From: Candidatus Thorarchaeota archaeon
GTDB lineage: Archaea; Asgardarchaeota; Thorarchaeia; Thorarchaeales; Thorarchaeaceae
Length of the DNA stretch: 32,000 nt
Direction: 5' to 3'
Assembly: GCA_008080745.1 (NCBI GenBank)
Contig: SHMX01000003.1
Span: 420,001-452,000 of the forward strand
Part shown: positions 1 to 32,000 of the stretch, piece by piece
How the letters are laid out: every line of letters starts with the position of its first letter
How positions within the stretch are numbered: the first letter of the stretch is position 1
The notes under the pieces: generated by a model
Seen by the model: only the letters and a program-made list of their open reading frames with translations
Told to the model about the DNA's origin: nothing
The model's database searches: none
Program-made: the position numbers and the translations under genes

Positions 1-46
1 AGAGTGGTTTTCTGAATAAGGATAGATGTGACACCACCTGAATAAT

Positions 47-1225
47 TCAACTTTTCCGTTTCCGGATAAGGTACACAATCACCCCAATAACTAATACTAT
101 ACCTAGAATTGCCATTGGGTGAGAAAGAACAAGTGATATTAATACAGGTAGGAATTCCGATTGCGTACCAGTATTCGATGTGTATATGATATAATCCGGA
201 AGAGTGGTTCTTTCACCGGGGTCTGGAATCTGAGGACCTAGTTTTAGCACACGAAAATCGGTTATTGAAATCGATGAATTGAAAATCCAAGAGATGCCAT
301 CGTCATCAGTATCCAATATTCCTTCCCAAGAATATCCAGAATTGATTGGGTTATACGCATACACTTGATGTCCTCCCCCGTTATCACAAAGGAACATTCC
401 ATAATTTTGCATAGCTCGTGCAATTACTTTCCCAGCCTCCTCCATTTCTAAGTCATCTACATCAATAGATGGGTTCAATTGAAGTCGAGCTCCCTCAGGG
501 ATAGCAAGAGGATCATTCGATATACCATCACTTGTAGTAGCAGGACGTACAGCGCCTCCAGATTTCACGTAAAACCAATCTGTTGAATATACAAGTGCAT
601 GCTCGATTAAACCTCGATCAATCTCATGAGGAAAGATTAATCCTGCAGCAAGAGCAAATCCTGAACCTCTAGCTCCCCAGCTATCTCTATAAATCCCGTC
701 AGAATCCAAAGAAATTTTGTTACCCCAAGAGGCAGTCCACCCAGATGGTGTTTTTTCTGCTTGCCAGAAGTCGTACTCGATTCGAGTACCGTTGTCTATG
801 ATACACAGATGTCCATCATCCTCAGGATCGGGTAAAGCATTCTCAGGGATAGGAACATCTTTCATAGTATCCCAGATAGCCCATTCATCAGTGATGTCAA
901 TATCTTGCTGTGGTGTGGATGAGTTCGCAAAGAACACAGGCACACTCCATTTATCGACCCCAACAAACAATTCACCTTCACTCATGCTATCAAGCAGGTT
1001 ATTTACTATCTCTTCGGAGTTAGGTTCAATCTCAGCATTATCAGGAATAGGTATATTGAAGGGGCTTGCATCTGAGAATGGACGAATACTCCACGCATCA
1101 GCTGAGGTATGATTCTGAGAAGTCATACTGAATCTTATTGTGCTATCAGTCAAAACTGGTATGAAAAATAGAATTACCAAAATAAACAGCACCAGTGTGA
1201 GCTGAATAGTTCTGATGCGGGTCAT
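47..1225 (-). CDS. Cell-surface protein: N-terminal signal/TM, uncharacterised extracellular domain, C-terminal TM anchor
   Basis: 392 aa ORF. Hydrophobic N-terminus (IQLTLVLFILVILFFIPVL), acidic Trp/Gly-rich body, hydrophobic C-terminus ending in a basic tail IRKRKS. SD-like AGGA upstream of the ATG. Confidence 0.75.
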   Translation of the reverse strand: MTRIRTIQLTLVLFILVILFFIPVLTDSTIRFSMTSQNHTSADAWSIRPFSDASPFNIPIPDNAEIEPNSEEIVNNLLDSMSEGELFVGVDKWSVPVFFANSSTPQQDIDITDEWAIWDTMKDVPIPENALPDPEDDGHLCIIDNGTRIEYDFWQAEKTPSGWTASWGNKISLDSDGIYRDSWGARGSGFALAAGLIFPHEIDRGLIEHALVYSTDWFYVKSGGAVRPATTSDGISNDPLAIPEGARLQLNPSIDVDDLEMEEAGKVIARAMQNYGMFLCDNGGGHQVYAYNPINSGYSWEGILDTDDDGISWIFNSSISITDFRVLKLGPQIPDPGERTTLPDYIIYTSNTGTQSEFLPVLISLVLSHPMAILGIVLVIGVIVYLIRKRKS

Positions 1226-1356
1226 ATCCTAAACCTAGTAATGTATAATGACTTTAGTGAAATATATCCATCGATTTTCAAAGAACAGAGATAGACTATC
1301 TTTACTTCATCGCACTAGTAAAAAATTTGAATAGGTTTTAGTATATCAAGGAGAAT

Positions 1357-1905
1357 ATGAAAGGTAGTGAGCTTCTACTTCTGATATCAAAAGCTAGAAA
1401 TTGCTTTGATCAAGGGCTTGCTTTAAACAATCAAACAAAGATTATAGAGGCCCTTGAAATTGGACTTGAGATTCGCAGATTTCTGGACTCAGCAGATAGT
1501 GAAACCTTAGAGAGACTCGCATCCGAAATCGATCAGTTCAGGCATCTAGACGGGGGATTGAATTCGTTCATCTATAACTGCATGAAATTAACAGGTAAAT
1601 TTGAAGACATGCTCCCATATTTAGAGAAGACCGTACAGTATTTACAGAATGACCAGAATCCAGATCTTTGGAGGCAACTTGGGCTGTTGTATATGGTTCA
1701 GAAGCAAGATTTGGACAAAGCTTGTGAGGCGTGGAAAAGGGCTATCAATTTGGATAATACCTTAGTTGGAAAATTTCCTGGTCTCAATGTTGTGTACGTA
1801 TATGATGCTATGAAATCTCAAGGTAAAGATGTGACATACAAGATAATATATGCAGATTTAGAGTCAGGGGATTTCTCAGTAGAACTGAGTGCAAATGGGA
1901 ATTAG
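1357..1905 (+). CDS. TPR-containing hypothetical protein
   Basis: 182 aa. One clear TPR (NPDLWRQLGLLYMVQKQDLDKACEAWKRAINLD) plus flanking helices. AAGGAG SD before the ATG. Confidence 0.65.
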   Translation: MKGSELLLLISKARNCFDQGLALNNQTKIIEALEIGLEIRRFLDSADSETLERLASEIDQFRHLDGGLNSFIYNCMKLTGKFEDMLPYLEKTVQYLQNDQNPDLWRQLGLLYMVQKQDLDKACEAWKRAINLDNTLVGKFPGLNVVYVYDAMKSQGKDVTYKIIYADLESGDFSVELSANGN

Positions 1906-1937
1906 GATTTTTCACAGACTGCTTCTGAAATAAACAT

Positions 1938-3395
1938 TCACCTTCGATAATGCCACCAGACTGCAACACACAAGAAACCAAGTAATGTGATTCCTAAATA
2001 TAGATTCGTAAAATCGTGTGATGATGGACTTACTGGTGAGGTAGTAGGAGAATAGGGAATATCTGTTGAAGCAAACGGACTATACTCATATGGACCAATA
2101 TCAAACAGACCATTGTAAGGTCGAAGTGTTCCTTCTATGTCATATGTAGGAGCGTAACTATCAGTCCCCACATCGATGGCTGAGCTGTCATTTACGTGAT
2201 GATAATCATTTCCAAGATAATCAACAAAAAGAGTAGAAGGTGCATAGGAATAAGAATTGGTATCAAATGAGATATCCTGCCATTCGTTTAATGATAGTGC
2301 ATCATCACCAGTCCACACAATTTCTTCCGACTCCAAATGATAGAAGATATTGTAATCTGAGGTGACAGATGAGGTGGTATCAAGCTCCAAAGCATAATCT
2401 CCAGAATCGCCAGCAATAAGTATGTTATTGACCGCAATATTTCCTGTGCTTCCTTCAATCATCTGTAATGCACTTCTGCCATAGCCCTCTTCAAAAATCA
2501 CGAGGTTATTTGCAAATGTATTATCTTTGCAACCGTATGCCGTTCCGTCATTCCCATCATCCCAACAAGCAATTCCTCCAGCGAGATTATCGAAAAGAAG
2601 GTTGTTTTGTACGATGGTATTTCTGACGCTAGCAAAATTGATTGCAGCCCCACCCCCTTCACCATTGTGATATACGTAGTTATTCTCAACTATGCCACCT
2701 GAGATTATACCATCTCCACCCATAAGGGGATCCGCATTGAATTGAATTCCGCTGGCATGATTATCATGAACAAGACAGTTTCTCACAACGGGATAGTCAC
2801 CAGAATTACTAAGATAGATCCCATGTTCTTCACCTGAACCGTAGGTCTCACAGGAATCGATGGAGATATAGTCTGCAAAGTCGCTGAAGATACCCCATTT
2901 CCCGTTATTTCCAAAAGTCGAATTTGTAACTGACACGTGATCAGACCAGCTTATTCTTAGGCCTGAACGAGGAGCATTGAGAATAACTAGATTCTCGATG
3001 ATAATATTATCAGCATGATCTACAAATATCGCATCACGATTATCAAAATCAGATGGTAGTCCAGCTCCGTTTAGAATTGCATCTTGACCAGTTAGAGTAA
3101 TAGGAGATTGTTCAGTGCCAGAGATTTCAAAATGAATGGCAGAATCAAGTTGATATTCTCCAGGAAGAAGGAATAGCGTATCACCAGTTACTAGCTGACT
3201 TACTCCATAGGATGGAGTCTGCCAAGGTTGGTCCATAGTACCTGTATTAGTATCACTACCAGAGGGAGATACGTAATATATGGTATATTCTTGTGAATAG
3301 ACTATACAGGATGCTCCATAATTACTTATCATTATGGTGCAGCCTAAAAGTATAATCAGACATGTCACTAGGTTGGGTCGGCTGGTGGGCATCAA
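1938..3395 (-). CDS. Membrane-anchored right-handed parallel beta-helix (pectin-lyase fold, DUF1565-like) surface protein
   Basis: YYVSPSGSD..GT..QPWQT N-terminal motif, Asn-rich PbH1-like repeats (NCLVHDNHASGI, NNLLFDNLAGGI), SAIDVG..DIEG..R..FDIGPYEY C-terminal motif, Pro/Ser/Thr linker, TM and WHYRR tail. Probable ATG start at 3392. Confidence 0.85.
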   Translation of the reverse strand: MMPTSRPNLVTCLIILLGCTIMISNYGASCIVYSQEYTIYYVSPSGSDTNTGTMDQPWQTPSYGVSQLVTGDTLFLLPGEYQLDSAIHFEISGTEQSPITLTGQDAILNGAGLPSDFDNRDAIFVDHADNIIIENLVILNAPRSGLRISWSDHVSVTNSTFGNNGKWGIFSDFADYISIDSCETYGSGEEHGIYLSNSGDYPVVRNCLVHDNHASGIQFNADPLMGGDGIISGGIVENNYVYHNGEGGGAAINFASVRNTIVQNNLLFDNLAGGIACWDDGNDGTAYGCKDNTFANNLVIFEEGYGRSALQMIEGSTGNIAVNNILIAGDSGDYALELDTTSSVTSDYNIFYHLESEEIVWTGDDALSLNEWQDISFDTNSYSYAPSTLFVDYLGNDYHHVNDSSAIDVGTDSYAPTYDIEGTLRPYNGLFDIGPYEYSPFASTDIPYSPTTSPVSPSSHDFTNLYLGITLLGFLCVAVWWHYRR

Positions 3396-3586
3396 ATTTC
3401 TCTATTTTCAAAACCTAATAGATTCATCGCTATTAAGAGTACATACTTTTCATTTTCACACACCAGATATTCTTTCTGTAGCCATTTGACTAAATAATAA
3501 TCAATTAATGGTAAATATTAAATACGTGTCTCAAAAGGGGGTTACAAATTCGTGTGGATTACATGAATTTAGGAGATGTAATTTAA

Positions 3587-4636
3587 ATGAGAAGAGAGAT
3601 ATTCATTATGGGTATTCTTTTTACAATGTGTTTTGCGATGGTTCTGATCACTCCATCGCCAGTTGCAGCAACAGATCCACCAGGTGTAGGAAATACACCA
3701 GTGGATGTAACAACTTTATCAAGTTGGGATTATGGTATTCATAAAATTTATGAGGATTACACTTACTTCAGGATGTACTCATATTATGGAATATTCACTG
3801 AAACCTCATTTCAACATGAGGTGTTTTTAGGAGGACCAACCTTTACTTCGCTGAAATCTACCCATCCATATGTGAAATCACAATCCCTTACAGTCCAGAG
3901 GATACTGTGTTATGTGCCCATGTTTTCGTTAGAGAGTGAAAATTGGTACTCTCACACCTTAGAAATTGACTCAAGTTTTCAAGAAACATTAGAATTCGAA
4001 TTGAGTGCAGGAATTGATATTGATGATGGTACTTGTAAAATATGGGGTGGAGGATCTATTGCCACAACAACAACATCTGGTTTTGGATGGAGTGTCACAG
4101 CTGAAAATGGTCAAACAAGGATAATCTATGTGAGGTCTATATTCCTCAGAGTTTTTGGTTCAGTAACATATGATCTTGGCTCCAAAGGAACTGAAACACA
4201 TACATATGATGTCACAATTCTTCAAGAATGTGATCTGAATAACATCGTAGTTAGAGACCTTAGTTCAACCTACAACAAGCTTCCTGTGGGAGAAAAAACC
4301 TACTATGATTCTGCAAATGATGGTGACTCTCAACCAGACCTATATTATGGTATGGGAAACAAATGGGTATCATATGAAGAAGCATCTTCAGTGAGTTTAT
4401 TTGTAGGGTTAGAATTCAAAATTGGAGATGAAGATTTTGCATTTTTTGGAGAAGCAAAGTTCACTTGGACCAATTCCCAGTTCATTTCTATAAAACATAT
4501 ATTTGATGAAAAAATTGAAGATGCGTTTTCATATTACTACATATATCAGAACAATTTCTTCAATGTTAACATTGAGCCATTTTATACTGGTTCGGGCGGA
4601 GGTTCAGGCACCGGTCCAGTCTTGACACCCTGGTAG
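3587..4636 (+). CDS. Secreted beta-rich protein with two amphipathic beta-hairpins (possible beta-pore-forming family)
   Basis: 349 aa. Signal peptide ending PSPVAA/T; Ser/Thr/Tyr-rich; AGGAG SD at 3571-3575. The CDS is secure; the function is inferred only. Confidence 0.7.
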   Translation: MRREIFIMGILFTMCFAMVLITPSPVAATDPPGVGNTPVDVTTLSSWDYGIHKIYEDYTYFRMYSYYGIFTETSFQHEVFLGGPTFTSLKSTHPYVKSQSLTVQRILCYVPMFSLESENWYSHTLEIDSSFQETLEFELSAGIDIDDGTCKIWGGGSIATTTTSGFGWSVTAENGQTRIIYVRSIFLRVFGSVTYDLGSKGTETHTYDVTILQECDLNNIVVRDLSSTYNKLPVGEKTYYDSANDGDSQPDLYYGMGNKWVSYEEASSVSLFVGLEFKIGDEDFAFFGEAKFTWTNSQFISIKHIFDEKIEDAFSYYYIYQNNFFNVNIEPFYTGSGGGSGTGPVLTPW

Positions 4637-4875
4637 AATAGATATCAGGCAAATCAAGTACTTGAACGAATCTCGAAGGGTTGCAAACAGCTGGAAAAAA
4701 GTTGGATATTGTTGGACAAAAAAGATAGGAGCTTGTATAGGGTGATACAGGATGAAGTACTGGTTGCAAGACATAGTATCCCTGACCATCACAGAGTCTG
4801 GCTCAGTACCGTTACCTGGGACACCAACGCTCTGATGTCCAAGATTGTCCATAAAACAATGAATGGCAAGAATGT

Positions 4876-4920
4876 AAACACACCTGTTGAGAATGGGTGT
4901 GTTTCTTTATTTTATTTCTT
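4876..4920 (+). terminator. Hairpin plus T-tract, putative intrinsic terminator
   Basis: AAACACACC (4876-4884) / GGTGTGTTT (4896-4904) perfect 9-bp inverted repeat followed by CTTTATTTTATTTCTT. Confidence 0.55.
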
Positions 4921-5145
4921 CAGAAGAGTATTAAAGAATCATTAGTTTCTGAATCAGCCTATCCCAACAAAAACATTCATCATATCTTCTAAAACGTTAG
5001 AAATTTTGAGTAAAGAATTGACTCGATTAACGATTCTGTATCTACCTCTCATCAAATGAGAAGTAGATTTTGTGATAGATGAACAGAAATTACAAACTCA
5101 ATAAAGATAAGTCATGTTTTATACTTTAAAACAATCTCTATTGAG

Positions 5146-6060
5146 ATGAAAGATATGAACGAGTTTGATGAAATGCTCCTCTTAGCAGCAGAAACAGGAC
5201 AAGCAGGAGTGATTGAGATTGCGTTGATGGAAGGTGCCTCATTGGACGTAACTGATGAATTCTTCAAAAATACTGCATTACATATTGCAGCGAGTAAGGG
5301 ATACTTAGACGTTGTAAAGGTGTTAGTAGAAAAGGGAGCTAAAATTCTGGTAAAAAATGGTACTGATTTCACACCAATTCATTTAGCGGCTAGAGACGGT
5401 CACACTGAGATCGTGAGGTTTCTTCTTAAACAGGTCGACAAGATAGAGAGTCGTATACTCATGGATATCATTAATGTAGCACAGATGTCGTATACAGGAA
5501 AACCTGAGATAGTGGAGATGCTTTACAAATATAGAGCATATGTTGCAGAGCCTTCAATATCTGATCTGAGTGATGTGGATACGGAATTGCTATTAGCCTC
5601 CTATTCGGGAGATGTAGCAAAGGTAAAGACATCACTGAATAATGGAGCAAACATTGAGGTTGTATGTGGTCGAGGTATGACTCCTTTGATTTGGGCGTCA
5701 CTACGTGGGAAAATCGAGGTCGTCAAAGAGCTTGTTAAACAGGGTGCAGATATTAACTCTACAAATCGTGCTGGATGGACACCGCTCTTTCAAGCATCTG
5801 CCTGGGGACATCTAGATCTGGTGAAATTCCTTCTTGAAAACAATGCGGACCCAAACATGAAGACAGAATATTCCGAGACTGCAATGATGTTTGCTGCACG
5901 AGAGGGGTACATTGAGATAGTGATGGCCCTTCTGGAGGCTGGAGCAGACCCACATATCGCAATGGAATGTGACGATGAAGAGAATGGAAGAACCGCTCTC
6001 ATTTGGGCAAGAATCAAAGGTCATTCAGAAATCGTAGAATTGTTAGAGGAAAGGAGTTAA
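5146..6060 (+). CDS. Ankyrin-repeat protein (about 9 repeats in two blocks)
   Basis: Canonical repeats TALHIAASKGYLDVVKVLVEKGA, TPIHLAARDGHTEIVRFLL, TPLIWASLRGKIEVVKELVKQGADIN, TPLFQASAWGHLDLVKFLLENNADPN. Confidence 0.95.
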   Translation: MKDMNEFDEMLLLAAETGQAGVIEIALMEGASLDVTDEFFKNTALHIAASKGYLDVVKVLVEKGAKILVKNGTDFTPIHLAARDGHTEIVRFLLKQVDKIESRILMDIINVAQMSYTGKPEIVEMLYKYRAYVAEPSISDLSDVDTELLLASYSGDVAKVKTSLNNGANIEVVCGRGMTPLIWASLRGKIEVVKELVKQGADINSTNRAGWTPLFQASAWGHLDLVKFLLENNADPNMKTEYSETAMMFAAREGYIEIVMALLEAGADPHIAMECDDEENGRTALIWARIKGHSEIVELLEERS

Positions 6061-6070
6061 AAAAAAGAAC

Positions 6071-6637
6071 CTATTCATCAGAATCATATTCTTGAGAGAA
6101 GGTTTCAGCAATCCATTCTCTTGGGTCTTGTGCTTCTTTAGGACGGGCTCCTTCAGTTGGGTCAGATTCTCTTCTTTCTTTCATCTTTTTAGACAGGTCT
6201 CTTTTTCTGATAACTACTCCATCCTTGAGTTCCAGCTCAAATACTGTTTCAAAAGCCATTGCACGTTGAAAGCCCATATGGACATACATTCCCGAAATCA
6301 TGTCTTTTCCCAACATGAGCGTACCTGTGAAGGGAACTCTCATATTCAAATGATATACATAATCAAAGAAACTGTATTCATCTTTCTCTGTTGACGGTTC
6401 GACACCATTTACGACTTTAGCTTCTTTAAGGTTAATATGAAGCTTTGAGAGAAGTAGTATATTCTCTCGAATGTCATATGTTAGAACAAAACCACGCCAA
6501 CAGGCAGTACAACTTGAATAGGGTCTCAAATCAAAATCTGCGGGATCAAATAATCCTTCACCATTAATCCCAACCAGAGCATATTCAACTCCATCTAGAA
6601 GAAATGTATCAGCAATCTGACCGGTCATATCATTCAA
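6071..6637 (-). CDS. Hypothetical protein
   Basis: 188 aa ORF with protein-like composition (STCWRG-like SCTACWRGF motif). GGTGA SD at about 6646-6650 before the TTG; alternative ATG start at 6628. Confidence 0.7.
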   Translation of the reverse strand: MNDMTGQIADTFLLDGVEYALVGINGEGLFDPADFDLRPYSSCTACWRGFVLTYDIRENILLLSKLHINLKEAKVVNGVEPSTEKDEYSFFDYVYHLNMRVPFTGTLMLGKDMISGMYVHMGFQRAMAFETVFELELKDGVVIRKRDLSKKMKERRESDPTEGARPKEAQDPREWIAETFSQEYDSDE

Positions 6638-6685
6638 CTAGTGATATCACCAAACTGTTTTTAATTTTTTTAGAGAATACTAAAA

Positions 6686-8836
6686 TCAGTTCTTAGGTAT
6701 TATTAGTTTGAAGACTGTATCTTTTCCAGATTCCAGACTGATTTCCCACCCATGAGCTGCGGCAATCTTTAGTATTATCTGAAATCCTTTACCTCGCCCA
6801 TGTTTACAGGAATACCCCTTATGTAATAAGACAGCCTGAATCTCTTGAGGGATAGGTGTACCATCATTCTTGAAGATAAGTTCATATTGATAAGGGGCAT
6901 CTACGACGCGAATTTCGATTGAATTAGGTGAGCCATGTTCTACCGCGTTTAGTAACATGTTATGAACCAGCTGAACCATCCGCTCTCGGTCACATGAAAT
7001 GGTAGGAAGGTCATCTCGTTCAAATAGAATATTTTTTGGAATTATATTGGATGAGATAGAATCGATAATTTCATTCAAATCCACCTCTGTTTTATTTCCA
7101 ATTACCGCTCCAGCATCTGCCAGCTCTACAGACTTGTCCAGAATGCGAAGAGCATCATAGGATAGTGTTTCGATTCTATCAAGATATTCCTCGTCATATT
7201 CACCCTTGAGAAGTTGAGTCAGACCAACGATATTGCTAAAATAACCTCGAATATCATGTGCAATCATATGTGCAAAATCCCCAAGCTCCTCACGTTGTGC
7301 CCGAATACTGTGTTCAATTTCTTTTCGTTCCGTAATATCTTGAGCAAAACCAATGCTTCGAATTACGGTCCCCTCATCGTTTCTAACATGAAATCCACGA
7401 GCATGAATCCATCTCACTGTGCCAGATTTGATTATACGAAATTCTGTATCATATTTTTTGTCGTCTTCAAAATGTCTTCGTATCTCCAGCAAAATTCTCT
7501 CTCGATCATCAGGATGAATCACATTTAGGAATGTAGTATCATCTGTTTTTGCAGTTTCAGAATCAATTCCGAAAATCCTTTCAAATCCTGGACTCAGATA
7601 GATAGTATCGAAAGGGGGATTTAACTCGGTAATCCAGAATGCCTCATCAATATTATCAGCAAATTGTGTAAACCAGCTTTCAGTTTTCTGCAAGGAGTCT
7701 AGTAGTCTCTTTCGATCAGTGATATCCAATTGGGCTGCAAGGATTGCTGGTTGACCATCAAACGTAGTCATTGTGACTCTGACGTCCATCCATCTCACTT
7801 GTTCTCGACTATTAATCAAGCGATACTGATATCGTTCGGGTACTGAAAGGCCTTTGTTTCGTTTCTCCAATTGTTCTACGAGTCGTTCCCGGTCCTCAGA
7901 ATGGATTGATTCTAGCATCTTTTTCCGGTCCAGTTCAAGCAAGTCATTCACTGAACAAGCCATAATCTCAGCCATAGCTTTGTTAGCGTATAGAACCTTC
8001 ATATCGTTTATAGAAAAGATTATGATACCTTGAAGTGAATCATCGATAATTTGCTGATATTTTGTATCGCTTCTCTTGAGTTTCTGTTGAGATTCTTTCC
8101 ATTCTGTGATATCTTGAACAATACCCAAGATGCTTTTTTCATCTCCATGAAGAGATAATGTGAGTGAATACCATCTTGTGCCCTCCTCTATTTCTAGCTC
8201 ATATTCTAGGTATCGTTGTTGTCCATCCTCCCGTACTTTTTTCTGAGCTTCAAGGAACATAGATTGAACAGGTTCTGGTGTGACCTCACTTACGTGTTTG
8301 CCAAGGAATTCTTCAGGAGGGAGTAGAGGAGAAATTTTAGGAGAATCATAGAACTCTATGTAATTGTCGTTTTCATCTATGATAAACACCATTGCATCAA
8401 TCACCTCTGCAAGCTGTTTATACCGCTGTTGAGAAAGAATGAGATCCTGAAGTGCACGAGTATATTCAGCGGAATTGATGATAATATGTGCTAATTCAGC
8501 ATATTGAACAGCAGGATCACCTTCTTTCTTAACATACTGGGTCGCACCTAAGTTGAGAGCCTTGATAGCTACCTCCTCACGTGACATTCCAGTAAACACT
8601 ATTATTGGGAGAATCTCATTTTTCTCACGTAAAATACGTAATAAGTCAAGTCCATTCATTGGGCTCATCTCATAATCTGTGACCAGCACATCGAAATCCA
8701 TTGTATCAATAACCTCAATGGCTTTCTCTGCAGAATCTACGGTGGTCACTTCCAGCTCAGCGTGTTTTTGCAAGAATCGCCTAGCAATAACTAGTGTATC
8801 GGGATCATCATCAACAAAAAGCACCTGCAGGACCAT
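6686..8836 (-). CDS. Hybrid sensor histidine kinase REC-PAS-PAS-PAS-HisKA-HATPase
   Basis: REC (VLFVDDD, VLVTDYEMSPMNG, KK), three PAS/PAC units (IVQDITEWK, QLDITDRK, FAQDITERK), H-box AHDIR, N-box NMLLNAVEH, KNDG and GRGKGF boxes. Confidence 0.93.
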   Translation of the reverse strand: MVLQVLFVDDDPDTLVIARRFLQKHAELEVTTVDSAEKAIEVIDTMDFDVLVTDYEMSPMNGLDLLRILREKNEILPIIVFTGMSREEVAIKALNLGATQYVKKEGDPAVQYAELAHIIINSAEYTRALQDLILSQQRYKQLAEVIDAMVFIIDENDNYIEFYDSPKISPLLPPEEFLGKHVSEVTPEPVQSMFLEAQKKVREDGQQRYLEYELEIEEGTRWYSLTLSLHGDEKSILGIVQDITEWKESQQKLKRSDTKYQQIIDDSLQGIIIFSINDMKVLYANKAMAEIMACSVNDLLELDRKKMLESIHSEDRERLVEQLEKRNKGLSVPERYQYRLINSREQVRWMDVRVTMTTFDGQPAILAAQLDITDRKRLLDSLQKTESWFTQFADNIDEAFWITELNPPFDTIYLSPGFERIFGIDSETAKTDDTTFLNVIHPDDRERILLEIRRHFEDDKKYDTEFRIIKSGTVRWIHARGFHVRNDEGTVIRSIGFAQDITERKEIEHSIRAQREELGDFAHMIAHDIRGYFSNIVGLTQLLKGEYDEEYLDRIETLSYDALRILDKSVELADAGAVIGNKTEVDLNEIIDSISSNIIPKNILFERDDLPTISCDRERMVQLVHNMLLNAVEHGSPNSIEIRVVDAPYQYELIFKNDGTPIPQEIQAVLLHKGYSCKHGRGKGFQIILKIAAAHGWEISLESGKDTVFKLIIPKN

Positions 8837-8957
8837 TACAATTCGCCCACTATATTTTATTTCAAAAATTTTTAATTCAGTTAATGCTACCTTTAGAGAT
8901 ATATAGTTATTAGCTGATTATATTTAGAATATAGTTGAGTAGAAGGTGAAAAATGCT

Positions 8958-9380
8958 ATGCCATTTTTTGAAAGTAGCGAACAATTACAAGATGTATTTC
9001 GAGAATTTTGGTCACGAGTGCAACTGGAAGATGAGGTAATGGAGAGGTTGGCCAAGTCAGGAATCATCGTTCGATTCGATATAGAACAGCCAGAAGTTCA
9101 TGTCACTATTGATTTCAAAAATACAGGACCCGATGGGAAATTGGGTAATTTGAGCTTCGATTCTGATGTTGAACCAGATATAGCTGTATGGAGTACATCC
9201 GAGACCACAAACAAGTTTTGGCAAGGAAAGCTAAATACTACCATCGCCATGGCAAAGCGTCAGGTAAAGATGGATGGTTCTATTCCGAAAGCTATGGGGC
9301 TCTTATCAAAGATTAAACCACTATTCAAGATCTTCCCACAGGTCCTGAAGGATCAAGGTCTTGATCATATGGTGCTATAG
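8958..9380 (+). CDS. SCP2 (sterol carrier protein 2) domain lipid-binding protein
   Basis: PDIAVWSTSETTNKFWQGKLNTTIAMAKRQVKMDGSIPKAM matches the SCP2 consensus (G.l....A...G.lk..G). AGGTGA SD at 8944-8949 supports the ATG at 8958. Confidence 0.85.
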   Translation: MPFFESSEQLQDVFREFWSRVQLEDEVMERLAKSGIIVRFDIEQPEVHVTIDFKNTGPDGKLGNLSFDSDVEPDIAVWSTSETTNKFWQGKLNTTIAMAKRQVKMDGSIPKAMGLLSKIKPLFKIFPQVLKDQGLDHMVL

Positions 9381-9509
9381 ACATATTCAAATTATTACTT
9401 ATAGAACACAGGGAAGAATATTTGATGTAGGTGTAGTTCTCTAAGCTAATGCTTATTAGGGCTCACGCAAATAATCAATATGATTCACTATTGTTAATTG
9501 GTGAGGATA

Positions 9510-9722
9510 ATGGCAGAAACAATAACAAAAGACATGAAAATCGCAGAGGTAGTAACGAAGTGGCCTGAAACTGCTGGCACCTTCATGGAATGGGGACTTC
9601 ATTGTTATGGATGTGCAGTGGCTAAATTCGAGAGTATCGAACAGGGCGCTGTAGCACATGGTATACCAGCAGAGAAACTGGTAGAAGCCCTAAATGAAGC
9701 TGTAGAGAGCAAGGAGAATTAA
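9510..9722 (+). CDS. DUF1858 / hybrid-cluster-protein-associated redox disulfide domain protein
   Basis: ITKDMKIAEVV..WPET...F...GLHCYGC...ESIEQGA.AHG....L...LN signature. GGTGAGG SD before the ATG at 9510. Confidence 0.9.
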   Translation: MAETITKDMKIAEVVTKWPETAGTFMEWGLHCYGCAVAKFESIEQGAVAHGIPAEKLVEALNEAVESKEN

Positions 9723-9742
9723 AAGCTAAGAGGCTGAAAGAG

Positions 9743-10600
9743 TTATCTCTTGTTAGGTCTACTTCGACCATAAAGACGACCTGACTCTTCCTCAGTCATC
9801 TTAAAGCTGTGTTCAGAAGAGGGGAACGATCCCTCTCTGACATCAGATGCGTATTCTGAAACAGCATCTCTGATTATTTTTCTAATATTGGTATATTTTT
9901 TAAGAAATTTTGGTTTGAAGTCCTCAAAAAGGCCTAACATATCCCAAAGTACTAGAACCTGTCCATCGCAATAAGGCCCTGCTCCAATTCCTATAGTGGG
10001 AATATCTATAGATTCCGTTATCATTTTTGCTGATTCAGAAGGAACAAGTTCAATCACTATTGAGAAAGCGCCAGCATCTTCCAATGCCTTTGCCTGTTCA
10101 ATCAATTCCTCAGTAGCATCGGCAGTTCGTCCCTGAACACGGTACCCACCAAATTCATAAACACTCTGAGGTGTCAACCCGATGTGGGCCATTACAGGAA
10201 TCCCAGCATCAACGACCGCCTTGACAGTCTTGATGATATGCGAACTACCACCCTCGATTTTCACAGCCTCAGCTCCCCCATCCTGTAGCATCCTGCTGCA
10301 ATTATGTAGAGCCTGTTCAATGCTGACTTTGTAGGTCATAAAAGGCATATCACCAACAATAAAGGAGTTGGGTTTAGCACGAGCTACCGCTGCACAGTGA
10401 TGAATTACATCTTCTAATCGAACAGGAATAGTACTCTCATACCCAAGAAGAGAATTACCTACCGAATCGCCTACTAATATGATATCAATACCAGCATCAC
10501 TAAGAATAGAGGCTGTAGGAGCATCATAGGCAGTTAGCATAACGATTTTCTTGCCTTTCTCCTTCATCTGACGGATACGATGGGTTGTCATTCTAGCCAA
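9743..10600 (-). CDS. panB: 3-methyl-2-oxobutanoate hydroxymethyltransferase
   Basis: MLTAYDA, ILVGDSVG, VGDMPF, AVKIEGG, AHIGLTPQS, IGIGAGP.CDGQVLV motifs. Confidence 0.97.
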   Translation of the reverse strand: MARMTTHRIRQMKEKGKKIVMLTAYDAPTASILSDAGIDIILVGDSVGNSLLGYESTIPVRLEDVIHHCAAVARAKPNSFIVGDMPFMTYKVSIEQALHNCSRMLQDGGAEAVKIEGGSSHIIKTVKAVVDAGIPVMAHIGLTPQSVYEFGGYRVQGRTADATEELIEQAKALEDAGAFSIVIELVPSESAKMITESIDIPTIGIGAGPYCDGQVLVLWDMLGLFEDFKPKFLKKYTNIRKIIRDAVSEYASDVREGSFPSSEHSFKMTEEESGRLYGRSRPNKR

Positions 10601-10681
10601 AGTAATTCTCCAAGATATAGTGAGTAAATGGGACTATATATAGAATTTCTATGGCACATACGTATTCTATGATTATTGCGA

Positions 10682-12649
10682 TTATCTCTTTCTACTTACC
10701 ATAAAGACATCAGAACGTGGGACAAATGCACCTTTTAGAAACCTACGAAGAAGTTCGATCATTGCCCCACGTCGTATTCCTTGTTCCTTAGCAAATGTTG
10801 TAACTGGTATAGCCCCGGATTCTTCGGTCATCTCATGCAATTTGAGTATCCAGTCACGTGTAACAATCACCCCCGCTTTTGCAACAAATACATCCTCATC
10901 ATCAAGCCGAGTTCTTATTCGACTGGATAGGTCTGAATAATCTACTCTTAGACGTCTTGAAGTAATCATGAGGTCATAGCTGCCTTTAGTATCCAGGGCC
11001 CATCTCATCAGACTGAAGATAGTATCAATAGAGATTAGGGTACCGGTTGTACTTACTAAGGCATCCAGTGAAAGACTACTGATAATCTGGCGTACATCCG
11101 AAGGATCGAGCATTCTTTCTCTGGCTTCTTTCCCCGGGTCCAAGACACCTTTTGCTGTAAAGATTTGTTTGAGTTCACGTTTTAGTTTGGATACGGGAAC
11201 CAGTCCACCATTGGAATTCATGACAGCATCAGAATCAATCTGAGCTAATAGAGCCTGAGCAATACCGACCGTTATATTGTATTTCTCAACTAGAGTAGTA
11301 GGGTCGACCGACTCACCAGAATCTAATGAACATGTAATCTTCGTTCTTGCCCAAGAGATTGAAAGGTGGTCTCCCGATTTGTTGGATACCGTTCTCATTC
11401 CAAATTCCTTGAGTAGAATATTTAGAGTAGGATTAGTTATACCCCATTCATCCTCAACGGAATCTATAGATATTATTCCATCCTCAGATATTTCATCTAG
11501 TAGCCAACGGCGGAATACTGCTGTTGATATGTATTTTCCACGTCCGATAGTTCTGGCATTTTCATTATTGCGAAGAATAGTTTCTACGATTCTTGCATCA
11601 ATACCTAGATTGTCAGCTTCTTGGTGTACTTCTATTCTTCCTGTAAGGGTCAGATTATCTAATACGCGTTCTTTTAGATAATCGTAAGTCACGATAATTC
11701 CATCATCATCTACAAAGAATTTCTTTCCTGTCCTTCGAACAATTTTCATGAGTGCATCTTGATCTATACACAGTTGTTTTGCCTCGGTAACGGGATTCAG
11801 ATAACCCTCTGATTCAAGAAGGCATTCCAAACGATTAGCGACAATATGAACAGGAAGTAGTCTATGATCTGTTGTCTGTATAACAGACCAACCAAACCTC
11901 CTCATTGCCTCTATGATATCACGTTCGGTAACAGCCAATCTCATTGCCTCCATACTAGGCTCAATAAACCCACTTTTTTCCATTGAACGTTCTAATGTGC
12001 TCCTTAGCCAATCAGTAGAAACAAGAAATCCATTCCCCATTTCGATAAGATTCCAACCCCATCTCTCAACCAAACGAACAAGATCGAAACGCTTTACATG
12101 AAGACGCTGAGCCTCTGAAGTGACATTGATTCGTCCTTGAAGACCAATGACTTCTCTCATGCGCTCCTTAAATTCAGGTACCAATATGTAATCGCCATCT
12201 TCGGTCTGAACAACATCTAAACCCTCTCGGTTTGTGATGACCGCCACTAAATTTTCTATGATAACTTCAGAGATGTCCCACATTGCAGATTCTTTTGCAA
12301 CATGAATTACATGATTATCTACAAGGAGATTATGAAGACGTCTAATAAGCAAGGTTGACGATACTACAGAAGATTTGCTAAAACTCAGTATTGCATTTTC
12401 TGCGTGTCGTGCTGTGTAGATAACAGAGAGAATAGATATGTCCTTTCTGTCAAGTCTAGAGGTGAGTTCGGATACGGATAATGTCATATTAGTAGTTAGT
12501 AACTGCTCCAGCTTTCTGATACGTCGATTTCTTATCCTCTGAATCCAGAAGAAAACACCACCAATAAGGATAAGAAAAAGAATTGCTGCTAGTACAAGGG
12601 ATAGGATAACATCATTACCCAGTATCTGCACTAGCATCTTTCTATCCAA
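10682..12649 (-). CDS. Single-pass membrane protein with about 11 tandem ~55-aa winged-helix-like repeats (UFL1/DDRGK1-like)
   Basis: N-terminal TM (VILSLVLAAILFLILIGGVFFWI) followed by a basic stretch, then recurring G-h-h-x-h-xx-ea-xx-l-x-h...G-x-h-h units. TTG start at 12649 abuts the ATPase stop; alternative ATG at 12637. Confidence 0.7.
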   Translation of the reverse strand: MDRKMLVQILGNDVILSLVLAAILFLILIGGVFFWIQRIRNRRIRKLEQLLTTNMTLSVSELTSRLDRKDISILSVIYTARHAENAILSFSKSSVVSSTLLIRRLHNLLVDNHVIHVAKESAMWDISEVIIENLVAVITNREGLDVVQTEDGDYILVPEFKERMREVIGLQGRINVTSEAQRLHVKRFDLVRLVERWGWNLIEMGNGFLVSTDWLRSTLERSMEKSGFIEPSMEAMRLAVTERDIIEAMRRFGWSVIQTTDHRLLPVHIVANRLECLLESEGYLNPVTEAKQLCIDQDALMKIVRRTGKKFFVDDDGIIVTYDYLKERVLDNLTLTGRIEVHQEADNLGIDARIVETILRNNENARTIGRGKYISTAVFRRWLLDEISEDGIISIDSVEDEWGITNPTLNILLKEFGMRTVSNKSGDHLSISWARTKITCSLDSGESVDPTTLVEKYNITVGIAQALLAQIDSDAVMNSNGGLVPVSKLKRELKQIFTAKGVLDPGKEARERMLDPSDVRQIISSLSLDALVSTTGTLISIDTIFSLMRWALDTKGSYDLMITSRRLRVDYSDLSSRIRTRLDDEDVFVAKAGVIVTRDWILKLHEMTEESGAIPVTTFAKEQGIRRGAMIELLRRFLKGAFVPRSDVFMVSRKR

Positions 12650-15577
12650 CTACAAGGTTTCTCCTTTATCTCTCAGACTCTTTTTGTACAGTTCTAGACC
12701 AACAATGGTTGGGGCTGCAAATAGAATACATATGAGCCAATCCATCCAGCTCAAAGGTATGAAGTAAAAGTGCAGTCCAAATGGAGCAAGTATGGCTTGT
12801 GCGATTGGAACATACATGAGTAATAGATGAGCTAGATAGATGAGTCCAAGCAATATGACATAGCGAATGATTCCAGGTTCCAGAATTCCCTTTGTAACTG
12901 GCATATTGATTCTTCTGATTAGAAGAACGAGAGAGCTCTCCAGTAGCAAAATGACAGTCAGTAACATGGTCCGAGCCTTTGCAAATGGGTCGATTTCCAT
13001 AAATGGTTGATTATTGATTGGATTTATCGCTTCGTGATAGAAACCACCATAATTGTCAATATTCATTGGAATAATTTGCCAAAGTGTCATGGTAAATAAT
13101 GCAGCTGCACCAATAACCATTAGAACAACGTTCAATGTCATAAATTTAGCTATCGGGCGAGTAATGATCTCTTGGCTATCACGCGGTTTCTCTTCCATGG
13201 CTCGTGGTGATGTCTTATCAAAGACCAATGCCAAACCAGGGAAGGAATGGGTGGTAACGACAAGATACAGGCTCTGCCATTGAGAGAGAAAGTTAATGAT
13301 GTCCGGCATCAGGAACATAGCACCGAAGAAGATAATACTCTCAAACAGATTAATAGCGATATAGAAGTATATCATCATTCTAATTTTATTGAAAAGTCCT
13401 CGGCCTTGATGAACACCAGTCACAATTGATGCAAAACTATCATCGGTAATAACCAGGTCAGCAGCTTCCTTAGCAACATCTGTACCAGTTATACCCATGG
13501 CAATTCCTGCATCACTCATGGCCAAGGCAAGAGCGTCATTTACTCCATCACCAGTCATTGCAACAACTTTTCCATCGTCTTGGTATCGTTCTACAATGAC
13601 CTGTTTGTGTTCAGGGTTAACTCTAGCAAAAACATTGACACGGAGGAAATTATCATTACTAAGAGATTCTATCTCTCCTCCTTCAATAGCTAAAGAGTCC
13701 GGTCCGTAGATGTTGAGATTACGAGCAATTGTTTTTGCTGTGGCTGCTGCGTCCCCTGTAATCATAATAACATTGATACCAGCACTGTGACAGGCGTTTA
13801 CAGCCTCTTTTACACCATCACGTGGTGGATCAACAATACAAGTAAAACCAAGATATACAAGATTGGATTCAACATCATCACGGTTTGTATCACTGCTGGC
13901 AGAGTTCATCTCCTTCTTAGCAAGAGAAATAACTCGATATCCCTCTTCAGCATATTTGGTTGTAATTTCTCTGATTTTTTCAATATCTGCCTGAGACATT
14001 TTTCGTTCGTTAGCGTTCCCTCCAATTTTGGTGCATCTTGGCAGCAAGACTTCGGTCGCACCCTTAACAAATGCGACATATTTGCCATCTGCCTCACACA
14101 CTTTGGACATACGTTTGAGTTCTGATTCGAACGGATACTCCGCAATGATTTTGTATTTCTCTTTTACCTCAGCTTCGTCAATTCCGCTTTTTCTGAAAAA
14201 GGTGAGTAGTGCAGCGTCCGTTGGATCTCCAAGGGGCTTCCAATCGATTCCTTGACCAGGTAGTTCCTTCTTTACTATCTCAGCATCATTATTGACACCC
14301 GCACATAATAGCATCTGATAGAGGCCTTTCCAAGCATATACATCACTTACAAGTACTGAGTCTGCTTCGCTAGGATTTTTCATGAATGATTCATCTTTCA
14401 TCCTATACAATTCACCTTCAGGGACGTATCCTGCACCAGATATTGTATAGAGATTTTCAGAATCCCAAGCGATGGTGACGGTCATTTGATTCCGGGTCAT
14501 GGTACCCGTCTTATCACTACAAATAATGCTTACACGACCTAAACTCTCAACAGCTGAGAGATCACGAATAATGACTCCTTTCTTAGCCATTGCAAGCACT
14601 CCAGTAAGAAGAACAATGGTGGTAAGCAAAGGAATATTGATGGGCATGATAGTCATAGCTTTTGTAATCCCAGATGTCAATGCTGCAGTCAATGATGGTG
14701 CTTCAAGTCCGGGATATATGAAAGGTGCAATAATCAAGACCCATAGCACTGATGTAGCCATTAAGCCAATCGAGGCAATTCCCAAAAATTTCGCTAGAAG
14801 GTTTACCTTCTTCCGTAATGGAATATCACCTGTGTTCAATGACTCTAGAGTACCTTGGATTTTACCAATCTCTGTATGCCCACCGGTTGTGGTTGCGACT
14901 GCTTTTGCAGTACCAGTAGCTACATAGGTGCCAAAGAAGACCATATTGCGCATATCAGTAAGAGGGACATCCTCTGATACTTTTACATCGCTATTTTTGG
15001 TAACAGGAACACTTTCTCCTGTTAGAGAAGCCTCATTTGCTGTGAAATTAGAACATTGAATAATTCTTCCATCAACAGGAATCTTATCACCCTGCTCTAA
15101 AATGAGAATATCACCAGGGACAATTTCATGTGGTTCAATCTTCATCTGATGCCCGTCACGGATGACTCTCGATTCGCCTGCAGAAAGTTTCTCCAACGCC
15201 TCAAGTTTCTTTTGTGCTCGAAATTGTTGAAAGATTGCAACAATGCAGTTGACTCCAACGACAGCCAGCCATACAGCTGCTTGAGCAAGCTGATTGCTTT
15301 CAGTTGGTGGAGCTGTAACAGCGAGGATAATCAAAGCTATAGAGCTTAAAAGATAGATATTGATAAGCCAATTCAGAATTGGAGCAAGGTACACCTTCCA
15401 AAAAGATCCCTTAATTTTAGGAATGATATTTGGACCATACTCTTTTTGCCGGTCCTTCACTTGTTGTGCAGAGAGTCCAGTATTAGGATCGGTGTCTAAT
15501 TTTCGAAAAGTTTCATCGAGACTAAGAGCATGGAATTCTTCGCCATGACTGTTGGTGGATTTTTCCTCAGTAATCAT
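12650..15577 (-). CDS. P-type ATPase, P2A (SERCA/PMR1)-like scaffold with a non-canonical transport site
   Basis: LTGES, CSDKTGT, KGATE, DPPR, MITGD, FARVNPEHK and MTGDGVNDA motifs; about 10 TMs. GAGGGA SD supports the ATG at 15577 (the ORF extends to 15616). Substrate uncertain. Confidence 0.93.
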   Translation of the reverse strand: MITEEKSTNSHGEEFHALSLDETFRKLDTDPNTGLSAQQVKDRQKEYGPNIIPKIKGSFWKVYLAPILNWLINIYLLSSIALIILAVTAPPTESNQLAQAAVWLAVVGVNCIVAIFQQFRAQKKLEALEKLSAGESRVIRDGHQMKIEPHEIVPGDILILEQGDKIPVDGRIIQCSNFTANEASLTGESVPVTKNSDVKVSEDVPLTDMRNMVFFGTYVATGTAKAVATTTGGHTEIGKIQGTLESLNTGDIPLRKKVNLLAKFLGIASIGLMATSVLWVLIIAPFIYPGLEAPSLTAALTSGITKAMTIMPINIPLLTTIVLLTGVLAMAKKGVIIRDLSAVESLGRVSIICSDKTGTMTRNQMTVTIAWDSENLYTISGAGYVPEGELYRMKDESFMKNPSEADSVLVSDVYAWKGLYQMLLCAGVNNDAEIVKKELPGQGIDWKPLGDPTDAALLTFFRKSGIDEAEVKEKYKIIAEYPFESELKRMSKVCEADGKYVAFVKGATEVLLPRCTKIGGNANERKMSQADIEKIREITTKYAEEGYRVISLAKKEMNSASSDTNRDDVESNLVYLGFTCIVDPPRDGVKEAVNACHSAGINVIMITGDAAATAKTIARNLNIYGPDSLAIEGGEIESLSNDNFLRVNVFARVNPEHKQVIVERYQDDGKVVAMTGDGVNDALALAMSDAGIAMGITGTDVAKEAADLVITDDSFASIVTGVHQGRGLFNKIRMMIYFYIAINLFESIIFFGAMFLMPDIINFLSQWQSLYLVVTTHSFPGLALVFDKTSPRAMEEKPRDSQEIITRPIAKFMTLNVVLMVIGAAALFTMTLWQIIPMNIDNYGGFYHEAINPINNQPFMEIDPFAKARTMLLTVILLLESSLVLLIRRINMPVTKGILEPGIIRYVILLGLIYLAHLLLMYVPIAQAILAPFGLHFYFIPLSWMDWLICILFAAPTIVGLELYKKSLRDKGETL

Positions 15578-15760
15578 CGCTGTCCCTCTTGGAGTGTGAA
15601 TATTGGATATAATCACAGCAGATAAATGAAATTGTAATCAACTGATAAGTGTGCATTTCGTATCCGATAGAGAATGCTGCACCTTTTGAGTCTTTTCAGC
15701 TTGTTTCGATAAGTTCATGTAAGTTCTTTACCTGAGTGTTTCAAGATTGAGGTAAAACCA

Positions 15761-17728
15761 ATGTCAAATTATTGGGATTATGAACAACCAATTGCACATT
15801 CTTCTTCGACAAGTGGAAAAAAAATAGCTGGTGCATTGATTATTGTAATGTTAGTACTGTCCACAGGAATTGTAGTCCTGCTAGGTATGTTTGAAGGGTT
15901 TCAATTCACCAGAGAGTCAGATGTGAGAGTTGCTGTGCTTGATACTGGAATTGATGCAGATTTCACAATGCAGAGTTCAATTGTTGCAGAAAAGAGTTTC
16001 ATAAACCCAGAAAATGGATACTCATATACTGATACAACAACAGATGATAGCAATCCTGAAGGTTCGCCTCATGGAACAATTGTTGCAAAAGCAGTTCTAG
16101 AAGAATTCCCAGCCGCAAAAATCCTCAATGGAAAAATAATGAATAACGAAGGAACTGCTACGACATTGGGAGTTATTGCAGGGATAAAGTGGGCAATCGA
16201 GCAAAATTGCAGCGTAATTAATCTGAGTCTAGGCTCTAGTCCCTCGTATAATGATAGCTTGGAAGAAACTATCAATTGGGCATTTAATCAGGGTATAGTT
16301 ATTGTAGCATCAGGAGGTAACGAGGGTGAAGAGGGTCTTAGCGGAACAAGTATTTCTTCTCCAAGTGTGTTTGAAAGATGTGTTTCCGTTGCGGGCATGG
16401 ATAGAGATGGCACCCCAGCCGGTTTTACCAGCCATGGTCCAACTGGTTCGTTCTATATGAAACCCGATATTGCTGCCCCAGGATATGTTCAGTCAGGCTC
16501 ATACATTTATTTCGGAACAAGTTTTGCATCTCCCAGAGTTGCAGGCGGTGTTGCGGATATTATCGATTATTGTATCAACAATGAGATAGATTATTCACCG
16601 GGAATGATCATTGCTGCTCTATTAGAAGGAGCAAGACAATTAGAATATCCAGAGTACATTGTTGGAGCAGGAGCAATGAGTATTGCTCAGTCAAAACTGT
16701 TAATCTCGGATGCCAATGATGGGACCGGAATTCCAAACATTGCTTACGCACATCCTAGTTATTTGCCAATTGAATATGAGAAATTATTCTATGGAGACAG
16801 GTATCAGTTCAAGATTCATCTCTTCTGTGGAGGGGTAGGAACATTTGATGTGGATGTATACAGTACAACTCCTGAAGTGTTTGATATCACCGAAACTGTG
16901 AACATCAATCAATCAACACTTGTAGATCTAATGATTGAGGCCCCTAGCTCAGGAAACCCTGAGATTGATGCAAATATCGGATTTTGGTCTTCTGATTTAG
17001 GAATGGCTAATTTATCCATTAGTTTCTCGTTAACAGACCCGGTTGCAAGAGTTGCCTTCGATAATACACATACAACATGGGATATCGACACAAAATACGG
17101 CCAATTCAGAGAATTCTACAAAAAATTGGTAGGAAATTCAATATCAGTTGAACATATCACTGACAGAGCAGACATCACTCTGAGTAACTTTAATCGATAC
17201 GATGGCATCATAATGTTAGACCCATGTGCATGGGATGTAGACGATTCAGATGCCACAAGCCGCTTTTTGTTCTCCATACCTTTCACACCAGACGAGATTC
17301 AAGTATATCAGGACTACTATGAGAATGGTGGCGGGTTATTCATTTCTGCTTTATCAAACGAAAGTTTGGATATTTCAAGCCTCAATGACTTTCTGGATTG
17401 GGCAGGATTGGAACTAGCTAGCGATAAACTCCCAGGAGCAGATGCTGTTGCAGAGGTGTCAAATCTGGCGAATCATGATATAACAGATGGAGTAGACTCC
17501 TTCGATTTTGTGGGTGCACCATTTTCAGCATCAGGAACTGCAACCGTACTAGCAACCCTGCAGAGCAGAGCAGTCCTAGTGAGTAACACACATTCCTCAG
17601 GTGGAAGGATGGTGGTTACAGGTACCAATTTCTTCATTGATAATTGGGGAATGTTGGGAGAATATAATTCGAATGATAATGATATTTTAGCTCTACAAGT
17701 GATTCAATGGATAACGGGACTAATTTAG
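15761..17728 (+). CDS. Membrane-anchored S8 subtilase with an Ig-like domain and a C-terminal GATase-like (DUF4350/GIFT-type) domain; site-1-protease-like
   Basis: Catalytic D61 (VAVLDTG), H104 (PHGT), oxyanion N187 (GGNEG), S254 (GTSFASP); N-terminal TM; C-terminal VAFDNTH...[10 protein letters not shown]...GGRMVVTG domain. GAGGT SD at 15749-15753. Confidence 0.9.
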   Translation: [655 protein letters not shown]

Positions 17729-17841
17729 TATAAAAGAATCAAGGTGTACCCGATAACACTATCCTTGCGCACAGTCGGTACTTTAAAAAGGTAGTTTCCT
17801 TGTAAAACATACAATCAAATTACCGAGTCGAAATCGGCATT

Positions 17842-17876
17842 GCTGACAGTAGGAGTATTTTACTTCGATTGTCAGC
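17842..17876. other. Intergenic stem-loop
   Basis: GCTGACAGT-A-GGAGTA-TTT-TACTTC-G-ATTGTCAGC folds into about 15 bp with one mismatch and two G-U pairs. Confidence 0.45.
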
Positions 17877-17967
17877 TTCATATATTCTAATTCTTAGTAT
17901 CAATCATCACATTTAACACTGGCTTCAAGTGACCTGTGATTCATAACCCAAAGAGTGGTTTTTTCCA

Positions 17968-19200
17968 GTGGCAAGAATTACAAAAGCATCTTATGCAGTT
18001 CTTGTAGCATGTACTGCTGCTCATCTCTTGAATCACATGTATACAGGTGCACTATCACCATTTCTACCTCTGATCCGTGATGAGCTGACTCTCAACTATA
18101 CAGAAGTGGGTATTGTAACTAGTGCTGCAATCATCACTATGACCATATCACACCTTCTCGTGGGATTTTTGGGAGATAGAGGATGGAGAGATATTTTCAT
18201 TCCATCAAGTGTAATTCTAGCATCCCTAGTCATACTATTAACCAGCTTTGCTAACACATTCATCTTCATCACAGTATGTATGCTGTTGTTAGGGGTTGGA
18301 GCTTCGGGATATCATCCTAGTGCGTTTCCAGCATTGTCGGAAAAATTTCCCTGTGGGGCTAGAGCAAAGGCTACTGGTACCCAGGCCATAGGCGGGCTAT
18401 TGGGAATGGCAATCATTCCAATTCTTGGAGCGGCTCTATTGGTAGTATTTGGTGATTGGAGAGAATCATTATTTTTACTTGGTTTGATAGGTGTGGTATC
18501 CTTCTTTCCAATTGCAGGGCTTATGAGATACTCCAGTCAAGCTTGTACTGCAGAATTTGATGAGGAGGCGGAAGAAGACACTCGTCCAGAGGGATGGACG
18601 AGAGACTATGGTCTATCGATAGTTTCCATGGGTCTCCGGGGGATGCCTTTCAGATGCACCACATTGCTCATGCCATTATATTTGGTTGAATCATACTCAT
18701 ATGAGCCAGTCTGGGCAGGTTCACTCACAACTATCATGCTTGTTGCAGGATTAGCAGGAGAAACCGTTTCAGCTCCATTATCCGATCGGGTTGGACGTCG
18801 TGTTCCATTTCTTATCCTTTCAGCAGGAGTAACTACCCTTTGTCTTGGTTTTCTCTACTTTCGACTTGAACCAATTATGCTTCTTATCGTATTGATGGGA
18901 ATTGGTTTCTTCTTCTTCCTTGGAGTTCCACCAAATACAGCATATCTCACAGAGGTTACTCCTCGAAATGCACAGGGACTTGCCTTCGGTTTCTTATTCT
19001 CAGTTGGAGCTCTTCCCGGTGCAATAGCACCAATTATTTTTGGAGCTATTGGAGATCTATATGGAATAGATGCATCAATTCTGTTTTTGGTCCTGACCGC
19101 TGCACTTGCAACAATTGTTTCTCTATTTCTTAGAGATACGAAGACAGTGAAAAGAAGTGAAACTTTGGTTTGCACAGAAAGAACCACGACACCCATCTGA
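17968..19200 (+). CDS. MFS transporter
   Basis: About 12 TMs; motif-A-like GFLGDRGWR and PLSDRVGRR; GTG start. Confidence 0.92.
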   Translation: MARITKASYAVLVACTAAHLLNHMYTGALSPFLPLIRDELTLNYTEVGIVTSAAIITMTISHLLVGFLGDRGWRDIFIPSSVILASLVILLTSFANTFIFITVCMLLLGVGASGYHPSAFPALSEKFPCGARAKATGTQAIGGLLGMAIIPILGAALLVVFGDWRESLFLLGLIGVVSFFPIAGLMRYSSQACTAEFDEEAEEDTRPEGWTRDYGLSIVSMGLRGMPFRCTTLLMPLYLVESYSYEPVWAGSLTTIMLVAGLAGETVSAPLSDRVGRRVPFLILSAGVTTLCLGFLYFRLEPIMLLIVLMGIGFFFFLGVPPNTAYLTEVTPRNAQGLAFGFLFSVGALPGAIAPIIFGAIGDLYGIDASILFLVLTAALATIVSLFLRDTKTVKRSETLVCTERTTTPI

Positions 19201-19341
19201 AATTTTTTCATTTTTTAAAAAAAATTTTCTTTCATTTTTTGAATACAACTGAAGTTTCTTTTTATTCAAATTTGTTTCTAGAATACAAACGCGCAAAAAA
19301 CTTTTTGAAAAGTTCTGCGTCAACAACGGAGATGTTGGGAA

Positions 19342-19551
19342 ATGGCAGAAAAACCCAAGCTAACAAAATCTGAAAAACTCAAAGAAATGCACAAGGAGTT
19401 CAAGACTGGTATTGGCGCATTGGCCAAGGCCAAATTGATCACCAAGGAAGAGAAAGCGGCTAAGATAGCTGAATACGATCAAGCTTTCAAAGATTTGATT
19501 AAAGAAGAAAAGGCAAAAGAAAAAGCCAAGGCGAAAAAAGCCAAGAAATAA
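19342..19551 (+). CDS. Small Lys/Ala/Glu-rich basic helical protein
   Basis: 69 aa. GGAG SD upstream, its own terminator downstream, KAKEKAKAKKAKK tail. Confidence 0.7.
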   Translation: MAEKPKLTKSEKLKEMHKEFKTGIGALAKAKLITKEEKAAKIAEYDQAFKDLIKEEKAKEKAKAKKAKK

Positions 19552-19561
19552 TAAAACAACG

Positions 19562-19599
19562 AGTAGTAGTAGACTCTACTACTACTTCCTTTTCTTTTT
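19562..19599 (+). terminator. Hairpin plus T-tract terminator
   Basis: AGTAGTAGTAG (19562-19572), ACT loop, CTACTACTACT (19576-19586), then TCCTTTTCTTTTT; 10 nt after the stop at 19551. Confidence 0.65.
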
Positions 19600-19655
19600 G
19601 GTACGATAGTTCACGAATAGATAAAACCATATTATAACTCCATTTTCAAGAATTA

Positions 19656-20516
19656 ATGATTGACTATCACATCCATCCAGACTACTCCTCAGACGCGAGA
19701 GGGACTATCGATGATTTTTGTCTTGCTGCGTTGGAGAAGGGTCTGAAAGAAATCTGTTTTACAACACATCTTGATAGTGATATTAGACGGGATGATGCAT
19801 TTGTTATGGTGGATGGAGAGAAAACCGATGTCAGGTCAGATGATTGGTTAGTTCATTATGAATCTGCAGTGCGAGCAGCAGATGAAAAATACAGTAAACA
19901 AGGGTTACGTGTGAGACTTGGAGTGGAAGTAGACTACTATCCGAATGTTGAAGAAAATCTACCGGAACAGTTTTTCAAAACAGATTTTGATGTGATTTTG
20001 GGTTCTGTGCATTTGTTTGAAGAATATGCTATATCGGTTGAAAAAGAGTCACTCGAAGTATTTCAAAAATATAGTATGGAAGAGCTAGGGGAGAGATATT
20101 ACAATTTTCTAATCGATTGTGTTGATACAGGTCGCTTCGATATTCTGGCCCATATAGATCTGTATAGAAGATATGGGCAGCAATATTATGGAGAAGAAAT
20201 CTTAGACCTTTGGAAACCGCATATTGATAGACTCTCAGATACGATGAAATCTAAGAATGTGGCTTTTGAGGTTAATACATCTTCATGGCGAAAGGGACTA
20301 GCTGATCCCATGCCAAACTGCAAGCTCATCCGTGCACTTGTTGAAAGAGGAATCAAAACCATTACTATCGGTTCTGATGCACATTGGCCAGCAATGATTG
20401 GGACAGGAATTCGAAGAGTATACGAGTACCTACAAAATTGTGGAATTGAAAGTATTTCTCTCTTTGAGAAACGAAGACCTAGACCAGTTCCGATTAGACC
20501 ACTAACTACCCAATAA
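19656..20516 (+). CDS. PHP-family histidinol-phosphate phosphatase (HisJ-like)
   Basis: DYHIH, FTTH, GVEVDY, GSVH, AHID, FEVNTS and GSDAH metal-binding motifs. Actual substrate not certain. Confidence 0.85.
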   Translation: MIDYHIHPDYSSDARGTIDDFCLAALEKGLKEICFTTHLDSDIRRDDAFVMVDGEKTDVRSDDWLVHYESAVRAADEKYSKQGLRVRLGVEVDYYPNVEENLPEQFFKTDFDVILGSVHLFEEYAISVEKESLEVFQKYSMEELGERYYNFLIDCVDTGRFDILAHIDLYRRYGQQYYGEEILDLWKPHIDRLSDTMKSKNVAFEVNTSSWRKGLADPMPNCKLIRALVERGIKTITIGSDAHWPAMIGTGIRRVYEYLQNCGIESISLFEKRRPRPVPIRPLTTQ

Positions 20517-20558
20517 GAGAAATAAGGTAGTTAGTGTCATATCTGAGCAGGTGGATAT

Positions 20559-20984
20559 ATGAATAACAAAAAATCATTCATACTCTGCATTGTAGCTGGT
20601 GCATTACTCCTACTTGCTAATGCAGTGGGTAGCCTGGGTATCTTCGCACTTCTTGGTCAAGTGTCAACAATTCCTGAATTAGAACCAATCGTACCAATTA
20701 TCACAATGATTCTATGGGTGCTGAATATTATCGCAAACCTCGGTGGTATTGGTGTCATTATTGGAGGATACCTATTAACCACTGCAAAAGTTGGGACTGG
20801 AAAATTCATCATCGGCATAGCAGCTGGAATGGGATTGATTGGAATGATAATTGGTATCATTCAAATTATCTATGTGTCGGGCTTTGGTGCCGCTCTGGAT
20901 TTCTTCGGTGCAGTTTTATATTCAGTTGGTGGATTTGGGGCAATTCTTTCGATAGTAGCTCGCCGAATGGCATCTACAGAATAG
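20559..20984 (+). CDS. Gly-rich 4-TM membrane protein, hypothetical
   Basis: Four hydrophobic segments with GxxxG motifs; AGGTGG SD. Confidence 0.75.
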   Translation: MNNKKSFILCIVAGALLLLANAVGSLGIFALLGQVSTIPELEPIVPIITMILWVLNIIANLGGIGVIIGGYLLTTAKVGTGKFIIGIAAGMGLIGMIIGIIQIIYVSGFGAALDFFGAVLYSVGGFGAILSIVARRMASTE

Positions 20985-21035
20985 TCAGTTCAAAATGCTT
21001 ATTGGAGTCATTTCATGTGACTCCATGAGATTATT

Positions 21036-21671
21036 ATGAGCAAAGAGAAAGAATCACGATTAGCTCATGCAATTGAACTTATCAATGGAAATTCTATTGA
21101 TCAGGCAATAATCGAGTTGCAGAAATTAGTTAAAGATTATCCGGAATTTCTTGAGGGCTGGTATAATCTTGGATATTCATTATCAGTAGTGAATAGAAAT
21201 GAAGCAGCTCTGAAAGCATACGAAGAAGCTCTTTCCATCGACAACCAAATATTCGAGATTTGGTTTAACAAAGGAACATTACATTATGAGATTCGGGAGT
21301 TCAAAAAAGCAATCGAATGTCTAGAGAAAGCAGTTGAGATCAAGGATGACGATGCAGAGGCATGGAATAATCTAGGTACTGCATATTCACGGCTGGGAAA
21401 TGGTGAGAAAGCTATTGAAGCATATACGAGAGCTGTTGCGCTAAGACCGGATTATGCTGAGGCACTCTATAACAAAGCTAATGCACACTTTATTGAGGGG
21501 CACCATGAACGGGCAGTGGCTTTTGCTGAACTTGCCATGCAACTGAAACCATCGCTCACATCTAAGATTAAGGAGTGGTTACACATATCAAGAGAGCACC
21601 TTGCCGCAGTTGAAGCAGAGAGTGAATTTGAGAAGAAAGCATCAAAGCTCAAAGATGCTATTGAAGAATAA
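21036..21671 (+). CDS. TPR-repeat protein (4-5 repeats)
   Basis: WYNLG, WFNKG, WNNLG and LYNKA repeats at 34-aa spacing. Confidence 0.93.
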   Translation: MSKEKESRLAHAIELINGNSIDQAIIELQKLVKDYPEFLEGWYNLGYSLSVVNRNEAALKAYEEALSIDNQIFEIWFNKGTLHYEIREFKKAIECLEKAVEIKDDDAEAWNNLGTAYSRLGNGEKAIEAYTRAVALRPDYAEALYNKANAHFIEGHHERAVAFAELAMQLKPSLTSKIKEWLHISREHLAAVEAESEFEKKASKLKDAIEE

Positions 21672-21720
21672 AATCACGCGATTCAGCAAACCTAAAAGAG
21701 AAAGATGCACAGAAAAATAA

Positions 21721-22263
21721 GTGGTCACAATGGAAGAGGACTATACTCCCCGTAAAACGGGATCTCGAGTGAAACTTTCAATTATATCCGCTGTGTTAGT
21801 ATTGCTATCTGGTGTAGCTTTAGCATGGTTATCGGGACGAGGCTTCATTTTTGGAGACCCCGGACTGTACATAGGTTTCTCTATCACTGTTTCTTCAGGA
21901 ATCATTTGTTGTATAGCTCTCTGTCAACAGCGACAATATGCTGGCAATATTACAGATTATCATGAAATGGAAATCATCTTTGAACATGCTATGATGTTAT
22001 ACGAAGAGGAGGAGTATGAAAAAGCTCTCAAAAAATTCGATGTCTTGATTGGTCCAAAGAAAGATCACAAACGTGCCCTCTTCTATGCAGCTAAATGTTC
22101 AGAGGCTCTCGATGATTGGCTAGCAGTAAAACGATTCATCAAACACTATCTTGAACTCGTCCCGAAAGATCGCGAAGCATGGGAGCTTTTATCTCGTGCT
22201 CATAAGAAGCTGTTTGAATTTGAAAAGGCAGCTGAGGCAGAAGAGAAAGCCAAGGAACTCTAG
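21721..22263 (+). CDS. Two-TM membrane protein with C-terminal TPRs
   Basis: Two N-terminal TMs, then ALFYAAKC...PKDREAWELLSRAH TPR-like helices. Possible ATG start at 21730. Confidence 0.75.
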   Translation: MVTMEEDYTPRKTGSRVKLSIISAVLVLLSGVALAWLSGRGFIFGDPGLYIGFSITVSSGIICCIALCQQRQYAGNITDYHEMEIIFEHAMMLYEEEEYEKALKKFDVLIGPKKDHKRALFYAAKCSEALDDWLAVKRFIKHYLELVPKDREAWELLSRAHKKLFEFEKAAEAEEKAKEL

Positions 22264-22584
22264 AAGAATTGAGCGTATGTTGCTAACCTTCATCAATAAG
22301 GTGCTAAAAAGTTAGAATTGTTAAAGAGATAATTCATCAAACATTCCCAGAAGTCATGTCTTAATCTGAATAAAAACACATGATGGAACATTCGATACTT
22401 AGAAAAGCAACGAAACTATCAGAAAATAATCAAATTAGGTATCAACAGGGGTTCACAACAGTAAGGTTGGGTAAATCCTCAAAGACCTGGATTTTGTTAT
22501 ACTTGGTAAAGCATAAGAGGTAGTGAATCTGACGAGTAATAACGAGGAGGCAGTAAACTGACTTCTGAGGACCATTGGTGTAAA

Positions 22585-24855
22585 TTGGATATATCAGAGG
22601 ATGCAATTAGAATATCCACGAGACTAGTGGGTATAATATACAACATTCGATTAGGCACCTTTGACTACTCATCCCCTGCTGGAAAGACTAAATATTTCTC
22701 AAAAGCTAAGATAATGGTCCACACTGAAACAGAAGTATATGACTCGTCAAAACTCACCTATCGGTCATTTAGCTCCCTAGATTTTGAAGATGAGAAACGT
22801 TCAGGTAGAGCTGTTGTACTTCGACTACATGATCCAACTAAACCCTTAGAGCTGAACATCAGGTTTAGTTTTCTTAAGAATTTCTCTGGATTTACAGTGA
22901 TAGCACAAATTAGGAACAAGGGTGAAGAAGAGATAAGAATTCAATCGATTGAGCCACTATTCGTATCTGTGAGGGAATCCTCCCAAATTTACACAGGATC
23001 AAATGGTTCAGAACTAATGTTTTTACGTCAGGGTTTTCAATCTTGGGACTTGACTCAAGCATCTCAAGTGGAAGAGGGAGAGAATATCAGTCATTTTTAT
23101 TCGGTTCTGACAAACAAGAATACAAACAAAGCGTTGATTTTAGGATTTGCGACTCATGCTCAACACCTGACCGAAGTTCGTTTTTATGGTAGGGAATCCA
23201 TTGAAAATCGCCTAGCACAGATTATTGCTACAAGTTTGGCAGATAATGTTGTATTACAGAAACACGAAACTATGGTCTCCGAGGAGTTGGTTTGCATTGC
23301 TACTGAGATACCCCAGGAGGGATTAGACGAATATATCAACCTTACAGCCAGAAGAATGGATGCAATAAAGTGGAAAGAAACACCTGTTGGATGGTGTAGT
23401 TGGTATTTCTACTATACCATGCCCGATGAAAATGAGATAATGAATAATGCCCAGTTCCTGAAAGAATATTTTGCCAAGAAGATAGACTGGATTCAGTTAG
23501 ATGATGGCTATCAGAAAACTGTTGGAGACTGGACGGAAAATGACCGCTTTAAGCAGGGACTAGATAAATTAGCGGGCCGGATTCATCAAAAGGGATACAA
23601 AGCAGGGCTATGGGTCGCACCGTTTATTGCAACACAACATTCAACGATTTTCAAAGAGAATCCAGACTGGTTTCTTCGAGATTCTGATGATAATCCCATA
23701 CCCGTAGATGAAAATCCTCTATGGTTAGGAAAATACTACGCTTTCGATCTCTCAAATCCAACAGTCATAAAGCATATCCAAGAAACATTTTCACGTCTGA
23801 AATCCTATGGGTTCGAGTACTGGAAAATTGATTTCCTTTACTATGCAACAAAGAGAGGAAAACAATACGATCCAAACATGACAAGAGCTAAGGCTTTTCG
23901 AGATGGAATGAAAGCTATTCGCGACAGTGTTGGTGATGACTTGATTCTGGGATGTGGAGCCCCCATAGGCCCCTGTATAGGATTCACCAATATGATGCGT
24001 ATTGGGACAGACATAGCTCCTACATGGAGATATGATTGGGGAGGTGGTGTCTACGAAGCATCAATCAACACCATAACAAGAGCTCATCAACATAACAAGT
24101 TCTGGATAAATGATCCCGACTGTATTCTGGTACGTCAGGAAGATAACGAACTTAGTCTCGATGAGGTTTTGATGTGGGTCTCAGTGGTTGCACTGAGTGG
24201 AGGAGCAGTAATACTTAGTGATCGAATGGAAGACGTTGCACCAGAGAGACTTACACTGATTGACAAGATATTACCACCCTACCACATGAGTGCACTTGCT
24301 TTGGATGCATTAGTTGAACCCGAACCAAGAGTATTCTATCTTCCAATCACAACCCCTATTGGAGACTGGGTGATACTGGCAGTTCTTAACCTCAGTGAAA
24401 AAGAGATTGACGTTTCTGTAAAGTTCGATGATATTGGATTGTCAGAAGAAAATCCGCAACATATCTTTGATTTCTGGAATAAAGAATATGAAGGTCTCTG
24501 GGAGATTAGTGTGGAGGTGGACAAACTCCCCCCACACTCGCACAAGTTATTGTTGATTAAACCAGAATCCAACATCCCATCGATACTAAGTACATCAATG
24601 CATTATACTCAGGGTGCTATAGAGCTGAAAGATATGAGATGGAATCCAGCATCAAGAGAGTTAGAAGTGACTGTAACCAGAGATGAGAAGGATAAGGAGA
24701 GTATCTTCATTGTTTTTGGAAAGAAGTGGAGTCCAAAATCAGCTTATATCGGAAAGGAGCGAGTAAGATTCAATCAGATTGCTCCAGAGGTAATATCCGT
24801 TGAGGGAAAGTTCAAACGAGGTACCACAGTTAAGGTCGCTTTCACAGAAAATTAG
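22585..24855 (+). CDS. Alpha-galactosidase, glycoside hydrolase family 36
   Basis: GWCSWY, IQLDDGYQ, GLWVAPF, YWKIDF (nucleophile Asp), RIGTD (acid/base Asp), WINDPDC. TTG start with a GGTG SD; an in-frame TAA at 22540 precludes a much longer N-terminus. Confidence 0.9.
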   Translation: MDISEDAIRISTRLVGIIYNIRLGTFDYSSPAGKTKYFSKAKIMVHTETEVYDSSKLTYRSFSSLDFEDEKRSGRAVVLRLHDPTKPLELNIRFSFLKNFSGFTVIAQIRNKGEEEIRIQSIEPLFVSVRESSQIYTGSNGSELMFLRQGFQSWDLTQASQVEEGENISHFYSVLTNKNTNKALILGFATHAQHLTEVRFYGRESIENRLAQIIATSLADNVVLQKHETMVSEELVCIATEIPQEGLDEYINLTARRMDAIKWKETPVGWCSWYFYYTMPDENEIMNNAQFLKEYFAKKIDWIQLDDGYQKTVGDWTENDRFKQGLDKLAGRIHQKGYKAGLWVAPFIATQHSTIFKENPDWFLRDSDDNPIPVDENPLWLGKYYAFDLSNPTVIKHIQETFSRLKSYGFEYWKIDFLYYATKRGKQYDPNMTRAKAFRDGMKAIRDSVGDDLILGCGAPIGPCIGFTNMMRIGTDIAPTWRYDWGGGVYEASINTITRAHQHNKFWINDPDCILVRQEDNELSLDEVLMWVSVVALSGGAVILSDRMEDVAPERLTLIDKILPPYHMSALALDALVEPEPRVFYLPITTPIGDWVILAVLNLSEKEIDVSVKFDDIGLSEENPQHIFDFWNKEYEGLWEISVEVDKLPPHSHKLLLIKPESNIPSILSTSMHYTQGAIELKDMRWNPASRELEVTVTRDEKDKESIFIVFGKKWSPKSAYIGKERVRFNQIAPEVISVEGKFKRGTTVKVAFTEN

Positions 24856-25754
24856 GCAATACTATTTCGCAGATAACCAATCTTTTCGATGTAGAGTTCC
24901 ACCTCATCTCCTGGCTTGAGAAACTCGGGGGGGTCTCTTGCAAAACCAACACCAGCAGGGGTCCCTGTAGCAATTACATCACCAGGTTCCAGTGTGAAAG
25001 ATTTGGAAAGAAAGGAAACAATCTCCTTTGTCCCATAGAGAAGATTCGAGGTATTTGATTCTTGTTTTAACACTCCGTTGACCTTAGTATGCATCTTGAG
25101 ACCTGAACCATCTCCCAGTTCATCTGTGGTAACAATACGAGGACCCATTGGACATAGACCATCCAATGATTTCCCTCTCACCCATTGCCCCTCGGTATGT
25201 TGGAGGTCTCTAGCGCTGAGATCATTTAGGATAGTATATCCAGCTACATATTCTAACGCGTCTGATTCTTCTACATTCTTACATAATCTCCCAATTATGA
25301 CTCCAAGTTCAACTTCCCAATCCAGCTGGTTTGTCACCTCCGGGATATTCACCACTGTGTTAGGTCCCATCACACAGGATGGGAACTTTGCAAAGATTAC
25401 TGGAAAATCTGGCACATCCCGTCCGGTCTCTTCAATATGGTCTCGATAGTTCAACCCCAATGCTATAATTTTCCCAGGCCGTTTTATTGGAGCTTCATAG
25501 GATATACTAGATTTCTTATACAACATGGGCTTTTCATCGCTGGAAGTTTTGTGATAACTTGCTAGAATCTGGCTTACCACTTCAACACCAGAATCCCACC
25601 ATAATAGATCCATGATAGTGTGAGGGAAACTGTGACCATGGATATGATACTGTCTACCAAATCGAGATGCCGCTTCAGGAATATCTAGGATTCCTTCATC
25701 TAATTCAACACCAATAGAGGGTACTCCTAATCGAGAATATGTAACAAGGCGCAT
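24852..25754 (-). CDS. Fumarylacetoacetate hydrolase (FAH) superfamily protein
   Basis: KIIALGLNYRDH, IFAK, DWEVELGVII, NDLSARDLQ, GKSLD, LEPGDVIATGTPAGVG motifs. Its stop codon overlaps the convergent GH36 stop. Confidence 0.95.
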   Translation of the reverse strand: MRLVTYSRLGVPSIGVELDEGILDIPEAASRFGRQYHIHGHSFPHTIMDLLWWDSGVEVVSQILASYHKTSSDEKPMLYKKSSISYEAPIKRPGKIIALGLNYRDHIEETGRDVPDFPVIFAKFPSCVMGPNTVVNIPEVTNQLDWEVELGVIIGRLCKNVEESDALEYVAGYTILNDLSARDLQHTEGQWVRGKSLDGLCPMGPRIVTTDELGDGSGLKMHTKVNGVLKQESNTSNLLYGTKEIVSFLSKSFTLEPGDVIATGTPAGVGFARDPPEFLKPGDEVELYIEKIGYLRNSIA

Positions 25755-25817
25755 ACTAGATGGATACCAAACAGTTCATTTATCCCTAATGGTTATGAAA
25801 TCCATAGGGTGAATTGA

Positions 25818-26147
25818 TTGTCTGAAGAACCAACCTTGGATGAATTACCCGAAGAAGTCTTCGTTGCTCTTGGAAGGAGAGGGATGGAAGGCATCCCACT
25901 GAAGGAATGTGCATATGAGTGTAAAGATGGAGAGATTGAACTTGTTAAAAAGACGAGTACCCTTGCTGAGATAAAGGGAAAGGGGGAGGAAAAAATCATT
26001 GAGGATTATCTCGTTAAATGCAGCAATTGTAATCGAGAATTCACCATCCACTGTGAAAGCAGATACTTTGATGGGGAACGATTCGATACTAAGGTGAACA
26101 TAATAGACCAGACAGGTAAAGATCTAGGCTGGCTTGGAAGCTATTAG
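25818..26147 (+). CDS. Small putative zinc-ribbon protein
   Basis: C31-x3-C35 and C68-x2-C71; GGGTGA SD before the TTG; first gene of the leuBCD-like operon. Confidence 0.7.
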   Translation: MSEEPTLDELPEEVFVALGRRGMEGIPLKECAYECKDGEIELVKKTSTLAEIKGKGEEKIIEDYLVKCSNCNREFTIHCESRYFDGERFDTKVNIIDQTGKDLGWLGSY

Positions 26148-26157
26148 GTGACAAAAA

Positions 26158-27300
26158 GTGGCACGTGAGTACAAAATTGCAGTATTGCCAGGTGATGGTA
26201 TTGGTAGAGAAGTGATTCCAGCAGCGGTAAAAACTATCTCAGCAGCTTTAGATATCGTTGGAGGGCCAGACATTTCGTTTCATTCTCACGAGTGTGGAGG
26301 AGAGTATTATCTCAAACATGGTAGAGAATGGGCCGAAGATACAGAATCTTTCGTGAAGGAAGAAGCTGACGCAATATTTCTTGGAGCAATTGGTGCGATG
26401 GACAAAGATGGGAAATCAGTTCGACTACCTGATGGAAACCTAGCTGGCTATAATGTTGTTATTGGTCTGCGTTCCACCTTGGATCTCTATGCAAATGTTC
26501 GCCCAGTAAAGCTTTACGAGGGTGTACCAACACCTCTTGCCAATAAGACTCATGCTGACATCGATATGACCATAATTAGAGAGAATACCGAAGGACTCTA
26601 TGCTCCAATAAGAGGGGGTATTGAAAGAGGTGGAGAAAAAGAATTAGCTGTGGATGTACGAATGATTACCAGAAAGGGTACAGAACGGATTGTAAGATAC
26701 GCTTTTGATACTGCAAAAGACAGGAGGGGAGCTCCCGAGAATGGAATCAAACGTGTAACTTGTGTGGATAAGAGCAACCTTCTAGCGGGATGTCAACTAT
26801 TTAGACAGATTTTTCGAGAGGTTGCATCAGAGTATCCTTCGATCAACCAGGATTTTGCGTATGTAGATGCATGGACTCAATGGTGTCTGAGAAAACCTGA
26901 ATATTACGATGTAGTTGTTGCACCAAACGAGTTTGGGGATATTATAACGGATCTTGGTGGGGCAATACAGGGTGGCATGGGTATGGCACCAGCAGGTAAT
27001 ATCGGAGAACTAAAAGCGGTCTTTGAACCAGTACATGGTTCCGCACCTAAACATTATGGAAAGAATATCGCTAATCCAGTTGCTTCCATTCTTGCAGGTA
27101 TGTTGATGTTCAGGTGGATAGGGAAGACCAAATCAGATGAAAAGGCATTACAAGTTTCAAAACTAATGGAAGAGGCGGTAGAGTCGGTTCTCAAAGAAGG
27201 AAAAATCAGAACATATGATTTGTGTGTTAATCAATGGGACTCGATATCACCAGTATCCACCGATAGAATGGCCGAGGCCATCATAGAGAAGATGGAGTAA
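26158..27300 (+). CDS. Isopropylmalate/homoisocitrate/isocitrate-family beta-decarboxylating dehydrogenase (LeuB/AksF-like)
   Basis: [50 protein letters not shown] motifs. Substrate ambiguous, so no symbol is given. Confidence 0.92.
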
Positions 27301-27305
27301 CGATT

Positions 27306-28571
27306 ATGGGAAAGACTATCGCTGAAAAAATACTGGGAGCTCATACGAAACAAGGTGAAGCTAGTGCCGGAGAAACAATAGAGGCATCAGTAGATCTTCT
27401 TATGGTACATGAAGTATTAGGATCTAGAATAATTCCAATCCTAGATGAAATGTGTGTTGAAGAAGTGTGGGACCCCAACCGAATACTTGTTGTTAATGAC
27501 CATTGGGCTCCTGCTGCGGATATAGATAGTGCGGAAATACACAGAAGGAACCGAGATTTTGTTAGAAAACATGGAATCAAGCACTTTTGTGATGTGGATT
27601 GTGGTATCTGTCATCAGGTACTTCCAGAGATGGGTTTGGTAAAACCAGGAGATCTCGTAATTGGAAGTGATTCTCATTCAACAACTTACGGAGCATTCAA
27701 TGCTTTTTCTACAGGTCTAGCTGCAACGGATAGTGCAATTATCATTGCAACCGGAAGATGCTGGTTCAAAGTTCCCTATACCATCAAAATAACGGTAGAA
27801 GGCACGATTCCAGAATGGACTATGAGTAAAGATCTCATACTCAAGATAATCTCAGACCTTGGTTCCTCATATGCCACATATCAATCAATGGAATTCCATG
27901 GCTCAACCATTGATAGGATGAGTGTTGGATCACGCATGACTATCAGCAATATGACAGTAGAGATGGGAGCAAAATGTTCACCTATGCTGGTTAACAATCA
28001 CGTAGAAGCTTGGATGAAAGAGAGAGCTCCTCATATTGAATGGAAACCAATCATTCCAGACAGTGATGCAGAATATGTGGAAGAGATAGAATACGATCTA
28101 GTTAGTGATGTACTAGAACCTATAGTTGCTCTTCCTCATAGTCCAGAAAATGGTAGACCGATTGATGAAGTTGATGAGATAGAAGTCGATCAGTGTTTCA
28201 TAGGGTCTTGCACCAATGGCAGATTGGAAGATTTAGCTATAGCAGCCAAGTTACTGAAAGGAAAGAAAATAGCCTCCAATACCAGACTAATCGTGACTCC
28301 TGCAAGCAGAGAAACCTATCTACAAGCTCTGAAAGCAGGATATGTTGAGATATTTCTGGAGGCAGGTGGTATTGTGACTAATTCCACGTGCGGAGCATGT
28401 GTTGGGGGTCATCTTGGTGTTCTAGGAAAAGGAGAAATTGCAATATCCAGTACTAATCGAAATTTCAGAGGGCGAATGGGTCATCTGGAATCTGAGATAT
28501 ACTTAGCATCTCCTGCAACTGTAGCTGCCAGTGCGATAAAGGGAAAAATAACTGACCCCAGGAGGATATGA
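27306..28571 (+). CDS. 3-isopropylmalate dehydratase / homoaconitase large subunit (LeuC/AksD/HacA family)
   Basis: DH, GICHQV, GSDSHSTT.GA, FIGSCTNGR, CGACVGG and STNRNF.GRMG motifs ([4Fe-4S] ligands present). Confidence 0.95.
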   Translation: MGKTIAEKILGAHTKQGEASAGETIEASVDLLMVHEVLGSRIIPILDEMCVEEVWDPNRILVVNDHWAPAADIDSAEIHRRNRDFVRKHGIKHFCDVDCGICHQVLPEMGLVKPGDLVIGSDSHSTTYGAFNAFSTGLAATDSAIIIATGRCWFKVPYTIKITVEGTIPEWTMSKDLILKIISDLGSSYATYQSMEFHGSTIDRMSVGSRMTISNMTVEMGAKCSPMLVNNHVEAWMKERAPHIEWKPIIPDSDAEYVEEIEYDLVSDVLEPIVALPHSPENGRPIDEVDEIEVDQCFIGSCTNGRLEDLAIAAKLLKGKKIASNTRLIVTPASRETYLQALKAGYVEIFLEAGGIVTNSTCGACVGGHLGVLGKGEIAISSTNRNFRGRMGHLESEIYLASPATVAASAIKGKITDPRRI

Positions 28572-28572
28572 G

Positions 28573-29085
28573 ATGAAGCCTTTAGAGAAGATTGCAGGTC
28601 GAGCATGGGTTTTTGGCGACAACATCAATACGGATCAGATAATCCAGGGACAATATCTTACTCTCTTAGATTACAAGAAGATGGCAGAACATACGCTTGA
28701 GATTCCCAGACCCGAATTTGTTGATCGAGTCCAAGAAGGGGATATCATCGTTGCAGGAGATAATTTCGGTAGTGGTTCATCCCGAGAAGAAGCCCCACAA
28801 GTTATAAAAGAAGTGGGAATTCGAGCAATAATCGCTGAATCTTTCGCACGAATTTTTTACAGAAATACTTTCAACATAGGCATCCCCGCAATTCAAATCC
28901 CATCCATTTGTGATTATGTAGATGATGGAGATAGAGTTGTGATAGACATCGAATTGGGCAGAGTTACTATTCCTTCGAAACAGAAAACCTTTGAAACGCC
29001 CCCTCTTCCAGAGGTAGTCCGGGAGATTCTTTTTACAGGAGGAGCAGTAGAATGGTTTCGCAAACGCACAGATCGGTCGTGTTAG
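28573..29085 (+). CDS. 3-isopropylmalate dehydratase / homoaconitase small subunit (LeuD/AksE family)
   Basis: GDNINTDQII..QYL, GDNFGSGSSRE.AP, SFARIFYRN motifs. Confidence 0.95.
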   Translation: MKPLEKIAGRAWVFGDNINTDQIIQGQYLTLLDYKKMAEHTLEIPRPEFVDRVQEGDIIVAGDNFGSGSSREEAPQVIKEVGIRAIIAESFARIFYRNTFNIGIPAIQIPSICDYVDDGDRVVIDIELGRVTIPSKQKTFETPPLPEVVREILFTGGAVEWFRKRTDRSC

Positions 29086-29152
29086 CCACACAGAAGCTTT
29101 AAGCAGGTCTGTGTTATCAGGAAGACAGGACAACTGTCGTAGGTGCAGTTAC

Positions 29153-30937
29153 ATGAATGTAATGGTATTTCTATTAATCTCACTCATTGTCCATTCGATC
29201 CCGATTCCATACCGGCCAGGTATGCTCAGGATTGGAAGTCTGCTCAAATGGCTTCCAATGCGGTTGGTTTGGGGAACGATTGCTTGGGCAGTGATTTGTG
29301 TTTTGGCTATGACAACATTGCCATGGGCCATAATTGGACTGATCATGAGCTATGGCTTGCTTCTTCTTATCTCAAGTGGATTCAGACCGATGGATCTTGA
29401 TCAGATGTTGGACGGTATACGGGTTCCTTTTACCTGTCTTGGTCTTCTCATTATCCTCTTTGTGCCAATTTTCTCAGGTGCAATATCATGGACTTCTGAT
29501 GTTTCCAATGCAGAATTTTTCGATGATATGATTATAGAAACGGATGAGCTACTTTTCGAGAATCCCATTCCAGATAATATGGTCAGATTGGTGACCTCGG
29601 AATATGCAAGTTATGTTGCTTATCAGCGAATCTCACCCTTTGGGTCAAATGTAGATGTTGCTTCTGCACATATAACAACATATCAGGGAAGGCTTGTCTG
29701 GGTATGTACAATCATATCGACTAACGTACTGGCTGAGAACTTCATCAAGGGTTTCATTATTGTTGATGCCAACGATCCACAAAATATCGAACCGATTCTG
29801 GTCAATGGAACAACTTTACCTGTAGGAGAGGGTCTCTTCTGGGATAAGAATATCCAATTTAGCAACTATCTAGAAGACATGACAATGGCATACCAATATG
29901 CCTATCCAACCTGGACTCCTTCAGGAGAGATGGTTTATGTTCAGACACGAACTCCATTGGGATTTGATTTTGTTGAACGTGCTATTGGGCCTAGAATCTA
30001 CTTTGAAAATGGAACCTCTAAAGCATACGATAGTATAGCGGATACCCCGGATTGGGTCACTCAAGCCTATGCTGAAGAATGGCTAGAACGGCAAGTAACA
30101 CGGTGGGGTGGCTATCGGAGAGCGGATAGTTTTGATCTGTTTGCAGGAGGATTCCTGTGGGTTGTACCACCTTCAAATGATCGATTGGAGATGACTGAAG
30201 ATACACGATATATTGTAAATCCAGATACATCTCGTGTTGAGGCATTTATCGCAGTACATCCAATTACCAATTCAAGATCATTGGCAGGTGTGTTTCGTGC
30301 AACAAAAGACACAGTCTATTACCACGATCTTAGTGCCTTCAGTTATGTTAGTGGAGATGCAGCAACAGCAAATGTAGTTGGACAGCTCCCACCACCAGCA
30401 GAAGGTTTCTACTATGGAGCTATGCCACTGCTCTATCCCGTGCAAATAAATTCGACCTTCACCAAATGGACATGGTATAGTCCAATATATTGGGCAAGAG
30501 GGTACTACGATGACGATACGGATGACTTCTATATATCAGATATGAGGTTACATGCCTTAGCAATGGTGGATGCTTCAAATGTTGACAAATATGTCATTAG
30601 AGAATTGCAGGGGTCGCTAAGTGGAGAAGACCTCGTACGAGCTACAAGAGAAGAGTTCATTGGATTATTTGGAGGCGTCATAGAGGAAGAAACTGACCAA
30701 GACTTCACAATTACAGCGAATGTAACCAGTATTATCTCCTATGTTGATGATGGAGATACCCATATTGTATTGGGTACAGATAATGCTACGTATCCCTATA
30801 TTGAAGGCACCAAATTATGGATGAATCTTACTGATTGGTACGAACTGTTAAATCTCCAAGTGGGTGATAACTTCACAGCAACGTTGAGGGAGTTTGGTGA
30901 TCAATTCAGAATCGTCGCCATAGCTAAGAATTCGTAA
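29153..30937 (+). CDS. Membrane protein with about 4 N-terminal TMs and a large extracytoplasmic domain, hypothetical
   Basis: AGGTG SD at 29141-29145 supports the ATG at 29153 rather than 29111; aromatic/acidic ectodomain with N-x-S/T sequons. Confidence 0.75.
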   Translation: MNVMVFLLISLIVHSIPIPYRPGMLRIGSLLKWLPMRLVWGTIAWAVICVLAMTTLPWAIIGLIMSYGLLLLISSGFRPMDLDQMLDGIRVPFTCLGLLIILFVPIFSGAISWTSDVSNAEFFDDMIIETDELLFENPIPDNMVRLVTSEYASYVAYQRISPFGSNVDVASAHITTYQGRLVWVCTIISTNVLAENFIKGFIIVDANDPQNIEPILVNGTTLPVGEGLFWDKNIQFSNYLEDMTMAYQYAYPTWTPSGEMVYVQTRTPLGFDFVERAIGPRIYFENGTSKAYDSIADTPDWVTQAYAEEWLERQVTRWGGYRRADSFDLFAGGFLWVVPPSNDRLEMTEDTRYIVNPDTSRVEAFIAVHPITNSRSLAGVFRATKDTVYYHDLSAFSYVSGDAATANVVGQLPPPAEGFYYGAMPLLYPVQINSTFTKWTWYSPIYWARGYYDDDTDDFYISDMRLHALAMVDASNVDKYVIRELQGSLSGEDLVRATREEFIGLFGGVIEEETDQDFTITANVTSIISYVDDGDTHIVLGTDNATYPYIEGTKLWMNLTDWYELLNLQVGDNFTATLREFGDQFRIVAIAKNS

Positions 30938-30944
30938 GCAGCAA

Positions 30945-30982
30945 AGGAGGGGGGCTTTCCCTCCCTCTCGCTTCTTTTATTT
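30945..30982. terminator. GC-rich hairpin plus T-rich tract between convergent genes
   Basis: GGAGGG (30946-30951) / CCCTCC (30959-30964) followed by CTTCTTTTATTT. Confidence 0.5.
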
Positions 30983-31537
30983 CTAGGATTTTCCTAAGAC
31001 TCGCTCTTTCATAGATTGATATTTTTTCTTGATGACAGACCACACACTACGATTCTTTGATTCGTTCGCTAAAGATGCCATGGGACACTTATCACCAAGA
31101 GGACATTGATCTTCGAATCCATCATGATCATGCAGAGCAGATGGTAGTGCAGTAGTGAGTAGATCGTTTTTGAATTCATTCATGATATCTGATGAAATAT
31201 GAGACCAATCGCGTTCCCGATATTTTTCCTGCATAAGAACAGACTGGACTTCCTCAAAGACTTTCTCTGCTAGAGTAGAATCATCCTCAGACAGGCCTAT
31301 AACAATGGAATGACCTTGGGGAGTAGTTTTTGAGAATCGCATCTCAGTATCGCCCATTCGTACGGACTCCAGCCGGAGACCCTCTGATAGAGTTGGGGGT
31401 ATGGTTTCAATGGCTGAAAGAAATCCTGATAACAATTCGGGATTTTTGAAAGCGGCTTTGCAAAAGTGGCCATAACATTTACTATAGATTGGTAGGCCTG
31501 ATTCAGTGTAGACCATTAGATATTCAAGACGAGTCAT
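30983..31537 (-). CDS. Longin-like domain protein with a C-terminal His/Cys motif and basic amphipathic tail
   Basis: YLMVYTESGLPIYSK beta-hairpin, ELLSGFLSAI helix and three following beta-strands match the longin fold pattern; HDH...CP...CP; WSVIKKKYQSMKERV tail. Confidence 0.7.
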   Translation of the reverse strand: MTRLEYLMVYTESGLPIYSKCYGHFCKAAFKNPELLSGFLSAIETIPPTLSEGLRLESVRMGDTEMRFSKTTPQGHSIVIGLSEDDSTLAEKVFEEVQSVLMQEKYRERDWSHISSDIMNEFKNDLLTTALPSALHDHDGFEDQCPLGDKCPMASLANESKNRSVWSVIKKKYQSMKERVLGKS

Positions 31538-31584
31538 AATATCTCCTCAGATATGCAATATTAGAAAGTAGCTAACTATAAAGA

Positions 31585-31625
31585 AATAGTTTTTGTAAGA
31601 GAGGGGGAGGACCCCCAAATCTTAC
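31585..31625 (-). terminator. Putative hairpin terminator after the acyl-CoA dehydrogenase
   Basis: GTAAGA(31595-31600)...GGGGG-AGGA-CCCCC(31603-31616)...TCTTAC(31620-31625) inverted repeat. The T-tract here lies on the + strand just 5-prime of the stem, so there is no clear U-tail on the - strand. Confidence 0.3.
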
Positions 31626-32000
31626 TATTTTGGATAAAATTGCTTGAATACTTCGCGTTGAATAAGAAACCTCAGAATCTCTGCAGTTCCACCACCGATA
31701 GTCATTAATCGTGCATCTCTGAGAAAACGTTCTACTGGATATTCAGTAGTGTAACCAGATCCACCAAGTATCTGAAGTGCATCGTTTGTGATTTCAATTG
31801 CAGCTTCAGTAGTATAGAGTTTTGCAATAGATGCTTCACGAGTAATAGGTTCACCCCTATCGTACTTGCGAGCAGCCGCAAGAGTCAAAGCTCTACCAGC
31901 TTCAAGTTTCATTGACATATTTGCAATCTTGAAGCTTACTCCTTCAAACATTCTAATAGGTCTTCCAAACTGTTCACGCTCATTAGCATGTTTTACAGAT
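31625..32000 (-). CDS. Acyl-CoA dehydrogenase, C-terminal part (truncated by the window edge)
   Basis: The frame stays open to the window end: SVKHANEREQFGRPIRMFEGV..., then ASIAKLY, LQILGGSGY, VERFLRDAR.MTIGGGTAEI. Confidence 0.95.
   Translation of the reverse strand, partial: SVKHANEREQFGRPIRMFEGVSFKIANMSMKLEAGRALTLAAARKYDRGEPITREASIAKLYTTEAAIEITNDALQILGGSGYTTEYPVERFLRDARLMTIGGGTAEILRFLIQREVFKQFYPK

What the first reader, a model, noticed from the sequence alone, without database searches (positions are those of the whole stretch)
10682..12649. Membrane-anchored chain of about 11 winged-helix repeats resembling a UFL1-DDRGK1 fusion
Seen: a TM plus basic stop-transfer, then ~55-aa repeats, e.g. 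QGRINVTSEAQRLHV, SGFIEPSMEAMRLAV, EGYLNPVTEAKQLCI, TGRIEVHQEADNLGI, DGIISIDSVEDEWGI, KGVLDPGKEARERML, SGAIPVTTFAKEQGI, each followed by a beta-wing (DGDYIL, GNGFLV, DDDGIIV, GRGKYIS, NGGLVP, KAGVIV). From memory, EDGDYILVPEFKERMREVIGLQGRINV closely parallels the human UFL1 N-terminus ([28 protein letters not shown]), and TIGRGKYIS echoes the DDRGKFIYI motif of DDRGK1. Established: the eukaryotic UFM1 E3 ligase is a WH-repeat scaffold (UFL1) tethered to the ER by the N-terminal TM of DDRGK1, and it clamps the 60S ribosome at the translocon. I believe UFL1 homologues have been noted in Asgard archaea before. Inference: the single-chain TM plus extended WH array may be an ancestral membrane ribosome/quality-control scaffold.
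Basis: partly seen in the sequence, partly recalled or inferred. Interest (0 to 1): 0.8.

Follow-up and report, generated by a model that had tools for sequence, protein, structure and literature searches.

The report
Membrane-anchored UFL1-like winged-helix rod
An Asgard (Thorarchaeota-type) archaeon encodes a single-pass membrane protein that hangs eleven winged-helix domains, related to the scaffold of the eukaryotic UFM1 ligase UFL1, under its membrane, although this lineage has no detectable UFM1 system or E2 enzyme, so the scaffold probably does something other than protein tagging.

Summary
Window 10682-12649 (-) is a 655-aa ORF with one N-terminal TM helix, a basic stop-transfer stretch and 11 complete winged-helix (WH) domains (AF2 pLDDT 88.8). 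WH2-WH11 are homologous to each other by sequence.

The DDRGK1 half is a likeness of layout only, with no sequence match.

The 'ancestral' claim is weak. The family was found in 22 of 76 genomes of one Asgard family, between a P2-type ATPase gene and panB. Other Asgard lineages carry stronger-scoring soluble UFL1-like proteins.

The own genome has no detectable UFC1, UfSP or UBC E2. UBC E2 was found in 1 of 76 genomes of this family, against 208 of 225 other Asgard genomes.

Best reading: a non-catalytic scaffold under the membrane, partner unknown. Ribosome docking is untested.

Asgard UFL1/DDRGK1 homologues are published, and this scan has already noted UFL1-like tails on Asgard surface proteins on other DNA. 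This is a new variant of a known kind.

The parts
10682..12649 (-). Whole gene, 655 aa (stop codon 10682-10684). Start at TTG 12649, or possibly the ATG at 12637.
12611..12649 (-). Short N-terminal tail (residues 1-13), predicted to lie outside the cell
   Evidence: Positive-inside rule from the sequence. Relatives with a signal peptide and an ectodomain before the TM show the same orientation.
12542..12610 (-). Single transmembrane helix (residues 14-36), followed by the basic stretch QRIRNRRIRK
   Evidence: Kyte-Doolittle peak 3.06. A hydrophobic N-terminal segment passes the hydropathy threshold in most full-length relatives. Helix 12-50 in the model.
12359..12541 (-). WH1 (residues 37-97). 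Its alpha1 is the continuation of the TM helix. It is divergent and has no sequence likeness to the other repeats.
12173..12358 (-). WH2 (residues 98-159), a complete winged helix. Its alpha3-beta2-beta3 half aligns with the partial WH (pWH) at the N-terminus of UFL1. Acidic (net -7).
12017..12172 (-). WH3 (residues 160-211). Aligns with UFL1 WH1. Together with WH11 it is the most conserved unit of the family.
12089..12286 (-). Segment with significant sequence similarity to the human UFL1 N-terminus (residues 122-187). The Pfam PF09743 match covers residues 124-195.
11852..12016 (-). WH4 (residues 212-266)
11687..11851 (-). WH5 (residues 267-321)
11525..11686 (-). WH6 (residues 322-375). Its wing hairpin carries GRGKYIS.
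11360..11524 (-). WH7 (residues 376-430)
11195..11359 (-). WH8 (residues 431-485)
11030..11194 (-). WH9 (residues 486-540)
10859..11029 (-). WH10 (residues 541-597)
10685..10858 (-). WH11 (residues 598-655). Basic (net +5) and highly conserved. Residues 450-651 (WH8-WH11) are the part shared with distant relatives that carry ectodomains.
12650..15616 (-). Context only: the upstream P2-type cation ATPase on the same strand, with its stop codon abutting the TTG. It is probably co-transcribed but is not an obligate partner.

Best explanation
The gene encodes a type-I-like (N-out, C-in) single-pass membrane protein. Its cytoplasmic part, about 620 residues, is an unbroken chain of 11 winged-helix domains of the UFL1/PCI type, and the model shows no long linker between the membrane helix and the first domain. 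It is a lineage-specific, divergent member of the Asgard UFL1-like WH-array superfamily (Pfam PF09743).

Its layout is colinear with the eukaryotic UFBP1(DDRGK1)-UFL1 pair: a membrane anchor, a WH, a WH that in eukaryotes is split between the two proteins, then more WHs. Here it is all one chain.

Most likely it is a non-catalytic docking scaffold on the inner face of the membrane. It would hold one or more large partners through its two best-conserved surfaces, the WH2 wing with WH3 (the segment alignable to the UFL1 pWH-WH1 region) and the basic terminal WH11. It would not be a UFM1 ligase, because neither this genome nor its family has a detectable UFC1, UfSP or any UBC-type E2.

Shown: the anatomy, the topology signals, the homology to UFL1, the lack of an E2 and the distribution. 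Inferred: the scaffold role and which surfaces are the docking sites. The partner is unknown; the large ribosomal subunit is the leading guess by analogy only.
For: Anatomy: one TM plus 11 winged helices at pLDDT 88.8. Repeats WH2-WH11 are mutually homologous.

Homology to UFL1:
- PF09743 scores above its gathering cut-off for this protein.
- In the 14 family members scanned, 12 gave a PF09743 hit at E up to 0.1, and 7 of them scored at or above the cut-off. In 9 of the 12 the register is the same, family residues about 112-136 against profile positions 11-30. The best member scores 51 bits, E 2e-13.
- The only PDB sequence hit of the family profile is the DDRGK1-UFL1 chimera 8b9x, E 1.4e-4.
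- The Foldseek top five are UFL1 or the chimera, at 2.4e-12 to 3.3e-8.
- The nearest ESM Atlas structural neighbours are an Asgard PCI/UFL1/DDRGK cluster, then eukaryotic UFL1 clusters.
- hhalign to the Loki-type UFL1/DDRGK-like protein gives 90.7% probability, E 1.2e-6.

Cytoplasmic orientation: basic residues follow the TM. Relatives have a signal peptide, a PKD/Ig/beta-helix ectodomain, a TM and then the same WH array.

Not an E3 of the UFM1 type:
- The own genome (98% complete) has no hits for Ufm1, UFC1, Peptidase_C78, UQ_con or ubiquitin.
- UQ_con is found in 208 of 225 other Asgard genomes but in 1 of 76 of this family.
- UFC1 is found in 5 of 225 other Asgard genomes and 0 of 76 of this family.

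Protein scaffold rather than nucleic-acid binder: the cytoplasmic part has pI 6.5 and a net acidic charge.

The gene is under selection: full-length homologues at 32-68% identity sit in conserved synteny.
Confidence: 0.65

Rival explanations
1. It is an unsplit, pre-fission form of the UFBP1(DDRGK1)-UFL1 clamp. Anchored in the membrane, it wraps the large ribosomal subunit at or near the Sec translocon and helps dock, release or recycle membrane-bound ribosomes without any UFM1 tagging.
For: The layout is colinear with UFBP1-UFL1 (TM, WH1', composite pWH'/pWH, WH1 to WH5; PMC9627666). The family's WH2 is a complete domain exactly where eukaryotes split it. In human UREL, the UFL1 winged helices WH1 and WH2 contact eL13 and other 60S proteins (PMC10937380), and this genome encodes eL13. 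Picchianti et al. already proposed a UFM1-independent ancestral function for Asgard UFL1/DDRGK1 (PMC10183829).
Against: The ribosome-gripping parts of UREL are absent: the UFL1 CTD and PTC loop, the long UFBP1 helix with its UFIM, and CDK5RAP3. The protein ends with WH11, and the TM runs directly into WH1. There is no DDRGK sequence signal. The distribution is narrow and patchy, 22 of 76 genomes of one family, which is odd for a basic ribosome-handling factor. Related arrays sit on receptor-like proteins and on soluble Vps28/PCI fusions. No ribosome-binding test was made.
Confidence: 0.15
2. It is an accessory or regulatory single-pass subunit of the P2-type cation ATPase encoded immediately upstream. 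This would be comparable in principle to phospholamban, FXYD or beta subunits, tethering or regulating the pump.
For: The genes are on the same strand, and the ATPase stop codon abuts the TTG start. The ATPase gene directly precedes the WH gene in all five homologous loci examined, down to 32% identity, and overlaps it by 20 nt in one. The genome hits show the same adjacency in other genomes. Single-TM partners of P-type ATPases are known (general knowledge).
Against: The orthologous ATPase (59-85% identity) is present in 71 of 76 family genomes. In all five genomes examined from genera that lack the WH gene, panB follows the ATPase directly, so the pump does not need this protein. The whole block (S8 peptidase, ATPase, panB, DUF1858, SCP2) is syntenic, so adjacency may simply be inherited. 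Three other TM-anchored UFL1-like array proteins are not next to an ATPase.
Confidence: 0.1
3. It is a membrane-tethered nucleic-acid-binding protein. Its winged-helix-turn-helix units would hold DNA or RNA at the membrane or act as a membrane-bound regulator.
Against: The array as a whole is acidic to neutral (pI 6.5; WH2, WH7 and WH8 are strongly acidic). The multi-domain matches are to protein scaffolds (UFL1) rather than DNA binders. No HTH family reaches its Pfam cut-off in this protein.
Confidence: 0.06
4. It is a scaffold-type E3 for a non-UBC ubiquitin-like system, for example a SAMP/Urm1-type modifier activated by the single ThiF-type E1, or a divergent Asgard Ufm1-like protein.
For: The best-conserved segment coincides with the UFL1 pWH-WH1 region that forms the minimal ligase domain in eukaryotes (PMC9627666). 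The genome has one ThiF-family E1-like gene. Structural Ufm1 homologues are reported in nine Asgard clades (PMC12962969), and the Pfam model cannot see them.
Against: No E2 of any UBC or UFC1 type was found in the genome, and only one weak UQ_con hit in the 76 genomes of its family. The N-terminal helix of UFL1 (residues 1-25) that precedes the pWH is absent, and its place is taken by WH1 and the first half of WH2. No UfSP protease was found.
Confidence: 0.04

Closest known systems
Eukaryotic UFL1 (E3 UFM1-protein ligase 1; Pfam PF09743; PDB 8qfc, 8ohd, 9gy4, 8b9x, 8c0d)
   Same: Both are tandem PCI-like winged helices whose alpha1 helices form a helical backbone. There is significant sequence similarity over UFL1 pWH-WH1, and UFL1 is the best fold match.
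   Different: This protein has 11 winged helices, against a partial one plus five. It has no N-terminal helix (UFL1 residues 1-25), no C-terminal helical region, CTD or PTC loop. It carries its own TM anchor. Its WH2 is complete rather than a half-domain that needs a partner. The lineage has no UFM1, UFC1, UfSP or UBC E2.
Eukaryotic DDRGK1/UFBP1 (Pfam PF09756), the ER-membrane anchor of UFL1
   Same: Both have an N-terminal TM anchor with the winged helices in the cytoplasm. The position upstream of the UFL1-like segment is the same, so that TM-WH1-(first half of WH2) stands where TM-NTR-WH1'-pWH' stands in UFBP1 (PMC9627666).
   Different: There is no sequence similarity. There is no long charged helical NTR, ribosome-docking helix or UFIM; the TM helix runs straight into WH1.
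Loki-type Asgard UFL1/DDRGK/PCI-like proteins of about 790-800 aa (the 'E3 UFM1-protein ligase 1' fusion proteins of Liu et al., bioRxiv 10.1101/2020.10.19.343400; locus L013)
   Same: The WH array is homologous (hhalign 90.7%, E 1.2e-6), and this is the nearest ESM Atlas structural cluster.
   Different: Those proteins are soluble. They have N-terminal zinc ribbons, only about 4-5 winged helices, a beta-rich middle domain and a Vps28-like C-terminus. They score much higher against PF09743 (74 bits) and also match DDRGK (56 bits) and PCI. They were found in 62 of 68 genomes of another Asgard family.
Asgard receptor-like proteins with UFL1-like cytoplasmic tails (P0028, P0031, P0040; loci L036, L037; earlier scan notes e1-3065052, e1-5382838, e1-5448472)
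   Same: Both have a single TM followed at once by the same kind of WH array. The TM-proximal part of L036 and L037 aligns with residues 12-169 of this protein, and the C-terminal WH8-WH11 module is shared.
   Different: Those proteins carry large PKD, Ig or beta-helix ectodomains and fewer winged helices. This protein has only a 13-residue outside tail and the longest array.
Other tandem-WH scaffolds: SelB C-terminal WH1-4, RPC82/RPC62, ESCRT-II (Vps22/25/36), PCI subunits of the proteasome lid and CSN
   Same: They share the winged-helix fold and its tandem arrangement.
   Different: They are far weaker matches (Foldseek 1.5e-4 to 6e-3, against 2e-12 for UFL1). There are no Pfam hits to PCI, EAP30 or SelB WH domains, and no GTPase or helical-repeat parts.

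Membership tests
UFL1 / PF09743 E3_UFM1_ligase | Sequence match to the family profile above the curated cut-off | tested here: met
   25.7 bits against a cut-off of 23.2, E 1.1e-5, residues 124-195 against profile 19-92. Of the 14 family members scanned, 12 gave a hit at E up to 0.1, and 7 of them scored at or above the cut-off, up to 51 bits. The family profile hits the UFL1 part of 8b9x at E 1.4e-4.
UFL1 / PF09743 E3_UFM1_ligase | Tandem PCI-like winged helices with an alpha1 helical backbone | tested here: met
UFL1 / PF09743 E3_UFM1_ligase | Free N-terminal helix (UFL1 residues 1-25) ahead of the pWH in the minimal ligase region (PMC9627666) | tested here: not met
   The Pfam alignment starts at profile position 19. 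Upstream of it lie WH1 and the first half of WH2, not a free helix.
UFL1 / PF09743 E3_UFM1_ligase | Partial WH (pWH) that must be completed by the pWH' of DDRGK1 | tested here: not met
   WH2 (residues 98-159) is a complete alpha1-beta1-alpha2-alpha3-beta2-beta3 domain in one chain.
UFL1 / PF09743 E3_UFM1_ligase | C-terminal helical region/CTD with the PTC loop that occupies the tRNA sites of the 60S (PMC10937380) | tested here: not met
   The protein ends with WH11 at residue 655. There is no further domain and no hit to any other UFL1 C-terminal Pfam model.
UFL1 / PF09743 E3_UFM1_ligase | Cognate UFM1, UFC1 and UfSP in the same genome | tested here: not met
   PF03671, PF08694 and PF07910 find nothing credible in the 98%-complete genome. 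UFC1 is found in 0 of 76 family genomes and 5 of 225 other Asgard genomes. Caveat: the Pfam Ufm1 model finds nothing in any Asgard genome, so a divergent Ufm1-like protein is not excluded.
UFL1 / PF09743 E3_UFM1_ligase | Scaffold-type E3 activity (stimulates discharge of UFC1~UFM1) | not testable with these tools
   This needs biochemistry. No UBC-type E2 was detected in the lineage.
DDRGK1 / UFBP1 (PF09756) | N-terminal TM anchor with a cytoplasmic WH part | tested here: met
   TM at residues 14-36 followed by basic residues. A hydrophobic N-terminal segment passes the hydropathy threshold in most full-length relatives.
DDRGK1 / UFBP1 (PF09756) | Sequence match to the DDRGK domain | tested here: not met
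   No PF09756 hit at E up to 10. A profile of residues 37-127 finds no DDRGK1 chain in the PDB and no DDRGK Pfam hit in any of the 11 members.
DDRGK1 / UFBP1 (PF09756) | Long charged helical N-terminal region with the ribosome-docking helix and UFIM | tested here: not met
   Only about 14 helical residues lie between the TM and beta1 of WH1.
PCI-domain proteins (PF01399) | PCI profile match, with helical repeats preceding a single C-terminal WH | tested here: not met
ESCRT-II (EAP30/Vps25) | Tandem WH pair matching the EAP30 or ESCRT-II profiles or structures better than other WH scaffolds | tested here: not met
   Foldseek gives 6e-3 (2zme_B) against 2.4e-12 for UFL1. There is no Pfam hit in this protein.

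The most novel reading that the evidence does not exclude
This family preserves the unsplit state of the UFBP1(DDRGK1)-UFL1 scaffold. In that state one membrane-anchored chain of winged helices already worked at the archaeal cell membrane, for instance in docking or release of the large ribosomal subunit at the translocon, before UFM1, UFC1 and the ER existed. Eukaryotes would later have split it inside WH2 and added the ligase and ribosome-clamp modules.
Probability: 0.1. Interest if true: 0.85.

Novelty: new variant of a known kind. Interest (0 to 1): 0.5.

Why it matters
UFL1 and DDRGK1 have no catalytic motif. They are thought to pre-date UFM1 and to have had a UFM1-independent job in Asgard archaea (PMC10183829), and that job is unknown.

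This family is a clean natural test case. It is a membrane-anchored, single-chain UFL1-type array in a lineage where no UBC or UFC1-type E2 is detectable. Whatever it binds should report what the scaffold does in the absence of a detectable tagging system.

The full WH2, at the place where eukaryotes have a composite domain made from two proteins, also gives a concrete model for how the DDRGK1-UFL1 interface could have arisen by gene fission.

Against this, the family is narrow and its function is unproven. The general point, that Asgard archaea have UFL1-like arrays, some on membrane proteins, is already known.

Tried and rejected
- NCBIfam gave no family. A single-sequence phmmer search of the PDB gave only a chance SDR hit at E 0.28.
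- PF09743 searched over the six-frame own genome gave no hit at the genome-wide E threshold, although the protein itself passes the Pfam cut-off. This is a sensitivity difference between the two searches, not a contradiction.
- The weak DDRGK Pfam hits in the own genome turned out to be generic WH proteins, not DDRGK1 orthologues: an eS25-like WH with a K/E-rich tail and an HhH motif, and two small TM-plus-WH proteins.
- The Pfam Ufm1 model found nothing in any of 301 Asgard genomes, so that negative says nothing about the structural Ufm1 homologues reported in the literature.
- Sequencing runs: only two DNA runs of one marine-sediment study hold the stretch, and they may be its source. No RNA holder is listed, so co-transcription with the ATPase could not be examined.
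- The ESM Atlas search by features returned no usable hit.
- The structural register against UFL1 could not be fixed. Foldseek and VIA-align slide along the repeats; for example, 8b9x aligns best to residues 211-435.
- Complex prediction was not used. No specific partner is claimed. The ATPase plus this protein exceeds the size limit, and an isolated ribosomal protein (eL13) seemed a poor stand-in for a ribosome surface.
Full report
**What is there**

Window 10682-12649 (minus strand) is one open frame of 655 codons. It begins at a TTG that directly follows the TAG stop of the upstream gene. An ATG four codons later aligns with the starts of homologues and may be the true start.

The product has a single strongly hydrophobic stretch, residues 14-36 (Kyte-Doolittle peak 3.06), followed by QRIRNRRIRK.

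An AlphaFold2 model built on 13 family sequences is confident (mean pLDDT 88.8; pTM 0.50, as expected for a long rod). It shows the TM helix (12-50) running straight into the first of 11 complete winged helices, each alpha1-beta1-alpha2-alpha3-beta2-beta3, up to the last residue.

Profile-profile comparison of the 11 units, cut out of the family alignment, shows that WH2 to WH11 are homologous to each other. The best pair scores E 5.5e-13, and 21 of 55 pairs reach 80% probability or more. WH1 is a winged helix by structure only.

**What it is related to**

- Pfam gives one family above its curated cut-off, PF09743 (E3 UFM1-protein ligase 1): 25.7 bits against 23.2, residues 124-195 against profile positions 19-92.
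- Of the 14 family members scanned, 12 gave a PF09743 hit at E up to 0.1. In 9 of those the register is the same N-terminal one; in 3 the match slips to another repeat. The best member reaches 51 bits.
- A profile of the family finds exactly one sequence in the PDB, the engineered human DDRGK1-UFL1 chimera 8b9x (E 1.4e-4).
- Foldseek ranks UFL1 chains from the 60S complexes first (8qfc_B 2.4e-12, 8ohd_A, 9gy4_E), then the chimera (1.4e-8). RPC82 (1.5e-4), SelB (8e-4) and ESCRT-II (6e-3) follow well behind.
- The ESM Atlas model of this very protein has as nearest structural neighbours an Asgard cluster annotated PCI/E3_UFM1_ligase/DDRGK, and then two eukaryotic UFL1 clusters.

The stated refutation condition, a better match to PCI, ESCRT-II or DNA-binding wHTH, is not met for the array as a whole. 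Single repeats, however, are generic winged helices.

**The DDRGK1 half**

Peter et al. (PMC9627666) describe UFBP1/DDRGK1 as TM, long helical NTR, WH1' and pWH'. They describe UFL1 as N-terminal helix, pWH, five winged helices and a C-terminal region, with pWH' and pWH forming one composite WH.

By the sequence register above, the UFL1 pWH (alpha3-beta2-beta3) falls on the second half of WH2 here. TM-WH1-(first half of WH2) therefore stands where UFBP1 stands, and WH2 is a complete domain in one chain. This is a real colinearity of layout.

It is not supported by sequence. No PF09756 hit was found for the protein. A profile of residues 37-127 finds neither DDRGK1 chains in the PDB nor the DDRGK Pfam family in any of 11 members. 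The 'GRGKYIS' echo is the wing hairpin of WH6, a motif shared by most repeats. The weak DDRGK hits elsewhere in the genome are generic WH proteins.

**Distribution and relatives**

An exhaustive HMMER search of 1.84 billion representative proteins finds 17 near-full-length relatives at E below 1e-30 and a handful of partial or distant ones. The named ones come from Thorarchaeota-labelled MAGs (one is labelled Lokiarchaeota).

Among 301 Asgard genomes, clear orthologues occur only in the window's own GTDB family, in 22 of 76 genomes. They are present in every sampled genome of some genera (5 of 5, 6 of 6) and absent from others (0 of 25, 0 of 14).

PF09743 itself hits 107 of the 301 genomes. 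It is strongest (E 1e-13 to 1e-20) in another family (62 of 68), in soluble proteins of about 790-800 aa. One of these (L013) has N-terminal cysteine-rich motifs (by eye), four to five winged helices that match PF09743 (74 bits), DDRGK (56 bits) and PCI, and a Vps28-like end. This is the fusion architecture noted by Liu et al. (bioRxiv 10.1101/2020.10.19.343400). It is homologous to the present array (hhalign 90.7%, E 1.2e-6).

Further relatives are receptor-like. They have a signal peptide, PKD/Ig/beta-helix ectodomains, one TM, and then the WH array (P0028, P0031, P0040). The same layout occurs in the own family and in another Asgard family, where the TM-proximal part aligns with residues 12-169 of this protein (L036, L037).

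So the UFL1-like array is a recurrent Asgard module for the cytoplasmic side of membrane proteins, and this family is its longest form, without an ectodomain. Earlier notes of this scan describe such tails on other DNA, including a broken copy elsewhere in this same genome.

**Genomic context**

The gene sits between a P2-type cation ATPase and panB. The ATPase's best PDB relatives are LMCA1, SPCA and SERCA.

The order S8 peptidase (divergent), ATPase, WH gene, panB, DUF1858, SCP2 is kept in five homologous loci down to 32% identity. Gaps between the ATPase and the WH gene are 14-42 nt, and in one locus the genes overlap by 20 nt. Co-transcription is therefore likely.

The orthologous ATPase is present in 71 of 76 family genomes. 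In five genomes from genera without the WH gene, panB follows the ATPase directly. Three other TM-anchored arrays are not next to an ATPase. The pump therefore does not need this protein. The 'two-component machine' idea of a parallel first-stage note is possible but weakly supported.

**Is it a UFM1 ligase?**

The own genome (98% complete) has no credible match to Ufm1, UFC1, the UfSP peptidase, UBC-type E2 or ubiquitin. It has one ThiF-type E1-like gene.

The controls matter here. UQ_con is found in 208 of 225 Asgard genomes outside this family but in 1 of 76 inside it, and that one hit is weak. UFC1 is found in 5 of 225 outside and 0 of 76 inside. By contrast, the Pfam Ufm1 model finds nothing in any Asgard genome, although structural Ufm1 homologues are reported in nine Asgard clades (PMC12962969). 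That negative is therefore uninformative.

The protein also lacks the N-terminal helix of UFL1 (residues 1-25) and the CTD and PTC loop. A UFL1-like E3 mechanism, which works by activating a charged E2 (PMC9627666), has no detectable E2 to act on in this lineage.

**How it most likely works**

Shown:
- an N-out/C-in single-pass topology signal;
- a long rigid-looking WH array directly under the membrane;
- homology to a known protein-docking scaffold;
- purifying selection along the whole length;
- two conservation maxima, the WH2 wing with WH3 (which coincides with UFL1 pWH-WH1) and the basic WH11;
- an overall acidic to neutral array (pI 6.5), which argues against a bulk nucleic-acid binder.

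Inferred: it is a non-catalytic platform under the membrane that recruits one or more large partners. By analogy with UREL, whose WH1 and WH2 contact eL13 and which clamps the 60S at the translocon (PMC10937380), the large ribosomal subunit is the leading candidate. The modules that grip the ribosome in eukaryotes are absent, however, and nothing here tests it. I put this specific reading at about 0.15. The ATPase-subunit, nucleic-acid-tether and non-UBC E3 readings rank lower.

**Novelty and verdict**

It is published that Asgard archaea have UFL1- and DDRGK1-like proteins that pre-date UFM1 and may act independently of it (PMC10183829; bioRxiv 10.1101/2020.10.19.343400). Five literature searches found no description of this TM-anchored, 11-WH single-chain family or of its colinearity with UFBP1-UFL1. 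The library does not cover subscription-only papers.

It is a new variant of a known kind. It is interesting as a natural UFL1-type scaffold in a lineage where no E2 is detectable, and as a model for the composite WH. Its distribution is narrow and its function unproven. The claim that it is ancestral is not supported by its distribution.

Noticed in passing
window 12650-15616 (-): A 988-aa P2-type cation ATPase whose closest solved relatives are Listeria LMCA1, SPCA and SERCA. The own genome holds at least two further paralogues at about 35% identity (C2:560778-563522 and C4:57952-60687). Its TAG stop and the TTG of the WH gene are adjacent and in the same frame. In a homologous locus (L007) the two genes instead overlap by 20 nt in different frames, so the in-frame arrangement is not conserved.
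   Followed up: partly
whole genomes: own GTDB family against the rest of the phylum: UBC-type E2 (PF00179) is found in 208 of 225 Asgard genomes outside the window's family, but in only 1 of 76 inside it, and that hit is weak. This points to a near-complete lineage-wide absence of canonical E2 enzymes.
   Followed up: partly
L013 436-2799 (-) (another Asgard family, G171): A soluble 788-aa protein with N-terminal cysteine-rich motifs and winged helices that match PF09743 (74 bits), DDRGK (56 bits) and PCI at once. It also has a Vps28-like C-terminus. It is present in 62 of 68 genomes of that family. It is probably what published UFL1 and DDRGK1 HMM searches pick up in Asgard archaea.
   Followed up: partly
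L036 1737-4055 (-) and L037 1765-5562 (-): Receptor-like relatives with a signal peptide, an ectodomain and one TM, followed by a UFL1-like WH array. The TM-proximal part of the array aligns with residues 12-169 of the protein studied here. One is from the own family and one from a different Asgard family.
   Followed up: partly
L003 895-1776 (-) (own genome, C1): A 294-aa ORF with an eS25-like winged helix, a long Lys/Glu-rich low-complexity stretch and a C-terminal helix-hairpin-helix. It is the source of the best (spurious) DDRGK Pfam hit in the genome.
   Followed up: no
L024 1270-1740 (-) (own genome, C1): The eL13 homologue appears to carry a C-terminal helix-hairpin-helix-like extension, judged by eye from the translation.
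   Followed up: no
L004 1246-1674 (-) and L005 1372-2115 (-) (own genome): Small membrane proteins that combine one or two winged helices with two or three TM segments. L005 also has a C-terminal zinc ribbon. Membrane-tethered winged helices seem common in this genome.
   Followed up: no
window 5146-6060 (+) and 6686-8836 (-): An ankyrin-repeat protein (304 aa) lies next to a hybrid response-regulator/PAS/histidine-kinase protein (716 aa). An ankyrin protein also lies near the homologous locus L012.
   Followed up: no

Follow-up and report, generated by a model that had tools for sequence, protein, structure and literature searches.

A P-type ATPase gene and a gene for a membrane-anchored array of winged-helix (WH) domains form, judged by their layout, a two-gene operon in the window (the whole 32,000-nucleotide stretch of Candidatus Thorarchaeota DNA that was analysed). 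We somewhat favour the reading that this operon is restricted to part of one Thorarchaeota-type family and that the pump can do without the WH gene, which would be a lineage-specific add-on reliant on the ATPase promoter rather than encode a dedicated subunit. Within the literature collection searched, which covered UFL1, DDRGK1 and P-type ATPases in Asgard archaea, we found no description of the gene pair. The features of the locus are collected in Table 1.

Table 1. Features of the ATPase–WH locus and its downstream neighbour in the window.
Feature	Position	Strand	Basis or remark
panB (ketopantoate hydroxymethyltransferase)	9743..10600	(-)	Pfam and NCBIfam; synteny control, outside the module
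TATA-like box TTCTATATATAG	10634..10645	(-)	Within the 81-nt spacer preceding panB
UFL1-like WH-array gene, 651 aa	10682..12637	(-)	ATG 12637, TAA 10684-10682
About 11 tandem WH domains, aa 50-647	10697..12490	(-)	Secondary-structure pattern repeats every ~55 aa (AF2)
Single transmembrane (TM) helix, aa 10-33	12539..12610	(-)	AF2 helix 10-49; followed by basic stretch RIRNRRIRK
Spacer TTGGATAGAAAG, 12 nt	12638..12649	(-)	From ATPase TAG to likely WH-gene ATG; includes the TTG of the earlier note
P-type ATPase gene, 975 aa	12650..15577	(-)	ATG 15577, TAG 12652-12650; mechanical ORF from GTG 15616
P-type ATPase ORF	15616/15577 to 12653	(-)	TAG stop at 12652-12650
M6 His at SERCA D800 position	13247..13249	(-)	Alignment; N796 position is Val
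TGDGVND	13535-13555	(-)	Catalytic motif
Phosphorylation motif DKTGT	14501..14515	(-)	Read from sequence
M4 motif P-I-N-I-P	14630..14644	(-)	Replaces P-E-G-L-P of P2 pumps; SERCA E309 position is Ile
TGES	15011-15022	(-)	Catalytic motif
TATA-like box ATTATAT	15607..15613	(-)	~33 nt upstream of ATPase ATG 15577; read from sequence

The two genes differ sharply in their distribution. An ATPase orthologue was present in 73 of the 86 genomes of the family and a WH orthologue in about 24 of the 86; roughly 50 of the 73 ATPase orthologues had no WH neighbour, and all 15 ATPase relatives in other families (39–50% identity) likewise stood without the WH gene. Wherever the contig permitted the test, the WH orthologue lay directly behind a PINIP (M4) ATPase gene in an operon (21 of 21 genomes), and to this extent the pairing proposed in an earlier note on this DNA is borne out. 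PINIP-type ATPases, taken as a group, usually lack the WH neighbour, the outcome that the earlier note had itself named as contrary to its idea of a two-component membrane machine. Searching the 4.5 kb downstream of the ATPase with the family HMM (E <= 1) at 18 + 12 WH-less loci revealed no diverged WH gene, and no WH copy was found elsewhere in WH-less genomes with the family profile. At 16 of 18 WH-less loci examined, panB was the next gene after the ATPase, and at the other 2 it followed a 184-aa ORF; in WH-bearing genomes it lies downstream of the WH gene, and across the family the neighbours (subtilase, panB and SCP2) are kept with or without that gene. The ATPases of WH-less genomes in the family are intact, single-copy and 59–69% identical to that of the window.

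Phylogeny points in the same direction. Well-supported branches forced at least three changes of state in WH presence, and parsimony counted seven; as reconstructed from these trees, the WH gene was lost repeatedly (at least three times) while the ATPase was kept intact. The unequal counts of the two genes, the WH-less loci and the repeated loss together indicate that the WH gene is dispensable to the pump. The clades of the WH tree mirror those of the ATPase tree, and the WH-protein family is very small: an exhaustive profile search of 1.84 billion representatives recovered about 17 full-length clusters (50% identity). A feature-based search of the ESM Atlas gave no usable match. A related-locus search started from the alignment met no sufficiently conserved stretch; started from the single protein, it retrieved no metagenome contig and, among genome contigs, only those of the sister genome. 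Tree agreement and small family size suggest one origin with vertical inheritance: the WH gene would have been inserted once between the ATPase gene and panB in a family ancestor, then handed down and lost several times.

Four kinds of comparison (PF09743, AF2, Foldseek and VIA-align) together characterise the downstream gene product, a WH-repeat membrane protein in the earlier note, as one that crosses the membrane once and has a UFL1-like WH array. The protein scored 25.7 bits against PF09743 (UFL1 / E3_UFM1_ligase; cut-off 23.2), which matched 13 of 14 members of its family (best E 3.2e-13), and its AF2 model (pLDDT 89.5) shows one TM helix and then 11 WH repeats. Foldseek ranks 1–5 were all UFL1 or a UFL1–DDRGK1 chimera (E 4e-12 to 1e-7), the best fold match of the array being human UFL1 on the 60S subunit (E 4e-12). 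VIA-align placed the protein on 8ohd_A (UFL1 29–514) with Z 12.2 over 340 residues (rmsd 13.6) and on 8b9x_B with Z 12.0 over 220 residues (rmsd 6.9), the high rmsd arising because the WH array is bent differently from that of UFL1. A hydrophobic helix followed by a basic stretch is present in 14 of 14 WH orthologues, and from the positive-inside rule we infer an N-out, C-in topology in which only about nine residues stand before the TM helix and the rest of the chain lies on the basic (cytoplasmic) side. Conservation is lowest in the TM region, with a pairwise column identity of 0.21 compared with 0.26–0.48 in the WH repeats and no invariant residue before position 93; such poor conservation argues against a specific helix–helix interface of the FXYD, phospholamban or sarcolipin type, while not excluding one.

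One of the closest known parallels is UFL1–DDRGK1, the UFM1 E3 ligase scaffold at the endoplasmic reticulum (ER) membrane, which has the tandem WH array in common with our protein by both PF09743 and fold, and whose fusion crystal construct, 8b9x, is among the top fold matches. DDRGK1 serves UFL1 as a membrane tether, and the WH protein likewise combines one N-terminal TM helix with cytoplasmic WH domains; unlike in UFL1–DDRGK1, anchor and array are in a single polypeptide in Thorarchaeota. UFL1 has a helical, ribosome-binding C-terminal domain after its WH array, as 60S-bound structures show, whereas the WH protein lacks this domain: its WH repeats run to residue 647 of 651 in the model, and the aligned UFL1 range ends at about residue 514. 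UFL1 and DDRGK1 reside in the ER of eukaryotes, and an operon position behind a P-type ATPase has no eukaryotic counterpart that we know of. The DDRGK profile (PF09756) matched 1 of 14 WH-protein members, at a non-significant E of 0.11, and its matches in the window's genome were all below cut-off and elsewhere in the genome; this search hit 5 of 14 control genomes as well. For Ufm1 (PF03671), the 98%-complete genome of the window gave no match at E <= 0.1. UFM1 and UFC1 have been reported from eukaryotes only (Picchianti 2023). Of UFL1 and DDRGK1 themselves, the literature notes no more than an apparent Asgard archaeal origin.

The upstream gene encodes an ATPase with the Pfam domains Cation_ATPase_N, E1-E2_ATPase, Cation_ATPase, Hydrolase and Cation_ATPase_C, and its chosen start agrees with that of the orthologue in G001, a genome of the same genus, which begins at the equivalent ATG (MITEEK). 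It stays below all NCBIfam equivalog cut-offs, the best model being of PMR1 type (470 bits, cut-off 798). Its nearest solved relatives are the P2A Ca-ATPases (LMCA1, SPCA and SERCA; 423 bits to LMCA1), with which it shares the domain set, the M5 Asn and Glu and the motifs TGES, DKTGT and TGDGVND, by which the catalytic machinery is intact. It departs from them at the transport site, where alignment to the Listeria Ca-ATPase 6zhf (LMCA1) assigns a change from PEGL to PINI(P) in M4 and changes from Asn796 to Val and from Asp800 to His in M6; the cation-binding M4 glutamate and M6 aspartate of P2 pumps (E309 and D800) are absent, with Ile and His instead. These M4 and M6 substitutions are conserved throughout the Asgard clade of the ATPase: in an alignment of 37 sequences P312, P316 and the M6 His (H777) never vary, conservation at I313, N314 and I315 is 90% or higher, and P-x-N-x-P is found in 48 of 49 family members. 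As far as its sequence tells, the enzyme is an Asgard-specific, P2-like pump with a non-canonical transport site. The analogy to P5A ATPases that the earlier note had drawn does not carry over to such a P2-like enzyme, which scored 232.8 bits against TIGR01657 (cut-off 618), far under the P2 models, and which has PINIP in place of the PP(E/A)LP M4 motif of P5A (Spf1 / ATP13A1). P4 flippases likewise have Ile at the M4 position where this ATPase has Ile. Membership in P5A or P4 was ruled out by profile scores.

The junction of the two genes had been read as a zero-gap one, with the ATPase stop abutting a TTG start and translation coupled across it. The abutment is real: a TTG (12649–12647, minus strand) lies immediately 3' of the ATPase TAG and opens a 655-codon frame to the TAA at 10684–10682. 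As a start codon, the TTG fared worse. In G001 the junction reads TAG TTG GAT TGA GAA ATG; there the TTG frame is closed by a TGA after two codons, so that only the ATG can initiate. An equivalent ATG is kept in the window at 12637–12635, 12 nt past the TAG, and the N-terminus derived from it (MLVQ...) aligns with orthologues starting M-L-(L)-Q. The WH gene probably starts at ATG 12637 rather than at TTG 12649. Nor is a zero gap a property of the gene pair, because stop and start are 8–31 nt apart at 11 of the 13 orthologous junctions, several of these spacers containing GGAGG- or GGTGA-like boxes; at the other 2 the start chosen is a GTG overlapping the stop, a choice that is uncertain. An independent metagenome contig has a spacer of 23 nt. 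True zero-gap coupling, in which ribosomes ending at the ATPase TAG would re-initiate directly at TTG 12649 and yield 1:1 synthesis, could draw on the adjoining codons and on a GGAG within the 3' end of the ATPase gene, 11 nt ahead of the TTG, which would permit TTG initiation in the window; weighed against the TGA in G001, the ATG common to both genomes, the N-termini of the other orthologues and the spacers elsewhere, several with their own Shine–Dalgarno-like boxes, we regard it as unlikely. Strict termination–reinitiation coupling of the two genes is possible.

At these distances the spacing is too short for the WH gene to have its own promoter, which makes co-transcription with the ATPase gene very likely. 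The ATTATAT box upstream of the ATPase is a candidate promoter, from which a leaderless or short-leader bicistronic mRNA would be made. By contrast, the 81 nt ahead of panB have elements of their own, the box TTCTATATATAG and a GGAG 7 nt upstream of the panB TTG at 10600, which would mark the end of the two-gene operon. A scan for sigma-70 promoters and intrinsic terminators, with models unsuited to archaea, found sites no more common than in shuffled sequence. The stretch was contained in two marine-sediment DNA sequencing runs only, possibly the assembly's own source, and in no RNA sequencing run among those listed.

The earlier note had likened the WH protein to the dedicated membrane subunits of P4 flippases (CDC50) and of P2C pumps (the beta subunit of Na,K- and H,K-ATPases). 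Tight gene juxtaposition, conserved wherever the WH gene exists, and a membrane protein encoded or expressed with a P-type ATPase, as CDC50 and beta are, fit an obligate subunit of a two-component machine. Beta and CDC50, though, occur with virtually all pumps of their subfamily and carry large domains outside the cytoplasm, whereas most pumps here have no partner (no WH neighbour for about 50 of 73 family orthologues and 15 of 15 outside relatives, no copy elsewhere by profile, and intact, single-copy ATPases in the WH-less genomes) and the WH protein is almost wholly cytoplasmic, with some nine residues outside the membrane. We consider an obligate role extremely improbable, and the dedicated-subunit analogy falls with it. 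A weaker form of the same idea is a facultative accessory subunit: in lineages that retain it, the WH protein would bind the pump, using either the TM helix or the WH array, and regulate it or connect it with ribosomes or other partners in the cytoplasm. Such a subunit would resemble beta and CDC50 less than it does the optional single-pass regulators found with P2 pumps. The short operon spacers, the unbroken adjacency and the co-divergence of the two genes speak for it, as does the asymmetry of their linkage (no normal WH copy without the ATPase, and the ATPase often without the WH gene) and a predicted topology that would set the WH array on the side of the pump's A, N and P domains. The only WH copy away from an ATPase gene, in G010, where no ATPase orthologue was found, is down to 23% identity on a branch of length 2.6. 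Against a facultative subunit stand the weakly conserved TM helix, a neighbourhood synteny conserved regardless of the WH gene, and the fact that dependence on an upstream promoter alone accounts for the asymmetric linkage. Nor does the pump register the loss of the WH gene: no ATPase column tracked WH presence over the independent losses (the best frequency difference, 0.6, was at a conservative I/V/L site), and ATPase branch lengths showed no obvious shift after loss. Complex prediction from alignments of ATPase 31–975 and WH 1–55, run without controls, gave a score of 0.00 and is evidence neither way. A facultative subunit strikes us as possible but doubtful.

A different alternative makes the WH protein a membrane-tethered, nucleic-acid-binding regulator of the ToxR/CadC kind, whose WH domains would bind DNA or RNA and control the operon or other genes in response to a membrane signal. 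Single WH repeats superpose on the WH domains of PurR, Z-alpha and SelB (Z 7–8.4), and weak HTH, MarR and FeoC Pfam matches occur among family members; yet for one WH domain a Z of 7–8 reflects the fold in general, and by far the best matches are the protein- and ribosome-binding arrays of UFL1. An acidic cytoplasmic part (pI 5.1–6.3, net charge -4 to -24 in 13 orthologues) and eleven tandem WH domains, unlike known one-component regulators, also tell against this reading, which we judge highly unlikely. Under the preferred reading, that of an optional add-on, both genes would be transcribed from the ATPase promoter, the WH protein would be translated from its own ATG 12 nt past the ATPase stop, and it would insert N-out, C-in and hold its array on the cytoplasmic side, next to those domains of the pump that lie there. 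There, by analogy to the ribosome and partner binding of UFL1/DDRGK1, the array could act as a membrane-tethered, UFM1-independent docking scaffold. Three points weigh against an add-on that is autonomous of the pump: adjacency in 21 of 21 genomes despite WH-protein identities down to 31–40% across ATPase-adjoining copies, as would be expected of a functional pair; the extreme divergence of the G010 copy, which suggests that the WH protein may lose its normal constraint without the pump; and the frequent functional linkage of operon partners in archaea. On this gene-level evidence, a facultative partnership of WH gene and ATPase is possible. More speculatively, a UFL1/DDRGK1-type scaffold may have been active at membranes before UFM1 and may serve in Thorarchaeota as a facultative adaptor between a non-cation P-type ATPase, one with Ile in M4 as in P4 flippases and His for the M6 Asp, and ribosomes or nascent membrane proteins. 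We give this little credence; if true, the quality control of ER membrane proteins would have had a forerunner in prokaryotes.

The locus offers a single-chain, membrane-anchored version of UFL1/DDRGK1-like architecture with a defined expression partner, and thereby a concrete pair with which to ask whether a WH array binds the pump, the ribosome or neither. The pump family is widespread in Asgard archaea without a WH partner; its members deserve study on their own, as enzymes whose transport site is unusual, and 'two-component machine' should not spread as an annotation.

Relatives of the WH array are common beyond the operon, with PF09743 matches in 177 of 400 genomes of the phylum. Other Asgard UFL1-like proteins (~800 aa, dominant in family f9) have the same PF09743-type WH array; the 30 examined have a Cys/His-rich N-terminus, by its look a putative zinc finger, and no N-terminal TM helix. 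In the only two genomes in which both could be placed (G054 and G040), these proteins and the PINIP-type ATPases were on different contigs. The TM-anchored, ATPase-linked form, with its 17 or so clusters, is a narrow offshoot of the Asgard UFL1-like proteins. Among non-orthologues, the nearest relatives of its WH array are Asgard surface proteins that cross the membrane once and have a UFL1-like WH tail in the cytoplasm. They include P0021 (2867 aa, E 4e-63), in which PKD, Ig and DUF2341 domains precede the WH repeats, as well as P0025, P0032 and, from the genome of the window itself, a 638-aa fn3–TM–WH protein. Membrane anchor and cytoplasmic WH array follow the same logic in these surface proteins as in the ATPase-adjoining protein, but their extracellular domains are large where the latter has about nine extracellular residues.

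Most PINIP-type ATPases proved to lack a winged-helix (WH) neighbour. The earlier note had itself named this outcome as refuting its proposal, so the model in which the UFL1-like WH membrane protein is a dedicated accessory subunit of this atypical pump fails. In a first sample of 61 genomes (the window's own, 36 others of its family, f1, and 24 from 17 further families in the phylum), the WH protein occurred in 16 of the 36 other f1 genomes and in 0/24 from the other families, and an ATPase orthologue of 59–85% identity in 34/36. Each genome with a clear WH orthologue carried it immediately 3′ of the ATPase gene on the same strand. Across all 86 f1 genomes, the window's included, a WH-family profile found orthologues in about 24, versus a single-copy ATPase orthologue in 73. 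Every genome of g1, g5 and g8 had one, as did most in g10 and g11 and 1/3 in g7, and the gene also occurs in g9, g15 and g16; none was detected in the f1 genera g3 (0/17), g4 (0/7), g2, g12 or g13. Weak profile matches in 2 of the 28 g6 genomes belonged to other WH-repeat proteins rather than orthologues. Five more WH-bearing genomes with sufficient contig, and likewise an independent metagenome contig from ENA, had the ATPase directly upstream, bringing the total to 21 of 21 testable cases. At WH-less f1 loci, the ATPase gene was followed by panB after 49–212 nt in 16 of the 18 read; the other two, both from g3, hold an unrelated 184-aa ORF in between, and the ATPase–panB spacer seems to act as an insertion site for lineage-specific genes. 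No WH-family HMM match lay within 4.5 kb downstream of the ATPases at these loci, and at 12 ATPase loci from other families the downstream genes were unrelated.

Features of the ATPase–WH locus and of related loci (window positions where no locus is named)
Feature	Position	Strand	Remarks
ATPase ORF	GTG 15616 to TAG 12652-12650	minus	988 codons
WH-gene ORF from TTG	TTG 12649 to TAA 10684-10682	minus	655 codons, no gap to ATPase ORF
panB	10600-9743	minus	downstream of WH gene
Membrane subtilase gene	15761-17728	plus	upstream of ATPase, divergent
184-aa ORF in WH-gene slot (genome G018)	L056:3976-4527	minus	overlaps ATPase stop by 19 nt; no Pfam match
184-aa ORF in WH-gene slot (genome G027)	L057:2939-3490	plus	overlaps ATPase stop by 19 nt; no Pfam match
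WH-family copy away from ATPase (genome G010, contig C65)	L080:4180-6048	plus	between hypothetical gene and fumarase
776-aa WH + TPR protein (window's genome, G000:C1)	L122:328-2655	minus	soluble; PF09743 at 23.4 bits
638-aa fn3, TM, WH, zinc-ribbon protein (window's genome, G000:C6)	L123:1712-3625	minus	
Surface protein P0021	L130:1254-9857		2867 aa; E 4e-63 to WH profile

When the ATPase tree was rooted on the other families, lineages with and without the WH gene were interleaved, with at least three changes in WH presence forced by well-supported branches (seven by parsimony) and differences within a genus in g7 and g11. The WH tree recovered the same clades (G024 with G033; G005 with G020 and G351; the window's genome with its same-genus sister G001, near G015 and G016; G009 with the g8 genomes) on branches about three times longer. 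The simplest history is a single insertion of the WH gene between ATPase and panB early in f1, after which it was inherited vertically and lost repeatedly and cleanly, leaving the ATPase intact.

The earlier note had also read the junction as zero-gap translational coupling. The ATPase TAG and the TTG do abut, but the TTG is probably not the start: the G001 junction reads TAG TTG GAT TGA GAA ATG, so that its TTG frame runs into a stop, leaving the ATG as the only possible start of the WH gene there. The same ATG lies in the window at 12637, 12 nt past the ATPase stop. Stop-to-start distances were 8–31 nt in 11 of 13 orthologous junctions, several with SD-like boxes, and 23 nt on the ENA contig; in the remaining two the chosen start, itself uncertain, is a GTG overlapping the stop. 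In front of panB, by comparison, the spacer is 81 nt long and contains TTCTATATATAG, with GGAG 7 nt ahead of the panB TTG. From the G001 junction, the conserved ATG, the short spacers and the contrasting panB spacer, we concluded that the ATPase and WH genes make up a genuine operon of two genes, and that the zero gap most probably arose from the way the ORFs were called; re-initiation could conceivably couple the genes across 12 nt. On contig L127, a 133-aa ORF lies between the WH gene and panB.

The perfect adjacency is little proof of a functional link, because the flanking genes are conserved regardless of the WH gene: with or without it, the divergent subtilase 5′ of the ATPase is kept in 26 of 30 f1 loci (L020–L049), panB downstream in essentially all, and the SCP2 gene beyond panB across f1. 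Gene order around the ATPase is thus largely inherited. Moreover, the WH gene apparently lacks its own promoter, so separation from the ATPase by rearrangement would silence it, and this would explain its one-sided dependence on the ATPase without any protein–protein link. No column of the ATPase alignment separates WH-bearing from WH-less lineages (best frequency difference 0.6, at an I/V/L site). The sole WH-family copy found without an adjacent ATPase gene, in G010, is 23% identical, sits on a very long branch and belongs to a genome (93% complete) in which no PINIP-type orthologue was found; this exception can be read either for or against a link with the pump. On balance we lean, somewhat beyond even chances, towards the WH protein being a dispensable add-on reliant on the ATPase promoter: a scaffold tethered to the membrane, without which the pump can do. 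A facultative physical partnership with the pump strikes us as rather less likely. What survives of the pair idea is a UFL1-like membrane protein very probably co-expressed with an atypical pump, with the pair retained where that gene is present. The head-to-head subtilase–ATPase pair is more broadly conserved than the ATPase–WH pair.

The earlier note's description of the WH-repeat membrane protein was borne out by agreement among Pfam, AlphaFold2, Foldseek and VIA-align. Its sole Pfam match is E3_UFM1_ligase (PF09743; 25.7 bits, cut-off 23.2), which also matches 13 of 14 orthologues (best E 3e-13). The confident AlphaFold2 model (pLDDT 89.5; 14-sequence input alignment) has one long helix (residues 10–49), in which a hydrophobic TM segment (10–33) leads into RIRNRRIRK; about 11 winged-helix repeats then extend to residue 647. 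The top five Foldseek matches in the PDB were human UFL1 on the 60S subunit (among them 8qfc_B, E 4e-12, 8ohd_A and 9gy4_E) and the UFL1–DDRGK1 chimera 8b9x; VIA-align gave Z 12.2 over 340 residues against UFL1 29–514 and Z 12.0 over 220 residues against 8b9x_B. PF09743 matches occur in 177 of 400 genomes from this phylum. UFL1-like proteins are already known in it, since UFL1 and DDRGK1 have been proposed to be of Asgard origin, possibly UFM1-independent (Picchianti et al. 2023, PMC10183829). The window's genome gave no match to Ufm1 and only sub-threshold, non-specific matches to DDRGK, away from the WH gene.

Conservation in the WH protein is lowest in the TM helix (pairwise column identity 0.21 versus 0.26–0.48 in the repeats) and no residue before position 93 is invariant, so the helix looks more like a simple anchor than a specific interface within the membrane. 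Among the repeats WH3 (154–207) is conserved best, and the cytoplasmic region is mildly acidic. Searched exhaustively with the family profile, 1.84 billion representatives yielded only about 17 full-length clusters; ranking next were C-terminal stretches of large surface proteins carrying PKD, Ig, DUF2341 or NosD domains, such as P0021, P0025 and P0032. The closest non-orthologous WH arrays form the cytoplasmic tails of large surface proteins that cross the membrane once (PKD, Ig, DUF2341, NosD and fn3 ectodomains), suggesting a general Asgard architecture of surface receptor plus UFL1-like cytoplasmic scaffold. The window's genome also encodes the 638-aa protein and a 776-aa protein in which UFL1-type WH repeats precede a C-terminal TPR array. 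Unlike the WH protein, the ~800-aa UFL1-like proteins of family f9 (L081–L110) lack both an N-terminal TM helix and an ATPase neighbour; all have a Cys/His-rich N-terminus (MKCLFCES..FTCEKC..SFCINH) that looks like an AN1-type zinc finger. Given these surface-protein tails, the TPR protein and the f9 proteins, UFL1-type WH arrays seem to serve Asgard archaea as a general docking module in the cytoplasm, often close to the membrane, and among them the ATPase-linked protein appears to be a ‘headless’ member.

The ATPase is of the P-type and has the full P2 domain set (Pfam Cation_ATPase_N, E1-E2_ATPase, Cation_ATPase, Hydrolase and Cation_ATPase_C) and the catalytic motifs TGES, DKTGT and TGDGVND. 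It is probably 975 residues long, starting at ATG 15577, because a TATA-like box, ATTATAT, is located about 33 nt upstream and the sister-genome ATPase begins at the equivalent Met. It falls below all NCBIfam equivalog cut-offs (PMR1-type, the best, 470 bits versus 798; P5, 233 versus 618; P4, 104 versus 431), and among solved structures its nearest relative is the Listeria Ca-ATPase (423 bits). Aligned with the latter, M4 reads PINIP where P2 pumps have a PEGL-type motif, with Ile at the SERCA Glu309 position, and M6 has Val at Asn796 and His at Asp800 (SERCA numbering); the M5 Asn and Glu are retained. P4 flippases, too, have Ile at the E309 position. These M4/M5/M6 site residues are invariant or nearly so among 37 aligned relatives, and P-x-N-x-P is present in 48 of 49 ATPase genes examined. 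To our knowledge, no characterised P2 pump has such a transport site, and the clade, which spans at least 12 Asgard families at 39–85% identity (relatives L068–L079), merits separate study. Relatives in other families are 39–50% identical to the window's ATPase, and in three genomes from families other than f1 (L070, G060:C86; L074, G044:C89; L076, G054:C226) two PINIP-type paralogues stand in tandem on the same strand, 100–1000 nt apart.

Follow-up and report, generated by a model that had tools for sequence, protein, structure and literature searches.

What does a P-type ATPase transport when its catalytic machinery is kept and a canonical calcium site is not? The question is raised by a gene at 12650..15577 on the minus strand of the window, the whole 32,000-nucleotide stretch of DNA analysed here. 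Its reading frame encodes 975 amino acids from an ATG, with a Shine-Dalgarno-like GAGGG 8 nt 5' of that codon, an alternative GTG start at 15616 and a TAG stop at 12650-12652. All motif coordinates were checked through translation of this frame and lie on the minus strand. The catalytic motifs are all present: TGES, the dephosphorylation motif of the A domain (residues 186-189; 15011-15022), DKTGT, the phosphorylation motif with D355 (14501-14515), KGA (14057-14065), DPPR, TGD (13751-13759) and GDGVND of the P domain (13535-13552). The catalytic residues, including G187 and E188 of TGES, are invariant among 100 aligned sequences. After GDGVND comes Leu683, which is family-specific: the subfamily reads GDGVNDAL where other P-type ATPases carry AP.

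Pfam recognised the domains Cation_ATPase_N, E1-E2_ATPase, Cation_ATPase, Hydrolase and Cation_ATPase_C, and the protein scored 269 bits against TIGR01494, the P-type ATPase superfamily model (cut-off 62), and 400-471 bits against the P2 NCBIfam models. The helices of an AF2 model (pLDDT 90.6, pTM 0.86), together with the two terminal Pfam domains, display the ten-helix P2/P3-type architecture. The best 50 Foldseek matches of this model were all P2 pumps, with SPCA1, LMCA1 and SERCA2b at the top and TM-scores up to 0.81. When C-terminal segments were compared with the PDB by sequence, residues 690-975 gave alignments over M5/M6 only and residues 725-975 alone gave no match at E 1e-5. The gene encodes an intact P-type ATPase, predicted to run a conventional ATP-driven E1/E2 cycle, and the original prediction of an intact motor on a P2-like scaffold was thereby borne out.

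To map the ion-site residues, the pump was aligned by HMMER with LMCA1 of Listeria and with the non-gastric H,K-ATPase. M4 reads PINIP (P312-P316; 14630-14644), with Ile313 on the M4 glutamate (SERCA E309) and Asn314 at the G310 position. VVTTH in M6 (13247-13261) places Val773 on N796, Thr776 on T799 and His777 on D800. INLFES in M5 (13337-13354) supplies N743 and E746, the equivalents of SERCA N768 and E771, and E880 in LLLES of M8 (12935-12949) aligns with the position that is E or Q in canonical pumps (SERCA E908). Both the three substitutions (E309 to Ile, N796 to Val, D800 to His) and the four retained residues agree with the assignments first proposed for this gene. The P2A Ca2+-ligand signature, with the Glu of PEGLP and N-x-x-(T/N)-D, is absent, the pump reading PINIP and VVTTH instead. 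Judged by these alignments, Ca2+ site II is erased, with hydrophobic Ile313 and Val773 at the E309 and N796 positions. Site I, on the same evidence, is not lost but rebuilt as a conserved polar cluster of E746, E880, N743, N314 and H777, which looks like a small-cation site. This rebuilding is the main point of the locus and had been overlooked.

PINIP and TTH(S/T)FPGLAL recur in every one of the 120 full-length close homologues, and M4 P-x-N-x-P, M5 N..E, M6 His and M8 Glu are common to about 40 clusters formed at 50% identity. We then counted residues in 31 family representatives at <=50% identity and in 58 canonical relatives. His at the D800 position of M6 is present in 30 of the 31 representatives, where 56 of the 58 canonical relatives have Asp; Asn at the G310 position of M4 is present in 28, where 55 canonical relatives have Gly. 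E746 is kept in all 31, E880 in 29, N743 in 27 and the second M4 proline in 26. Buried polar positions conserved across the 31 representatives are confined to N314, N743, E746, H777 and E880, plus T320 and T325. Sequence searches passed abruptly to PEGLP/NxxTD proteins beyond the PxNxP/His family. Judged by such conservation, the PINIP and His changes are a family trait and not degeneration, and the concern that they might be unique to this sequence, through decay or an assembly error, is excluded. Since the substitutions are conserved, the motor is intact and site II is erased, we infer a changed specificity with fair confidence. This part of the original prediction stood; the direction that it gave to the change, towards lipids, polyamines or helices, was unsupported.

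Of the genomes sampled, about 290 of the 400 from Asgard species contain a member of the subfamily, against 1 of 401 for Thermoproteota and 0 of 401 for Halobacteriota. Its breadth in Asgard genomes, with the 120 close homologues, points to purifying selection. Trees that were rooted on the host's own P1B pumps and included P2, P3A and P3B sequences recovered the family as monophyletic (SH-aLRT 100) and clustered it with the P2/P3 supergroup rather than with P1B. The pump carries the full signature of this unnamed Asgard 'PxNxP/His' subfamily (P-x-N-x-P, N..E, M6 His, M8 Glu and GDGVNDAL). The subfamily is distinct and old, is centred on Asgard archaea and builds on the ten-helix scaffold of P2/P3 pumps; its residue set, with Ile and Asn in M4, His for the otherwise universal M6 Asp and both site-I glutamates, matches no characterised class. 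Three longer family members (P0129, P0130 and P0099) have internal insertions or a duplication only, with no extra domain. P-type ATPase classes and substrates are predicted from a few residues in M4, M5, M6 and M8. A literature search for a 'PINIP' pump returned no relevant paper, and the PxNxP/His family is not described in the FUPA and Asgard transportome papers. The host genome also encodes two P1B pumps (CPC and CPH) and three pumps of the canonical PEGLP/NxxTD type; the PINIP pump is therefore an extra, specialised paralogue. Standing beside ordinary Ca2+-type pumps in most Asgard archaea, it would report a need in ion (or other) homeostasis peculiar to the prokaryotes most closely related to eukaryotes. 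The sequencing runs listed for the locus comprised two of marine-sediment DNA, which may be those behind the assembly, and none of RNA.

The best reading, which we regard as probable, is an active pump for a small inorganic cation, probably other than calcium, with a single Glu/Glu/Asn/Asn/His pocket as its transport site. One ion would be moved per cycle via N314, N743, E746, H777 and E880, five residues that, with the homologous SERCA site I as a guide, should line a common pocket. To the site-I ligands N743, E746, T776 and E880 the family would add two residues of its own: His777, where other pumps share Asp800, and Asn314 from the unwound stretch of M4. His777 may act as a ligand, as a built-in counter-ion pairing with the glutamates after the ion has departed, or as both. 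Stoichiometry, transport direction and substrate are all what we infer from this arrangement. Lys791 of H,K-ATPase is the built-in positive charge of the P2C site. The titles of PDB entries 7efn and 8k1l point to such a charge in P2C sites, and in P1B-4 pumps a transmembrane His sets a precedent for an internal counter-ion (Palmgren 2023, PMC10654040). In P1B-4 pumps of the sCoaT/PfeT type this His lies beside a Glu and is a metal ligand or an internal counter-ion (PMC10654040), but these pumps have an eight-helix architecture and an SPC motif and are unrelated to the Asgard pump at the subfamily level. Finding out what the Asgard pump carries would test both roles of a transmembrane His on a P2 scaffold.

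As to what is transported, export of a borderline divalent metal (Mn2+, Fe2+, Co2+, Ni2+ or Zn2+) from the cytoplasm is our favoured, though tentative, guess, imidazole being an unusual ligand in sites for Ca2+, Mg2+, Na+ and K+. Of the other cations, H+ or Na+ is an unlikely candidate and Ca2+ or Mg2+ a still weaker one. Several observations count against the one-cation reading. The pump protein has no metal-binding N- or C-terminal domain. No metal-responsive regulator, transporter, chaperone or other informative partner is conserved in the neighbourhoods of 24 pump loci, which show lineage-level synteny only (TFIIB, GNAT, luciferase-like, DUF362, LonB, M29 peptidase and RFC genes). The entry path is altered in a family-specific way, with Gln118 for the M2 Glu and Pro66 for the M1 Gln. 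If His777 were purely a counter-ion filling site I, no obvious ion site would be left, and another substrate or path could be favoured. The host genome already has one CDF exporter, and neither VIT1 nor NRAMP was found in it, a set of transporters too thin to speak either for a metal role of the pump or against it.

The same residues might instead serve a monovalent cation or the proton. In a P3A- or P2D-like pump for H+, Na+ or K+/NH4+, E746, H777 and E880 would make up the centre that is protonated or binds the ion, at a stoichiometry of one; we consider this unlikely. P3A H+-ATPases (archaeal MJ1226-type, plant AHA2 and yeast Pma1) resemble the Asgard pump in having one transport centre and a hydrophobic residue where SERCA has E309. 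M4 reads IPAALP or IPVALP in six archaeal P3A sequences that pass the TIGR01647 cut-off, and Ile at the E309 position is therefore not specific to flippases. Just two carboxylates are left in the site, and a single clade of the family and P3A was not rejected by the AU test (p 0.244). However, the unconstrained tree grouped P3A with P3B (SH-aLRT 98) and placed the family in the P2 group (SH-aLRT 85). The P3A model TIGR01647 gave the pump 319 bits against a cut-off of 615, and it rated the canonical paralogues (289 + 192 bits) above the family protein (169 + 155 bits). P3A pumps also keep the M6 Asp (the AHA2 D684 equivalent), for which the family has His, and they are without the M5/M8 glutamates plus His of the Asgard family. 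Coordination chemistry adds that His is unusual as a ligand of Na+ or K+.

Public annotation treats the pump and its relatives as calcium pumps, and the closest matches in both sequence and fold are indeed Ca2+ pumps. A Ca2+ (or Ca2+/Mn2+) ATPase would here bind one Ca2+ at the modified site I, which we think improbable. LMCA1 is a one-site pump. The Listeria protein (PDB 6zhf/6zhh) is the best sequence match of the pump (E 1e-125, about 30% identity) and also stands at the top of the fold matches, with the same ten-helix P2 architecture and catalytic motifs. In LMCA1, however, the Glu of M4 (PEAL) and the Asn/Asp of M6 (NLVND) are retained and site II is the one used, whereas the Asgard family has site II erased and a His-modified site I. 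SPCA1/PMR1, P2A pumps for Ca2+/Mn2+ (PDB 8iwt, 8iws and 7yam), gave the highest TM-scores (0.72-0.81), but SPCA binds its ion at site II via a Glu and an Asp, both of which are absent from the Asgard pump. The P2A pumps SERCA1a/2 align with it over the full length in a single alignment (E 1e-100), and the equivalents of N768, E771, T799 and E908 are retained. JGI and NCBI records label homologues as Ca2+ or cation ATPases ('Ca2+-transporting ATPase'), and putative Ca2+ ATPases are named in the Asgard transportome paper (PMC7997004). Against this stand the hydrophobic E309 and N796 positions and the three canonical Ca2+-type pumps already in the genome. D800 of SERCA ligates both Ca2+ ions, and it is the residue replaced by His in nearly every representative. 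Every Ca2+-ATPase equivalog model scored the pump under its curated cut-off (471 versus 798 bits, 415 versus 507, and 400 versus 703); TIGR01522, the best of the NCBIfam models, accounts for the first pair and TIGR01116 for the last. A large, old and strongly conserved subfamily bears a Ca2+-ATPase label; once its substrate is identified, the superfamily would gain a new specificity class and hundreds of database entries could be put right.

The original prediction pointed to P4/P5-type function. On that reading a pump with a P2 scaffold would have come to carry a lipid, a polyamine or another organic cation, a peptide or a helix in place of an ion, and the hydrophobic residues of the former site II would line part of a larger cavity. 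Three polar site-II positions have become Ile, Val and Val, the M1/M2 entry-path changes are family-specific, and the Ile after the M4 proline is shared with P4 flippases (PISL). The hallmarks of P4 and P5 pumps are nonetheless missing. The A domain has TGES and not the P4-type DGET, M4 keeps a second proline that sets P-x-N-x-P apart from PISL, and MPINIP has no PP doublet as in P5 PP(E/A)LP (PPxLP). The N terminus is a P2-type Cation_ATPase_N domain without extra helices in Pfam and the AF2 model, and the P4 and P5 models gave 104 bits (TIGR01652, cut-off 431) and 232 bits (TIGR01657, cut-off 618). No P4 or P5 pump occurs among the best 50 fold matches, and a conserved buried group of Glu/Glu/Asn/Asn/His is what an ion site usually looks like. 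Together these features leave the P4/P5 pointer unsupported and make a non-ion substrate quite improbable; were it true, the archaeal lineage nearest to eukaryotes would offer a prokaryotic case of a cation-pump scaffold taken over for a substrate other than an ion. The Cdc50/Lem3 profile PF03381 had no match in the host genome, but control genomes were equally empty.

A gene that might bear on such a substrate lies directly downstream (10682..12649, minus strand) and abuts the stop codon of the ATPase gene. Its 655-aa product has one N-terminal TM helix, winged-helix-like repeats and a weak E3_UFM1_ligase match (25.7 bits). One version of the non-ion reading, to which we give similarly little credence, has the hydrophobic former site II and the Glu/His cluster binding an organic cation/polyamine or a lipid head-group, in some Thorarchaeia together with this abutting UFL1-like protein. 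The membrane-anchored winged-helix-repeat gene is found 3' of the pump only in some Thorarchaeia; it is lineage-restricted and not part of the core pump. Finally, the protein might be a relic or a regulatory ATPase that transports nothing, with a protonated His777 and the glutamates filling the old site. This would suit the loss of site II and a His able to neutralise site I, and is highly improbable in view of the presence of the subfamily in most Asgard genomes, the strict conservation of catalytic and coupling residues although the family has diverged to about 36% identity, and the retention of the Asn/Glu/His set in both copies of tandem-duplicated pump genes.

The P-type ATPase gene (window 12650-15577, minus strand) is an uninterrupted ORF of 975 codons that begins with ATG, and a GAGGG sits 8 nt 5' of this start. 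Starting instead from the in-frame GTG at 15616 would lengthen the protein by 13 residues; the ATG is favoured because close homologues are 970-980 amino acids long and their alignments begin at about residue 5-15. The protein carries the complete P2-type set of Pfam domains (Cation_ATPase_N, E1-E2_ATPase, Cation_ATPase, Hydrolase and Cation_ATPase_C). HMMER alignments to Listeria LMCA1 and the non-gastric H,K-ATPase placed Ile313 on the M4 glutamate (SERCA E309), Val773 on N796, Thr776 on T799, His777 on D800, and Asn743 and Glu746 on N768 and E771, respectively. Glu880 lies in the same column as the Glu/Gln of canonical pumps (those with a PEGLP-type M4 and an NxxTD M6), the SERCA E908 position. 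Translation bore out all motif coordinates of the original prediction; its description of the motifs and site substitutions is thus correct in all details. Compared with canonical relatives, the pump has a longer extracytoplasmic L7/8 loop (window 12935-13060, residues about 833-863), whose sequence varies greatly; one asparagine in it, Asn842, is conserved in 37 of 42 family rows, with no consistent N-x-S/T sequon found around it in these rows.

The M4 sequence IMPINIPLL is present in 120 of 120 full-length close homologues (63-85% identity), all from MAGs labelled Thor-, Loki- or Promethearchaeota, and the M6 sequence TTHSFPGLAL recurs in the 120 with small variants. In an exhaustive search, 1.84 billion representatives yielded about 40 family clusters at 50% identity, the most divergent being about 36% identical to the pump. 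These clusters have in common M4 P-[IVFWL]-N-[ILF]-[PVI], M5 N..E, an M6 His and an M8 Glu; below these clusters, the matches change abruptly to PEGLP with N-L-x-T-D. Buried polar residues conserved among 31 cluster representatives are Glu746 (31/31), His777 (30/31), Glu880 (29/31), Asn314 (28/31) and Asn743 (27/31), the sole further ones being Thr320 and Thr325. Family-specific residues also include Tyr63 and Pro66 in M1; Gln118 and Ile252, which replace the M2 Glu and the TPLQ-motif Thr, respectively; Arg348; and Leu683, which gives GDGVNDAL where others have AP. With the substitutions conserved in the 120 close homologues and about 40 clusters, the family is under purifying selection, and the gene is neither broken nor misassembled. 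PINIP and TTH are therefore not peculiar to one sequence, so the refuting condition named in the original prediction does not apply.

Best E-values over 400 species genomes of the phylum are bimodal. About 290 (counted from the table) have a match below 1e-185, taken as family membership, whereas in the remaining ones the best match stops at 1e-103 to 1e-158, as expected of canonical paralogues; among the 400, no member occurs in several families with small genomes. The pump family has named members in Thor-, Loki-, Hel-, Odin- and Promethearchaeota and in one MAG labelled Korarchaeota. Outside the phylum, at a threshold of 1e-165 that could miss the most divergent members, even samples gave one of 401 genomes in Thermoproteota (G475) and none of 401 in Halobacteriota. 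The G475 member (L090, G475:C27:3429-5846) has PINIP, the M6 His, 42% identity and a masked run in frame, and could stem from horizontal transfer or mis-binning. Six P-type ATPases are encoded in the host genome (3.16 Mb, 98% complete): the pump, three canonical pumps (M4 PEGMP or PEGLP; M6 NLVTD, NLATD or NVVTD) and two P1B pumps with CPC and CPH motifs. The pump is therefore an additional, specialised paralogue. Tandem pairs of family paralogues on one strand occur in one large Asgard family (12 loci, L027-L034 and L039-L042) and in G397 (L037, G397:C86:1226-4129 and 4610-7486). They combine PINIP with PINLP or PFNLP, keep the Asn/Glu/His set intact in both copies, and could represent subfunctionalisation or a hetero-oligomer.

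A confident AlphaFold2 model of the pump, built from a 100-sequence alignment, shows P2 topology (pLDDT 90.6, pTM 0.86). Its best 50 Foldseek PDB matches are P2 pumps throughout, including SPCA1 in E2P states (TM-score up to 0.81), LMCA1, SERCA and Na,K-/H,K-ATPases. NCBIfam class models, none reaching a curated cut-off, scored 471 bits for P2A-PMR1, 415 for P2B, 411 for P2D, 400 for P2A-SERCA, 370 for P2C, 319 for P3A, 304 for P3B, 232 for P5 and 104 for P4. Assignment to P4 or P5 is not supported; among the models and structures compared, those of P4 and P5 match worst. The original prediction took the Ile after the M4 proline as a flippase mark, which proved not diagnostic: the six archaeal P3A proton pumps compared read IPAALP or IPVALP. 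Unlike P4 flippases, whose A domain has DGET, the pump has TGES and keeps the second M4 proline; it also lacks the M4 PP doublet of P5 ATPases, and its N terminus is an ordinary P2 domain. A Cdc50 search of the host genome gave no match, and control genomes were equally empty. Motifs, N terminus, models and structures give no positive sign of a lipid, polyamine or helix substrate, which is an unlikely candidate. The proposal that a P2-derived pump acquired a new specificity holds in part: a changed specificity is supported at the sequence level, whereas no flippase signal exists.

With the P1B pumps of the host genome as root, a first tree unites 43 of 43 canonical relatives in one clade (SH-aLRT 95), opposite 34 family rows. 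A second tree (LG+C20+F+G4), covering P2 and P3 pumps with P1B as outgroup, added Halobacteriota sequences, namely six archaeal P3A and five P3B, all above model cut-offs, and four P2C-like. Here the family forms a single clade (SH-aLRT 100, stem length 0.43) within a P2 group (85), where it shares a polytomy with canonical groups and P2C-like pumps; P3A and P3B make up a separate group (98). Constraining the family with P3A was not rejected by the AU test (delta lnL 20.1, p 0.244). Because the test allows this joining, we call the family a separate lineage of the P2/P3 supergroup that probably belongs to P2. The P2C-like pumps (L097-L100 in G897, G803, G921 and G847; M4 PEGLL, M6 DLGTD) reach 674-747 bits against the Na,K/H,K model, short of its cut-off of 946 bits; they are the counterparts of the Na,K-ATPase-like genes of methanogens treated in Palmgren 2023. 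No paper describing the pump family was found, and public records name its members Ca2+ or cation ATPase.

SERCA site I comprises N768, E771, T799, D800 and E908, and site II comprises E309, N796, D800 and backbone carbonyls of M4. The pump has hydrophobic side chains at site II, retains the site-I set with Asp replaced by His, and has an additional Asn in the unwound M4 segment. We infer its pocket geometry, transport direction and stoichiometry: a single Glu/Glu/Asn/Asn/His pocket would bind one cation per cycle. Built-in positive charges that lower the stoichiometry occur in P2C pumps (compare PDB entries 7efn and 8k1l). In P1B-4 pumps, a transmembrane His serves as ligand and internal counter-ion (PMC10654040). 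An imidazole ligand would point to a borderline divalent metal (Mn2+, Fe2+, Co2+, Ni2+ or Zn2+) as the candidate substrate; H+, Na+, Ca2+ or Mg2+ is a possible alternative. Divalent-metal pumping would plausibly suit sediment archaea, and sequencing runs with the window DNA are marine-sediment metagenomes only, probably its source.

The pump stop codon TAG (12650-12652) directly adjoins TTG 12649, one of two possible starts (the other being ATG 12637) of a 655-residue protein gene (window 10682-12649, minus strand). In the product, a single N-terminal TM helix precedes about ten winged-helix-like repeats, and there is a weak match to Pfam E3_UFM1_ligase (25.7 bits). Searching with this protein detected the gene in 22 of 86 genomes and 9 of 16 genera of the same taxonomic family and did not detect it in the other genera; wherever both coordinates are listed, it lies directly 3' of the pump on the same strand. 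It is absent between pump and panB in locus L009, and it evolves fast (31-40% identity where the pump has 63-69%). Flanking S8 protease, MFS, panB and SCP2 genes show the same degree of synteny; the adjacency therefore does not exceed local conservation of gene order, and the protein stands outside the pump's core mechanism. The gene has one in-frame TGA in a sister species (G336:C77:28392-30347), and a family pump has one in-frame TAG (G041:C131:1762-4653); these stops may be sequencing errors, pseudogenes or recoding.

No recurring informative neighbour of the pump emerged from 24 loci of several Asgard families. In both L009 and L011, the SCP2 gene, which encodes a small sterol-carrier-like protein (window 8946-9380, plus strand), stays in synteny with the pump and panB. 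The window also encodes a 716-residue hybrid receiver-PAS-PAS-histidine kinase (6686-8836, minus strand) and a 304-residue protein made nearly entirely of ankyrin repeats (5146-6060, plus strand; Ank_2, E 1.6e-55), a eukaryote-like repeat type typical of Asgard genomes.
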